A stretch of 64,000 bases of DNA from an uncultured delta proteobacterium. GTDB lineage: Bacteria > Desulfobacterota > Binatia > UBA9968. Where the stretch lies: NCBI GenBank assembly GCA_963840855.1, contig CAWJBB010000058.1, positions 32,001-96,000 of the forward strand. Reading direction: 5' to 3'. Shown in pieces: positions 1 to 64,000 of this stretch. The notes below the pieces were generated by a model, which had not been told where the DNA came from, made no database searches, and saw only the letters and a program-made list of their open reading frames with translations. Numbering within the stretch: the first letter of the stretch is position 1; the number at the start of each line of letters is the position of its first letter. A program made the position numbers and the translations under genes.

Positions 1-98
1 CGTTAAGGGCTTGCGCTGTCAATGGCCGATCGCTGGCGCGGCCTTGCGATGCACTGGGGATAAATTACAGTATTATAGATTCTTTGGGCATACTTATT

Positions 99-992
99 AT
101 GGAACTTAGGATCGCCACCAAACTAACACTGAACGATGGTCACCTAATTCCTCAGCTCGGGTTGGGAGTGTGGCAGATTCGCGCGGGGACGACCTGTGAA
201 GCGGCCGTGCTTGCCGCGCTGGAAGCAGGATACCGGCATATCGATACTGCGGCCATGTATGGTAACGAGGAGAGCGTGGGTGCCGCCGTCAGGAAAAGCG
301 GCATTCCCCGAGAGAACATTTTCGTCACCACGAAATTGTGGAACAGTGATCATGGAAACCCCGAGCGAGCGCTGGACACGAGTCTGCGCAAGCTCAAGCT
401 CGACTATGTCGATCTGTACCTGATCCACTACCCTGTGCGGGAACGCCGGCAGAGCTGGCGCGCCCTGGAAGCGTTGCGGGCGCAGGGCAAGGCGCGCTCG
501 ATCGGCGTTAGCAATTTTACGATCAGACATTTGACTGAGCTACTCGCCGAGACGGCAACGGTCCCCGCAGTCAATCAAGTGGAGTTTCACCCCTATTTAT
601 ATCAGCGGGATTTATTGGATTTCTGCGCCGCCAAGGGCATAGTCACAGAAGCCTACAGTCCCTTGACTAAAGGGGCGCGACTGCATGATCCGAAACTTGT
701 CGCGCTTGCCAAAAAATACTCAAAAGCCGGGCCGCAGCGGGGAAACACCGGGTCGCAATGGCCTCTCATGGACAAGTTTTCCCGCCCCCCTGGAGGCAAA
801 TCAACGGCGCAAATTCTCATCCGCTGGGCATTGCAACATGGCTTGGTGGTTATTCCCAAATCGGCCAATCGTAGACGCATCTTCGAAGATGCCGATGTTT
901 TTGACTTTGAAATTACCGCAGAGGACATGCAGCTCCTGGACCGCTTTAATGAAAACCTCCGTACGTGCTGGGATCCGACCAATGCACCGTGA
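99..992 (+). CDS. Aldo/keto reductase (AKR5/2,5-DKG reductase-like)
   Basis: Motifs GYRHIDTAAMYGNE, FVTTKLWN, DLYLIHYP, IGVSNF, NQVEFHPY, IPKS; ATG at 99 preferred over TTG at 84. Confidence 0.95.
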   Translation: MELRIATKLTLNDGHLIPQLGLGVWQIRAGTTCEAAVLAALEAGYRHIDTAAMYGNEESVGAAVRKSGIPRENIFVTTKLWNSDHGNPERALDTSLRKLKLDYVDLYLIHYPVRERRQSWRALEALRAQGKARSIGVSNFTIRHLTELLAETATVPAVNQVEFHPYLYQRDLLDFCAAKGIVTEAYSPLTKGARLHDPKLVALAKKYSKAGPQRGNTGSQWPLMDKFSRPPGGKSTAQILIRWALQHGLVVIPKSANRRRIFEDADVFDFEITAEDMQLLDRFNENLRTCWDPTNAP

Positions 993-1100
993 GCCGATTC
1001 GATTCAATACCTTTCCTTGACCGCAGAAGAGCTAGGCACTACATTGGCAAACCAACCCAGAAAGCTGGCAAAGTCGGTGAAATGAAGGATACCTACGCAC

Positions 1101-2063
1101 ATGGATAGCCGGAAGCGGGCTGTTGCAAGTTTGTTTTTTGCCGCAGTCCTGTTCTTTGCTGGAACGAAGTCGGGCAATGGGGAAGTGATCACCTTAGCAG
1201 TCCCGGTTAGAAGCTTGAGTATACTCACTTTCCTCCTGGGAGCGGACCAGGGATTATACCAGCGCGAGGGGTTGGAGCTGCGCGCGGTGGTCCTGAAGCC
1301 GGACTTGGCTGTGAAGAGCATCGTCGCCGGCGAGGCAGACTTTACCTCTGCCTTCGGCACTGTGGTGCGGGGGGCCATCGCCGGGTTGCCGGTCCATGGC
1401 CTTCTGATGCTCAACGACGAGCAACCCTACTTCCTTCTCGCGGCCAAGGGAATCACATCCATCGGACAACTCAAAGGGAAAGTCATAGGCATAGCCGGCA
1501 TAGGAGGAACGCTCGACTATCTCACGCGTGCCGCCCTTCGAAAGGGCGGGCTGGATCCCGATAAGGACGTGCAGCTCATCGATATTAACACCCCGGCCAT
1601 CGGGCTCACTGCCCTCCAGTCTGGAAACGTGGCCGCCACCATGCTTTCCCTTCCGTTCAACATGGCGGCCAAGGATCTGGGGTACACCGAACTGCTTTAT
1701 GCGGGTGAGCTTGTTAAAGCAGCGGGAACCGGAGTCGGGGCCACCCTGAGCAAGATCGACCAGCGGCGCGACCAGGTAAAGAGAATGCTGCGAGCGACTC
1801 TTAGATCCATGGATTTTATTAAGGCCGAGGCGGGGGTAACGCAGGCCTTTATCTCGAAGGAGTGGAAGCTTTCTGCCCCGAAGGCGGCGGAAGCTTATCA
1901 GGTCATCCGGCGGGGACTTACTGCCGATGGGCATGTCTCTGAGACAGTCCTGCGGTCTGAGATCGATCAGGTAAGGGTACGCCTCAAGATCAAAGAGGAG
2001 GTCCCCCTCGCCCGCCTCGTCAACAACTCGATCCTCGATGAGATTCTGGCCGAGCGGCGGTAG
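1101..2063 (+). CDS. ABC transporter substrate-binding protein, NMT1/SsuA-like
   Basis: N-terminal signal peptide; GLYQREGL, LKGKVIGI, GLDPDKDV, ALQSGNVAA pattern. Confidence 0.85.
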   Translation: MDSRKRAVASLFFAAVLFFAGTKSGNGEVITLAVPVRSLSILTFLLGADQGLYQREGLELRAVVLKPDLAVKSIVAGEADFTSAFGTVVRGAIAGLPVHGLLMLNDEQPYFLLAAKGITSIGQLKGKVIGIAGIGGTLDYLTRAALRKGGLDPDKDVQLIDINTPAIGLTALQSGNVAATMLSLPFNMAAKDLGYTELLYAGELVKAAGTGVGATLSKIDQRRDQVKRMLRATLRSMDFIKAEAGVTQAFISKEWKLSAPKAAEAYQVIRRGLTADGHVSETVLRSEIDQVRVRLKIKEEVPLARLVNNSILDEILAERR

Positions 2064-2097
2064 CGGTTAAAGACAAAATTCCAAGGAGGAAAAACAA

Positions 2098-2460
2098 ATG
2101 GCAACGGCTCAGGAACAGTCGGGCCTGGAGGCAAAATGGGACCGCGAGAGTTCAGCGCTTCTTATCGTTGATATGCAGAACGACTTCTGCCATCCCGAGG
2201 GCGCCCAAGGAAAGCGCGGGCGCGACCTGTCTATGGTCTATGGCATGATCCCCAGGTTTGCTGAGGTCCTGAAGGGAGCGCGGCAAATCGGCCTGCCCGT
2301 AATTTTTGTCCGGACTCTCCACTACCTGTGGACCGACTCTAAAACCTGGCGCAAACGCTTGGAGGGATATAAGCAGGGCATAGAGATCTGTCTTCCCGGG
2401 AGCTGGGGCGCGGAGATCATTGACGCTCTGGCCCCGCTGGAGAGCGAGCCGGGGTCATAG
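2098..2460 (+). pseudogene. Truncated isochorismatase/cysteine hydrolase
   Basis: ALLIVDMQNDFC and GSWGAEII are present, but the ORF stops at 120 aa before the Lys and catalytic Cys half; no continuation seen. Confidence 0.75.
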
Positions 2461-2591
2461 AGTGCACTTATCGCCCATGCACTGGAGTCAGAAGGGAAAT
2501 GGACAATCACCGCCAAAGTTAATAGAAATTAAATCCAGCCTCAGGACGACTAAGCCCGGCGTGATCAGTGATGTAAACAGGGAGGAGCGCC

Positions 2592-3248
2592 ATGGCAAAA
2601 AAGGGAGAGGGTTTGTTTTTAGTCTACACTGACCTCATCGAACCAAAGCACGAGGAAGAATTTAATGCCTGGTACAACACCGAGCATCTACCGGAACTGC
2701 TGGCCTTGCCGGGGTTTCTCGACGCGGCGCGCTATGTGGCCACCCGAGGCGGCCCGAAATATCTAGCTGTCTACGAACTCGCGAGTATTGAGGCCGTCCG
2801 AAGCCCGGAGTTCAGCACACGAAAGCGTACGCCCTGGGAAAACCGTATGTCCCCGCGGGTGACCGGCAAAAACCTGACGCGCATCGTCGGCCGGCAGATC
2901 TTTCCAGGCATGCTGGAAAATCCCGATCGCGGCATGGCGCCTGCCCTCCAGATCGGCCGCATGTCCGTGCCGGAAAGCGCGGAGGCTGAATGGAATGAGT
3001 GGTATAACACCGAGTATATTCCCGGATATCTTACGGTCCCGGGCGTCATCTATGCGCGGCGCTACCAGGCAGCGGAGGGTGAGCGCAGCTTCGCAACCGT
3101 GTATGAATTGGCGAATGATAAGGTGTCCGAAAGCACCGAGTGGTCACATCAAAGGGAACATTCCTCGCCACGCTCCGGACGCATGCGCGGACTTATGACC
3201 ATGGCCGCCGGCTCCCCGGGTGTGTATCACCGTATATTTCCGCAGTGA
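2592..3248 (+). CDS. Tandem EthD/DUF4286-like dimeric alpha-beta barrel protein
   Basis: Two repeats of E(F/W)NxWYNTE(H/Y)xP...PGxxxAxRY...YEL. Confidence 0.8.
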   Translation: MAKKGEGLFLVYTDLIEPKHEEEFNAWYNTEHLPELLALPGFLDAARYVATRGGPKYLAVYELASIEAVRSPEFSTRKRTPWENRMSPRVTGKNLTRIVGRQIFPGMLENPDRGMAPALQIGRMSVPESAEAEWNEWYNTEYIPGYLTVPGVIYARRYQAAEGERSFATVYELANDKVSESTEWSHQREHSSPRSGRMRGLMTMAAGSPGVYHRIFPQ

Positions 3249-3362
3249 AGCCGCTTGGAATCGCGGCACATATTCCACCCCGGTTCAAATCGTTCAATTG
3301 GCCCCGCGCCTCGGATCCGAGAGCGTCGCGATGATTTCGGCCGGGAAACGATCTATGCTCGG

Positions 3363-4283
3363 TTAGCGTTGATTGGATTTAGTCACGAATTCGCGTAGCT
3401 CACTGTTGAATCGCGCTGCAGCTTCCCAAAACGGCATGTGTCCGACGCCTTCGTAAATAGAAGACTGCGCATGTAAAACAACACTGGCGGTGTAGCCGGC
3501 CATGGCGATCAATGCCACTCGGTCTTCCTTTCCGTGGCTAACCAGCACCGGCACGGTAATCTTTTTGAGAGCGTCCTCATAGGGTGCCGGCCGCCCCATC
3601 AGATGGCTGCGTATCTGCGCCGGCACGATCATGTTATAGGCAAGCATCACTTGAAGCTCGTCCGGCGGCAGCGCCTTGGCCGCGGATAACTTCAGAAACG
3701 AAAGCGTGTTCTCAATATTTTCTGTCAGGTTTTCCGACGACATCTTGAATACGGCGGGTATTGCAGGGCCGAAGAGTTCCGGAACGACTTTGGTGAACGC
3801 TGCGACGAAGTTGATGCCCGCGATATTGCTATCGCCGTATTCCATCAGATATTCCGCGATAATCCGGCCTCCATAAGACCAGCCGACTAGCACCGGCTTC
3901 TTGAGCTTAGCCCCTTCCATCACGGTTTTGAGTTCGCCAGCCCAACGCTTGTGATCCCGGTAGTAGGCCGGGTCCAGAGGTTTATCAGAGCCGCCATGAC
4001 CGCGAATGTCGTAGGTAATAATACGAAATGAATTTGCCAACTCACTTGCGAATTGGCGTGACCAAGAGAGATGGCTTTGTGAAAAGCCGTGGATGAATAG
4101 AATCTCGGGTCCGTCCGGATTGCCCCATTCTTGAGCGGAGATCAGCACGCCGTCAGGTGTTTGAACTTTGAAAGGTTTGAATGGCCGTGCGGCTGCCTGC
4201 GGTTGGGCCATTGCCGGGTCCGATCCAAACGCCAACCAGCTAACCATTGCCAAAGCGCAACATATTGGGGTAAGGCTTTTCAT
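3363..4283 (-). CDS. Secreted alpha/beta hydrolase (non-heme haloperoxidase-like)
   Basis: HGFSQS, DIRGHG, GWSYGG nucleophile elbow, GHMPFWE; signal peptide. Confidence 0.9.
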   Translation of the reverse strand: MKSLTPICCALAMVSWLAFGSDPAMAQPQAAARPFKPFKVQTPDGVLISAQEWGNPDGPEILFIHGFSQSHLSWSRQFASELANSFRIITYDIRGHGGSDKPLDPAYYRDHKRWAGELKTVMEGAKLKKPVLVGWSYGGRIIAEYLMEYGDSNIAGINFVAAFTKVVPELFGPAIPAVFKMSSENLTENIENTLSFLKLSAAKALPPDELQVMLAYNMIVPAQIRSHLMGRPAPYEDALKKITVPVLVSHGKEDRVALIAMAGYTASVVLHAQSSIYEGVGHMPFWEAAARFNSELREFVTKSNQR

Positions 4284-4320
4284 TCCTGCGTAACTGTCCG
4301 GTCGAGCAATGCACGGAATT

Positions 4321-6555
4321 TTATCCCTGTCTTTCCTTAATCGCCCGATAAATCTTCTCCGGCGCCAGCGGCAATTCGAACAAGCGCACGCCCACCGCGT
4401 CGGCGATGGCGTTGGCGATGGCCGCCGGCGGCGCGTTGTTGGCGAACTCGCCGATGGGTTTCGAGTCCAGCGGGCCGACTCCGCCGGTGGACTTTACCAG
4501 CACGGTGGTAAGCTTTGGAATGTCGGCGACGGTGGGGAGTTTATAGTCGCCTAAATTATTATTGGTGATGCGGCCATTGTCCATGACCAGCTCTTCCATC
4601 ACACCCTGTCCCATGCCCATGATAGCGGCGCCGTCGATCTGCCCCTGGTGCGCTATGGGATTGATGATGGTGCCCACGTCATGAGCGGTGACGATGCGCT
4701 TGACGCGCACCGCGCCGGTGGCCGGGTCGACTTCGACTTCGGCGACCTGCGCGCAGATATAAGAGATATTTTCCGGGTAAGGGTAATCTTCGTAAACCAT
4801 GACCTGGAGGGGCTCCGCGGCTTGTGCCACCACGCGCCGCAACGCCAATTGCTGCCCCGGATCCTGTCGCAGTGAGAATCGGCCGTCCGCGAATTCGATT
4901 TCTTCAGCCCGGCACTCCAACATCCGCGCCGCTTGCTCCAGCAATCGTTCGCGCAACTTTTCACAGGCCTCGACCATCGCGTTGCCGGCAACGTAGGTCA
5001 TGCGGCTGGCCCTCATACCGCCGTCCCGCGGCGCCGTGTCAGTGTCCCCCACCACAACTTTCACATGCTCGACCGGCACCTTCATCTGATCCGCGACCAG
5101 CTGGCGGAGAATCGTGTGCGTGCCGGAGCCCTGATCGATACTCGGGCTGACTATGGTAAAGCTGCCGTCCGATTCGGCGGTCAGAATAACGCCCGTGTCG
5201 CCGCCGCTGATATGGCGCCCGGAGAGCGCAATGCCACGGCCGCTGTTGCGCGGCTTGGCTTTGTTCCAGCCCGCCGCGGATAATGCGCTCTGCAATACTT
5301 CACGGAAGCGTACGTTTTTCAGCGGGTGCCCCACTCCGTCTTCTTCGCCTTCGGAAAGAAAATTCCGCATGCGAAACTCCGCCGGGTCCATCTTCAACTC
5401 TTGGGCGATAAGGTCGGTATGCGAATCGACGGCGAACGCCACCGCCACCGCGCCGGGACTGCGATAATAGCCGCCCGGCACCGTATTGGTGTAGATCTGC
5501 AAAAACTCGAAGGACGCATTTTCCATGCGATACTGGCCGCCCGCGTAGTGCCACGTAGCCAGCGATGTGTTGGATTTGAGCGCGCCATACCCGCCGCTGG
5601 CGTGCAGCGCGCGGGTGGAACGCGCCACGATGCGCCCGTCGCGCGTGACGCCGCTCCGAATAGTGATCACCGTGGGGTGCGCCGGGTTGCTCGCGCTCAA
5701 CTCTTCGGCGTAGGTGTTGACAATCTTGACCGGCTTTCCCGCTTTCTGCGCGAGAAAGTAGGCCACCGTAAGATCGACGCCGTCGCCCTTGCCGCCGAAT
5801 TCGCCGCCGACATTGACGACGTTCATGCGGATGCGCTCTTCGGGCAAACCCAACGCTTTAGAAAGCTGGCTGCGCACGCCGAAAGGATTTTTCACCGACG
5901 CCCACACCTGCACGCGGCCGTCGCCGTCGATGGCCACCGTGCCCGCGTGGGGCTCGAGATAACCCTGGTGTCGCGCCGGAATGCGGAAGGTATGTTCGAG
6001 CACCAGATCGGCTTGGCGAAATCCTCGTTCGACATCTCCCTTGCTATACGCAAGGCGCGTAAGACCATTATGGAGATCGTTGGCAAGAATTTTTGTCGGC
6101 GCGCCGTCGTAAGCCGCGACGTTTTCGTGGAGCAGCGGCGCGCTGGGCTGCATCGCCTCCTCCGGATCGAACACCGCCGGCAATTGCTCATAATCGACGT
6201 CGATTAGTTGGATGGCCTCCTCCGCGGCGTCTAAAGTATCCGCGGCCACGGCGGCGACTCGGTCGCCGATGAAACGCACCACGTCCCAACAAAGCACGGG
6301 CATGTCGCGAATTTGTTTGCCCACCAGACAGCCGCGCACATCTGCGCCGGTGATGACGGCGCGGACGCCGGGCACCCGGCGCGCGTTGGCCACATCGACG
6401 CGGCGAATGCGCGCATGGGGATGCGGGCTGCGCAGTATTTTCCCCCAAAGCAGGCCGGAGAGCTTGACGTCCGCGGCGTACACCGTGCGCCCGCTGACTT
6501 TGTCCGTTCCCTCCGCCCGTGGAACCGAAGTGCCAACTGTTTTAAATTCAGCCAT
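4321..6555 (-). CDS. Xanthine dehydrogenase family molybdopterin-binding large subunit
   Basis: LRSPHPHARI, GGEFGGK, DQGSG, HDVGTIINP, GQIDG, KPIGE. Confidence 0.93.
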   Translation of the reverse strand: MAEFKTVGTSVPRAEGTDKVSGRTVYAADVKLSGLLWGKILRSPHPHARIRRVDVANARRVPGVRAVITGADVRGCLVGKQIRDMPVLCWDVVRFIGDRVAAVAADTLDAAEEAIQLIDVDYEQLPAVFDPEEAMQPSAPLLHENVAAYDGAPTKILANDLHNGLTRLAYSKGDVERGFRQADLVLEHTFRIPARHQGYLEPHAGTVAIDGDGRVQVWASVKNPFGVRSQLSKALGLPEERIRMNVVNVGGEFGGKGDGVDLTVAYFLAQKAGKPVKIVNTYAEELSASNPAHPTVITIRSGVTRDGRIVARSTRALHASGGYGALKSNTSLATWHYAGGQYRMENASFEFLQIYTNTVPGGYYRSPGAVAVAFAVDSHTDLIAQELKMDPAEFRMRNFLSEGEEDGVGHPLKNVRFREVLQSALSAAGWNKAKPRNSGRGIALSGRHISGGDTGVILTAESDGSFTIVSPSIDQGSGTHTILRQLVADQMKVPVEHVKVVVGDTDTAPRDGGMRASRMTYVAGNAMVEACEKLRERLLEQAARMLECRAEEIEFADGRFSLRQDPGQQLALRRVVAQAAEPLQVMVYEDYPYPENISYICAQVAEVEVDPATGAVRVKRIVTAHDVGTIINPIAHQGQIDGAAIMGMGQGVMEELVMDNGRITNNNLGDYKLPTVADIPKLTTVLVKSTGGVGPLDSKPIGEFANNAPPAAIANAIADAVGVRLFELPLAPEKIYRAIKERQG

Positions 6556-6664
6556 GGTGCACTTGTAAATAGTCGAGGAGCGCAGGGTACGTCAAGCGCG
6601 ACGAAAAAATACTTGATCGCCGATGGGCCATTGAGGTATGAAGACCTCGAGCGGTAAGGAAAAC

Positions 6665-7180
6665 ATGGGCGCGCTGCAAAAGGTTTCTCTCAGAATCAAT
6701 GGCGTTGAGCATAGCCGAGAAGTAGAGCCGCGGCTGCTGCTGGTTCACTTTCTTCGTGACGTTCTCGGCCTGACCGGCACGCATATCGGCTGCGATACCA
6801 GCAGTTGCGGCGCCTGCACGGTCATGCTTGACAACATGGCCGTCAAGTCATGCACGGTGCTCGCAGTGCAAGCTGACGGCGCCGAGCTTTTGACCATCGA
6901 AGGTTTGGCTCAAGGGGACAGGCTCCATCCGCTCCAGGAAGCGTTTTGGGAATGTCACGGGCTGCAATGCGGCTTTTGCACGCCGGGAATGATTCTTTCC
7001 GCATATCAACTTTTGATGCGTAACCCGAAGCCCAGCGAGCCGGAGATTCGCCACGCGATCGATGGCAACCTCTGCCGCTGCACCGGCTATGAGCATATCG
7101 TCGACTCCGTTCAGTACGCCGCCAAAAAGATGAAGAGAAAGGCTATAAGAAGGCGTGAGGCGCGAGGCAACAGGCAATAG
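6665..7180 (+). CDS. coxS: 2Fe-2S small subunit, CoxS-like
   Basis: [30 protein letters not shown]; ATG 6665 follows AAGGA. Confidence 0.92.
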
Positions 7181-7241
7181 CAATGGATTTCGGCCTCAAT
7201 CCAAAATCCAAAACCGAAAATCAAAAATTCGAGACGAAGCC

Positions 7242-9572
7242 ATGCCAGTGAGCAAATCGGTGGGCGCCAGGGTTAAGCGCCGCGAAGATCCCAAACTGAT
7301 CTGCGGGCTCGGCCAGTATGTGGACGACATCAATCTCCCCAGGACGCTCCACGTGGCGATCCTAAGAAGCCCCTACGCCCACGCGCAGATCAAAAAACTT
7401 GACGCCGACGCGGCGCGCCGGCTTTCCGGCGTAGTCGCGGTTTGCACCGGCCCGGAGCTCGAAGACAAAATCGGCGCTCTGCCGACCACCGCGGACAACC
7501 CAACGCTCAAGATCCCCGCGCATCACGTCCTCGCCGCCGGCAAAGTCTGTTTCGCCGGCGAGGGAGTCGCCGCCGTAGTCGCGGAGGATCGGTATACCGC
7601 GCGGGATGCGCTCGATCTCATTCAAGTGGAATATGAGGCGCTCCCGGTAGTCTCGGACCCGGAAAAGGCTTTGACCCCGGGGTCGCCGGTTATCCATTCT
7701 GAATTTACCGACAACCTCGCCTTTAGCTGGAAGCATGAGCAGGGCGATGTAGCCAAGGCTTTCAAACAAGCGGATAAAATCGTAAAGCAGCGCCTCGTCC
7801 ATCAGCGCCTCGCGCCCATCGCCATCGAAACCCGGGCCGTTCTGGCCCGCTATTTACCGGAGGCAAAGGAACTCACGGTCTGGTCATCGACGCAGATCCC
7901 GCACATTCTTAAAACCCATCTCGCGCAGCTGCTCAAGCTCCCAGAAAACGAGGTGCGCGTCATCGCGCCGGACGTGGGCGGCGGATTCGGCTGCAAGCTC
8001 AACGTTTACGCCGAGGAGGCGCTGTTGGGATATTTAGCGCTCACCCTCGGCCGCCCGGTGAAATGGATCGAGGAGCGCCGGGAAAACATCCAGGCGACGA
8101 TTCATGGCCGAGGGCAGGTGGGCGAAGTCGAAGCGGCGGTAAAGAAAGATGGGACCATCTTGGGCCTCAGATACAAAGTCATCGCCGACATCGGCGCCTA
8201 TCACCAGCTTTTCACCCCCGCCATTCCGCCCTTTACGGGTCTCATGCTTTCCGGTTGTTACAAGATTCCCGCGATGAGCATCGAACTCTCGGCAGCCTTC
8301 ACTAACAAAATGTCCACCGACGCTTACCGCGGCGCGGGACGGCCCGAAGCGGCTTACGTGATCGAGCGAATCATCGACCGGGTGGCGCAGGAGCTGAAGC
8401 TCGATGCGGTCGCGGTGCGGAGAAGGAATTTTCCCAAGGCCTCCGAGTTTCCGTTCAAGACCGCCACCGGTCTCGCCTACGACAGCGGCAATTATCAGCT
8501 AGCGCTCGGCAAAGCGCTCAAGCTTGCCGGCTATGAAAAACTGCGCCGCGAGCAAAAACGGCTCAGAAGCCAGGGGAGATATTTGGGAATCGGGCTTTCG
8601 ACCTATGTCGAGATTTGCGCCATGGGACCGGGCTTCTGGGAATATGGCAAAGTGCACTTAGAGCCCAACGGAAAAGTCACGGTCTTCTCCGGGGCGTCGC
8701 CGCACGGCCAAGGGCAGCAGACATCTTTCGCGCAGATCGTGTCCGACGAATTGGGCGTCGCACTGGACGATATCACCGTGGTCCACGGCGACACCGCTCA
8801 GGTAGCCAGGGGCATGGGTACCTTCGGCAGCCGGGCGACGGCGGTGGGCGGCATTGCCGTCTATCATGCGGCGGAGCAGGTTAGAGAAAAAGCCCGGGAG
8901 ATCGCATCGCATCTTTTAGAAGTCGATGCGGATGATCTGGTATTTTCCGACGGCCGATTCAGCGTCAAAGGTGTGCCGAAAAAAGCGCTGACGATCCAAC
9001 AAATCGCCAGGCAGGCACAGGAAACTGGAGATTCGTCGGGCAAGACGGCGCCGGGCCTGGCCGCCGAACATCAGTTTGAACCGTCCAACTTCACGTTTCC
9101 CTTCGGCACGCATATCTGCGTCGTCGAAATCGATCCGCAAACCGGCAACATCACAATCAAGAAATACTTCGCCGTGGATGACTGCGGCAAGGTTATCAAT
9201 CCGCTACTCGTCGACGGGCAGCTTCATGGAGGCATCGTGCAAGGCTTGGGGCAGGCGCTGTACGAGGGAGTGGTTTACGATGAGAATGGCCAGCTGCGCA
9301 ACGGCAGCTTGTTGGATTATGGGGTGCCCAAGGCCACAAACCTGCCGCGCTTGCGTCTCTCGCGAACGGAAACACCGAGTCCGGTCAATCCTCTGGGCAT
9401 CAAAGGCATCGGCGAAGCTGGAACCGTCGGCTCCACGCCGGCAATAGTGAACGCGGTGATCGATGCGCTGGCGCCCTTCGGCGTCACGCATATCGATATG
9501 CCGCTTACGCCGCAAAAAATCTGGCGCCTGTGCCAGGGCGCAAAAGCCGCGGCGGCCGGAGGACGAAAATGA
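7242..9572 (+). CDS. coxL: Mo-hydroxylase large subunit, form II CoxL-like
   Basis: GGGFGCK, AYRGAGR (form II motif, not AYxCSFR), KGIGE; start set at MPVSKSVG. Confidence 0.88.
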   Translation: MPVSKSVGARVKRREDPKLICGLGQYVDDINLPRTLHVAILRSPYAHAQIKKLDADAARRLSGVVAVCTGPELEDKIGALPTTADNPTLKIPAHHVLAAGKVCFAGEGVAAVVAEDRYTARDALDLIQVEYEALPVVSDPEKALTPGSPVIHSEFTDNLAFSWKHEQGDVAKAFKQADKIVKQRLVHQRLAPIAIETRAVLARYLPEAKELTVWSSTQIPHILKTHLAQLLKLPENEVRVIAPDVGGGFGCKLNVYAEEALLGYLALTLGRPVKWIEERRENIQATIHGRGQVGEVEAAVKKDGTILGLRYKVIADIGAYHQLFTPAIPPFTGLMLSGCYKIPAMSIELSAAFTNKMSTDAYRGAGRPEAAYVIERIIDRVAQELKLDAVAVRRRNFPKASEFPFKTATGLAYDSGNYQLALGKALKLAGYEKLRREQKRLRSQGRYLGIGLSTYVEICAMGPGFWEYGKVHLEPNGKVTVFSGASPHGQGQQTSFAQIVSDELGVALDDITVVHGDTAQVARGMGTFGSRATAVGGIAVYHAAEQVREKAREIASHLLEVDADDLVFSDGRFSVKGVPKKALTIQQIARQAQETGDSSGKTAPGLAAEHQFEPSNFTFPFGTHICVVEIDPQTGNITIKKYFAVDDCGKVINPLLVDGQLHGGIVQGLGQALYEGVVYDENGQLRNGSLLDYGVPKATNLPRLRLSRTETPSPVNPLGIKGIGEAGTVGSTPAIVNAVIDALAPFGVTHIDMPLTPQKIWRLCQGAKAAAAGGRK

Positions 9573-10438
9573 TCCCGGCGGCCTTTGACTACGTCGCGCC
9601 GAAGACTTTGGATGAAGCCTTGCGCGAGCTGGCTGCGCACGGCGAAGACGCAAAAATACTGGCCGGGGGCCACGGCCTGTTGCCGCTAATGAAGCTCAGG
9701 CTCGTCAATCCCAAAGTGCTGGTGGATCTCAGAAAAATCCCCGGCCTCGCCGGCGTCAAGCAAGAGGGGAATAAGCTCGTCATCGGCGCGCTCACGACCC
9801 ATTACCAGATCGAAAGCTCTGCGCTCGCTTGGAAAAAATGTCCGCTCCTCAACGAAACGGCGCGGGTGATCGGCGACGTTCAAGTGCGCAATCGCGGCAC
9901 CATCGGCGGCAGCCTGACCCACGCCGATCCTGCCGCCGACTGGCCGGCGGCCATCCTCGCGCTGGCCGCAGAGCTGAAGCTCGCCGGACCAAAAGGCGAG
10001 CGGAGGATTGGCGCAGAGGATTTTTTCCTCGGACCCATGACCACCGTGACTGAAGCGACGGAAATTCTAACCGAGGTCCGCGTCCCGGTGTTCACCACGC
10101 GCTGTGGCAGCGCGTATCTTAAAATGGCCCAGCAGGCCTCCGGCTTCGCAATTGTCGGCGCGGCGGTCTGGCTTAGACTCAGCTCAAAGGGCGGCTGTGA
10201 AGAAATCGGCATCGGCATCACCGGTTTGAGCGAAAAACCCTATCGCGCCGACGCGGTCGAGCAGCGCTTGCGCGGCAACAAGCTGACTTCCGGGTTGATT
10301 GACGAAGCGTCCTCTCTCGTCGCCGAAGGCAGCGACCCGCTGGAAGACCTGCACGCCTCCGCGGATTACCGCGCTCATCTCGCGCGCGTCTATACGCGCC
10401 GGGCGATTCAGGAAGCAGGGAAGAGAGCGCTCAGGTGA
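9569..10438 (+). CDS. coxM: FAD-binding medium subunit, CoxM-like
   Basis: MIPAAFDY, LAGGH, IGDVQVRNRGTIGGS, ADPAAD; ATGA overlap with coxL. Confidence 0.92.
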   Translation: MIPAAFDYVAPKTLDEALRELAAHGEDAKILAGGHGLLPLMKLRLVNPKVLVDLRKIPGLAGVKQEGNKLVIGALTTHYQIESSALAWKKCPLLNETARVIGDVQVRNRGTIGGSLTHADPAADWPAAILALAAELKLAGPKGERRIGAEDFFLGPMTTVTEATEILTEVRVPVFTTRCGSAYLKMAQQASGFAIVGAAVWLRLSSKGGCEEIGIGITGLSEKPYRADAVEQRLRGNKLTSGLIDEASSLVAEGSDPLEDLHASADYRAHLARVYTRRAIQEAGKRALR

Positions 10439-10531
10439 GAACGGTAATTGTTTCCGACTGACGCGAGTTTTTGTTTCAAGTGCCTAGTTCCCGGTTTCTG
10501 GTTATGGAAACAAAGGATTTCGGACTTCAAA

Positions 10532-10670
10532 CTAGTAAATTGTAACAGCTAAACAGCGTTTGCCGTTCATGGTTCGAGAGCCACGAACGGCTTGTGCCTT
10601 GACCGTTCACCCTGAGCTTGTCGAAGGGTTCTTCGAACTTAGACGTCAATCAACTGTTACAGGACACTAG
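10532..10670. mobile_element. MITE-like element with CTAG-ended inverted repeats enclosing a CCTGAGCTTGTCGAAGG REP unit
   Basis: Ends ctagtaaattgtaacag / ctgttacaggacactag are imperfect inverted repeats; related ends occur at 19391-19568 and 22127-22258. Confidence 0.5.
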
Positions 10671-10749
10671 AAACATATTACCTTTAGGCTCCCGAGTTTG
10701 GAGTCGAACTCGAGACCCTGGACTCGAGACTCTAAACCGCGGGAGCCGG

Positions 10750-11994
10750 CTACGCCGGCTCTTCAACCATCATGGGTTCTTCGCGTTTGCCTTCGTGAAT
10801 GGTTAGCACGATCAAGTTGGCGACAAACACAGTGCCGGCGAGAAAATAGAAGGCTGCGAGGATTCCCCAGCGGTCGGCTATGAAGCCGCAGATGACGGGC
10901 GATAGCGAGCTCAGCAGCGACTGCGAACCGGAAAAGAAGCTCACTGCGCTCCCGCCCAATTCCTTGGGGCTGAGATCGAGCACCCAGGCCCAAATCACCG
11001 GCCTGACGGCGTAGAGAAAAAATCCAAGGAACGCCAGACCAGTAACGAACAACCAGGTAAATTGAAAATAAGCGAGGATCACCAGGACGACGCTGGTCGA
11101 AAACAAACCCGCCGTTAACACCCGTTTTCTGCCGTTTTGGTCAGATATACTCCCGGCGATGGGTGTGCCGATCATGCCGGCGGTTTGAGTAACGGAAAGA
11201 TAAAGCCCGGCGACGGCGCTTGAAAGTCCCAGGTCATTGGTTAAGTAAATCGGCAAAAAGGTATGTAAACCCTGCTGCGTCATCGAACGCATGCCAGCCA
11301 CCAACACCAACGCCAGAATGCTTGGGTTCTGCGCCATTTTTTTCATCCCGGCCAGATACTCCTTGGCCGAGAGCCCTTTTTTTGATTGTGTCCGCGAGTT
11401 CAGCTTGCCGAACAGGAACTTCCATAAAATGAAAGCGATCACGATGCCGGGTATGAGATTGAGAAAAAGCACGTTGCGCCACGACAGATAAAGCAACAAC
11501 ACGCCGACCAACAGCGGCGCCACGCTCTCACCGATGTTCGGTCCGATGGCATGAATCGCGATGGCGAAGCCGCGCTTGTCAGGGTATTTTTCCGAGAGCG
11601 TCGATATCGCCGCGGGGTGCCACAGATAATTGCCCACGCCGACAAACGCCATGAACAGCGCCACCCAAAAAAAGTTGTGACTGACGCCGACTAGAAAGTA
11701 CGGCACGCCGGTTGCGATCAGGGCAAGCGCCATAAGCAAGCCCTTTTTGCCGATGATATCAACAAGCATGCCGGCAGGAATGTTAACTAACAGATTGGCC
11801 GCGACCCTAACGGTCACGAGGAAACCCGCCTGGCTGTAGCTCAGCCCCATTTCCTTCACCAAAAAAGGCAGGAGCAGATAAAACGTCGCCGGGCACCAAT
11901 GGGTAAACGTGTGACCTAAGGCGACGAGCCACAATAACGAGTCGGTTTGCCGCATTTGGCGAACTTGTTCGGTGAGCGCGGTGCGTATGGACAT
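10750..11994 (-). CDS. MFS transporter (Fsr-like)
   Basis: About 12 hydrophobic segments; GMLVDIIGKK and GSISDQNGRKR motif A; WHPAAIS. Confidence 0.9.
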   Translation of the reverse strand: MSIRTALTEQVRQMRQTDSLLWLVALGHTFTHWCPATFYLLLPFLVKEMGLSYSQAGFLVTVRVAANLLVNIPAGMLVDIIGKKGLLMALALIATGVPYFLVGVSHNFFWVALFMAFVGVGNYLWHPAAISTLSEKYPDKRGFAIAIHAIGPNIGESVAPLLVGVLLLYLSWRNVLFLNLIPGIVIAFILWKFLFGKLNSRTQSKKGLSAKEYLAGMKKMAQNPSILALVLVAGMRSMTQQGLHTFLPIYLTNDLGLSSAVAGLYLSVTQTAGMIGTPIAGSISDQNGRKRVLTAGLFSTSVVLVILAYFQFTWLFVTGLAFLGFFLYAVRPVIWAWVLDLSPKELGGSAVSFFSGSQSLLSSLSPVICGFIADRWGILAAFYFLAGTVFVANLIVLTIHEGKREEPMMVEEPA

Positions 11995-12144
11995 GAAATG
12001 TTTTCCTGAAGCTTTGTTAATTTTCTATTTCTTAGACCGCTCCCGCCAAGTTTACAAGCAGCGAGGCGATTAGCGGCTGCTGGTAAACGCTCTTCGCAGG
12101 CTAATCAAAAAGATCTCAGAGGCGAGGCGCGCAGTTTTCGCTAT

Positions 12145-12244
12145 TCGTGTTCGTGGTTCGTGTTCAAAAACCGAGCACGATCACGAGTCACGAGCACGAT
12201 TCGCCCGCGAGGCGATTGAGCGCACCCTTCGACAAGCTCAGGGC
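12145..12244. repeat. Intergenic REP cluster
   Basis: tcgtgttcgtggttcgtg / cacgagtcacgagcacga palindrome (also at ~56223-56281) plus cccttcgacaagctcagggc. Confidence 0.6.
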
Positions 12245-12256
12245 AATCGGCGAAAG

Positions 12257-13435
12257 CTATGAGGCTTTTTCAGCAGCCTGCGCCGCGAAGGAAAACGCGT
12301 CATAACCTTCGTGAATGAGACGAATGACTTCGTCTTTTTTCGGATCGCGGTTGACGCCCACCGGGTCTCTACCTTCTTGCACCGCAAGAATCTGCTCGCG
12401 CAGGAGTTTGCGGTACATGATGACACCGCGGTCCCCTTCACCCAGGTGTTCGTTGGCGCGGTCGGCTATGGGGCCCTGGGTCTCCCACGCCATGTGGTCC
12501 TGGCTGGCAAAGCTTTCCATATGGAACTCGCCGTCTTCGTTCTTGGTGCGGACATACTCGATCGGCGCGTCCTCGGGCTGCGCCACGACACTGCCATCCT
12601 TGCTCGGCGCGAAGCGGAACTGAATGACTTGCGTGTTTTGGTCATCGATGGGCGTGCGAAAATGCATGGCGTAACCCATGCGCACGGGAACGAAGAGAAG
12701 GTTGGGAAAAACCAACGGGTGCGGTGATTCCACCGGGCCATCTTCGCCCGCGAAGGTCCTTTGTTTTTGAATCCCCGCCCAGCTGGGATTGACCACCAGT
12801 TCAAAATCGATCTTGCTCAGCCGCTGATAATGAAAGGGTACGAAGTCTCTGGTCCCTTTGGTTTTTAGCGTGTGCGAGTGAAGATAATACGTATGCGTCG
12901 GATCGACGGAGTTCTCCATCGCCTGGAGCCAATTGCAGCCAAGCACCTCGCAAATGTCGATTTTCTTCAAGCCGTCCTCGCGCACGAGTAGATCCCACTT
13001 GGGTAAAGTCGGCTTTTTCTCCGGCGGTCCCATGTAGGCGAACAAAAGCCCCGCGAGTTTTACCACCGGGTAGGCTGGATGCTGAATTTTCTCCTTGAAA
13101 CCGGCCTCCGGACTCTCGAAGGGCTGGTCGATGCATTTGCCGCACGCGTCGTATTTCCAGCCATGATAGGCACAGCGGATGCCGTCTTCCTCGACGAATC
13201 CGTAATAGAGCGATACGCCGCGGTGCGAACACTTTTCGGCGACGAGACCGTAATTTCCTGTACGGTCTCGATAGAGGACCAGATTTTCGCCTAAAATTTT
13301 TACTTTCTTTTTTGGTTTTTCGTCGCTGAGCTCCGCGGCGGCCGCCACCACATGCCAATAACGCCTCAGCAGTTGTCCCGCGGGCGTCCCAGGACCTACG
13401 CGCGCAAGCAAATCGTTTTCTTCGTGACTGAGCAT
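12257..13435 (-). CDS. Rieske non-heme iron oxygenase alpha subunit (phthalate 4,5-dioxygenase/LigX-like)
   Basis: CSHRG...CAYHGWKY Rieske motif; ENSVDPTHTYYLH iron motif; start MLSHEEN follows AAGGAG. Confidence 0.92.
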   Translation of the reverse strand: MLSHEENDLLARVGPGTPAGQLLRRYWHVVAAAAELSDEKPKKKVKILGENLVLYRDRTGNYGLVAEKCSHRGVSLYYGFVEEDGIRCAYHGWKYDACGKCIDQPFESPEAGFKEKIQHPAYPVVKLAGLLFAYMGPPEKKPTLPKWDLLVREDGLKKIDICEVLGCNWLQAMENSVDPTHTYYLHSHTLKTKGTRDFVPFHYQRLSKIDFELVVNPSWAGIQKQRTFAGEDGPVESPHPLVFPNLLFVPVRMGYAMHFRTPIDDQNTQVIQFRFAPSKDGSVVAQPEDAPIEYVRTKNEDGEFHMESFASQDHMAWETQGPIADRANEHLGEGDRGVIMYRKLLREQILAVQEGRDPVGVNRDPKKDEVIRLIHEGYDAFSFAAQAAEKAS

Positions 13436-13519
13436 GGCATAAACTCCTTTATCGTACTCAACGCGGCTTTGATCCGATGCGACGATGCTATGCGATGGCT
13501 TCGTGGGTGTCAATGTAAA

Positions 13520-13616
13520 GGAGGCGAAGGTGTGGGCGGGTGATCCTCGCAAGGGAGAGCGATGTAGGCCCCCGTGCATGCCCGAATCCGGGCGACCACA
13601 GGGGGTCGCCCCTACA
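13520..13616. repeat. REP-like element gggcgaccacagggggtcgcccctaca
   Basis: GC palindrome in the intergenic region; explains the spurious N-terminal extension of the Rieske ORF. Confidence 0.55.
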
Positions 13617-13698
13617 AATATTCACGAACTAAACCACTACTCTAAAAAACACGACCGTACTCCTCGTATCTCACTCGCTCCGCTGCTACACTATTTAT

Positions 13699-14148
13699 GT
13701 GAACTGGCAAGAAAACCTGGTCGACGATTCAGATCAAATCGCCGCCTTGATCCGGCAGACCAAACGCATCGCCGTTCTCGGCATCAAGACCGAAGCGCAA
13801 GCCGACCAGCCTTCCGTTTACGTGCCGCTGTATATGCAACGGGCCGGATACGAGATCGTTCCGGTGCCAGTATATTACCCGGATGCGACTGAAATCTTGG
13901 GTGAAAAGGTCTATCGGCGACTCACCGACATCCCCGGCGATATAGACATGGTCGATGTCTTTCGCCGTCCCCATGACATCAACAGCCATATCGAAGATAT
14001 TCTCGCTAAGAAACCGCCTTTAGTTTGGTTTCAGAGCGGCATACGCAACGATGCCGCGGCGGAAATCTTCGCCAAGGCCGGGATAAAGGTGGTCCAAGAC
14101 CGCTGACTTATGGTCGACCACCGGCGGTTCGCCGGTGCAGTCCGCTGA
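13699..14148 (+). CDS. CoA-binding protein (YccU/COG1832-like), probable selenoprotein with in-frame TGA at 14104-14106
   Basis: IAVLG, GYEIVPVP, DMVDVFR, VWFQSGIRN; reading through gives VVQDR-U-LMVDHRRFAGAVR*, matching the family end DRCxxxEH. Confidence is for the family; the Sec call is about 0.65. Confidence 0.85.
14116..14142 (+). promoter_or_regulatory. Putative bacterial SECIS hairpin
   Basis: gac-caccggcg-gtt-cgccggtg-ca-gtc; the G-containing loop is about 20 nt after the TGA and there is no adjacent U-tract on either strand. Confidence 0.6.
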
Positions 14149-14174
14149 AAGGAAGTACTTTTTTCGGCACCCTG

Positions 14175-15299
14175 CTAGGTCAAAAGATGGCGCGTCAAGT
14201 CGAGATTGGCGGTGAATGCCTCCGGCCGCGGTAGTTTCACGGAAGAATTGTAGATGATGAGAGGAATGTTCGACTCATGGAGGGAGCCGTGTGAACGGTA
14301 ACCGCGTTCGAGCTTTTCCATCGGTCCGGTAAGTTCGCCAAAAACAGTCTGGGCATCGCCGAAAACTGCCAAATCACCTATCCGTTCGGCCATAAGATCG
14401 TACTTTTCCGCGGCTTCTCGACGCGGTAGGACGGCCTCCACGCCCGTGAGACTCTTGAGTGTCTGCGTCACTATTTGTTCGTCTTCCGGCGAGTTAAGCC
14501 AGACCCACGCGGCGCCACCGAACGTTCGGTGGTGCTTGACGTAACGGTCTTTTTCCGCCGACAGCGCAAAACGCACCTCGACGCCCAATTCGTGGCAAGC
14601 CTTGGCGAGGTCCCAACAGCGAGTTTTGTAGTTCATACCATGATCGGCCGTAAGCAAGAACGCGGCATCCGGCGCCGCTTCCAGCGCTTTGGCTAAGAGC
14701 CCATCTAGCCTTTCCAAGTGTTCTTTCGACTGCCGTTCTTCCGGAGCCCAAGTGTGCATTGGAAAGTCGGTGGTATGAACATACAGTAAGCCGATGTCCT
14801 TACGGTGTTTGAGCAGGTCGACGGCCACTTCCCACAGCCAGTAATTGATCTCGCAGCTGTAGATATTGGCCGGCTTGCCGTAGAGACCAACCCACTCAGC
14901 GGGCGGCGCTTCCGCGGCGATCGCGATTTCCGCGCCTTTGCCGAGCAGGTGAATGGTTTTGACTTTGGCGGTGAGCAGCGCCGATTTCACACCGCGGGCC
15001 GCGGCCCGCTGAATGATGGTCGGAACCCGAATGAACTCCGCGCTTTCCATATAATCGGCCACGCCGGTTTGTTCGTTGAAGTAGGAGTTGCCTGTAATGC
15101 CGTGATCCTTCGGCCATGCGCCGCAGCAAATGGATACGTTGTTGGCGTTGGTGACCGTCGGGAAAACCGCGTCAACCCGCTTAAAAAAGCCGCGCTGGCA
15201 CATGAAGCGAAACGTCGGTAGAGAGTTCGCTTCGAGATAGTCCATGCCCAGACCATCGTACATGCCGATAACGATTCTTTGTGCGCCGATCAGCGTCAT
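14175..15299 (-). CDS. Alkaline phosphatase superfamily, phosphonoacetate hydrolase (PhnA)-like
   Basis: DGLG, PTVTNANNVSI, HGITGN, TTDFPMH, TADHGM, RSHG...E. Confidence 0.8.
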   Translation of the reverse strand: MTLIGAQRIVIGMYDGLGMDYLEANSLPTFRFMCQRGFFKRVDAVFPTVTNANNVSICCGAWPKDHGITGNSYFNEQTGVADYMESAEFIRVPTIIQRAAARGVKSALLTAKVKTIHLLGKGAEIAIAAEAPPAEWVGLYGKPANIYSCEINYWLWEVAVDLLKHRKDIGLLYVHTTDFPMHTWAPEERQSKEHLERLDGLLAKALEAAPDAAFLLTADHGMNYKTRCWDLAKACHELGVEVRFALSAEKDRYVKHHRTFGGAAWVWLNSPEDEQIVTQTLKSLTGVEAVLPRREAAEKYDLMAERIGDLAVFGDAQTVFGELTGPMEKLERGYRSHGSLHESNIPLIIYNSSVKLPRPEAFTANLDLTRHLLT

Positions 15300-15380
15300 A
15301 GATAATACCTCCGAAAGCTAGCCCGGTTTATTCATAGTGTCTGACTCAGACGAAAGACAATACAAGTCAGTGGAACCGAG

Positions 15381-16235
<855 letters not shown>

Positions 16236-16242
16236 CGAAGGC

Positions 16243-17106
16243 TCACCACTCTCGCCAACTTTTCATCACGGCTACACCTGAGTTTCCGATCATGAGCAGG
16301 GCAACCAGGATCAACGCCGTTGCGTAGGCTTGATCGGAAGAACTGGCCTCGCTAACGAGGTAATACAAATGAGTCGGCAGAGTCATGACTGGAGATGAAA
16401 GTCCGATATCGCCTTTGGACAACACCACACTGGCGGTAAGCAACACCGGCGCCGCGGAGCCAAACGCATGACCGGCGGCAAGCACCACCGTCGCGAGAAT
16501 CCCGCCGAAAGCTTTGGGCAAAATATTTTTGCGGAACGCATAGGAACGACTCACGCCAAGAGCAAGCGCCGTTTCCCGGTATTTTGACTCGACGCCGCGA
16601 ATTGCCTCGTAGGCGCCGAGCAGCACAATCGGCAGCATGACCAACCCCAAAGTGATTCCCCCGGCAAGCAGAGAAACTTTCATGCGCAGCCCGACGACCA
16701 GCATCGCATAGCCAAACAATCCGTAGACAATTGCTGGAACTCCGGCGAAACAGGCGCTGCAAAGAGCCACCATGCGCTGCATGGTTTCCGGCGGGTTGTA
16801 TTCGCTGAGATAGATCGCCGCGCCCACTCCGAATGGCAGCGAAACCATGAGGCCCAGTGAGATGAGGGCGAGAGAGCCCTGGATCGCCGGCCGCATTCCG
16901 CCGCCGCTGCCCAAAGGAAAACCCTTGGGTGCCTGCCAAAGTAAATCCCAACTGATCGCTTGGCCACCTCGGTAAAACAAGAAAACTATAATACAAAGCG
17001 GCAGCAGCGCGCCAAGTAGCCCGAAAATCCAAACACACAGGAAAAAAATCCGGTCCTGCCAAATGCGCAACTGCCGGTCCTGGGAAGCCAATTTAGGCGG
17101 CGTCAT
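16243..17106 (-). CDS. pstA: Phosphate ABC permease, PstA-like
   Basis: GAAIYLSEY, AGVPAIVYGLFG, TLPTHLY. Confidence 0.85.
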   Translation of the reverse strand: MTPPKLASQDRQLRIWQDRIFFLCVWIFGLLGALLPLCIIVFLFYRGGQAISWDLLWQAPKGFPLGSGGGMRPAIQGSLALISLGLMVSLPFGVGAAIYLSEYNPPETMQRMVALCSACFAGVPAIVYGLFGYAMLVVGLRMKVSLLAGGITLGLVMLPIVLLGAYEAIRGVESKYRETALALGVSRSYAFRKNILPKAFGGILATVVLAAGHAFGSAAPVLLTASVVLSKGDIGLSSPVMTLPTHLYYLVSEASSSDQAYATALILVALLMIGNSGVAVMKSWREW

Positions 17107-18109
17107 AGATGATCCTTTTTTTCAGGACGCCGATAAGCATGTTGATCGCAATGGTGACGACCATGAGGATCAATGCGGCCGAAAACAGGGCGTGATACTT
17201 GGGCGATCCCGCGGCGGCTTCGCCCAGTTCAGTGACGATGAGCGCGGTAAGGGGCTGGCCACGGTCGAAAGGAGACGTTGGCAGCGCCACGGAGTTTCCC
17301 GCCAACATAAGCACGGCAAGAGTTTCGCCCAGAGCGCGGGCCAGCCCCAGAGCCATAGCGGCAAACATTCCCGCGCCGGCATAGCGCATGACGATTTGGC
17401 GCACCAGCGACCATCGATTAACGCCGAGCGCCAGCGCCGCTTCCTTAAGATCGGCTGGCACGGCGCGAAAGGCCTCGGCGGAAGTCGTTGCCACGAAAGG
17501 CAGGATCATGACCGCCAGGATCAAACCGGCGGCAAGTAACGATTCGCCCGTGCTCATGTCGAGATTTTGTTCGAACCAAGGCACCAAGGTGACGTACCCG
17601 AAAAACCCATAAACGACGGAGGGGATGCCGGCGAGTAACTCTAGACAAGGCTGGAGTATTTTACGCACGGGCGCTGGGGCGACTTCCGCAAGAAAGATGC
17701 CGATGCCAAAACCCACCGGCGCCGCCGCCAGCAGCGCGACAGCCGTCACCGCCACTGTCCCGAGCAAAGCGTGACGCAAGCCAAATTTCGCCGGGCTCGC
17801 CAGCGGCTCCCAACTATCGGCAAGCAGCAATCCCCAAAGTCCACTTCCCTCGAAAAATGCCGGATAGCCTTCCCGCGCGATCATCAACGGCACCAGCAAA
17901 AGTGTTCCCACAGCAGCCGACAGAATTAAGATTCCAGCCAGGCCCATAATGAAATCCTTGCTAGCGGTCGGCGCAATCCGAGGACGTTGGCGACGATCCA
18001 ATCGGTGCCCGAAAATAGCCAGGCTTGCTGCGAACTTGTGGATGAATGAAGCGATCAATTCGCGCTCCGCACGGGAATATAACCATGCGCAGCGACGAGT
18101 TTTTGGCAA
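17093..18109 (-). CDS. pstC: Phosphate ABC permease, PstC-like (true start probably nearer 17950)
   Basis: ELLAGIPSVVYG, EAALALG, RALGETLAV. Confidence 0.85.
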   Translation of the reverse strand: MPKTRRCAWLYSRAERELIASFIHKFAASLAIFGHRLDRRQRPRIAPTASKDFIMGLAGILILSAAVGTLLLVPLMIAREGYPAFFEGSGLWGLLLADSWEPLASPAKFGLRHALLGTVAVTAVALLAAAPVGFGIGIFLAEVAPAPVRKILQPCLELLAGIPSVVYGFFGYVTLVPWFEQNLDMSTGESLLAAGLILAVMILPFVATTSAEAFRAVPADLKEAALALGVNRWSLVRQIVMRYAGAGMFAAMALGLARALGETLAVLMLAGNSVALPTSPFDRGQPLTALIVTELGEAAAGSPKYHALFSAALILMVVTIAINMLIGVLKKRIIYDAA

Positions 18110-18933
18110 CTGCTAAGCGCGTAATCGACAAAATGGCGCACGGCGGGCGAAGGCGGAGCTTTGACCACCATCAGCAACGGCCGCGCCAACAGATAGGCGC
18201 CGCTGGTCACGTTGGCGTCAGTCGGTTCGACGGTTTCCAGGGCAAATGCTTTGAGGGTCTTGCTATGAGTGGCAAGCCCGGCAGAGATATAGGCTATCGC
18301 GTTATTGTTGCTGTGGAGTTTTTCCAGCAGCGCGCCCTGAGAAGGCAACTGCAGGGCTTTCGGCGACAGTTTCCTCTCGCCCATGATTTTTTCCTGGAAT
18401 ATTTCGGTTGAGCCCGCCCCGGCGTCGCGGGTTAATAGAACAATCGGCTTTGCCGGCAAAGATCGGTCGATATCTTGGTAGGTCTTAACCTCGCCGGAAA
18501 AAATCCCAGCCAACTCAGCGGGCGTAAAATTTTTCTTGCGGCCGGCCAAAGGGTTCCGGCTATTGACCGCGATCGCCACCGCGTCTTTGCCGACGAGATG
18601 CGTCTGGTGATCACCGATCGTTTTCTTTTCTTGATCCTTCAGATCGCGCGATACCATGCCGATGTCGATGACGCCGCTGGCCAGCGATTTGACGCCAAAC
18701 CCCGAGCCGCCGCCGGTGACAAAAACCGTGGTGCTCTTCTTCGGCAGGGAGGCATCCACGCGATCCCAGGTTTGAAATTTTTCCATGAATTCACTGCTGC
18801 AATTGGCCATGACGGGTAGGAGCGTGGTGGACCCGCCGGTGCGAACCGTCGGATCCGGCTCGTCGGCGGCGTGCGCCGCCGCGGCCAAGAACATCACTCC
18901 GGCAAGCAAAAGCAATCTTTGAATTCTTTTCAT
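18055..18933 (-). CDS. pstS: PstS-like periplasmic binding protein
   Basis: Signal peptide; GGSTT, GGGSGFG, DIGMVSR, YLLARPL. Confidence 0.8.
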   Translation of the reverse strand: MKRIQRLLLLAGVMFLAAAAHAADEPDPTVRTGGSTTLLPVMANCSSEFMEKFQTWDRVDASLPKKSTTVFVTGGGSGFGVKSLASGVIDIGMVSRDLKDQEKKTIGDHQTHLVGKDAVAIAVNSRNPLAGRKKNFTPAELAGIFSGEVKTYQDIDRSLPAKPIVLLTRDAGAGSTEIFQEKIMGERKLSPKALQLPSQGALLEKLHSNNNAIAYISAGLATHSKTLKAFALETVEPTDANVTSGAYLLARPLLMVVKAPPSPAVRHFVDYALSSCQKLVAAHGYIPVRSAN

Positions 18934-19109
18934 GGCAGGTCTCCGTTCGATTTGGATTCTCGTGTCGGCGATCGAGCACGGTTCCGCGTTCCCGACTCGC
19001 CCACTTTTGGCTGCGAGCGTTACGAAAAGATTACAGCAGTATGAATTGCGCGTGATGAAGTATGGCTCTGCGTCGGCTCAGTCGATCGATTCTGAAGCGA
19101 CCGGCCGGG

Positions 19110-19408
19110 CGTCGCCGCTCGCCTACAAGGAGTTTCGGAGCTTCAGGAAAGGCGACGTCGTCTACATGAAAATGGCCAGCGGCGGCGGTTACGGCGATCC
19201 TCTGGAACGCGATCCGCAGTTAGTCTTGGAAGATGTCATCGACGGCCTAGTCTCCGAGCAAGCGGCGCGGGAGGTTTATGGCGTGGTTTTAGACGAACAG
19301 AAAGAAGCCGCAGATTTCGTGCAGACAAAGAGCCTGCGCGCCAATCTACAAAAAAGAGACTTGCGACCTCGAGCTGATGCGCCTTCCCGGTTAGTGTGGT
19401 GGAACTAA
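19110..19408 (+). pseudogene. C-terminal remnant of hydantoinase B/oxoprolinase
   Basis: KGDVVYMKMASGGGYGDPLERDPQLVLEDV...AREVYGVV with no N-terminal part. Confidence 0.75.
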
Positions 19409-19568
19409 GTGCGCAAATTTAATGAGCGCACTCCCCAACGTCATAGCCGCGAAAGCGGGCTTGTAGGGGCGGGTTTCAAACCCGCCCTTATCCTGGATTC
19501 CGGGTCGCGCCAGCTTGCCCGGAATGACGGCCGATATCTGCAACCGGACTTTGATTCCAGGACACCGG
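19391..19568. repeat. Composite MITE/REP, copy 1 of a ~100-bp direct repeat
   Basis: ccccaacgtcatagccgcgaaagcgggcttgtaggggcgggtttcaaacccgccctta..ctggattcc recurs within 22138-22237. Confidence 0.7.
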
Positions 19569-19597
19569 CAGCGCTTATAATTATAACAAGTTGCCGC

Positions 19598-20527
19598 TCA
19601 CGCCGCCTGGCGCAGTTTGTTTAACTGCCGGGCGATGAACGCCTTGATCTTTTCATATGCAAGGTCGGTGTTGGGACCGGGTTTGGCGACCCAACGGTGC
19701 TCGCTCCCTTTGAAGATCTCGAACTCGATCTGGCCGCCCGCCGCCCGATAAGTGTTGACGAATTTTTCCTGCACCGCGGGCCGGACGTTGTCATCGAGTT
19801 CCCCCTGCAAGACATACATCGGCGGCAACGCAACTTTCTCGCCGCGCTCGAGAATCTCTTGCGGATTGCCTTCGTGGATCGACTCCCACGGGTCAAAATA
19901 AGTTTTGCTGTTCTGGATCATTTGCTGCCACTCCCGCCTCTCAGCGTTCTGGTAGCGGGCGTATGGATCGCTCACCGGCGAGCGCGCCACGACGTATTTC
20001 ACCGTCGCGTCGACGTTAGGCGCTTCGGGCAACGGATGCGCGTTGTAGCGCGGATCCTGCGGGCGCATGGCGCAGAGTTCTATTTCGTGCCCGCCGCTGG
20101 AGCTACCCAACGCCGCGACGGTGGCGGGATCGCCGTTCCATTCTCGCGCCTTCGCCTTGAGCCAGCGAACACCATAATTAGCGTCCTGCACTGAGGCGGG
20201 ATAGGGCGCCTCCGGCGCGCGGGTTAAATCGATGGCCACGACTAGAATCCCGCTCCGCGCCAAACTTTCGTCCATCGGCGCGTTGGCGGTGCGGTCCTGG
20301 TTGTTCCACGCGCCGCCGTGCAGATCCAAGAGCGTTGGGAAGGGCCCTTCGCCTTGCGGTTGATAAACGCGCGCCATCAGCGTGCGCGCCGGTGCGCGGC
20401 GAAATTCGACGTCCGACACTTTGATTTCAAATTTGCCTCCAGGATTGTATGCGGCGGTCATAATCATTCCTCCCTTTGCGATGTTTGAAACAGGGCATCT
20501 ATCAGACATCGCATGGCATACCGCCAT
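19598..20527 (-). CDS. Alpha/beta hydrolase (HSL esterase-like)
   Basis: HGGAW, GSSSGGH, QGELDD, H near the C-terminus; start probably MIMTAA near 20467. Confidence 0.88.
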   Translation of the reverse strand: MAVCHAMSDRCPVSNIAKGGMIMTAAYNPGGKFEIKVSDVEFRRAPARTLMARVYQPQGEGPFPTLLDLHGGAWNNQDRTANAPMDESLARSGILVVAIDLTRAPEAPYPASVQDANYGVRWLKAKAREWNGDPATVAALGSSSGGHEIELCAMRPQDPRYNAHPLPEAPNVDATVKYVVARSPVSDPYARYQNAERREWQQMIQNSKTYFDPWESIHEGNPQEILERGEKVALPPMYVLQGELDDNVRPAVQEKFVNTYRAAGGQIEFEIFKGSEHRWVAKPGPNTDLAYEKIKAFIARQLNKLRQAA

Positions 20528-20587
20528 GGAGTTCTCCTGTCAAGGCGATTTTTGCGCACCCGATTTTTTCGGGGCCGTAAAAATCGG

Positions 20588-20686
20588 TTCAACGTTCCAG
20601 GTTCAATGTTCAAAGTGAAAAGAGTTGGATCAAAAGAGTTCGGCGTGGAGACGAAACGTTGAACTTTGAACATTGAACTTTGAACG
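20588..20686. repeat. Inverted heptamer array GTTCAAN / NTTGAAC
   Basis: gttcaacgttccaggttcaatgttcaaa ... ttgaactttgaacattgaactttgaac. Confidence 0.7.
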
Positions 20687-20744
20687 GGTCATCTGCATAA
20701 GTAGACGCCGCCGCGGCTCGCGTGATAAACGTGTTTGAATATCC

Positions 20745-22091
20745 TTGGGATTTGCGCACACTCCGGAGACCACTCTGATTTCACCGATAAGCGGCAAAGA
20801 AGAACCGCGGACGCAGGCGCGCGACGCAGCTGACGCGACGCCGTCAAACAGAAGTCCCTTCAGCGCGCTACTGCGCCTGCCAGCGTTACAGGCAATGAAC
20901 CACCGTGACTTCCGTCTGCTGTGGTTCGGCCATGTGTTTTCGTCGATGGCGTTCTGGATGGATCAAGTCACCCGCGGTTGGCTGATTTACGAATTGACCG
21001 ATTCCACCGTCCAGTTGGGTCTCGTGCGCGGCGTGCAGGCTCTCCCTATCCTCTTGTTATCGCCCATCGCGGGCAGCACCGCCGACCGCTATTCACGCAA
21101 GATGCAAATACTGGTTGCGCAGATTATCGACGGCGCGATGCTCGCCGCCCTCGCGCTGCTGATCCTTGCTGGATTGATTCAACCTTGGCATGTCTACGCC
21201 ACCGCGTTCGGCATGGCGGTGGTGCAGACGTTTCAGCAACCGGCGCGCGCGGCAATCATCGCCGACGTCGTCCCATCCAACAATCTCACCAACGCCATCG
21301 GTCTCAACTCCATCATCTTCAACGTCGCGCGTAGCACCGGTCCCGCGCTGGCGGGCGTGCTCATCGCCACCTGGGGCACAGGCGGCACTTACGGTATCCA
21401 GGCGATATTTTTTTTATTGGCGACATACTGGACTCTGCGTTTGCACCAAACCGAGCGACACGCTGCTTCCTCTCACCGCCACGCGGGTGTTTCCTTCGGC
21501 CGAAGTATCATCGAAGGTTGGAAGTTCAGTTGGCGCAATGAAACCGTTCGCGCCGCTTTGCTAATCACCATGCTTGCGTCCCTGTTCATCGTCCCGTTCA
21601 CGACGTTGTTGCCGGTGTTCGCGCGCGACATTCTCGCGGTGGGCGCCAGCGGCCAGGGACTGTTGCTTACGGCGATGGGTGTGGGCGCCCTCGGCAGCGC
21701 CGTCATCATCGCCTCCTTCGGCGACCGGATGCCGAGGGGAATTTTCATGCTCGGCGGCGTGACATTGTACGGTATCGGCGTCGTGGTTTTCGCGGCCTCT
21801 CCCTGGTTTAACCTTTCGATGGCGTTGATGGTGATCGTCGGTTTCGCCAACGTCTGCTCTCATGCGCTGGTGCAAACGGTTTTACAGACTTATGCGCCGC
21901 CGGAATTTCGTGGCCGCACCATCGCGCTGTTTCACATGGGACAGGTGGTAATGACGGTGGGAAGCATGCTCATTGGGGCTCTGGCTGCCCTGTGGGGAAC
22001 CCAATGGGCCGTTGCGTCCATGGGAGCCGCCGGCGCCCTGGCCATGCTGGGTATTCAGATCATATTACCGAGGACGCGGCATATCCGGTAA
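20745..22091 (+). CDS. MFS transporter (DUF894/EntS-like)
   Basis: HRDFRLLW, ADRYSRK, PARAAII..NAIGLNS, FRGR; start uncertain. Confidence 0.88.
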   Translation: MGFAHTPETTLISPISGKEEPRTQARDAADATPSNRSPFSALLRLPALQAMNHRDFRLLWFGHVFSSMAFWMDQVTRGWLIYELTDSTVQLGLVRGVQALPILLLSPIAGSTADRYSRKMQILVAQIIDGAMLAALALLILAGLIQPWHVYATAFGMAVVQTFQQPARAAIIADVVPSNNLTNAIGLNSIIFNVARSTGPALAGVLIATWGTGGTYGIQAIFFLLATYWTLRLHQTERHAASSHRHAGVSFGRSIIEGWKFSWRNETVRAALLITMLASLFIVPFTTLLPVFARDILAVGASGQGLLLTAMGVGALGSAVIIASFGDRMPRGIFMLGGVTLYGIGVVVFAASPWFNLSMALMVIVGFANVCSHALVQTVLQTYAPPEFRGRTIALFHMGQVVMTVGSMLIGALAALWGTQWAVASMGAAGALAMLGIQIILPRTRHIR

Positions 22092-22126
22092 AGAACCATG
22101 GCTAGAAAAACCTTGATAATCAATGC

Positions 22127-22258
22127 TAGTGTCCTGGACTAAGATGCGCAAATTGAGTGAGCCCCCCTCCCCAACGTCATATCCGCGAAAGCGGGCTTGT
22201 AAGGGCGGGTTTCAAACCCGCCCTTACCCTGGATTCCTAACGAGCTTCACAGACACCG
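22127..22258. repeat. Composite MITE/REP, copy 2
   Basis: Begins ctagtgtcctgg; near-identical core to 19403-19501. Confidence 0.7.
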
Positions 22259-22297
22259 CACCGGGAGAACACTTATGAATTCTAATCAGGAGTGAAA

Positions 22298-23773
22298 ATG
22301 GCCAAAAATCCCGAAATTGACGTCCTCGTGATCGGTGGCGGAACGGCTGCATTTGAGGCGGCCGTAGCGGCGCGCCAAGCCGGAGCCGAACGGGTTCTAT
22401 TGTTGGAAAAAGCGCCTGAGGGCGAGTTTGGCGGCAATGCGCGTTTTTCCCACACCGGCTTTCGCTTCGTTCATGGCGGCGCGCGCGAGATGCGCGAATT
22501 CTTGCCGCAACTCGACGAGCCGACTTTCCGAGCTTTGAATCCCCATCCTTACACGACTGAAGATTTCATGGCCGATCTCGCGCGTGTCACCCAGGGACGT
22601 ATCAATAAAGAATTAGCCCTTACCCTGGCCAGCAATTCGAACCAGGCCTTGCACTGGATGTTAAACTTAGGAATAAAGTTCGAGCTGGACGCGCAGAGCT
22701 ATGCGGTGATCGACGGCCGCTATTTCTTCGAGCCGGGCCGTGGTCTGCAAACCACCGGCGGCGGACTCGGCCAACTCATGCAGTGGCGCGACCTGGCGCA
22801 ACGAATGGGAATTGAAATTCGCTACGATGCCAAAGTTTCCGCCTTGCACGGCAGCCAACAGCGCATCGAGAGCGTTAGCGTTACCGGTCCGCAGGTGGAA
22901 TACGAGGTGCCGGCGAAGGCCGTCATTCTCTGCGCGGGCGGTTTCCAGGCAAGCACGGAGATGCGGGCTCGCTATCTTGGACCGAATGCGGATCTCATGA
23001 AGGTGCGCGGTAGCAAGCATGATACCGGCGAAGTTTTGCAAATGGCGTTGGCGCTCGGCGCAAAATCCGCCGGGCACTGGCAAGGAGCCCATGCGACCCC
23101 CGTCGACACAACTTTCCCCGACGTCGAGGTGAGCAACAACGCCAACCGTTATAGTTATATGTTTGGCATCACGGTAAACACCCTCGGCACACGCTTCTTC
23201 GACGAAGGGGAAGCGGAGCACTCTTACACTTACGCGAAAACGGGTTGGGCGGTATTAGGACAACCGGGGGGAGTCGCCTACCAGATCTTCGATCAGAAAG
23301 GTCTGCCGCTCCTGATCGCGAACCGTTACGTGCATGCGACGCCCACGGAAGCTCCGACCATCGCCGAGCTGGCGCGCAAGCTCGGGCTGGAACCGGCCGT
23401 CCTGCAACATACCGTCGAAGAGTTTAATAACGCGGTTCCAGATAGTCCGCCGCTCGATCCCACTAAACGGGACGGCAGGGCGACCGTCGGAGTGCAGCCA
23501 AAGAAATCCAACTGGGCGATGAAAATCGATCAACCGCCCTTTTGCGCCTACCCCGTAACCTGTGGCATTACGTTTACTTTCGGCGGGGTCGAGATAAACA
23601 CTCACGGGCAGGTGGTCAACACCGGCGGGCAACCGATTCGCGGGCTGTTTGCTTCAGGCGATATCATGGGTCTCTTTTATCACAACTATCCTTCGTGCAG
23701 CGGGCAAACCCGCAATTTAGTTTTCGGCATGATCGCGGGGAAAAGTGCCGCGAATTCACTGCATGGTTGGTAA
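22298..23773 (+). CDS. FAD-dependent tricarballylate dehydrogenase TcuA-like oxidoreductase
   Basis: VIGGGTAA, GGNARFS, GGFQA, RFFDEG, GITFTFGG, GLFYHNYP. Confidence 0.85.
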   Translation: MAKNPEIDVLVIGGGTAAFEAAVAARQAGAERVLLLEKAPEGEFGGNARFSHTGFRFVHGGAREMREFLPQLDEPTFRALNPHPYTTEDFMADLARVTQGRINKELALTLASNSNQALHWMLNLGIKFELDAQSYAVIDGRYFFEPGRGLQTTGGGLGQLMQWRDLAQRMGIEIRYDAKVSALHGSQQRIESVSVTGPQVEYEVPAKAVILCAGGFQASTEMRARYLGPNADLMKVRGSKHDTGEVLQMALALGAKSAGHWQGAHATPVDTTFPDVEVSNNANRYSYMFGITVNTLGTRFFDEGEAEHSYTYAKTGWAVLGQPGGVAYQIFDQKGLPLLIANRYVHATPTEAPTIAELARKLGLEPAVLQHTVEEFNNAVPDSPPLDPTKRDGRATVGVQPKKSNWAMKIDQPPFCAYPVTCGITFTFGGVEINTHGQVVNTGGQPIRGLFASGDIMGLFYHNYPSCSGQTRNLVFGMIAGKSAANSLHGW

Positions 23774-23890
23774 CCGCCTTTGGCGTGACGAGGAGGAAGT
23801 AACCATGCCTTACGATGCCGAGCCGGGATGTCGAACAACGTGAGACCGGGCAATCACCTCCCTGCCATAAATACAGCGCGGGAGACGACG

Positions 23891-24961
23891 ATGCATTCAA
23901 ATCGACACTTGCGAAGATGCTTCAAGATTGTTGCGCTCGCCGTTGCGCTAGACTTCGCGCCGTTTACCGGCCTGCTCCATGCCCAGACGCCTTTTTATCA
24001 AGGCAAGACGCTGACCGTCATCAACGGCAACGAACCGGGCGGCACCGCGGATCAACGCATGCGCGCCGTGCTGCCGTTTTTTAAGAAACACATTCCCGGC
24101 TCACCGACGGTGGTCGCCGAGTACATGCCCGGCGGGGGCGGTCGCAAGGTCGCCAATCACATCTACGGCGCGGCTCGCCCGGATGGTCTTACCATGGCTT
24201 TCCCTCCGGGTAGCTTCATAACTTACGCGGTGTTCAAAGAGACCGGCGTCAACTACGACATTAATAAACTGATTTTCGTCGGCTCTCCCGAAAGCGCCAC
24301 TCAATATGTGTTCTTAACGCGCAAAGAAGCAGGTTTAAACAGCCTCGATAAGCTCAAAGCCGCAACGGGTATAAGAATTGGCGCGCAGTCAGTGGGGCAT
24401 ACGATATACATCGTCGGCCGGCTGTTTGCCCATGTGCTCCGTCTCAAAGAACCGAAGTTCATTACGGGCTACTCCGGTCCGGAACTCGATATCGTCCTGA
24501 CCCGAGGCGAGATCGACGCGCGGCCGAATATTCCCGACACTATTCTGCAACGCAGCCCGGAGTTCATAAAAAAAGGCACCGTGGATTTTCACGCAATGCT
24601 GGAAATACCCAGGGGCGATAAACATCCGCAGTTCAAGCACCTGCCTGAGATATCCGATCTCGCAAGCACCGATCTGGACCGCAAGGCCATCACTCTCTTC
24701 CGCTCGCTGCGTTTGGTCGGTTCACCGTTTATTTTGCCTCCCGCAACACCGAAAGACCGCGCGGAAATCTTGCGCGAGGCATTTCGCAAGATCGCAGCCG
24801 ACTCCGAATTCCAAAAGGAATTCAAGAAACTTGTGGGGGACGATCCGACCCCGCTGTCAGCGGAGGGCATGGAAAACGCGCTCCGCGAGCTGCCGCTGGA
24901 GGACTCGGTGATCGACTTCTTCAAACAAATCTCCGGTTCAGGCCCTCTTCCGCGGAGTTAG
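23891..24961 (+). CDS. Bug/TctC tripartite tricarboxylate transporter receptor
   Basis: PFYQGKT, PGGTAD, MPGGGG, PDGLT, ITGYSG, RGEID, PPATPKDR. Confidence 0.88.
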   Translation: MHSNRHLRRCFKIVALAVALDFAPFTGLLHAQTPFYQGKTLTVINGNEPGGTADQRMRAVLPFFKKHIPGSPTVVAEYMPGGGGRKVANHIYGAARPDGLTMAFPPGSFITYAVFKETGVNYDINKLIFVGSPESATQYVFLTRKEAGLNSLDKLKAATGIRIGAQSVGHTIYIVGRLFAHVLRLKEPKFITGYSGPELDIVLTRGEIDARPNIPDTILQRSPEFIKKGTVDFHAMLEIPRGDKHPQFKHLPEISDLASTDLDRKAITLFRSLRLVGSPFILPPATPKDRAEILREAFRKIAADSEFQKEFKKLVGDDPTPLSAEGMENALRELPLEDSVIDFFKQISGSGPLPRS

Positions 24962-25020
24962 CCGCAGCAAGGACTTTGGGACGTCGCGACGCTCACCCTA
25001 ACGCTGGGTACAGCCTTGCA

Positions 25021-25056
25021 TTGACTCAGATTCTGGTATGAAGTATTGTCATACCA
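25021..25056 (+). promoter_or_regulatory. Sigma70 promoter with palindromic operator for the TA operon
   Basis: TTGACT-17 bp-TATTGT overlapped by the inverted repeat tggtatga/tcatacca. Confidence 0.7.
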
Positions 25057-25067
25057 TGAGGTGAGGT

Positions 25068-25310
25068 ATGGCGCGATCCAAAGTTGCAATTTCCTTAGAT
25101 GAATCCACCCTGAACCGGCTCGATCAGCTGGTTAAGAAGCACGTCTTTCCCAACCGTAGCCAGGCCATCGAGGAAGCCGTTGCGGAGAAACTCGCGCGGC
25201 TCGAGAAAAGTCGGCTAGCTCAAGAGTGCGCCAAACTTGATCCCACCTTCGAAAAAGCGCTTGCGGAAGAAGGGCTATCCGAGGACCTGGCGGAATGGCC
25301 CAAATACTGA
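25068..25310 (+). CDS. Ribbon-helix-helix antitoxin (CopG/MazE-type)
   Basis: KVAISLD..L..LD...NRSQAIEEA; overlaps the toxin gene. Confidence 0.88.
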
Positions 25311-25633
25311 GGGGTGAGATCCGCTGGGCCGACTTGAATCCGGTACGAGGGCGAGAACAAGCAGGACAGCGGCCAGTTTTGATTCTGAGCCAGGACGTTT
25401 TCAACGAACGCTCCGGAACGGTGATTGCCGTTGCTCTCACGAGTCAACCTCAACGCGCCGGCTTTCCTTTAACACTTGAACTTCATGCAAGAGGACTCCC
25501 GAAGAAATCCTGGGTGAAAATCAGCCAGGTCCGAACCCTTGCGGTCGAAAGGATTGGGAAGGTGATTGCCAGAGCGTCGCCAGAGGAGTTGGCTCAGGTC
25601 GTTGAAGGATTGAACGAGATCATCGGAAACTAA
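25295..25633 (+). CDS. mazF: PemK/MazF family endoribonuclease toxin
   Basis: [35 protein letters not shown]. Confidence 0.92.
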
Positions 25634-25888
25634 CCATTCCCGCTGACGTTTTTTTTCGAGCAGAAGAAGAGATCAAAAAGAGCCTTTCCCCCTCTCACGG
25701 AGAATTCGGTGATCGACTTTTTCAAGCAAATCTCCGGCTCCGGCCCTCTTCCGCGAAGCTAGCGCTAGCCAAGCCTTCGCGGCAGACCGCTGCAAGCGCC
25801 ACAATAATCTATCCCTAGAATCGGGGCAGGAAAGGGCGGCGCATTCCGTTGTTGCGCCAACCTTAATCTGTGCAGGATATATTGATGC

Positions 25889-26029
25889 TATACTGACCAA
25901 GGATATTGGTTATACCTGCGAGAAAGAATAATTGACAACTTATTGATTGAAGCAGTAAATTTCATTGCGGTGATTTCGGTGAATCCAATATCGCTGGTCA
26001 GTATACTCAATGGTTATCAATGGTTATAT
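25889..26029 (+). promoter_or_regulatory. Putative Pc promoter/attI-like region heading the cassette array
   Basis: TTGACA (25932)-18 bp-TAAATT between 21-bp inverted repeats; tandem caatggttat; GTTATAT at 26023 is complementary to ATATAAC of the first attC. Confidence 0.5.
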
Positions 26030-26067
26030 ACTGCGTGATAGCCGCTTTCTTCGGTAATTGGTGACGG

Positions 26068-26769
26068 GTGGACTACAAGGAACTGATCATAGACATTGAA
26101 AAGACTCCGGTCGACGGGGAGGGTATCGCTAAGAATATCAGTAGGCTCTTGAAACATGAGAAGTATTTGGAGGAGAGAAAAGACATCAACGATCCATTCG
26201 CGAAAGGTTTGCTCGACACAGCTCCGTCCTTCATTCGGAAGCAGATCGAGAGACTAAAACTGCACCTCGGCGATGATGTGGACATTATTTCCTGGATATC
26301 TCGCAACTTGATGGAACTTTTCTTCACTCTCCGATACATGTACAGCTCTCAGGAACGATATGATGAGGTTATTGGTGAACAACTCAAAGACCTAAAGGAG
26401 ATAGAAAATCTTCTCTACCCCGGTAGTTCACCCGAACACGACGCGCCAGGAGGGGTGAAAGCCTTCCATTCAGACATGCAAAAGCTCTGGGAGGGAATAG
26501 AGAAGTACGGAGTAAAGCGAAATGATTTGAAAAGACCAAACACCGTTAGACACTATGCCGAAGGGGCAAAACTTATGCACGACTATGCCCTGTTTTGGCG
26601 CATTCACTCGAAGTACGTGCACCCAACCTCTTACTTGTTGTTTGGTCGAAGGAACGTTGTCTGTGGTGACGATCCCCGACGCTTCTTTTTATCAACGTCC
26701 CAATACTATGCAGCTCGAAATCTACGGGATCTTCACAAAATGATTGAGGCTGCGCCTAATGGCGAGTGA
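26068..26769 (+). CDS. Cassette 1: hypothetical helical protein, DUF5677/HEPN-like
   Basis: Low GC; SRNLMEL and RIHSKYVHPT motifs. Confidence 0.55.
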   Translation: MDYKELIIDIEKTPVDGEGIAKNISRLLKHEKYLEERKDINDPFAKGLLDTAPSFIRKQIERLKLHLGDDVDIISWISRNLMELFFTLRYMYSSQERYDEVIGEQLKDLKEIENLLYPGSSPEHDAPGGVKAFHSDMQKLWEGIEKYGVKRNDLKRPNTVRHYAEGAKLMHDYALFWRIHSKYVHPTSYLLFGRRNVVCGDDPRRFFLSTSQYYAARNLRDLHKMIEAAPNGE

Positions 26770-26772
26770 GAC

Positions 26773-26852
26773 ATATAACCATCGGCTTGAAACGGATCTC
26801 GGACCCGCTCGCTTAGCTCGCTGGCCTCGTCCGTTCAGCCTTCGCGTTGGGC
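26773..26852 (+). other. attC site
   Basis: atataac...ggcttgaaacgga...tccgttcagcc...gttgggc. Confidence 0.85.
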
Positions 26853-26904
26853 GTTACATGAACGTTCCGCAATGTGACGGTCAGGAGACAGTAAAGAGGG
26901 ATGA

Positions 26905-28595
26905 GTGCCATCACTAGAGGAAATCCGCATCGACCTCGAAGGGATTGCGCATGTTCTTGCCGATAACCGGCTGAAAGTTCCGGTCTTTCAGCGATCCTAC
27001 GCGTGGGAAAAGTCTCACGTGACCGATCTCCTCCAAGACATCACTAGCGCTCTGCGGGCTGGGGCACAGGAGTACTTTCTTGGATCGATCGTTGTCTCCA
27101 CTGAGCACTCCGGAGTGCTGGAGGTCGTCGACGGACAGCAGCGTCTTGCCACCGTCACTATCATCCTTGCGCAGATACGAGACTATTTCCTAAGCCAAGG
27201 TGAGGAGGAGCGTGCCGCAACTCTCGAGCGTGACTATCTCCTCAAGCGCGATCTGACACAAGAGCCGGCGCCGAAGTTGACCTTGAATGAGATCGATAAC
27301 GGATTCTTCCAAAAGTCCATCCTCTCTCGTCCCGGCACAACGGACCGCGGAGTGCTCCCTACACGCACTTCACACAAACTGCTTAGTGACGCTTCCACAA
27401 CGGCGGCCAAGCATATCGCGTCGGTCGTCGCCACAACCAAGACACCGATCGACCTATTGCTCGACTATGTGGAGTACCTGGGAGAGAAGGCGAAAGTTAT
27501 CCTTGTTCGAGTCCCCGATCACGCAAACGCATTCACCATCTTCGAGACCCTGAATGATCGTGGTCTCGAGCTAGCCATATCTGATCTTCTCAAAAATTAT
27601 CTGTTCTATCGGGCAGAGAACCGGTTGCCCGAAGCTCAGGCTTCCTGGACGGCCATGTTGGGAGGCCTCTCCGCGGTTGTCGGAAATGACGCATCGGTGG
27701 TCGACTATGTCCGTCACTACTGGTCTTCTCACAATGGCGCGACGCGCGAGAGGGATCTCTACGCAGCGATCAGAAAGCGCGTATCGAGCAAGCAGGCCGC
27801 CGTTGATCTAGTAGCCCACGGCCTTGAAAATGGCGGCAGGCTATACGCCGCTATCCTGAGCCCCTCGCACGAGCTCTGGAGTGAGTACGGCGCAAGTGCC
27901 CGACAGCACATAGAGACAATCAACCTTCTCCGGATGGTGCAAGTGAGACCTCTTCTACTTGCGATCCTTGAGAAGTTCAGTCTGGCGGAGGCACGGAAGG
28001 CTCTTCGCGCCACGGTCGCATGGGGCGTAAGGTTCCTAGTGCACGGTGGCCTCGGGGGCGGGGTGCTTGAAGACAACTATTGTGAGCGTGCCAAGAGCAT
28101 CCATTCAGGAAAGATTACCACAGCCGCGCAACTCCTTAAGGCAATGGCTGCCGTCGTGCCCGCAGATAGAGCATTCGAAGAGGCCTTCGCCTCGGCCTCG
28201 GTAGCCCAAGCCTATCTAGCGCGATACTTCTAAGGGCATTGGAAAAACAGTCGCGAGGAGAGCAAGAACCAGAGCTAGTTCCGAACCCGAACGAAGAAGA
28301 GGTCAACCTTGAACACGTGTTGCCTCTCAAGCCGGAAAAGGCCTGGCCGGAGTTTGACGACGAAACGGCGCGGGCGTATCAGCGACGGCTTGGCAATATG
28401 GTTCTCCTGCAACAGAAGCTCAACGCGTCACTCAAGAGTGCTCCCTTCTCAAGGAAGCGTCCGATGCTCACCTCATCGCAGTTCTCACTTACCGCGGGCG
28501 TTGGCAAAGCGGCGAAATGGGATCCTGCTGCCATCGAAGAACGGCAACGAAAGCTCGCGCAACTTGCCGTCAAGACGTGGAAGATCAAAGGTTGA
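26905..28595 (+). pseudogene. Cassette 2: DUF262-DUF1524 (GmrSD-like) nuclease, frameshifted at ~28230
   Basis: VPVFQRSYAW, DGQQR, FETLNDRG; then EHVLP, RLGNMVLL..N in another frame; one missing C restores RYFLRALEK. Confidence 0.85.
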
Positions 28596-28605
28596 TGACA
28601 GTGCC

Positions 28606-28686
28606 GCCCAACAAAGCAATGAACCTGACCGGCCAACAGCGGCGCTTCGCTTGCCGTTGGCCGCCAGGTTATCGCCAGCGTTATGT
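28606..28686 (+). other. attC site
   Basis: gcccaac...aacctg..ggccaacagc..gccgttggcc..caggtt...gttatgt. Confidence 0.9.
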
Positions 28687-28875
28687 GACGAAGGACTATG
28701 CAGAGGATCAATCGGCGTAATCTTCTCCATGCTGGTATTGCCTTTATTGCAATGCCGTGGACAGCCATCCTACACATTGGTTGTTCGCCAAATCACGATA
28801 GTCTGGGCGGAAAGCCCGAATGAATTGTCTGGCGACCAATTGGTTGAGGACACGAACACTGAGAAAGGGAATACA

Positions 28876-29220
28876 ATGCAAATTCATTACCTCGAAATAG
28901 TGACACCGGATGTTGACGCGTCTGTTGCGCTATACTCCAAGATTCATGGCATTTCTTTCGGCGCCGCCGATGAGAGTCTAGGGGGCGCACGCACTGCCAA
29001 ACTGGCGAACGGCGGAACGCTGGGGATTCGAGCTCCGCTGCGACATACCGAGACCCAGGTGGTGCGTCCTTACTTCCTTGTCCATGATATTGAGGCAGCC
29101 GTCGCCGCTGCAGGCCAATCCGGCGCAAAAATCGCAATGCAGCCAACTGAGATCCCAGGACGCGGTAAATTCGCCATTTTGATTCAAGGAGGCATTGAAT
29201 CTGGATTGTGGCAGGTCTAA
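28876..29220 (+). CDS. Cassette 3: VOC/glyoxalase family protein
   Basis: HYLEIVTPD, PYFLVHDI, PTEIPGRGKFA; RBS aaggga. Confidence 0.85.
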   Translation: MQIHYLEIVTPDVDASVALYSKIHGISFGAADESLGGARTAKLANGGTLGIRAPLRHTETQVVRPYFLVHDIEAAVAAAGQSGAKIAMQPTEIPGRGKFAILIQGGIESGLWQV

Positions 29221-29236
29221 TTGTGGCCGTTTCGTC

Positions 29237-29363
29237 ACATAACAAGAGCGCTGCAGCGAACCGCCACCCCGCTTTGCAGTCGGACGGTTCGGATAATTTG
29301 TCAGCGACTGTTGCAGCCGACCAGGCGTTTCCGGCGGCGGTCGCTGAGCTTGGTCGGTTATGT
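29237..29363 (+). other. attC site (long)
   Basis: acataac...cagcgaaccgcc...ggcggtcgctgagc...gttatgt; ttcgtcacataac mirrors gttatgtgacgaa at 28680. Confidence 0.9.
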
Positions 29364-29384
29364 GGCCTTTGATCTGGATAAGCA

Positions 29385-29654
29385 ATGCCAGAGATTTCTA
29401 GGTTCTTCGGAATTATCATTCGTATGTTCGTCGAGGCCGGAGGACAGCATCATATGCCGCACTTTCACGCGTACTATCAGGACGATGTGGGAATCTACGA
29501 TATCGGCAAGATCGAGCGTTTGGCTGGTTCTCTTCCGCGCCGCCAGGAGCGCCTTGTTCTTGCCTGGACAGAGCTTCATCAAGAAGAATTATTGTCTAAT
29601 TGGCAGACGTTGCAACAGGGCCGTCCGCCCATTAAGATTGAACCGTTAAAGTGA
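29385..29654 (+). CDS. Cassette 4: DUF4160 family toxin
   Basis: MPEISRFFGIII, HHMPHFHAYY, LVLAW..LHQEELLSNW, IEPL. Confidence 0.88.
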   Translation: MPEISRFFGIIIRMFVEAGGQHHMPHFHAYYQDDVGIYDIGKIERLAGSLPRRQERLVLAWTELHQEELLSNWQTLQQGRPPIKIEPLK

Positions 29655-29666
29655 GAGGAGCCACCT

Positions 29667-29984
29667 ATGGCACATGAGATTTATCGGGTTTCGTCATTTC
29701 AGAAAGTAGCACCGTTCACGCTGCGCGTACAATTTGACGATGGAACGTCTCAAATCATCGATTTCCGTCCTGTTCTAAAGGGGGAACTGTACGGCCCTCT
29801 GCAAGAGCCCACACTTTTTGATCAGGTCCGCATCGATCCTGAGGTTCACACGCTCGTTTGGCCAAACGGCGCAGATTTTGACCCAGCAATTCTTCATAAC
29901 TGGTCCGAGTCAGGACCTGCACTCAAAGCTCTAGCGGAGCAATGGGTCTCTGCAAAGGGCAGCCTGACCGGGTCCGCCACATAA
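29667..29984 (+). CDS. Cassette 4: DUF2442 family antitoxin
   Basis: LRVQFDDG, FDQVRID, TLVWPNGADFDP. Confidence 0.88.
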   Translation: MAHEIYRVSSFQKVAPFTLRVQFDDGTSQIIDFRPVLKGELYGPLQEPTLFDQVRIDPEVHTLVWPNGADFDPAILHNWSESGPALKALAEQWVSAKGSLTGSAT

Positions 29985-30031
29985 CCTCGCCGCTTAAGCT
30001 GCCGGTACAGCTCAGCGGCATCTCGTTAGGC
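29979..30031 (+). other. attC site (short)
   Basis: acataac..gccgcttaagct..agctcagcggc..gttaggc. Confidence 0.85.
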
Positions 30032-30058
30032 ATGACTAAGGTCAACGCATAGGAGAGA

Positions 30059-30981
30059 ATGTTATATACACCAACCAGTTCCTGTTCGCTCTTGTTCGGT
30101 GGCTCGTACCACGCATTGGGGAAGCGACAACCTTATCGGTCGATTGCGACGGTGGAGAAAAGATCCAGCAAAAGATCGCGTTGGCGAAGCCGGGGGATAC
30201 GGTGTTAGTGAGCGGAACCTGTAGCGAAAACGTCGCAATTCCGTCCGAGGTCGTTAGAATTACTCTCGACGGTCAAGGGAAGGCGGTGATCCAAGCTCCT
30301 GGCACCACAGCTGACGCGATCTTTATCCGCGGCAAGGACATCACGGTTAAGGGGTTCACGCTCACTGGCGGGCGGGACGGCATTCATCTGTCCGGTGCCG
30401 CCGCGGGTGCTTCGGCCATCATTGACGGAAACACCATTCAGCGTACGGGAAGATACGGAATCCATTTGGATGGCGGGAGCATCGCTCGCATCGTCAACAA
30501 CAGGATCGAGAACATCCCGAACGTCGGAATAGACATTACGGAAAACTCTCATGCCCGGATCGGCTTTCTTTTACCCTCGCGACCCGAACCTGGTCCGAAT
30601 GCAATTCGGAACAATGGTAGTCATGGAATTGCAGTGTCGCGCGCTTCGAGTGCGTGGATCGCAAACAACACGATTGCCAACAACAAAGGCAGCGGCGTCT
30701 TTGTAAACCGGAACTCGCAAGCCGATGTCGTCGGGAACATCATCAATGGGAACGGTGAAGACGGAATCACCGTAAGTCACAACTCTGGGGTAAACCTCAG
30801 GAGCGAGGGAACATTGCTTCGTCAAGGCCCAAACCAGACCGATCCTGCAGCAAAGAATGCCGGTTTCGGAGTCAAGTGTTCAATTGGGGGTTATGTTGAA
30901 GGACCTCTAGGAACCCTTACCGGAACGCAGGGTGCGACGGAGTGTGACAATTCCTGTGTTAATCGCCTGAGCCTGTCTTGA
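30059..30981 (+). CDS. Cassette 5: right-handed parallel beta-helix protein; 5' end appears frameshifted
   Basis: Repeated GIxL/NxIxxN units; the frame stays open upstream of 30181 (TLSVDC), but the RBS-linked ATG at 30059 is out of frame. Confidence 0.7.
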
Positions 30982-31094
30982 TTTCTGCAATCTATTATAG
31001 CAGTGGTAACGGTCGCCCTAGCATTCGGTCGTACGTCCCACGCTCTGCCGCCACGCTTGTTAGCGCGTGGAATCTGTGGCGTTTGTGCGGTTTG

Positions 31095-31154
31095 GCCTAA
31101 CTATTGGGTTGAGAAGGCCCCGGCGGACCACGCCTCTCACCCAAAGCGTTAGCA
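31095..31154 (+). other. attC site
   Basis: gcctaac.attgggttgaga...tctcacccaa..gttagca. Confidence 0.8.
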
Positions 31155-31159
31155 CCATC

Positions 31160-31402
31160 AGGGGGGGTGCGCGTATTATGGCGAACGGTAACCTAGCTGA
31201 GGGAGCTATCCCGTCGTCGAGAGCTGAAGATGCACTGATTTCATTGGCAACCGTACACGGGATGGATTTCCTTTTGACGTGGAATTTCCGGCATATTAAC
31301 AACGCCGAGATGAAAGCACGTATCAGCACTATTATCGAGGCGTCAGGGTATGAGAGCCCCATTATTTGTTCACCCGAAGAGCTAGGAGGTGGTGAGCCAT
31401 GA
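31160..31402 (+). pseudogene. Cassette 6: C-terminal fragment of a PIN-domain toxin
   Basis: EDALISLATVHGMDFLLTWNFRHINNA...PIICSPEEL; homologous to 43664-44137, N-terminal half missing. Confidence 0.8.
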
Positions 31403-31572
31403 AACCAGATCCCATAGTGGATGAAGTTCGCAAGGTGAGAGAAGCCCACGCGGCGAAGTTCAACTACGATCTCCCAGCTATTTGTGCTGACCTGAAGAAG
31501 AAAGAAAAAGATTCCGGTCATCCGGTGGTGTCTCGTCGACCCAAGCTGCGGCTGAAGCCTACCGGAAGCTAA
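31399..31572 (+). CDS. Cassette 6: small partner/antitoxin-like protein (57 aa)
   Basis: MKPDPIVDEVRKVREAHAAKFNYDL...; homolog at 44139. Confidence 0.75.
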   Translation: MKPDPIVDEVRKVREAHAAKFNYDLPAICADLKKKEKDSGHPVVSRRPKLRLKPTGS

Positions 31573-31626
31573 CCATTGCGTTGACAAGGACGGTGAGGAA
31601 CGTGCCTCTCACCCAAAACGTTAGGC
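31567..31626 (+). other. attC site
   Basis: agctaac.cattgcgttgaca...ctctcacccaaaac.gttaggc; same family as 31095. Confidence 0.75.
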
Positions 31627-31821
31627 CCATTTGGTTGCTCAGTTTATGAATATCTTGATATCAGATATTTGAATAAATCAACCAATTGATTACTCAACCA
31701 AATGAAACGGAAAACACTGTTGACTAACCGGACAGGGCCACAAGTTCAAAGCCTTCAAAACGGAGTAATTCCAGTTAGTCAACAACGTTCCCCAATTCTA
31801 CTCCATGACAGGAGACGTATT

Positions 31822-32280
31822 ATGCACCGACTGACCGCGGCGATGTGCTGGTTGCTCCTCGGGACCGGGCTCGTGCTCGCCTTCGCGCAGCCGGCCGAGG
31901 ACGCCCAGAAGCAACTGCAAGGGACCTGGACGGCAACACAGGCGGCACGCGACGGTACAGCAGCCGATGACGTGGTCGGCCATCGGCTCTCCTTTGCCGG
32001 CAACCGCTTCCAGATCCAGTCCGAGAACGGCAAGCCCCTCTACGCGGGCACTGTCCGGGTGGACCCAAGCGCGCAGCCGGCGGCCATTGACTTCGAGCAT
32101 ACGGAAGGGGCTCTAACGGGGAAGGCGTGGCAGGGAATCTATGTCCTGGACGGCGACACGCTGACGGTGTGCGACAACGCCCCGAACCTGGACAAGGGCC
32201 GGCCCACCGCGTTCGAGGCAACGAGTGGGTCTGGGTATGTCCTCATCACGTTCAACCGCGCGAAGCCTGAACGGCAATAG
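31822..32280 (+). CDS. Cassette 7: exported TIGR03067-like domain protein
   Basis: Signal peptide; LQGTW, DPSAQPAAIDF, GIYVLDGDTLTVC, RPTAF. Confidence 0.8.
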   Translation: MHRLTAAMCWLLLGTGLVLAFAQPAEDAQKQLQGTWTATQAARDGTAADDVVGHRLSFAGNRFQIQSENGKPLYAGTVRVDPSAQPAAIDFEHTEGALTGKAWQGIYVLDGDTLTVCDNAPNLDKGRPTAFEATSGSGYVLITFNRAKPERQ

Positions 32281-32333
32281 CCTGGGTTGGCCTGCCGGAG
32301 GCCCGGCACCACCCTAAGCCGCGCAGCGGCTTA

Positions 32334-32435
32334 CTTGAACAAAGCAGTAGAGCGGACGGGCCACACGACAGGCTTTTTTCACATGCGGCGGATGTCGGTG
32401 GCGTGTGGCCTGCCGCTCAGCGGGAGTGTTTAGGC
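32334..32435 (+). other. Degenerate attC site
   Basis: gaac..agagcggacgggccacacg...cgtgtggcctgccgctc..gtttaggc. Confidence 0.7.
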
Positions 32436-32444
32436 AGCAGTGCG

Positions 32445-32842
32445 ATGAGGGCCTCTACTACGATCCAGCTTTCCGATCCAATGCCGTTCGCAGGCGCAAT
32501 GTGGAGCGCAGTTCCCAATGAGCCAGGCGTCTACGTAATTGCCGACGAAAAAGAAGTTGTCTACGTCGGAATGGCAGGGCGTAACGGCAAGGGGGGTATT
32601 AGAAACCGACTTCGCGATCACGCATCTGGCCAGATCGTCAACATGTTCGCGCAGTACCTTTTCCTCGCTCGAGTTCAGTTCCTTGGGGTGGAGCGAATTA
32701 CGCATCCACGAAATGCGAAGGCCGCGTGCCGTGAATACATAGCAGCGCGTTGCTCATTTCAGTAAAAGACCACAGCAAGCGCAGTAGAAGCGAGGGCGCT
32801 CGAGAACAGAAGGAAGAACTCCGGCCATCACTTAACCCATAG
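32445..32842 (+). pseudogene. Cassette 8: GIY-YIG nuclease, disrupted
   Basis: GVYVI...VVYVGMA..IRNRLRDH; TAA at 32763, then EELRPSLNP* in another frame. Confidence 0.7.
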
Positions 32843-32854
32843 GGAAGAAGTTGC

Positions 32855-32934
32855 CGCCAACGCGCGTTGTTGACCGACGCCTTCACCTCGCCGCTACGCG
32901 CTCAGCGCGGCGCGGAAAAATGCGAACGTTGGGC
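32855..32934 (+). other. attC site
   Basis: cgccaac...cgccgc..gcggcg...gttgggc. Confidence 0.7.
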
Positions 32935-33111
32935 GTCAAGACGGTGCGTCGTCCGCTTGCGACCAAAGCAGTAGCAGGGAAAATGAAACTCGGTTATTCA
33001 ATGCGGCTGGCGATGCGACACAAGCACCATCATTCCTTTGCGTCGTCCCGGGCCCATACACACCTCGGCGAAACCTCAAACCGGGCCGATGCGCTACCTT
33101 GTATCGCCCGC

Positions 33112-34233
33112 ATGCGGTGGATCAAGAGTCCGGCCTGGGACCTCGTTTGGGTCCTGAATACGGTGTGGTTGGCTCCCCTGGTCTTTCTGCTGGGGTTGGA
33201 TCATGACGACGTTCGCGCCAGTCCAGTGGACTGGCTGTTCTTCGTCCTCGCAGTGCCTCTGTGGTTCGGCCATCGCGTGTCGTCGGCTTGGCTGGCCTAC
33301 GCCACGCCTGCCTACCGCCCCCTGCTCGCGACGCAGCGGCTGCGCTTCGTAGTAGCCCCGTTGGCAATCGCCGTCGCCTGCTTCGCCGTGCTGCTCGCGC
33401 CCGAGAGCGTGCTACCGATGCCGCTGACCGAGCGCGTGGTCTGCCTCGCTGTCCTGGACTATCTTCTGGTGAGCCACCATTTCGCCACACAGCACTTCGG
33501 GCTGCTCAGCCTGTACCGCGCGCGAGCGGGACGATCCTCGGACGCGAACGCGCGACGGCTCGATCGGTGGTTCGCGCTCGTCGTGGGCGGCGGGTTCGTC
33601 GTGCTTGCAAACGCCCTCGCGGGATCGATCGCCTTCCAGGATCGCTGGATCGACCCGCTGCTTGGAGAAGCGCTGTCCGACACGGTCGCGCGGACGCTGC
33701 GCGATGGCAGCATGGTCGTTGTCGTCACGATCACCGCTCTGATGCTGCGCGTTGAGCTACGCTCGCAGCGCCCATCGCCGCCGCGCGTTGCTTACGTCGT
33801 TGGCGTCTCGGCCATCGTGCTCTTCGGCTTCCTCAATCCCTTCCTGTTCCTCGTGCTTTGGAGCGTGCAGCATTGGAGCGCCGCGATGGGACTCGCCTCG
33901 CTGGCGGCTTCCGGCGGGGCCCAGGCAACTGGCGCGCACTGGCAGCGGCTGCTCGCGCCCATCAACCGGCGCGGCTGGGCAGTTCTGCTCGTGCTCGCCG
34001 TCGTCTCCACCTTACTGTTGCCGGTGTTGGAGGTGGAGGCGGTGACCGACGAATACGCGTACGCCGATCGCATTTTCGGCGAAGCAGCGCTATGGCTGCG
34101 TTCCTCATCCTTCGTTCCGGCGCTGCTGGCACTGGGTTTCGCGACCAGCTTCATTCACTACGTCCTGGATCGCGCTGCCTTCCGCTTCTCCTCACCCGAC
34201 GTGAGGCAGGCCGCCCGCGGCCTGCTGAAGTGA
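33112..34233 (+). CDS. Cassette 9: multi-pass membrane protein with spaced His motifs
   Basis: About 10 TM segments; GHRVSS, HHFATQHFG, QHW, HYVLDR; the downstream attC is reduced to GTTAGAG at 34251. Confidence 0.7.
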   Translation: MRWIKSPAWDLVWVLNTVWLAPLVFLLGLDHDDVRASPVDWLFFVLAVPLWFGHRVSSAWLAYATPAYRPLLATQRLRFVVAPLAIAVACFAVLLAPESVLPMPLTERVVCLAVLDYLLVSHHFATQHFGLLSLYRARAGRSSDANARRLDRWFALVVGGGFVVLANALAGSIAFQDRWIDPLLGEALSDTVARTLRDGSMVVVVTITALMLRVELRSQRPSPPRVAYVVGVSAIVLFGFLNPFLFLVLWSVQHWSAAMGLASLAASGGAQATGAHWQRLLAPINRRGWAVLLVLAVVSTLLLPVLEVEAVTDEYAYADRIFGEAALWLRSSSFVPALLALGFATSFIHYVLDRAAFRFSSPDVRQAARGLLK

Positions 34234-34276
34234 AGACCTTTTCCCCAATCGTTAGAGCGCTCGACGGTCAACGGAC

Positions 34277-34660
34277 ATGGACAAACCGCAATCGGCTTCC
34301 GTCGCAACATTGAAGGCAATCGTCGATGCGTTCAACGCGCACGACCTCGATGCCATCATGGAATTCTTTGCCGACGACTGCTCGTTGGACATGCCTCGTG
34401 GACCGGAGCCCTGGGGTAAACGCTTCACGGGCAAAGCGGCCGCACGAGAAGGGTTGGCTATGCGCTTCAAAGGTCTTCCGGACGTTCACTACGGAGACGA
34501 CCGGCACTGGGTCAGCGGAAACATGGGCGTGTCCGAGTGGTCGCTGACAGGCACGACGCCCGACGGAGTCCGAATTCATGTACGCGGATGCGATCACTGG
34601 GAATTCCGGGACGGCAGGGTAATTAGGAAGGACTCGTACTGGAAGATCGTCGATAAATAG
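34277..34660 (+). CDS. Cassette 10: SnoaL/NTF2-like protein
   Basis: AFNAHDLDAIMEFFADD, GCDHWEFRDG..RKDSYWK. Confidence 0.88.
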   Translation: MDKPQSASVATLKAIVDAFNAHDLDAIMEFFADDCSLDMPRGPEPWGKRFTGKAAAREGLAMRFKGLPDVHYGDDRHWVSGNMGVSEWSLTGTTPDGVRIHVRGCDHWEFRDGRVIRKDSYWKIVDK

Positions 34661-34673
34661 GCATGAGGCAGCG

Positions 34674-34763
34674 CTCTAACATGGCGGTGTTGGCGGACGC
34701 GGCGACCAGCGCTCTGCTTCATTTGCCGTCCACCTCGCCGCGCCGCAAACCCCCACGTTAGGT
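34674..34763 (+). other. attC site
   Basis: gcgctctaac mirrors gttagagcgc at 34251; gcggacgcggcga..tcgccgcgccgc; ends gttaggt. Confidence 0.85.
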
Positions 34764-34796
34764 TACAGAGTGCCATCGTCCGAAAGAGGAGGACTC

Positions 34797-35410
34797 ATGA
34801 ATGGGCGAGAGTTTCCGAAGAGTGCTGGGTCCTATACACGGCGGTGATTCTTGCGCTCTATGGCAGCCCCAGTGACGCAGCAGAACCCCAGCCAGTTACC
34901 ATGTTAGTCACCTACCATTCGGCTTCCGGCAACACCGAGAAAATGGCCCAGGCAGTGGCCGAGGGGGCGAAGGCCGTTTCAGGAACGAGCGTCGTTCTAA
35001 AGCGGGTCGGTGAAGTGATAGGCGACGACCTCTCGTCCGCCGATGCGGTCATCGTCGGTTCGCCGGTGTATGTCGGCAACATGTCGGGGGAGGTGAAGAC
35101 ATTCTTTGACAACTGGGGCGGGCGCAAGTTCGGTCTCGGAACTGGAACCGGTAAGATGCGCAACAAGCTCGGAGCGGCGTTTGCGACTGGCGGGGGATTC
35201 TCCAGCGGTAAGGAAGTCACTATGCTTACCATCCTCGGGGCCATGCTCATCCACCAGATGATTGTCATCAGCGGCGGAGGATTCGGTGCGAGCGCGAGCA
35301 CCGGCCCTGACTCGCCGGGCATCGACGCGAAGGAGATCGCAGAGGCGCGCGAGCTGGGCCAGCGCGTTGCGGAGGTCGCCGCGCTTGTCAAACAGGGAGC
35401 AACCAAGTAA
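34797..35410 (+). CDS. Cassette 11: flavodoxin/WrbA-like protein; signal-peptide region appears frameshifted
   Basis: YHSASGNTEKMA, GSPVYVG, GAAFATGG; the RBS-linked ATG at 34797 is out of frame with the 34844 ORF. Confidence 0.75.
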
Positions 35411-35473
35411 CGCTGGTGCGAGCGGTAATTCGGAGCCACGCTCTGATGATCGGGGTCTACACTCAGTCAAGTC

Positions 35474-35555
35474 ACCTAACCATCCGGCTTGAGACAGATC
35501 TTCGGACCCGCTCACGAGGCTCGCGGGCCGTGCCTGCTCAGCCTTGGCGTTTCGG
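35474..35555 (+). other. attC site, same family as 26773
   Basis: acctaaccatccggcttgagacagatc..ggacccgctc...gctcagccttggcgtttcgg. Confidence 0.8.
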
Positions 35556-35779
35556 TGGAGACCTGAACGAGTCGAGTGATTGATGATCGTCCCAGGCGGC
35601 ACGCGGATTCGTGCTGGCCTTACATGGGCGCGCTCCAATCGATGGATGCCAGCCCCGACTCCAGGCAAAATGATTGAGCTGCGGCGCCGTATGCGGCAAA
35701 CTGAAGGTGCTCGCCGGCAGCACCGCAATCGTCCGAGCCAAAATTTCGTGAGGCGCGTTGCAATTGGAGGAACGCAAGT

Positions 35780-36316
35780 ATGGTAACCACGCAAAAGCTC
35801 CCTAGCCGTCTGCATCATACCGCCTATACCACCAAGGACATGGAGAAGACCCGTGAGTTCTACGAAGAGGTGATTGGGCTACCTCTGGTGGCGACCTGGA
35901 GCGAATCCGACGAGCTGTTCGGGAAGGTGCGCACGTATTGTCACTGCTTCTTTGGCCTTGCGGATGGCGGCGCGCTGGCGTTCTTCCAGTTCGCCGATAA
36001 GGATGACGAGAGGACGTTTAGCCCGCCGATCGCGGAGACGCCCTTTCATCACATCGCGCTCAAGGTTGATAAAATGACACAAGAGGAAATCGAGAAGCGC
36101 ATCAAGGCGGCGGGCTATAAGGAGCCCGACACCTTTGTGCTGGAGCACGGTTATTGCCGCTCGGTCTATATCAAAGACCCCAACGGTATGCTCCTCGAAT
36201 TCACGCTCGATGCTCCCAACGCCGATCAGATCGCCAAGGATCGCAAGGCGGATGCGCAAGCGACCCTCAAGCGTTGGCTCAGGGGCGACCGCACGTCGAA
36301 CAACAGGTATCGGTAG
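35780..36316 (+). CDS. Cassette 12: VOC/glyoxalase family protein
   Basis: LHHTAY, FYEEVIGL, HHIAL, SVYIKDPNGMLLEF. Confidence 0.9.
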   Translation: MVTTQKLPSRLHHTAYTTKDMEKTREFYEEVIGLPLVATWSESDELFGKVRTYCHCFFGLADGGALAFFQFADKDDERTFSPPIAETPFHHIALKVDKMTQEEIEKRIKAAGYKEPDTFVLEHGYCRSVYIKDPNGMLLEFTLDAPNADQIAKDRKADAQATLKRWLRGDRTSNNRYR

Positions 36317-36362
36317 AGCGCTTCTTGTGCGATTCGTCGAGGAATCAGTTCCTATACGAACC

Positions 36363-36391
36363 GCCGAACACTGCAGCGCTGGCGTTAGGGC
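36363..36391 (+). other. Internally deleted attC remnant
   Basis: gccgaac and gttagggc separated by only 14 bp. Confidence 0.6.
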
Positions 36392-36424
36392 AACGAACCG
36401 CCGTTGCGGAAAGGAGACTAAAGG

Positions 36425-37036
36425 ATGAAGGTCCTTATCGTCTATTACAGTACCTACGGCCACGTCTACCGTATGGCTACCCTTGTTGCCGAAGGGGTTA
36501 AAGAGATTCCGGGCGTCCAGCCAGCGGTCCGCACCGTGCCCGAACTCATACCGAAGTCCGTGATCGATTCTCGGGAGAACATGAAGGCCGGAAGGGAGAT
36601 GCAACAGGACGTGCCTTTCGTCACAATGGATGATTTCCGCGAAGCGGGTGCCATTGCTTTCGGTACTCCGACTCGTTTCGGAAACGTATCGGCACAGCTC
36701 AAGAACCAAATCGACCAGCTGACGTCACTCTGGCTCAAGGGAGAACTGGAAGGCAAGCCAGCCGGTGTCTTTGTTTCCACCGCCAGCCTGCACGGCGGAC
36801 AGGAAACCACGATTCTGACGCTAATGGCGCCACTGCTCCACCTGGGGATGATTCTCGTCGGTGTCCCGTATTCCACTCCGGAACTGTTCACGACGCAGGG
36901 TGGCGGCTCGCCATACGGTCCGGGGCACGTCGCGGGAGATGATAACAAGCGCCAAATCGACGAGCAGGAAGCCGCGATCTGCCGCGCTCTTGGCCGCCGT
37001 CTGGCAGTAGTGGGTCTGAAGCTGCAACAAACCTAA
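36425..37036 (+). CDS. wrbA: Cassette 13: NAD(P)H:quinone oxidoreductase WrbA
   Basis: YYSTYGHV, FGTPTRFGN, STASLHGGQETT, GGSPYG. Confidence 0.92.
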   Translation: MKVLIVYYSTYGHVYRMATLVAEGVKEIPGVQPAVRTVPELIPKSVIDSRENMKAGREMQQDVPFVTMDDFREAGAIAFGTPTRFGNVSAQLKNQIDQLTSLWLKGELEGKPAGVFVSTASLHGGQETTILTLMAPLLHLGMILVGVPYSTPELFTTQGGGSPYGPGHVAGDDNKRQIDEQEAAICRALGRRLAVVGLKLQQT

Positions 37037-37054
37037 CGGACAAAACGAGTCGTT

Positions 37055-37110
37055 GCCTAACCATTAAGGATTGAGACGACTTTTGAAGTCGTTTCAATCC
37101 AGTGTTCAAG
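37055..37110 (+). other. Terminal attC site
   Basis: gcctaac..ggattgagacgactt/aagtcgtttcaatcc..gttcaag; tcgttgcctaac mirrors gttagggcaacga. Confidence 0.7.
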
Positions 37111-37404
37111 AAGCCCGTGATTGTGGCAGAGGCTATCGAGCTGGAGATCACGCTCGTCCCTTAGTTTCAACCGCCGAATTACGATTAAAACCGTCTCCTC
37201 GATCTCCCAACCCTCCACGGGGTTCGAGAAAAAATGGAAGTGGCGTCACCGTGAATAGGGGTCGAATCGTGAAGGACAGAAGACTAGCCTTACAGCACAA
37301 TCATTCGTTCGCTACCCCGCCCTCAAACGTTTACCAACTACGGTTTGTGCAAATAAGTACGGTTGTGGTACTAGCACCGGAGAACCAGCGAAAGGCCTCC
37401 GGCG

Positions 37405-38421
37405 ATGAATTTTTTCATTCGCGCTTTTTTTGTCTGCCGTATCTTCGCGCTCTTAGCGGGAGGCGTTGATACCGCATACGGCGCGGGACCGCTTTTGATC
37501 GCCTACGGCGGCCACAACGAAACCATGGCGCCGATCTGGGTAGGCATTGAAAAAGGCCTGTTCCGAAGACATGGCGTCGACCCCAGAGCGCTGCAGACAC
37601 GCAGCGGTCCGATCATGATGGCGACGTTGGCCTCCGGTGGCGCGGCGCTTGTCTGGGCGGCGCCAGGGAGTGCCATCAGCACCTCGACCGGCGGCATGAA
37701 GCTCACCTGTTTTGCCGCCGGCAACAATGCCATGCCGCGTGAGTTGATCGTCAGAAAAGGTATCGAATCCATCGAGGATCTTCGCGGCAAGACTTTCGGC
37801 GTGCAGAGCATCGGCGGCGGTTTTTGGCTGTCGACTATGGTTGCCCTCGACGCCCTCGGCCTCGATCCCGAAAAGTATAAGCTCAGCATGCGCGTCATCG
37901 GTGACACCACCACCGTGACCCAGGCGTTGATCTCCGGAAACGTCGATGCGGCTGTCGTCCCTTATAGTTTCGCCGACATTGCCAAAAGAGCGGGAGCCCG
38001 CGCGTTGGCAGACGCCGGAGCCTCGAAGGTCGTGTATCAGGGAACGGTGTTCTGCGCTCGCAAGGATTCCAACGCCGTAAGTACCGAGCTGATGAACGAC
38101 CTAACCAAGGGGCTGGTCGAATCATTGGTCTACATTCTGGACCCGGCGCGTAAACGCGACGTGATGGAGGTTCTGAAAAAGCATCTCCGGCTGAGCAAAG
38201 AAGAAGACGCTGAATCATCGTACAACGTCACGCGCTTGCAGATGCCAAACCTGGACATTGCCCCAAACCTGGACGCCTGGAAAACCTACCGGCGCATTAT
38301 CGCGCGGATAAATCCAAAGGTGCAGGAAGCGGATCTGGAGCAGATCATTACCCCCAGTGTGGCAAAGAGCCTGGAAGCGAGCGGTTTCTTGGCCGAGATG
38401 CGAAAAAAGCTACCGCGATAA
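37405..38421 (+). CDS. ABC substrate-binding protein, NMT1/SsuA-like
   Basis: EKGLFRRHGV, DLRGKTFGV, ALISGNVDAA. Confidence 0.85.
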   Translation: MNFFIRAFFVCRIFALLAGGVDTAYGAGPLLIAYGGHNETMAPIWVGIEKGLFRRHGVDPRALQTRSGPIMMATLASGGAALVWAAPGSAISTSTGGMKLTCFAAGNNAMPRELIVRKGIESIEDLRGKTFGVQSIGGGFWLSTMVALDALGLDPEKYKLSMRVIGDTTTVTQALISGNVDAAVVPYSFADIAKRAGARALADAGASKVVYQGTVFCARKDSNAVSTELMNDLTKGLVESLVYILDPARKRDVMEVLKKHLRLSKEEDAESSYNVTRLQMPNLDIAPNLDAWKTYRRIIARINPKVQEADLEQIITPSVAKSLEASGFLAEMRKKLPR

Positions 38422-38457
38422 TTTGCGACCTTCCGGGGTTTGTTGTGAAAGAGTATT

Positions 38458-38757
38458 CACCAGAGAGAGCTAACGCGGCAGAGCCGCAACCAAAACTAGG
38501 AATATCTCGCGCAAAGACGCCAAGGCCGCGAAGGTCGGAGAAAAATGGTGAAGATCGTTTGTAAGATTATCAATCTTTCCCTTCCGAACTTGGCGTGCTC
38601 TGCGCCTTGGCGCGAGTCAATCCCCGCATTCGAGTATTTCAGGTTACCGGAAAAATTTGCGCGAGCCGCGAAAACTCTTAAACATAGTAGTACAGAGGGT
38701 TCGTTCACGATGATATCTTCATTGATTTTCTCCGCGCCCTCAGCGCCTCCGCGGTTA
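38458..38757. repeat. Nested REP-like palindromes
   Basis: tctcgcgcaaagacgccaag / cttggcgtgctctgcgccttggcgcgag, inside aacgcggcagagccgc / gcgccctcagcgcctccgcggtt. Confidence 0.65.
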
Positions 38758-38934
38758 GCCACACGGAGGCCCAAAGACCCTTTGACCGATTTCACGGAAC
38801 GTACCCACCCAATTTCAACGAAGGGACCCACCTGATTTCAAGGAAGGGACCCACCCAATTTCAGGTGGTCCCCTTCGTTTCTGAGCGAGCCGACGAACGA
38901 TGCTACCTTGGCCAACTGGAGGAGGATCCAGTTA

Positions 38935-40452
38935 ATGGCCAAAGAAAGGACCAGCGTTCGTATGCGAGCTCAAATCAAAACCCTGTCCGAACAGGGGCAC
39001 TCCGTTCGCCGTATTGCCCGGATACTTCGGCTTTCGCGCAGGACGGTGCGGAAGTTTTTGGAGCCCACCGCAGAGCCGCCCAGTGAGAGCGGTGGTTGGG
39101 TTGAGACGGTTGACTGGGAGTATGTCCGCCAGGAAGTCTATGGCAAAGGGACCACGGTCAAGCAGATCCAGCGGGAGGTGGCCCCCGAGACAGGGTATGT
39201 AAAGTTTTGGCGTCAGTTTCGGGAAAAGGTTAGTGTGCAAGCCTCACCCGATCAAGTGACTATCCGGCTTCATCACAAGCCTGCGGAAAAAACCCAGATC
39301 GATTTTTCAGACGGTCTGTTTATCACCGAGCGAGGGACGGGAAACAAGACACTGACCCAGTTTTTCTTAGGGGTTCTGCCCTTCAGCTCGTATACCTTCG
39401 GGGAATTCGTTCTAGATCAGAAGCTTTCCACCTTCATCGGGGTCCAGCAGCGCATGTTCGCCTACTTTGGTGGGATAACCCCCTACGTAGTGGTGGACAA
39501 TCTCAAGAGCGGTGTCCACAAGGCCGATCTGTACGACCCCGATGTAAATCCCACCTACTGTGATTTTGCCAATCACATGGGCTTTGCGGTACTGCCGGCC
39601 AGACCCTACAAGGCCCGGGACAAGGGCTCTGGGGAATGCCACATCGGAGTGATCCAAAGAGGGTTTTTCCAGGAGGTCCGTAACCGGGTCTTCTATTCTC
39701 TCCAAGATCTCAATCAAACCCTCAGGGAATATCTTCATCGGTTGAACCGCGAGGTGATGAAAGACTACGGGGTGAGCCGCAACCAGCGCTTCGAGCAAGA
39801 GAAAAAGCAATTAAAGGCCCTGCCACCCTCTCCCTTCGAGTTAAGCGAGTGGCGCCAGGCTAAAGTCCATCCCGACTGCCATATCCAAGTGGAGAAAAAC
39901 TTCTACTCGGTCCCCTTTGTCTACGTCAGCCAAAGGGTCCGGGTCAGGCTCACCGAGAAAATTGTGGAAGTGTTTAGTGAGGACAGCCAGCCCCTTACCG
40001 CTCACACCAGACTGATGGGGATCGGACAGTTCTCCACCTATGATTTCCATTATCCCGAAGCCAAGCTGAGCGTGGCGCGCTTTGAAGTCCGTCACGCTCA
40101 AGAACAGGCCAAAAAGCTTGGCCCCCATGTCGAGAAGTTACTCGATGATCTGCTCTCAGGCCAACATCCCTTGCGCCATCTAAGACGGGTCCAAGGAATC
40201 TTGCGGCTTGCCAAACGCTATCCCATCACGGCTGAAGCTTTGGACCATGCATGCCAGCGGGCGATTGTCTTCAACAAGACATGGCTCGCCTACATCAAAG
40301 ACTGCGCCCTTTACTTTGTTAGCCACGGCCAAAGACCCACGCTTCTTCCCCCGCAGAGAAAGCTGGATACCGTGCATCTACACCAATACGCTGCCAACTC
40401 GGGCTCAGATTCTGAACTGTCGCTGCCGTCGGTGGAGGAGGAACTGCTATGA
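38935..40452 (+). CDS. istA: IS21 transposase
   Basis: HTH SVRRIARIL..SRRTVRK; QIDF, VVDNLKS, DKGSGE DDE; NFYSVP. Confidence 0.95.
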   Translation: MAKERTSVRMRAQIKTLSEQGHSVRRIARILRLSRRTVRKFLEPTAEPPSESGGWVETVDWEYVRQEVYGKGTTVKQIQREVAPETGYVKFWRQFREKVSVQASPDQVTIRLHHKPAEKTQIDFSDGLFITERGTGNKTLTQFFLGVLPFSSYTFGEFVLDQKLSTFIGVQQRMFAYFGGITPYVVVDNLKSGVHKADLYDPDVNPTYCDFANHMGFAVLPARPYKARDKGSGECHIGVIQRGFFQEVRNRVFYSLQDLNQTLREYLHRLNREVMKDYGVSRNQRFEQEKKQLKALPPSPFELSEWRQAKVHPDCHIQVEKNFYSVPFVYVSQRVRVRLTEKIVEVFSEDSQPLTAHTRLMGIGQFSTYDFHYPEAKLSVARFEVRHAQEQAKKLGPHVEKLLDDLLSGQHPLRHLRRVQGILRLAKRYPITAEALDHACQRAIVFNKTWLAYIKDCALYFVSHGQRPTLLPPQRKLDTVHLHQYAANSGSDSELSLPSVEEELL

Positions 40453-40622
40453 GCACGAGCTTAAAATCCAGCCCCAACCTGATTTTTTACCTCCCAGAGC
40501 AGGGAGCAGAGAAAAACGACCTCCACAGAGGCCCTATAAACGACGATCTCGCTTTGACCCATACCTTGGGTACCCCCCAAAACAGCCGTTTCACCAGGAG
40601 GTCTCCCCGCCATGATGCTTGA
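40449..40622 (+). CDS. Possible 57-aa ORF between istA and istB
   Basis: GGAGGAGG RBS, ATGA overlap with the istA stop, overlaps the istB start. Confidence 0.3.
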   Translation: MSTSLKSSPNLIFYLPEQGAEKNDLHRGPINDDLALTHTLGTPQNSRFTRRSPRHDA

Positions 40623-41367
40623 TCAAGTCAGAAACCTTTCCCACCAGATGCGCCTGTTTGGCATCCATGAAGCCTGCGAACGGCAAGCCCAGATCGCTTT
40701 GTCCCAGCAGCTCCATCCCCTGGAGTTTTTACGCTTGCTGCTCGAAGATGAACTGTTGTCGCGCAAAGACCGAACCGCCAAGGCGCTGGTGACCAAGGCC
40801 CGCTTTCGGTTCCGCGCCGATCTGGAAGACTTAGATTTAGCGTTCCACAAGGATCTGACCAAAGCCAAGATCAAAGAACTCTGCGAGCTCGGCTTCCTCC
40901 ATAACCTGGAGAATCTTTTGATTTTAGGTAAAACCGGTTTGGGAAAGACTCATCTAGCGATAGCCTTGGGAAAACGGCTGTGCCAGGAAGGTCATCCCAC
41001 TCAATTCTTGCCAGTCAACTTCCTGTTCGAGGAAATCCAAGCTGCCAGGGCCGCCGGCCGTTACCTCAACTACATCCGTAGTCTCATCAAGGCCAAGGTT
41101 TTGATCCTCGATGACCTGGGGTTAAGAAACTATACCCACGAGGAAGCCACTTCCCTGATGGACATCCTCGAAGAGCGCTACCGCAAGGCTCCCCTCATCG
41201 TTACTTCCCAGGTTGAGCCTCAGGGATGGCTCAAACTGTTTGAAGATCCGGTGATCGCCGAGGCCATCGTGGATCGGCTGATTCATCCATCTCAGAAAAT
41301 CACCTTGAAAGGAGAGAAGTCCTATAGAGAAAAACTCACAGAGAAAAAATCAGGATTGAAAAACTAG
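40612..41367 (+). CDS. istB: IS21 helper AAA+ ATPase
   Basis: GKTGLGKTHLA, LILDDLG, EERY, AEAIVDRL, SYR. Confidence 0.95.
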   Translation: MMLDQVRNLSHQMRLFGIHEACERQAQIALSQQLHPLEFLRLLLEDELLSRKDRTAKALVTKARFRFRADLEDLDLAFHKDLTKAKIKELCELGFLHNLENLLILGKTGLGKTHLAIALGKRLCQEGHPTQFLPVNFLFEEIQAARAAGRYLNYIRSLIKAKVLILDDLGLRNYTHEEATSLMDILEERYRKAPLIVTSQVEPQGWLKLFEDPVIAEAIVDRLIHPSQKITLKGEKSYREKLTEKKSGLKN

Positions 41368-41504
41368 GGAGGCTTATTGTAGACAGTCAAGATAACTTCG
41401 TCGCTTCGCTCCGCTGAATTGGGTGGTCCCCTTCGTTGAAATCGGGTGGGTCCCTTCAGTGAAATCGAACAACCCTTAATTTAAGTACCAAAGGAGACAA
41501 GATT

Positions 41505-43217
41505 ATGCATGGCGGACAAGCGATGTTGAAAGCAATGCAGCGCACCGGCATCGATTACATTTTTTCTTCTCCAGGCTCGGAATGGCCGCCGGTATGGGAA
41601 GCCCTGGCCGAGCAAACTGCGCAAGGCATCAAAAAACCCGGCTACATCAACTGCCGCCATGAAGCCGTCGCCGTCGCCATGGCTGCGGGTTACATCAAAA
41701 CCACCAACCGGCCCCAGATCGTCATGCTGCACGCCACCGCGGGGCCGCTCAACGCCGCGATGACGTTGCGCGCGGCGCTGCATGAGCGCACGCCGATGGT
41801 AATTCTGACCGGCGAGATCGCCGCCTACGGCGAGAACGCCAAAGTCGCCGACCCCGGCGGCCAGTGGCTCCATGACCTCACCGATCTCGGTGGCTCCCCC
41901 GATCTCTTGCGCAGCTGCGTAAAGTGGGCGGACCGCATCGCATCGGCGGAGTTGTTGGCTCCTACTGTCGAGCGCGCCGTACGCATCGCCGTGGAGCCGC
42001 CTGCGGGACCGGTTCTCATCGGCGTTCCGTTCGAATGCATGATGGAAGAAGTCAACTGGACAGATCACGGTAAACCAAACGAAGTGGTGCGGCCGCTGGC
42101 AGTTGACGACGCGGCGATTGACAGAGCATTACGTCTGATTGCGGCGGCGAAAAATCCGGTCGCCGTGACGGAGCATGTCGGCGGCGACCCGCGCGCGGTG
42201 GAATTGCTGGTAGAGCTTTGCGAACTGTTTTCCATCCCGGTGATGGAAACTTACCGGCCGGCGTTTATGAATTTCCCGCGGACCCATCCGCTTTATCAGC
42301 ACCATGACCCGAAAGTCGTCGATGCAGCGGACCTCGTCCTCATGGTCGACGCGGTCACACCCTGGTACCCGGCAAGCAAGGCGCCGAAGAATGCCAAAGT
42401 CATAACCATTGCCGCAGAGTTTCCCAACTCGCGGCTTCCCTACTGGGGTTATAACGTCGATCTCGCGCTGGTGGCGCCGCCGGCGGCGACCTTGGAAAAG
42501 CTCTTGAAGAAAGCCAAATCGTCCGAGCATGTGGCCGCCAACCGGGCACCTTATGATGCACGCCTCAAACGCAGCCAGGAGCAGCACGACAGTTATTTTG
42601 GCAAGTTGAAAGACGAAGCACAGAAGCATGCTGCCGATACACCCATCGATCCGCGCTGGCTCTGCCACGCTCTGGGTCAAGCGCTCCCGGAGAACGCCGT
42701 GATCTCGGAAGAGACCACGGTCTATCGCAGCTTGATTCAAGAAACGATCCCGCGCGGCAAAACCCAATCCTATTTCGCGCGCGTCACCGGAGGACTCGGC
42801 GTCGGGTTGAGCTATGCCCTCGGTGTCAAACTCGCCATGCCCGAGCGTCCGGTCTTCGCGCTGATCGGCGACGGCGCCTTTCATTACAACGCGGTGCCTT
42901 CTTGCCTTGGCGTGGCGGAGGAATATCGCCTGCCGATTCACGCCGTGGTGTTCAACAATGGGCGCTATCTGTCGATGGAAAGCAGTCTCATAAAATACTT
43001 TCCCGACGGGGCGGCGAAGAAAACCGGAGTTCACTACGGCGCTGAAATCGGACCCAGGCCGGATTACCAGTTCTACGCGAAAGCCCACGGCGGCCACGGT
43101 ATCCGAGTGGAGAAGCCCAACGAGATCGCGCCCGCCATCGAGCAGGCGCTCGAGTGCGAAAAAGAAGGAAAACTTACCGTCATCGACATGGTGTTGAGCG
43201 ATTTCAATCCGCGCTGA
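41505..43217 (+). CDS. Thiamine pyrophosphate-dependent enzyme (acetolactate synthase/benzoylformate decarboxylase-like)
   Basis: PGSE, RHEAVA, GDGAFHY...FNNG. Confidence 0.92.
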   Translation: MHGGQAMLKAMQRTGIDYIFSSPGSEWPPVWEALAEQTAQGIKKPGYINCRHEAVAVAMAAGYIKTTNRPQIVMLHATAGPLNAAMTLRAALHERTPMVILTGEIAAYGENAKVADPGGQWLHDLTDLGGSPDLLRSCVKWADRIASAELLAPTVERAVRIAVEPPAGPVLIGVPFECMMEEVNWTDHGKPNEVVRPLAVDDAAIDRALRLIAAAKNPVAVTEHVGGDPRAVELLVELCELFSIPVMETYRPAFMNFPRTHPLYQHHDPKVVDAADLVLMVDAVTPWYPASKAPKNAKVITIAAEFPNSRLPYWGYNVDLALVAPPAATLEKLLKKAKSSEHVAANRAPYDARLKRSQEQHDSYFGKLKDEAQKHAADTPIDPRWLCHALGQALPENAVISEETTVYRSLIQETIPRGKTQSYFARVTGGLGVGLSYALGVKLAMPERPVFALIGDGAFHYNAVPSCLGVAEEYRLPIHAVVFNNGRYLSMESSLIKYFPDGAAKKTGVHYGAEIGPRPDYQFYAKAHGGHGIRVEKPNEIAPAIEQALECEKEGKLTVIDMVLSDFNPR

Positions 43218-43309
43218 ACGGGTTGCGTGCGTTACTTGATAGATGGAGAACTTAACCAAACTGTTTCAAGCTTTCTGTTGGACTTCGAATTACGGTATCG
43301 TAACGATTA

Positions 43310-43560
43310 CTCGCGCAAAGCATGTCCTGAGCTACGTCGAAGGGGCGCAAAGCACGCTAAGAGTGAGAACAAGAAATTCGAAGCACGAAATGCAAAACTC
43401 GAAACAAGTTTAAATGACTAAAACCAAATGCAATGTTCTAAACTGGGAGCTTCGGAGTAGTGTTTTGGTATTTCTTATAATTGGGTGTCTGATTGACTGC
43501 CAATTTGTTTCGAATTTCGATATTCGAATTTCGGATTTTGATTACGTGGCGTCTTAGCGT
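43310..43560. repeat. Nested REP cluster
   Basis: tcgcgcaaag, cctgagctacgtcgaagg, and the cgaaat../..tttcga heptamer inverted array. Confidence 0.65.
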
Positions 43561-43663
43561 GCCACTCGTGGTTCGTGTCCCGACGAAGAGACAGAGATTC
43601 ACCGGCTGCGGTAAGTTTCTTTGCTTCTACGTGGTAGGGTGACCCGATTGGATCGGCGGCTGG

Positions 43664-44137
43664 ATGAAGCCAAAAGTTTACATCGAAACAACCGTCGTGA
43701 GTTACCTTACTGCTCGGGGAAGTCGGGACCTGATTGTGGCTGCCCATCAGGAACTGACTCAGGAGTGGTGGCAGCGCCGCCGGGGCGAGTTTGAACTCTA
43801 TTGCTCTCAACTCGTGATCCAAGAAGCCGGCGGCGGCCATAAGGAGGCGGCGCAACGTCGTCTCCAAATTCTCCAGAGCCTTTCCATTCTAGAAATCAAC
43901 GACGCCGCTAAGGAGTTGGCGCGTCACGTAGCCAAGGCAGCGGCCATACCGAGAAAAGCCACGGAGGATGCGCTTCATATCGCCTTGGCAACGGTTCATG
44001 GTATGGATTACCTACTTACTTGGAACTGCAAGCACATCGCTAATGCGGAAATGCAAAGATCCGTGACGCTAATGTGCCATCTACGAGGTTACGAACCGCC
44101 GGTGATTTGCACACCCGAAGAATTGATGGGGGATTAA
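43664..44137 (+). CDS. PIN-domain (VapC-like) toxin
   Basis: VYIETTVVS, EDALHIALA, YLLTWNCKHIANA. Confidence 0.88.
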   Translation: MKPKVYIETTVVSYLTARGSRDLIVAAHQELTQEWWQRRRGEFELYCSQLVIQEAGGGHKEAAQRRLQILQSLSILEINDAAKELARHVAKAAAIPRKATEDALHIALATVHGMDYLLTWNCKHIANAEMQRSVTLMCHLRGYEPPVICTPEELMGD

Positions 44138-44138
44138 G

Positions 44139-44315
44139 ATGTGGAAAGATCCGATCGTTGAAGAAGTCAGGAAGATTCGTGAGAAACATGCAGCCAAGTT
44201 CAAGTATGACTTGGACGCTATTTGTCGTGACCTCAAAGAACAGGAGCGAAAAAGTGGACGGCGGGTGGTTTCCCTTCCTGCGAAAAAGCCAGGACGCGGA
44301 GCCAAAACCGGCTGA
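44139..44315 (+). CDS. Small partner/antitoxin-like protein (58 aa)
   Basis: MWKDPIVEEVRKIREKHAAKFKYDLDAI...; starts 1 bp after the PIN stop; homolog at 31399. Confidence 0.75.
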   Translation: MWKDPIVEEVRKIREKHAAKFKYDLDAICRDLKEQERKSGRRVVSLPAKKPGRGAKTG

Positions 44316-44508
44316 CTCGGAACCATCACGTCTAACCAGTGATTTAAGCGTGCGTTTCTGTGCCTCTGGAAGGGACGTTGGTGAAGCCAAACTGACACGA
44401 GAGTTTCACAAAAGTCTTTTGTTCACATTTCGCCGTTCGCAATTCTCGCTCTGCAATGACGCGGACGATAGGGCTTGGGAATAGCTTCAATCCAAAATCG
44501 GAGAACGG

Positions 44509-47500
44509 ATGCCGACTGCTAAGAAATCCCAATCGAAGCCGCGACGCCCCTCCCTCAAGGAGACTAACGCCAAGTTAAATCGGGAGAACAACGAACTACG
44601 GCGCGAGCTGCAGGCGCGCGACCGCGATCTCACCGAAGCTCTGGAGCAGCAGACCGCTACCAGGGAGATACTTCGCGTAATCGCCAGCTCGCCGACAAAT
44701 CTTCAGCCTGTGCTAGATACAATGGCGGAAACTGCCGCGAGGCTCTGTGATGCGACCGACGCGGTAATCTTCCGTGCTGATGATGACTTCTATCAGCCAG
44801 TGGCCTCATACGGACCGGTCCCGGTTCCCGAGCGTGATCTACCTAGACCCATTGAGCGCGATCACATACCCGGTCGAGCCATAATTGACCGGCAAACCAT
44901 TCACATTCATGACCTTGCAGCCGAGCCAGAGAATGACCTGCGAGCGCCCATGGCCAGAAGTCTCGGCGTCCGCACGGTGCTTGCCACACCATTGCTACGT
45001 GAGGGTGCCCCGATCGGGGCAATCATGATCCGTCGAATGCAGGTTCGGACTTTCTCGGAAAAACAGATTGCCCTTCTCAAGACGTTCGCGGATCAAGCCG
45101 TGATCGCGATTGAGAACGTGCGGCTGTTCCAGGAGCTGCAGGCCCGCAATCGCGACTTAACCGAGGCGTTGGAACAGCAGACGGCGACAGGTGAAGTCCT
45201 GCGAGTCATCGCCTCCTCACCTACCGAGCTTCAACCGGTTCTCGATACACTGCTCGCGAACGCGGTGAAGTTATCCGGCGCGACCAAGGGTCACGTCCGT
45301 CAAGTCGACGGAGAGTTTCTGCGAGTTGTGGCGCATTTTGGCGAGACAGCTGAACAGATTGCGCTTTACCACAGGTTTCCTGTTCCGGCGGTCCCCGAGA
45401 CGTCGGTTGGTGCCCGCGCGCTTATCGAGAAGAAACCGATCCATGTCCTTGACGTTCAAGCGGAGAGCAATGTCTCCCAGGTAGCTCGTCAGACTGGAGA
45501 ACGGACAAGACTAGCAGTGCCGTTATTGCGAGAAGGAACAGCAATCGGCACCATCACAATTTGGCGCGACTTTGTGGAAGCGTTTACGGAGCGGCAAATT
45601 GATCTCGTCAAAACCTTCGCTGACCAAGCGGTGATCGCGATCGAGAACGTGCGACTGTTTCAGGAGCTCACTGAGGCGTTGGAGCAGCAGACTGCGACGA
45701 GTGAAATCTTGGGCGTGATCGCCAGCTCGCCGACTGATATCCAGCCTGTGTTGGACACCGTAGTTGAGAACGCGGCCAGAGTTTGCGGCGCCAATGACGC
45801 CGTCATTCGATTAGTCGAGGAGAACCTGTTACGAGCGGCGGCTCACTACGGACCCGTGCCGGAGGTGGCCGACGCTCGGCCTATCAATCGGCAATCACCA
45901 GCAGGTCGAGCGGTACTGGACCGGGCGATTATACATATACCTGACTGGAGCGCGCTCCCACCGAGCGAATATCCTGAGGTTAGTGAGTCAAGTTTGCGAG
46001 TTGGTATCGGAACCGCATTGGCCGTACCCCTTATGCGAGAATCGGTCGCCATCGGTGAGATCCATATTCGTCGCACCGAGGTTCGCCCATTCACCGAAAA
46101 ACAGATCGCTCTCCTCAAAACCTCCGCTGACCAAGCGGTGATTGCCATAGAGAACGTGCGGTTGTTCCAAGAACTGCAAGTTCGCAACCGCGACCTCACC
46201 GAAGCGTTGGAGCAACAGACAGCGACCAGCGAGATCCTACGCGTGATCAGCAGCTCGCCAACTGACCTGCAACCGGTCTTCGAAGCTATAGCAGGGAGCG
46301 CCGCGCGCTTGTGTGAGGCGACGTTCGCCGCTCTGCACAGGTTCGATGGCCAGGTGGTCACGTTCGAGGCTCACCATGGCATGACCGAGCCGGAGGTCGA
46401 AGAGTCACGCCGCAGGTTCCCACGACCCCCCGACCGGGAGATCGCCGTGGGCCGCGCGATCCTGGATCGACGGATCGCTCACATCCACGACATCCGGCGC
46501 GATCCGGAATACCGCGTTACGATGGGGCAAATGTCGTTTCGGACCGTGCTGGCGGTGCCGCTGCTACGGGAGGGTAAAGCCGTTGGCGCGATGGGCCTTT
46601 GGCGGCGCGAGGTCCAGCCGTTCTCTGACAAGCAGATCGCTCTCCTCAAAACCTTCGCCGACCAGGCGGTGATTGCCATCGAAAACGTGCGGCTGTTCCA
46701 AGAGCTGCAGGTCCGTAACCGCGATCTCAGTGAAGCGCTGGAACAGCAGACGGCAACGAGCGAGATATTGCGCGTCATCGCGAGCTCGCCCACGGACATC
46801 CAGCCGGTGTTAAACACCGTCGCAGCAAATGCCGCCCGACTATGCGAGGCAACCGATGCACAGATCCGCCTTGTTGAGGGTGACGGAACGCGATTAGTGG
46901 CATCATTCGGAACTCTGCCGGCCCCGGAGTTTAGGCCCATGGGCCTACGAGTTCCCACTGGTCGAGCACTTCTTAACCGAGAAACTGTACATGTTCACGA
47001 TCTTCAGGAAGCTATGAAAACCGAATTCCCCGACAGCCAGGCGCTGGTAATTGGCTCGGGAGTACGGACATTTCTTAGTACGCCGATGCTCAGAGAGGGA
47101 ACCCCCATTGGCCTAATCAACATTAGGCGATTGGTGGTTCGTCCTTTCTCAGACCGACAGATCAAACTGCTCGAAACCTTCGCTAGTCAGGCGGTGATCG
47201 CCATCGAGAACGTCCGGCTGTTTAAAGAATTGGATGAGCGAACCAACGAATTGACACGCTCGGTAGGCGAGCTCAAAGCCCTCGGCGAAGTTGGTCAGGC
47301 GGTCAGCTCCACGCTCGATCTCGAAACCGTGCTGACGAGCATCGTCTCCCATGCGGTCCAGTTGAGCGGCACCGACGGTGGGGCGATTTACGAATACGAC
47401 GAGCCCTCGGAAGAGTTTCTCCTGCGCGCGACCGACCATATGGAGGAGGAACTCATCAATGCGCTTCGTGCCAATCCACCTCGGCTGGGAGATGGCGTGG

Positions 47501-48522
47501 TCGGGCGGGCGGCGGCAAGCCATGAACCGGTGCAGGTCCCGAACATCCTGGAAGAGCGCGCTTACGCTCCGCGCATGCGCGAGATGCTGGAACGCTTCGG
47601 TTTCCGTGCCAGCCTGGCCGTTCCCTTGCTTCGCGAAGGCCACATCATCGGCGGGTTGGTGGTGCGGCGAAAATCGATCGGGGAGTTTCGCCCCGAAGTC
47701 ATCGAGCTTTTGAAAACCTTCGCGACCCAGTCGGTACTAGCAATCCAGAACGCCCGGCTGTTTCGGGAGATCGAGGACAAGAGCCGGCAGATCGAAGCCG
47801 CCAATCGCCACAAGTCGGAGTTCCTCGCCAACATGTCCCATGAGCTGCGCACGCCGCTCAATGCCATCATTGGCTTCTCTGAGGTATTGGGCGAGAGATT
47901 GTTCGGCGAGCTAAACGAGAAACAAGCCGAGTACACCGACGACATTCTCTCCTCCGGCCGCCATCTGTTATCTCTCATCAATGAGATTCTGGATCTTTCC
48001 AAGGTCGAGGCAGGCCGCATGGAGTTGGAACTGGCTACCTTCGATCTGCCCTTGGCAATAGACAACGCGCGCACCTTTGTGCGTGAACGTGCCACCAGGC
48101 ACGGCATTACCCTCGACGTCACTATCGACGACCGGCTCAGCGACTTCGTCGGTGACGAGCGCAAGATAAAGCAGATACTTCTCAATCTCCTTTCCAACGC
48201 CGTGAAGTTCACCCCAGAGGGAGGAAGAATCGGAATTAACGCCAGGCAGGCTGATAGTTCTGTGGAGATTTCTGTAACTGACTCCGGCATCGGCATTGCC
48301 CCAGAGGACCAGCCAAAGGTTTTCGAGGAATTTCGCCAGGTGGGCGCCGACTACGCGCACAAGAGCGAGGGGACCGGACTGGGGTTAACGCTGGCCAAGA
48401 AGTTTGTCGAGTTGCATGGGGGAAAGATCTGGGTAGAGAGCGAAGTGGGCAAAGGCAGTAAGTTCACGTTCACGCTGCCGGTCAACCCTCACCCATTCCC
48501 TCTCCCAGAGGGAGAGGGTTAG
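44509..48522 (+). CDS. Cytoplasmic sensor histidine kinase with 6 GAF domains
   Basis: 5x [11 protein letters not shown] plus 1x [11 protein letters not shown]; [30 protein letters not shown]. Confidence 0.95.
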
Positions 48523-48621
48523 GGAGGGAATTCGTTTTTGGATTGGGGAAAGCGGAAAAATTATTCCTGCAAAGGGCTGCACGGAAAGCTTTTCCGGTGA
48601 AAGCTAAATGGGTCACGCGTC

Positions 48622-48656
48622 TTGAGTTTTCTAAAGTTGGACTTTATAATTCTCAA
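48622..48656 (+). promoter_or_regulatory. Sigma70 promoter inside an imperfect palindrome; probably leaderless transcript
   Basis: TTGAGT-17 bp-TATAAT, ATG 8 nt later; ttgagttttctaaagt/actttataattctcaa. Confidence 0.65.
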
Positions 48657-48658
48657 AC

Positions 48659-49843
48659 ATGCAATACGTCCGACGAGGTCTCGAAAGGCAGCTAATTCGG
48701 GCGATAAAGAACTTTCCCGCTGTCGTTTTGACAGGTCCGCGGCGTGCGGGTAAGACGTACCTGCTCCGACGCCTCTTTCCCAGGGCGAGTTACTTTCTAC
48801 TCGAAGACCCTGACGTCGTCGCGCGTCTCCGCGCCGATCCACAGGGGTTCCTTGATGGCGTGAAGACGTCTGCTATTCTTGACGAAGCGCAGAATGTGCC
48901 AGAGGTATTCGCCTTGGTGCGCTCCCGCATCGATCGCCGACCCCGACGCGCCGGCCAATGGCTACTCACGGGCTCGCAAGAGGCCCCGCTCATGCAGGAA
49001 GTGTCGGAGTCCATGGCGGGCCGCGCCGCTGTGCTGCAGCTTTTGCCGTTCTCGACACGCGAGACGCGGAAAGTAACGCTGCTCGGCGGCGGATATCCCG
49101 AGGCCGTGGCGCGCCGAGATGGCGCGCGGTTGTGGTGCAGCTCCTACATACAGACCTACCTTGAGCGGGATGTCCGGGCCGTTACGGCGGTAAAAGATCT
49201 GGCGACTTTCCGGCGGTTTCTAGCGCTGCTGGCTAGCCGTCACGGCCAGGTGCTGAACAAGACCGATCTCGCCGCGCCCCTCGGCGTGAGCGTGCCGACT
49301 ATCACCCAGTGGCTGAGCGTTCTCGAAACGACGGCGCAGATATTGATCGTGCCGCCATTCTTTGAAAATTTCGGCAAGCGCCTGATCAAATCTCCGAAGA
49401 TCTATATCGCGGACTCTGGCTTGGCGTGTCACCTGTTAGGCATCGACTCGGTCGTCGAGCTGGAAAAATCGCCGTTTTACGGCGCATTGTTCGAGGGGTT
49501 TATGGCGGCAGAAATCGTTAAAACCCAGGCCAACTCCGGTAGACGGCGTGAAATCTACTATTTTCGCGACGAGCAGGGGCTTGAGGTCGATTTCCTGGTG
49601 CCGAGGAAAAGTGGCGCGGTTGCACTGGTCGAGTGCAAGGCTTCGCGAACGGTCTCGCCAGCAATGGCGATGCCGATGCAGCGTTTGGCTGAGGCGGTGA
49701 AAAAAAAGCGCCCCAAGGGAACCGTGGTGGGTAAGTTTTTGGTGCATCAGCAGCCGAAGGCGAAAATTCCCACGCAAGCCGTCGCCCCCGGAGTTCGGGC
49801 TCTCGCTTGGCAAGATTTCCTCGAGGAATTTCAGCCGGGTTAG
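48659..49843 (+). CDS. AAA_14 ATPase with DUF4143 C-terminus
   Basis: GPRRAGKT, ILDEAQ, LTGS, ESMAGR, GGYPE, KSPKIYIADSG, EVDF..VECK. Confidence 0.9.
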   Translation: MQYVRRGLERQLIRAIKNFPAVVLTGPRRAGKTYLLRRLFPRASYFLLEDPDVVARLRADPQGFLDGVKTSAILDEAQNVPEVFALVRSRIDRRPRRAGQWLLTGSQEAPLMQEVSESMAGRAAVLQLLPFSTRETRKVTLLGGGYPEAVARRDGARLWCSSYIQTYLERDVRAVTAVKDLATFRRFLALLASRHGQVLNKTDLAAPLGVSVPTITQWLSVLETTAQILIVPPFFENFGKRLIKSPKIYIADSGLACHLLGIDSVVELEKSPFYGALFEGFMAAEIVKTQANSGRRREIYYFRDEQGLEVDFLVPRKSGAVALVECKASRTVSPAMAMPMQRLAEAVKKKRPKGTVVGKFLVHQQPKAKIPTQAVAPGVRALAWQDFLEEFQPG

Positions 49844-50120
49844 GGGTAACCGGGCACTCGTTCCTCCTCCTACGACGAACGTGAATCACAAACACTCTGC
49901 ACAAATCTCCCGTCTATCCTTCCTTGACGCTTGGCGTCCAACTGGCGTAGAAGTTGGGGTCAGCCGCATTTCGGTCCATTTGCGCAGTCGGTAGAAAGCC
50001 GGATATCTAACCGTTGATCCGCCACAGGACGGATCAGCCACAACTTTCAAGGCTGACGCGCTGAGGGCGCAGAATAAAGAATTCTTGATTAAGAAATACT
50101 GCGAACTCTGTGAATTCTGT

Positions 50121-50250
50121 GGTCGTGAGAAAAAATCGCCACTCGCCCTTCGACGTGCTCAGGACGAACGGCTAAGTACTTGAATTACCCATTACGCCAT
50201 CCCGTTCGTGCTGAGGCTCTCGAAGCATGAACGGATTTTTTCTCACGGCC
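50121..50250. mobile_element. MITE-like element nested in another REP
   Basis: IRs ggtcgtgagaaaaaatc / gattttttctcacggcc enclosing cccttcgacgtgctcaggacgaacgg..ccgttcgtgctgag; tgt on both flanks. Confidence 0.6.
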
Positions 50251-50306
50251 TGTGCCTCTGAGGTGAATAATCTTTCACATTAAACCTGAAAGAACCTTTA
50301 GCTCAT

Positions 50307-53300
50307 ATGGCAACAACCCCAAAAAAAGTCGCGAAGAAATCAAAACCAAAGCCGCGCGCCGCGTCCTCGGCGGATGCTGTCTCGAAGCTGAAGAAGACCA
50401 TCGCCGCGCAGGCGCAAGAAATTCGCGAGGGCGCCGAGCAGCAAACCGCGACCAGCGACATCCTGCGCATGATCGCCCGCTCGCCGGCAGACCTTCAGAC
50501 GGTGCTCGATGCGATTGCCGAGCGAGCGGCGAAGCTGTGCGACGCGGCCGACGCTCTGGTGTGGCGGGTCGATGGCACTGTTCGACGCCTCGCGGCTCAC
50601 TTTGGATCCGTTCCAACTGCAGTGAGCGTGGGTGCTGAAGAACATAACTCGGGTCGGACCGGAACCGTTGGCCGAGCTATGTTGGATCGCCAGACCATTC
50701 ACGTACATGATCTTCTCGCTGCTGAGGCAGATTTCCCAGCTGCCAGGACCCGAGGAATAGCACTTGGCGTTCGGACCACGCTCGTCACGCCCTTAATGCG
50801 CGACGGAATTGCCATCGGCGCTGTTCACATTCGCCGCCTGCAAGTCCGGCCATTCACAGAAGGGCAAATCAAGCTGCTCGAAACCTTCGCCGACCAAGCG
50901 GTGATCGCGATCGAGAACGTTCGACTGTTCAAGGAATTGCAGGAACGCAACCGCGACCTCACCGAAACACTGGAGCAACAGACGGCGACGAGTGAAATTC
51001 TTAGCGTGATCGCCAGCTCGCCCACGGATATCCAACCGGTCCTAGACACTGTGGCAGCAAATGCCGCCCGACTATGCGAGGCAACCGATGCACAGATTCG
51101 CCTCGTGGAGGGTGATGGAATCCGATTAGTGGCATCTTACGGAACTCTGCCAGCTCCGGAGTTTAGGTCTACGAGCCTACGAGGTCCCAGTAGCCGAGCG
51201 CTTCGTGACCGAGAGACCATACATGTTCACGATCTTTTGGAAGCAGCGAAAACCGAATATCCCGAGAGTGAGGGCGCGCGCTTTGGAGTCCGGACTATTC
51301 TTTGTACGCCAATGCTAAGAGAGGGCGCTCCTATTGGTGTGATCACTATCAGGCGAACGGAAGTTCGTCCATTCTCACACAGACAAATCAAGCTGCTGGA
51401 AACCTTCGCCTCCCAGGCCGTCATCGCGATCGAGAACGTGCGCTTGTTCAAGGCACTTGAGGTGCGCAACTCAGAATTACGCGAGGCCCTGGAACATCAG
51501 ACCGCAACGGCCGAGGTGCTCGGCATCATCAGCCGCTCGCCCACGGACGTGCAGCCAGTCCTCGATGCCATCGTCGAGAGCGCCGCTCGGGTTTGTGGAA
51601 TTGATGACGTGGTGCTGCGACTCCACGAAGGGAACAATACCGTTCCGCGGGCTCATTTTGGTCCCATGGCCATTAACCGAATCGAGATCAGTATTGACGA
51701 GCCACGGTTTCGCTGGCTGCGCGAACATGGCACGCTCCACGTTCCCGACGTCCGCGAGCGGAACGAACTCCAACTCGGGCTTGTCGGAGGCTGGCGTACC
51801 CTCTTGTCCGTTCCACTTCGTCAGCAAAGGGAACTCATCGGATCGCTGAACGCGCGGCGCATCGAGGTGCGCCCCTTTACCCCCGTGCAGATCAAGCTAC
51901 TCGAAACCTTCGCAGACCAGGCGGTGATCGCCATCGAAAACGTGCGGCTGTTCCAAGAGCTTACTGAGTCACTGGAGCAGCAGACTGCGACGAGTGAAAT
52001 CTTGGGCGTCATTGCTAGCTCGCCGACGGATATTCAGCCGGTGCTCGATGTTGTTGCCGAAAACGCGGCGCGGCTTTGTGACGCAACTGATGCTCAGATC
52101 ATTCGTGTCGAGGGTGATTTCACTCGGACTGTGGCCTCCTATGGAACACAACCCGGACACGGGCGTGAGGATAAACGCCCAATCACCCGCGGCAGGGTAG
52201 CCAGCCGGGCCATCACTGACCGGCAGACGATTCATATTCACGATCTCGCCGCGGAGAGCGACAGCGAGTTTGCGGAAAGCAAGATCTTACAAAAGCGTTT
52301 CGGGACTCGGACTATTCTTGCCACGCCTTTGCAGCGTGAGGGCGTACCCATCGGCGCGATCGCCATTCGGCGAACCGACGTCCGTCCGTTTACGGATAAG
52401 CAGATTAAACTGCTTGAGACTTTCGCCGATCAAGCTGTAATCGCCATCGAGAACGTCCGCTTGTTTAAAGAACTCGGCGAGCGCAACGCGGAATTGCGGG
52501 AAGCCTTGGAGCATCAGACGGCAACCGCCGAGGTGCTCGGCATCATCAGCCGCTCGCCCACCGACGTGCAGCCGGTCCTCGACGCCATCGTCGAGGGCGC
52601 AGCCCGGGTTTGTGGGATTGATGACGTAATAATGCGACTCCAAGAGGGGACCACTAATGTTGCGCGGGCTCATTTCGGTTCCATACCCATCCGCAGCGTC
52701 GAGATCACTATTGATGAACCACGGTTTCGTTGGATGCGCGAGCATGGCGCGCTCCATGTTCCCGACGTCCTCGAGCAAAACGATTTCCCAACGTTAGGCT
52801 CCGCCGGCATCTTTCGCACCTACTTGGCCGCTCCCCTTCGTCAGCACGGGGAAGTCGTTGGAACGCTGAGCGCGCGTCGCACCGAGGTGCGCCCCTTTAC
52901 TCCAGCACAGATCAAGCTCCTTGAGACCTTCGCCGATCAGGCGGTGATCGCCATCGAGAACGTGCGGCTATTCAACGAGCTAAAAGAGTCATTGGAGCAG
53001 CAAACCGCGACGAGTGAAATATTGGGCGTTATCGCCAGCTCGCCGACGGACCTACAACCGGTGCTGGATGTGGTCGCAGAAACCGCAGCGCGTCTATGTA
53101 ACTCCCATGATGCTCAGATCTATCGCCTTGAGGGCGACATCGTGCGCAAAGTGGCGAGCCACGGAGTCGTCTCTACAGCCCTTGAGCTTGGGGAGATCCG
53201 ACCGATCAGTCGTGGTTCCGCGAGCGGCCGCGCCATTCTCGACCGGCAGACAATCCACATTCATGACATGCTGACCGAGCGCGAAGAGGACTACCCGGAC

Positions 53301-55814
53301 GTCTGGCATGCCGTCCAGCGCGACGGTATTCGGACGGTACTGTTCGTCCCACTTCTGCGCGAAGGTGTTCCCATCGGGGCGATTGGCATTCGCCGACTTG
53401 AGGTCCGTCCGTTTTCTGAGAAGCAGATCGCACTCCTTAAAACCTTTGCCGATCAGGCGGTAATCGCCATCGAGAACGTGCGGTTGTTCAACGAACTCGA
53501 AGCTCGGAATCGCCAACTCACCGAAGCCCTAGAGCAGCAAACCGCCACGAGTGAAATCCTTGGTGTAATTGCCAGCTCACCGACGGATATTCAGCCGGTG
53601 CTGGATGCGGTAGCTGAAAGTGCCGCACGACTGTGCGACTGCGTTGATGCCCAGATTTATCGCGTCGAAGGTAACATCCAGCGCAAGGTGGCGAGCCACG
53701 GGATCGTTTCCCCCGTGCTTGCGGTTGGCGAGAGCCGCCCGATCAGCCGTGGGTCCGTAAGTGGTCGTGCCATCGTCGACCGGCGGCCAGTGCATATTCA
53801 TGACATGCTAGCCGAGAACGAGGAGGACTACCCGGATACTTGGCGCGCTGTCGAGCGGCTAGGACTTCGGACGGTGCTGGCCGTCCCGCTTATGCGTGAA
53901 GATATTCCCGTCGGATCCATCACGATCCGTCGCCCGGAGGTTAGGCCCTTCACAGATAAACAAATTGCTCTTCTGAAGACCTTCGCTGACCAGGCAGTGA
54001 TCGCCATCGAGAACGTGCGATTGTTCCAAGAGCTTACCGAAGCGTTGGAGCGCCAGACTGCGACGAGTGAAATTTTGGGCGTGATTGCCAGCTCGCCGAC
54101 TGATGTGCAACCAGTGTTGAACGTGGTGGCTGAGAATGCCGCGCGACTGTGTGATGCAAATAATGCTGTGATCATGCGCGTGTTTGGCGACCGCTTCCAA
54201 ATGGCGGCGTACTGGGGTGATGTGCCAGAATCCAGCAGATCGAATCCAATCAGTTATCCGACTAGTCGTGGCATCCCGATTGGGAGAGCCATTTTGGACC
54301 GGCAGATAATCCATATCGATGATCTCTTGGCTAAAATCGATACTGAATATCCTGACGCTAGAGAGTCACAGAATATTAATTCGACTCGAACAGTCCTTGC
54401 AGCCCCTTTACTGCGTGAGGGAGTTCCGATTGGCGCTATTTTAGTCCGTCGGCGAGAGGTTCGTCCCTTCAGTGATAAGCAGATCGCCCTTCTAAAGACC
54501 TTTGCCGACCAGGCAGTGATTGCCATTGAGAACGTGCGCCTGTTTCAAGAGTTGCAGATGCGCACGGGGGAACTGGCCCGGTCAGTGGAAGAGTTGAAGG
54601 CGTTGGGAGAGGTCGGCCAAGCAGTTAGCTCTACGCTGGAGCTGGAAACAGTGTTGGCGCGCATTGCCTCACACGCTGTCCAACTTAGTGGAGCCGATGG
54701 GGGCGCAATCTACGAATACGAAGAAAGCACGGAGGAATTCCATCTTAGGGGCAGTCACCAGATTGAGAAGGAGTTGGTTGAGGCGCTGCGCTCCAGCCCG
54801 ATCCAACTAGGTTGGGGCGCGGTTGGGCAAGCGGCGACAACACGAGCGCCAGTCGAAGTCGCAGATATACTTGACGAGCGGCAGTATGCTGCCACACGAT
54901 TTCGGCCCATGCTACGACAACTTGGGTATCGGTCGTTGCTCGCGGTGCCGCTTCTGCGTGAAAATCGAATTATGGGAGGGCTGACTATCTATCGTCGCAG
55001 GACGGGAAGTTTTTCAACTGAAGTTGTAAACCTTCTGCAGACCTTTGCCACACAATCAGTCTTGGCGATCCAAAACGCGCGGCTGTTCCGTGAGATCGAA
55101 GACAAGAGCCGACAGATCGAGGCCGCCAACCGCCACAAGTCAGAATTCCTAGCCAACATGTCCCACGAGCTGCGCACGCCGCTAAATGCCATCATCGGCT
55201 TCTCTGAGGTATTGGGCGAGAGAATGTTCGGCGATCTCAACGAGAAACAAGCCGAATACACCGAGGATATCCTTTCCTCCGGGCGCCATCTTTTATCCCT
55301 CATTAATGAGATTCTCGATCTCTCCAAGGTCGAAGCCGGCCGCATGGAGCTTGAGCTGGCTGCGTTCGATCTCCCCTTGGCCATAGACAACGCACGAACC
55401 TTTGTGCGCGAGCGCGCCACCCGGCATGGCATCACATTGGACGTCACTGTTGACGAGCGCCTTGGAGAGTTTGTCGGTGATGAGCGGAAGATCAAGCAGA
55501 TACTTCTCAATCTGCTATCCAACGCGGTGAAGTTCACGCCGGAGGGCGGTCGGATCGGAATTAAGGCCAGGCAGGCTGACGGTGCCGTAGAGATTTCCGT
55601 AAGTGACACCGGTGTCGGCATTGCCCCAGAGGATCAGGCAAGGATCTTCGAGGAATTTCGCCAGGTGGGGGCCGACTACGCGCACAAGAGCGAGGGGACG
55701 GGGCTTGGGTTGACGCTGGCCAAGAAATTTGTCGAGCTGCATGGCGGGAGGATCTGGGTGGAGAGTGAAGTGGGCAAAGGCAGTAAGTTCACGTTCACGC
55801 TGCCGGTGCACTAA
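50307..55814 (+). CDS. Cytoplasmic sensor histidine kinase with 9 GAF domains
   Basis: 8x [11 protein letters not shown] plus 1x [11 protein letters not shown]; kinase core nearly identical to 44509. Confidence 0.95.
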
Positions 55815-55819
55815 GAATA

Positions 55820-56356
55820 TTCTCGCGCAAAGGCGCAAAGACGCCAAGGTAGGACATCAAATAAGAGATGGAAAGGGCGCGGCCTTTGCGTGCTTGGCGG
55901 CTTGGCGGGATAAATCCGATTCCGGAGAAGAGTATCCTCGCGCAAAGGCTCAAAGGACGCCAAGTTCGGAGAATTAGTTAATGGGTTTTCTTCGTCGACT
56001 TTTCTTAAACTTCGCGGCTTGGCGTTTTGGCGGGAGATAAATCCGATTCCGGAGAAGAGTATCCTCGCGCAAAGCATCTCCTGAGCTACGTCGAAGGGGC
56101 GCAAAGACGCCAAGGTGGCGGGCTAAGGCCCGTCATCCCGAGCAAATGCGAGGGATCTAAGAAGGATTTCTCCCGTCGGTCGAAATGACAACAAATCCAA
56201 ACTTCGCGGCTTGGCGCGAGACTCGTGGTTCGTGTTCGTGGTACGTGTCCCGTCGAGCACGAGCACGGGAAACGAGCACGATTTTCGCGCAAAGACGTGG
56301 TTCGATAGACTCGCCACCCCGAGCAAGGTTGTAGGGCCAAGCACGCCAAGTTCGGA
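55820..56356. repeat. Dense mosaic of at least four REP families
   Basis: Several cgcgcaaag..cgccaag units, duplicated gataaatccgattccggagaagagtatcctcgcgcaaag, gtcatcccgagc..gaaatgac, cctgagctacgtcgaagg. Confidence 0.75.
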
Positions 56357-56367
56357 GAAAGACGGTA

Positions 56368-57355
56368 ATGCAATTTACGAGAGTCATAGGTTTGCTGGTA
56401 TTTCTCTCGGCGTCCTGGTTCGCGCCACTAGTTTCTGAAGCCGCGACGCCTGCGCCCAGGGCACCGATTCGTTTGCGCATCAGCTACAGCTCGCCCATCG
56501 GTGTCATGGCGCCGCTGTGGATGGCCGCGGAGTCCGGCGCCTTCAAACGCGAAGCCCTGGATGTCGAGATGGTGCTCGTCGAGGGGCGTGCCGCCATCGC
56601 CGCGCTGATTGCCAAAGAAGTCGACTCCGTGCAAATTTCGATGCCAGCGATCGTGCCCGCCGCCATTGCCGGCGGCGACATTACAATGATCGCCGGCTTG
56701 CTTACCAAAATGATTTTTTCGTTGCACGCCCAGAAGGAAATCAAAAATGCCGAGCAACTGCGCGGCAAAGTCTTCGGCTCTGACAGAGTGGGCACGCCAT
56801 CGGATTATGGCGGGCGAATGGCGCTGTCGCTACTCGGCCTGAAGCCCGAAGCCGATTTCGCTTCCGTGCTGCGCATCGGCGGCACGAATTTCTTGTGGCC
56901 GTCCCTTCTGGCCGGACAAATCGCGGCGGCGCCGCTCACGCCGCCGCAAAGCTTCACCGCCGACGCTTTGGGTTTCACACGTTTGGTGAATACCTATCAT
57001 TTGCCGTACCAAAATATTGGCATCGTCGTGCGCAAATCCGAAGTCGAGGCCAAGGCCGAAGGCTGGCTCCGCTTGCTGCGCGCCATGCGCGAAGGCATCA
57101 AACGCTGGCACGACGATCCGAAATTGGCGCGCGACGTGCTGACGAAGTATACGAAAGAAAAGGATCCTGACAAGCTGCAAAAGACTTACGAATTTTTCTC
57201 CAAGCAAGCGGGCTTCAGCGACGACTTGCAGATCACCGACCAGGGCACCCAGCAGATTCTGAGACTTTCTCGGCTCCACGGTGCTGCCAGCCACGAAAGG
57301 AACGTCGCCGAAACAGTTCTACGACACGCGGATTCTGGAAAAGCTGGGCAAGTGA
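56368..57355 (+). pseudogene. NMT1/SsuA-like substrate-binding protein with a 1-base insertion at ~57262
   Basis: Removing one A gives QILDFLGSTVLP...KQFYDTRILEKLGK*; the 446-aa ORF tail is off-frame. Confidence 0.75.
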
Positions 57356-57780
57356 ATAATCTCGGCAGGGTCAAATATAAATCGGTTCAACCGCCGACAG
57401 GAACACCTTGCCTCCGCATACGATGTTCGAGAGTAGCGCGGGATGCCGCTGCTGTTTACGCGCTGTATCCATTGGTTGACGCCCCTGCCTCGGCAATGCT
57501 CAGGGATATCCGTGGCTGGCGCCCACCGACGAGAAAATGTTGTCTGATTTTTCAACTACTTGGGAGGCACCGCAAGCGAGAATCGGGTAAATGCAATGCA
57601 GCGCAGTTATTGAATACAAGACGGTCTGTCATTTGCTCTAGGGTATTATTATTAACACGGGAAGCCGATGTACGGCTCCCGCGCAATTCTCGAACGTCCG
57701 CGGGCTAATAAGATTCGGCAACCACGGCTGCCGGATTTGATTATGGAAGAAAACCCGCGGCCGGGCATAGACCCGAGGCG

Positions 57781-60600
57781 GTGCGGCCGACTATGACTCG
57801 GTTATTGATCCTCATAACCCTTTTGTGCGTGCTAAATGCGCTGCCGCCGGTTGCTGCGATCTGGAAGACGTCAAACAATGCGCTGGCTGACACTGCGTCG
57901 GATCGCCCACCTTCAAAACAGCAATTGCAAACCCCGCAGAGGCTGCTAAGACCGGACATCCCCCAACAACGACTGCAGCAGAGGGTGCCGGCAGTACCAG
58001 ATACTCAAACTGATTCTCCCCTGAGACAGCAATTGCAACCCCCGCAGAGGCTGCTGAGACCGGACGTGATCCCACAAAGAGGCCAGCAGACAGAATCGGC
58101 AGCACCGAAAGCCGAAATCAATCCTCCGCGCCAAGTGGTAACCCAGGGTCAGCCGGCCATATTCGACAGCAAGGCGACTGCCGATCCGGATATGCCAATT
58201 ACCGTTCATCAATGGAGCGGTCCGAACGGCCAAACCTCGAATAGACAGCGCTTCGTCGTCGATACCACAAATCTCAAACCATCCACTTATCCGGTAACTC
58301 TCATCGTCCGCGATCGGCAGCAGCGGCAAGGCCTGGATCGCGCCATGTTAGTCGTGGAAGCAAAGCCGCGGGACGACGTTGGTACGGATACCCGGCCCCC
58401 GGTGGCGAGAATCAGTCCCGATCGCACTCGGGTGAATCAGGGGACGCCCGTGAGATTTTTCAGCACCTCGTATCACCCCGATAGCAAAAGAAAAATCATC
58501 CGCACCCTATGGCAAACTTCATGGGGTCAAAAAGTCTCGGGAGATTACATCGATATCGACACCCACGGACTCAATCCCGGCGAATACAGCGTTGTTCTCA
58601 ACGTCGTCGATGATGGCCGAGCTTCTAATTCCGCTAAGGCAATCCTGGTAATCGAAGCGGCAAAAGCGCTCATGCCCCCCGTAGCGATAATCACTCCCGA
58701 TCATAGGAGTGTGGATCAAGGTGGGCGTGTGAATTTTGCCGACGCCTCCTATCACCCGAATAGGGAGACGAAAATCGTGAGCCGGCGCTGGAACACTCAA
58801 TGGGGACAAACACATGGGAACAATACCCTGAGCGTCGATACCGCGCCACTTCCGCCTGGAACTTACTGGATAACCCTCGAAGTCGTTGATCAACATAAAA
58901 AAACCGATCGCGCTAGAGCCGCTCTCGAGATCTTGCGGGCTGCGCAGCCGCAGCAGCCGCCCATAGCCCGAATCACGCCCAGGCGAATCGAAGTTCAACA
59001 GCGCGAACCGGCGCGTTTCGATGGCAGCCAATCAACCGATGCCGACGGTAAAATTCGCGCCTGGACCTGGAGCCTCAACGGCAAACCCATCGATCAAAAG
59101 CCATCGGCTCAAATCGACACGCGCGAACTCAGCCCCGGCGAATATAGAATTCGTCTGGAAGTTAAGGACGATCAAGGTCTCACCGCGCGCGATGAGGCGC
59201 TGCTCATCGTCGTCGAACCGCCGCGGGATGTCGATGCCGCGGTTGTCCAGCTCGATGTGTCGCCAGAGCCGGTAGCGCCGAACCGGGAAGTCCAGATTCG
59301 AGCCATGGTGGCCAACCGGGGAAAAGATGCGTTGCGCAATCTGCCGGTCAGGTTTGAGACCGGCGCAACACGAATTGCGGAGAAAATACTTGCTTCACTT
59401 GCTGGCGGAGAGACGCAGGAAGTTACCGCCGTCTGGATTCCCAAATCCAGCGGCACACAGTCCATCGTTGCCACCGTTAATCCCGACAATCAGCCGCCCG
59501 AATCCAACAGGGTAAACAATGTCCGCCGCCGCGCCATTGTGGTTCTCACGGCGCCGGTCATCAAAATCGCGCCAAGTCCTCTGGAAGTACGCCAAGGCGA
59601 CACGGCGAAATTTACTGGACAGGCCACCTTTCCCGGGCAACAAGGCGGCCGAGAGGTGAAATATTTCTGGCGCGGTCCGGGCAATCGCGCCGGGCAAGGC
59701 GCGGAATTTCAGCTCGACACCATTGAACTAGCGCCGGGGGATTACAAAATCGTTCTCGAAATTTCAGACGGCAGCGGATTCAAAGCCACTGCTGACACGA
59801 CATTGACGGTGCGCGGCGCGAAGGCCGAAGTATGGCTCGCCGCTGATAACCAGAGTCCTGCGACCGGCGCGGACGTCAGATTCACTGCCGGCACCCGGCC
59901 TGCGTTGAAACAAGTGCAGTACAAGTTCATTTTCGGCGACGATAAACAGACCGAGTGGAGCGCCGGCGCCGAAGCAGTCCATCGCTACGAGAAGTCGGGA
60001 GATTATACCGCACGATTGCTGGCGCGACGTAGCGGTGTGGATCTCGGTGAAAAATCTATCGGTATCAGCGTAAAAGACATCTATGCGGTCTCATTACGAA
60101 CTGAAACGGAATCCGTACGTGCCGGCGATCCCCTGGCATTTATCGCCAACGTCGAACCATCCGCCGATGACATCGAGTATCTCTTCCGGTTCGGCGATGG
60201 CCGGGATTCAGGTTGGACGCGCAGCCCTACGGTGTCTCATTCCTACTCGGGAGACGGCGCTTACACGGCAACCGTCGAGGCTCGGATTCGCGGCTCCCGA
60301 ACCATCCCCGGCCCTGTCATTCGCGTGAGTGTTTCAACGCCGGCCTCGCTTCCATGGTTTTGGCTTGGCGCCGGCCTGGCTGCTCTTGCGGCGGCAAGCG
60401 CGGCTTACATGCGAAAAACTCGGCCCATTAAAATCGCCGGTGGTTTTTCCATCGTGCCCGAATTGAACCTTGAACAGCTTCACGTAGGGGCCCAAGGCAA
60501 GTTGAATTCCGGCTGCGCCATCGGCTTGCGAGCGGTGCGCGGGCAAAGCCGGTTTGATATCGAAGCCTCGGAACCGCTCGTCAAGAGCCGAAACGGATGA
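57781..60600 (+). CDS. Secreted/membrane-anchored multi-PKD (Ig-like) and CARDB domain protein
   Basis: Signal peptide; repeated PPxAxIxP...F...W...PGxY units; FDGSQSTDADG; FGDG; CARDB-like ANRG..DNQPPESNRVNN; TM near the C-terminus. Confidence 0.8.
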   Translation: MRPTMTRLLILITLLCVLNALPPVAAIWKTSNNALADTASDRPPSKQQLQTPQRLLRPDIPQQRLQQRVPAVPDTQTDSPLRQQLQPPQRLLRPDVIPQRGQQTESAAPKAEINPPRQVVTQGQPAIFDSKATADPDMPITVHQWSGPNGQTSNRQRFVVDTTNLKPSTYPVTLIVRDRQQRQGLDRAMLVVEAKPRDDVGTDTRPPVARISPDRTRVNQGTPVRFFSTSYHPDSKRKIIRTLWQTSWGQKVSGDYIDIDTHGLNPGEYSVVLNVVDDGRASNSAKAILVIEAAKALMPPVAIITPDHRSVDQGGRVNFADASYHPNRETKIVSRRWNTQWGQTHGNNTLSVDTAPLPPGTYWITLEVVDQHKKTDRARAALEILRAAQPQQPPIARITPRRIEVQQREPARFDGSQSTDADGKIRAWTWSLNGKPIDQKPSAQIDTRELSPGEYRIRLEVKDDQGLTARDEALLIVVEPPRDVDAAVVQLDVSPEPVAPNREVQIRAMVANRGKDALRNLPVRFETGATRIAEKILASLAGGETQEVTAVWIPKSSGTQSIVATVNPDNQPPESNRVNNVRRRAIVVLTAPVIKIAPSPLEVRQGDTAKFTGQATFPGQQGGREVKYFWRGPGNRAGQGAEFQLDTIELAPGDYKIVLEISDGSGFKATADTTLTVRGAKAEVWLAADNQSPATGADVRFTAGTRPALKQVQYKFIFGDDKQTEWSAGAEAVHRYEKSGDYTARLLARRSGVDLGEKSIGISVKDIYAVSLRTETESVRAGDPLAFIANVEPSADDIEYLFRFGDGRDSGWTRSPTVSHSYSGDGAYTATVEARIRGSRTIPGPVIRVSVSTPASLPWFWLGAGLAALAAASAAYMRKTRPIKIAGGFSIVPELNLEQLHVGAQGKLNSGCAIGLRAVRGQSRFDIEASEPLVKSRNG

Positions 60601-60607
60601 GGTTGAT

Positions 60608-61195
60608 ATGTCAAGCAACACGCTCAACGATTTTTTCGGCATCTCGGTGAAAGGATTTTGGGACGATATTCTTGGCAAGCTCCAAAGCGGCGGCTCTTTG
60701 TCCGAACTCAAAGAAAGAGTGATCGGTCAGATGACGCCGGAGCACTGGCCCAACGTCGCTTCCGGACTCGGCGATAAGGTCAGTGAACTCTTCGACGTGG
60801 ACGTCGGCTTGCTGCTCGTGTCCGCCTGGTGCAAGTACGGCGAACTGAGAGAATACGCCGATTCGAAAAAGCACTCACCCAGTGAAAGCACACTGGTGCC
60901 CCTCGGTAAGCACACGTTGAAGGTCGTCTACTCGCCCTATCTCGAAATATTGTTCAACGGGCGGCCGCTGGGCAAAGTAGTCTTCGATGTTACACTGTCT
61001 TTAGATTTAGAAGGCTTTGTCCTGACGATTCAGAACGGAAAAATCATGAAAGTGCGCACCGGCACCTGCCAGGGCAGCGGCAAGATCGAGTATCACGATC
61101 GCACGCTCTTAAAAAAGGCTCTCACCAAGTTTTCATTGCCCGGCACCATCGAGCTAAAGGAAGGCATCAGCCTGGGACGCGGTGACGACGCGTGA
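60608..61195 (+). CDS. Hypothetical protein
   Basis: GAGG RBS, 7 bp after the PKD gene, coding-like composition. Confidence 0.7.
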   Translation: MSSNTLNDFFGISVKGFWDDILGKLQSGGSLSELKERVIGQMTPEHWPNVASGLGDKVSELFDVDVGLLLVSAWCKYGELREYADSKKHSPSESTLVPLGKHTLKVVYSPYLEILFNGRPLGKVVFDVTLSLDLEGFVLTIQNGKIMKVRTGTCQGSGKIEYHDRTLLKKALTKFSLPGTIELKEGISLGRGDDA

Positions 61196-61331
61196 AAACG
61201 CCGGGTCGGATCTGCGAGCGCCGAAACAATTCTATCACACGCGGATACTTGACAAGTTGAGCAAGTGATTCGGCGCTGCGGCCTGATTGCCCGCATGGCC
61301 GATTGACAACTCCAGAGGTCGCCCGCCGGAC

Positions 61332-62297
61332 TCACGCAAAGGCGGTGCCCACCGGCCGCAACGCGAAAAAAGTATCGAAAATACAATGGTCCACGGCATT
61401 GAGCTTGGTCTGCAGGGCATCGAGAAACTCATGCAAGCCGCGCGACATGATCTGTTGCCTGTCGGTATAGGCCAGCTCGGCGCGCAGTTGGCCGAGCCGC
61501 TGCTCGGCGGAATTGCGGTAGGTGCCGACGGGCGTCCCCGAAATAGCATGGAGCGAGTCGTTCGCCTCGGTCAGGCAGTAATGGATGGAGCGGGGGAATT
61601 CCCCGTCGAGCACAAGAAATTCAACGATGTCTTCCGGCACGATGTGGCCATGCCTTTTGCGGTACATTTCCAGGGCGCTGGCCGAACGCAGCACGGCGGC
61701 CCATTGGATATCATCCAGCGGCGTTCCCACGTCGGCGACCGAAGGCAACAAGATGAAATATTTCACGTCGAGCAATCGGGAGGTCTTATCGGCGCGCTCC
61801 AGTAAACGGCCCATGCGGTAGAAATGCCAGCCTTCTCCGTGCAACATGGTCGCCTCGGCCACGCCGTCGAACAGATGGCTGGTATTTTTGACCTCGGTAA
61901 AAAAACTATAAGGAGAGTGAATCAGCGTCTGGTTCGAAGCCGCGGCGCTGACCGTCAGATAACTGGTGTTGACCTGTTCCCACATTTCCGAGGAAATGAC
62001 TTCCCTGACGGTGCGCGCGTTCTCGCGGGCGGCCCGCAAACAAGACAGGATCGAGTTGGGGTTTTCGCCGTCCAAGGCGAGAAATTTTATGACACCTTCC
62101 CGCGTCGGCGCCGAATAGCGTTTCTGGAACGCCGCATCGTCGCCGGAGATACTCACCAGCGGCTGCCACTGCTGGTTCAAGCCGCTGGGCAGATCGAGCA
62201 TCATTTGCAGATTGACATCGATGAAACGAGCGACGTTTTCGGCTCGTTCCATATATCGGCTCAACCAGTATATAGAGTTGGCGACGCGACTCAGCAT
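61332..62297 (-). CDS. Alpha-E domain protein (DUF403)
   Basis: MLSRVANSIYWLSRYMERAENVAR, ARENAR, LERADKTSR, FPRSI. Confidence 0.92.
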   Translation of the reverse strand: MLSRVANSIYWLSRYMERAENVARFIDVNLQMMLDLPSGLNQQWQPLVSISGDDAAFQKRYSAPTREGVIKFLALDGENPNSILSCLRAARENARTVREVISSEMWEQVNTSYLTVSAAASNQTLIHSPYSFFTEVKNTSHLFDGVAEATMLHGEGWHFYRMGRLLERADKTSRLLDVKYFILLPSVADVGTPLDDIQWAAVLRSASALEMYRKRHGHIVPEDIVEFLVLDGEFPRSIHYCLTEANDSLHAISGTPVGTYRNSAEQRLGQLRAELAYTDRQQIMSRGLHEFLDALQTKLNAVDHCIFDTFFALRPVGTAFA

Positions 62298-62347
62298 GGC
62301 TCAATCCGCCGGCACCGCGGCTGCTCCCTGATTTTAAAAAGCTTCCC

Positions 62348-63781
62348 TCAATGCATCAGCACCCAGGTGTCCTTGCTGCCGCCGCCCTGAGAGGAATTGA
62401 CCACCAGCGAACCCTCTTTCAGCGCCACACGAGTCAATCCGCCGGGCAGCACGTAGATGTCCGCGCCGTAAAGCACATAGGGTCTAAGATCGACGTGGCG
62501 CCCCGCGACCTGACCGTTGACGATGACCGGCACGCGCGACAGCCCCAGCGTCGGCTGCGCGATATAGTTGCGCGGGTTATCCCGGATTCGCCCGGCGAAC
62601 TCGGCGCGCTCCTCGGGCCTGGCATGCGGCCCGACCAGCATGCCGTAGCCGCCGGATTCGTTGACCGCTTTGACGACCAGTATGTCCAGATTCGCAATCA
62701 CGTATTCCAGCTGCTTCGGCTCGGCGCAGATGTAGGTCGGCACGTTGGGAATGATGATCTTTTCGCCCAGGTAGTATTCGATCATCTGCGGCACATACGC
62801 GTAGATCGATTTGTCATCGGCGATTCCCGTCCCCGGCGCATTGGCCAGAGCCACGCGGCCCTTCTTGTAAATCTCCATGATGCCGGGCACGCCGAGCAAC
62901 GAGTCCGGCCGGAAAACCTGAGGATCGAGAAAATCGTCGTCGATCCGGCGATATAAAACATCCACGGGCTCAATCCCCTTGGTGGTGCGCATCATGATGC
63001 GGTTGTCGGCCGCCACCAAGTCGCTCCCCTCGACCAACTCCACGCCCATCTGCTGCGCCAGAAAGGAGTGCTCGTAGTAGGCCGAGTTATAGATGCCGGG
63101 GGTCAACAAAGCCACCTTGGGCGATTCCATCGCGGCGGGGAACAGCGACTGCAGCGTCGACAGCAAACGGCTCGGATATTCATCCACCGGCCGCACCCGC
63201 GAGGCCTCGAAGACCTGAGGAAAGGTCCGTTTCAAAATGCGGCGGTTTTCGAGGACATAAGAAACTCCCGACGGACAGCGGAGATTGTCCTCGAGCACAT
63301 AGATCTGGCCGTCGCGATCGCGCACCAGATCGGTTCCGGTAATATGGCACCAAACCCTTTGCGGCGGATTGAGCCCGACGCACGCTTTTCTGAAAGAACG
63401 AGCCGACTGGATGAGATAGTCTGGGACGACTCCATCCTTGACGATCTTCTGCTCGTGATAAATATCGTCGACAAACAAGTTGAGCGCGTAGACCCGCTGC
63501 TTCAAACCTTTCTCGATCCAATCCCATTCAGCGGCTTCGACGATGCGCGGTATGATATCGAAGGGAAAAATTTTTTCCGTCGCCGCGCTATCGCTGTAAA
63601 CGTTGAAGGTGATACCGTTCTGCAGCAGCAAGCGCTCGGCCGCGGCCTGGCGGGCGAGCAGTTCACCTTCGGGCAGCCCGTCGATGCGCTGTTGCAGCAA
63701 ACGGGAGCCGCTGCGCGGCGTGCCGTCGGCGAGAAACATCTCGTCATAAAAATCCGCCATGCTATAGGACGCAAATTTCAT
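62348..63781 (-). CDS. Circularly permuted type 2 ATP-grasp protein (DUF404/407)
   Basis: [57 protein letters not shown]. Confidence 0.94.
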
Positions 63782-64000
63782 AGGCGACAGAAACTACAGT
63801 TAACTCTATACGGCTGTTTGGCTCGCACGATATACCCTAGTTGAAACCAGAGCAACGAACATGCCAGCGCTGTTTCTTGGCGCTTTTAACCAGGGCGATT
63901 GCCCGCTTTGCATGCGAATGGTTAAATTTTCGGCAATTCGTTGCCCATGTTTTGATCGGTGGTCGTCTCGGACCCGTGGCAATAAGGATGCCATACGCGG

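Follow-up and report, generated by a model that had tools for sequence, protein, structure and literature searches.

A predicted selenocysteine form of a PF13380 (YccU-type) CoA-binding protein in uncultured Binatia

In an uncultured member of the Binatia, a small single-domain protein of the family PF13380 (CoA_binding_2) is encoded by a gene with an in-frame TGA, which very probably is a selenocysteine (Sec) codon that has taken the place of the family's conserved cysteine. The gene lies in the window, i.e. the whole stretch of 64,000 nucleotides of contig sequence that was analysed, and comparison with its relatives establishes the signature of a Sec codon accompanied by a selenocysteine insertion sequence (SECIS). 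The original prediction had read the TGA as Sec, and this reading is supported by alternation of TGA with Cys codons among relatives, by a conserved hairpin, by the presence of the TGA in independent assemblies, and by selA, selD and fdhA in the same genome, with gaps at tRNA-Sec and selB. The features of the locus are as follows.

12257-13579, minus strand: Rieske/LigXa-type oxygenase, the upstream neighbour
13699..14148, plus strand: the whole PF13380 gene, with a GTG start and 149 residues, predicted Sec at residue 136
14104..14106, plus strand: in-frame TGA read as putative Sec (U136), aligned with the conserved Cys of ..QDRC..
14116..14142, plus strand: SECIS-type hairpin, as judged from folding energy, frozen synonymous sites and published model constraints
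14146..14148, plus strand: true stop TGA, 13 codons 3' of the Sec codon
14175-15299, minus strand: type I phosphodiesterase/nucleotide pyrophosphatase family protein, the convergent neighbour
15381-16235, minus strand: apparently an ABC ATPase, judging from its sequence

The open reading frame 13699..14106 (plus strand, GTG start) terminates with ...AGIKVVQDR at the TGA 14104-14106, and beyond it the frame stays open, as LMVDHRRFAGAVR, until another TGA is reached at 14146-14148, so that the arrangement originally described is confirmed by the window letters. In relatives, the stop of the extended frame (TAA, TAG or TGA) lies 10-14 codons past the Sec codon, directly 3' of the hairpin. Residue 136 is the sole Cys/Sec of the window protein in its read-through translation. 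TGA terminates 14 of the 39 long frames of the window and hence acts there as an ordinary stop, which indicates a standard genetic code. Contigs assembled from the DNA runs of two other studies (X1, covering 13728-14154, and X2, covering 13721-14244) span the codon with no alternative letter listed at 14104-14106, one of the runs possibly being the window's own source sample; the TGA is no assembly slip. Contigs from RNA libraries (X15, X16) span 13710-13987 only, short of the TGA, and may reflect DNA carry-over. No clear Shine-Dalgarno sequence was found ahead of the GTG start at 13699, and an out-of-frame ATG-TGA pair at 13697-13702 overlaps the start codon.

The oxygenase upstream of the gene is the only neighbour shared with the locus of one congener, while the neighbours of other relatives differ (an amidohydrolase, a xanthine-dehydrogenase-type subunit, esterases, a hydantoinase and a solute-binding protein), and neighbourhood comparison across the loci yields no operon partner. 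The gap between the convergent genes measures 26 nt (14149-14174) and contains a run of T at 14160-14166; a pattern scan called no terminator in it on either strand.

The read-through product matches PF13380 with an E-value of 1.2e-33 and a score of 116.5 bits (curated cut-off, 22.8 bits), from residue 22 to residue 141 and over profile positions 1-115 of 116, so that the match runs across the TGA at residue 136. A scan against NCBIfam returned no specific model and only three sub-threshold matches to ADP-forming ligases. PF13380, to which the YccU/COG1832 group belongs, is present in 384 of 401 sampled genomes of the phylum; of 14 control genomes, 11 have it, including E. coli. The product belongs with the YccU/TT1466 type of single-domain CoA-binding proteins, and from this family membership CoA binding may be expected of it.

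The nearest solved structure is that of TT1466 (1IUK, E 1.1e-28), followed by 2DUW from Klebsiella and PH1109 (2D59), and all three carry Cys at the aligned position (DRCLMVEHKRL in TT1466, NRCMMREHERL in PH1109, DRCPAIE in 2DUW). The ending ..DRCxxxEH, which the original prediction gave as typical of the family, is seen in TT1466 and PH1109, while the Klebsiella protein is without the EH. A model obtained with AlphaFold from an alignment of 23 relatives (pLDDT 84, pTM 0.83) superposes on 1IUK with a Z-score of 22.5 and an rmsd of 1.4 Å over 136 residues (TM 0.83/0.91), and places residue 136 between the predicted last strand (130-132) and the predicted last helix (137-149). Family, fold and the C-terminal ..DRC-LMVEH.. 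are thus common to the window protein, TT1466 (1IUK/1IUL) and PH1109 (2D59/2D5A). TT1466 and PH1109 have Cys, whereas the window protein and 62 other loci have TGA followed by a SECIS-type hairpin, and the tail past the motif is a near-fixed RRFAG in the window-type Sec forms, unlike in TT1466 and PH1109. We know of no established biochemical role for TT1466 or PH1109 beyond CoA binding.

Relatives of the gene alternate between TGA and Cys codons with conserved coding downstream, at exactly the codon 14104-14106, which is the pattern that the original prediction had proposed to look for. Among 18 loci fetched from related genomes, 17 contain the motif (6 with TGA, 11 with TGC/TGT), and the contigs of species-representative genomes contributed 80 loci, 70 of them with the motif (6 TGA, 64 TGC/TGT) and the other 10 outside the motif pattern. 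The nearest 80 metagenome contig loci include 77 with the motif (45 TGA, 32 TGC/TGT) and three without it, and a sample of 301 genomes of the class added 21 further loci, all with the motif (6 TGA, 15 TGC/TGT); the apparent TGA of one genome of this sample (G074) is a Cys form's regular stop codon. TGA accordingly occupies the Sec codon in 63 fetched loci, some of which are one contig reached twice, and is present in 12 species-level genomes; 62 of the 63 yield 52 distinct 57-mers, the remaining locus being too near a contig end. All Cys forms examined have TGC or TGT, followed by the equivalent peptide (..VVQDRCLMV[ED]HR..). Of the best 120 database proteins, 89 stop precisely behind ..QDR and the other 31 proceed into C-LMV[ED]HR.., which means that gene callers systematically truncate the Sec forms. 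A phylum-wide PF13380 search gave none with an internal TGA among the 150 matches listed, there being 1568 further matches.

The hairpin downstream of the TGA has a core in which a 5' arm (14119-14126, caccggcg) and a 3' arm (14130-14137, cgccggtg) form a perfect 8-bp stem closed by the loop gtt (14127-14129), and it can be extended by three outer base pairs between gac (14116-14118) and gtc (14140-14142) across a 2-nt bulge; the stem, the loop and the gac/gtc extension are as first described. The 19-nt core alone folds with -13.7 kcal/mol (z = -4.57) and the 27-nt form with -15.5 kcal/mol, each being equalled by none of 200 shuffles. The hairpin starts 12 nt 3' of the UGA, and its GUU loop starts 20 nt after the UGA. 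The bSECIS model, as given in one figure legend of a recent review (PMC13188914, Fig. 2 legend), comprises a loop of 3-9 nt with a G among its first two nucleotides, an upper stem of 4-16 bp, a distance of 16-37 nt from the UGA to the loop and an MFE <= -7.5 kcal/mol. Within the terms of that legend, the window hairpin agrees with the model throughout (3-nt loop GUU, 8-bp stem, 20-nt spacing, -13.7 kcal/mol), and its interpretation as a bacterial SECIS, advanced in the original prediction, is borne out by this agreement and by its conservation. In part, the stem is a consequence of the codons for the peptide RRFAG. A pattern scan of both strands called no terminator at 14116-14142. In an intrinsic terminator a GC stem is directly followed by a U-run, which the window hairpin does not have; the nearest T-run (14160-14166) begins 22 nt past the stem, in keeping with the originally reported absence of an adjacent U-tract.

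Selection on the hairpin as RNA, over and above the peptide, was assessed by comparing the entropy of Sec forms from the main clade (52 distinct 96-mers) with that of 113 distinct Cys forms. In the Sec forms, the third positions of the 20 codons preceding the UGA have an entropy of about 1.07 bit (mean of per-codon values), and those of the hairpin codons +5 to +9 (CAC CGG CGG TTC GCC) have 0.14, 0, 0, 0.14 and 0 bit, whereas the same positions have 0.99-1.92 bit in the 113 distinct Cys forms. At codon +10 of the Sec forms the entropy leaps to 1.87 bit, and beyond it the sequences have nothing in common. Codons +1 to +6 retain L-M-V-D/E-H-R in the 52 distinct Sec forms, and outside the stem they change synonymously (CTG/CTT/CTA/CTC at codon +1, GAC/GAT at codon +4), so that the stretch past the UGA is also coding. 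By this comparison of sequences, the hairpin is evidently under selection at the RNA level.

Across 49 sequences of the main clade, stem pairing is kept in 98.6% of cells, with four cells unpaired, and five one-sided changes are wobble-compatible (four sequences have G-U in place of G-C, and one has U-G in place of C-G). The loop occurs in the variants GTG and GTA and in a shifted form, ccggc-GGTCA-gccgg, and G is first or second in every loop of the Sec forms examined. No compensatory double changes were detected in the main-clade stem (49 sequences, no pair changed on both sides; shuffles give the same), hence the structural support comes from the frozen synonymous sites and from a second lineage. 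This lineage belongs to a genus of another family (g23), in which four genomes have TGA at the same codon, followed by LMV[ED]HRSPAAT... Their hairpin, ggtcgcc-GGC-ggcgacc, is located at the same place and differs in sequence from the main-clade stem; it has a 7-bp stem and the loop GGC, which starts 23 nt past the UGA, and folds with -11.6 kcal/mol. The Cys congeners within g23 have TGC/TGT and a tail ..HRSLA.., without such a stem.

A maximum-likelihood tree was computed, without the Sec/Cys column, from 12 Sec and 26 Cys rows that all derive from genomes (38 in total), leaving aside one locus in which the motif was not found (L029) as well as five matches of only 45-50% identity; among the Cys rows, G015 comes from an unpublished genome, and no result depends on it. 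Eight Sec rows form one clade made up of the genera g1 and g17 (support 99/92), and the other four form a second clade (89/84) nested in that of g23 (100/100), so that well-supported branches force at least two Sec/Cys changes. Judged by these sequence comparisons, the Sec lineages are two and independent.

As to the machinery for Sec insertion, the original prediction had suggested looking for selA, selB, selC and selD, and the outcome was divided: selA (616 bits) and selD are present in the genome to which the window belongs, while selB is found in two frames and selC, the gene for tRNA-Sec, was not found in the assembly. The selD gene itself has an in-frame TGA (..KAAG-U-AAKLGP), as does fdhA (..ENQARI-U-HSSSVPG), and these two have in common with the window gene a UGA at the place of an active-site Cys, a close hairpin and a loop beginning with G. 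The fdhA element has the same 12-nt spacer as the window gene, with a 6-bp GC stem and the loop GGUCU, and the selD element has a GUU loop like that of the window hairpin. What sets the window gene and its Sec-form relatives apart from such genes is that the Sec is just 10-14 codons from the stop, which comes directly after the hairpin.

The assembly is 94% complete and 8% contaminated, and consists of 93 contigs. For tRNA-Sec, the Rfam model gave a best score of 43 bits against a cut-off of 47 bits, ARAGORN reported none among 40 tRNAs, and blastn with the tRNA-Sec of a congener returned nothing; the flanks of the congener's gene have no syntenic match in the genome that would point to loss into an assembly gap. 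On contig C1, at about 39,975-39,995 (minus strand; L011:1480-1530), selB is divided into frames of 187 aa (N-terminal) and 475 aa (C-terminal), apparently where the frame shifts by one base within a GC-rich run. The fdhA gene (C40:300397-303685; L231/L230/L232) matches its family profile in three successive frames, which suggests further indels in the assembly. These split frames point either to assembly indel errors or to a Sec system that is decaying in the strain. In the relatives, selB is in one frame in all five genomes tested (G001, G002, G091, G170 and G038), and a tRNA with the anticodon TCA, scoring 73-76 bits on the tRNA-Sec model, occurs in G002 (same genus), G038 and G039, all of which bear the TGA. 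selA was found in 244 of the 301 class genomes, including all nine TGA-bearing ones of the sample, in a tally that includes the unpublished genomes G228 and G233. Since relatives with the same TGA have tRNA-Sec, selB in one frame and selA, the defects in selB, fdhA and tRNA-Sec of the window's own genome are probably due to assembly indels. The tRNA-Sec genes of G002, G038 and G039 (L039, L040 and L041, each at 1501-1591) are 91 nt long, and three positions differ between families.

If the TGA were a true stop, the product would have 135 residues and would be without Cys and without the last helix, and the hairpin would be a terminator or an mRNA-stability element. Gene callers annotate the gene in this manner, as the 89 of the best 120 database matches ending in ..QDR attest, the hairpin is situated at a gene end between convergent genes, and the genome's own assembly has no detected tRNA-Sec and a frameshifted selB. 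Against this stands the peptide downstream of the TGA, which is in frame, is identical to that of the Cys forms and varies synonymously at codons +1 and +4, as well as the stop of the extended frame, which always comes just past the hairpin. Moreover, the stem is without a U-tract and no terminator was called on either strand, the TGA falls on the conserved Cys of the family in two independent clades, and truncation would delete helix 137-149 from a fold that is conserved from Thermus to Pyrococcus, so that termination at 14104 is very improbable. A narrower version of this view, in which the nonsense mutation is private and the hairpin terminates the convergent gene, had been named at the outset as what would refute the Sec reading; recurrence in two clades, together with the lack of terminator features, excludes it. 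That the TGA stands for TGC/TGT through an error in sequencing or assembly, or through a mutation private to this strain, would accord with the apparent frameshifts in selB and fdhA of the same assembly, but the TGA recurs across many contigs and collections (63 loci) and in 12 species-level genomes, and the contigs of two other DNA runs agree at 14104-14106; recurrence refutes this explanation, and its probability is negligible.

The conservation of full-length coding is equally expected if the UGA is read through without selenium, be it by a near-cognate Trp or Cys tRNA or by a Cys-charged tRNA-Sec-like species, and the failure to find a canonical tRNA-Sec in the own assembly agrees with such decoding. 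Yet close relatives with the TGA have the TCA tRNA (73-76 bits), intact selB and selA, the hairpin fits the SelB-type SECIS model as summarised in the legend cited above and resembles the genome's own fdhA element, and no sign of another decoding route appeared in this analysis, which makes read-through of this kind even less probable than termination. Under the preferred reading of the TGA as a Sec codon, the GC-rich hairpin 12 nt past the UGA would recruit SelB-GTP-Sec-tRNA(Sec) to the ribosome, UGA 14104 would be recoded as Sec, and 13 further codons would be translated before termination at 14146; from the sequence evidence we infer that selenium is inserted at UGA 14104.

Sec nearly always stands in for a catalytic or redox-active Cys, hence its presence at the single conserved Cys provides a first functional handle on PF13380, and residue 136 would be the reactive centre. 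Because the window protein has no second Cys, an internal selenenyl-sulfide cannot form, and the partner of U136 must be an external thiol. The most likely partner would be the pantetheine thiol of bound CoA, with which U136 would form a mixed selenenyl-sulfide, and we give about an even chance to the proposal that U136 reacts with the CoA held by the same domain. A wider and more tentative proposal, which we consider possible but rather less likely to hold, is that PF13380/YccU proteins in general are single-Cys redox enzymes or sensors, whose C-terminal Cys or Sec joins the thiol of their bound CoA in a mixed (seleno)sulfide, and that this residue was twice upgraded to Sec in soil Binatia, creating an uncatalogued selenoprotein family. 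If the mixed-(seleno)sulfide reading is true, the proteins could handle CoA disulfides or persulfides, or put CoA on and off proteins. For a widespread and uncharacterised domain, the presence of Sec at the single conserved Cys predicts which residue to mutate and which chemistry to assay.

Other CoA-binding proteins offer a further point of comparison. In the model, the Rossmann-like CoA-binding fold appears to be common to the window protein and to the alpha subunit of succinyl-CoA synthetase (SCS) and ADP-forming acyl-CoA synthetases (1JKJ/2SCU, 4XYL; Z 11-13), and model residues 15-150 align with residues 1-146 of the E. coli SCS alpha chain (Z 11.3-11.9), as ranges in a structural alignment. 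The window protein consists of this domain by itself, and its neighbourhood contains no ligase partner. The CoA-binding domain of E. coli succinyl-CoA synthetase likewise has a cysteine, Cys123alpha, which was reportedly studied by mutation by Hidber et al. in 2007, and the PDB entries 2NU6-2NUA are said to be Cys123alpha mutants of this enzyme. When the family alignment was compared by profile with SucD from the same genome, no meaningful alignment resulted, and the ranges of the structural alignment did not yield a residue-by-residue equivalence of U136 and Cys123alpha.

The original prediction had also suspected that the family is new among selenoproteins, and as far as checked this holds. 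A review of 2026 compiles 119 prokaryotic selenoprotein families and subfamilies with domain identifiers in its Table 1 (PMC13188914), and this table contains no entry for PF13380 or a CoA-binding protein, its three 'CoA' strings belonging to other families; by the measure of that table, PF13380 therefore looks like an unlisted selenoprotein family. Neither deep-Sep (PMC12013277) nor BSepDB (PMC13326102) mentions 'CoA' in its main text, and the supplementary family lists of both could bear on novelty. Full-text literature searches brought up no paper on a Sec form of PF13380/YccU, nor on Binatia selenoproteins of such kind. Within the reach of these sources, the Sec form of PF13380 looks like a new protein family among the bacterial selenoproteins, a well-known class. 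The prokaryotic selenoproteome would thereby gain a family that is common in soil metagenomes (TGA in 45 of the 77 nearest motif-bearing metagenome loci). New selenoprotein families are still regularly reported, and the case of PF13380 offers in addition a lead to the mechanism of an orphan domain that is widespread.

The two Cys-to-Sec events, independent of one another and with differing hairpins that are each made from the codons of the C-terminus, also present a clean small case of the birth of a SECIS in a coding tail. One Cys form of about 80% identity (L052:3406-3450, with TGC) has the same six-pair stem, ccggcg/cgccgg, with the loop CTT rather than GTT. From its sequence this stem looks like a ready-made or a decayed SECIS, one base away from the element of the Sec forms.
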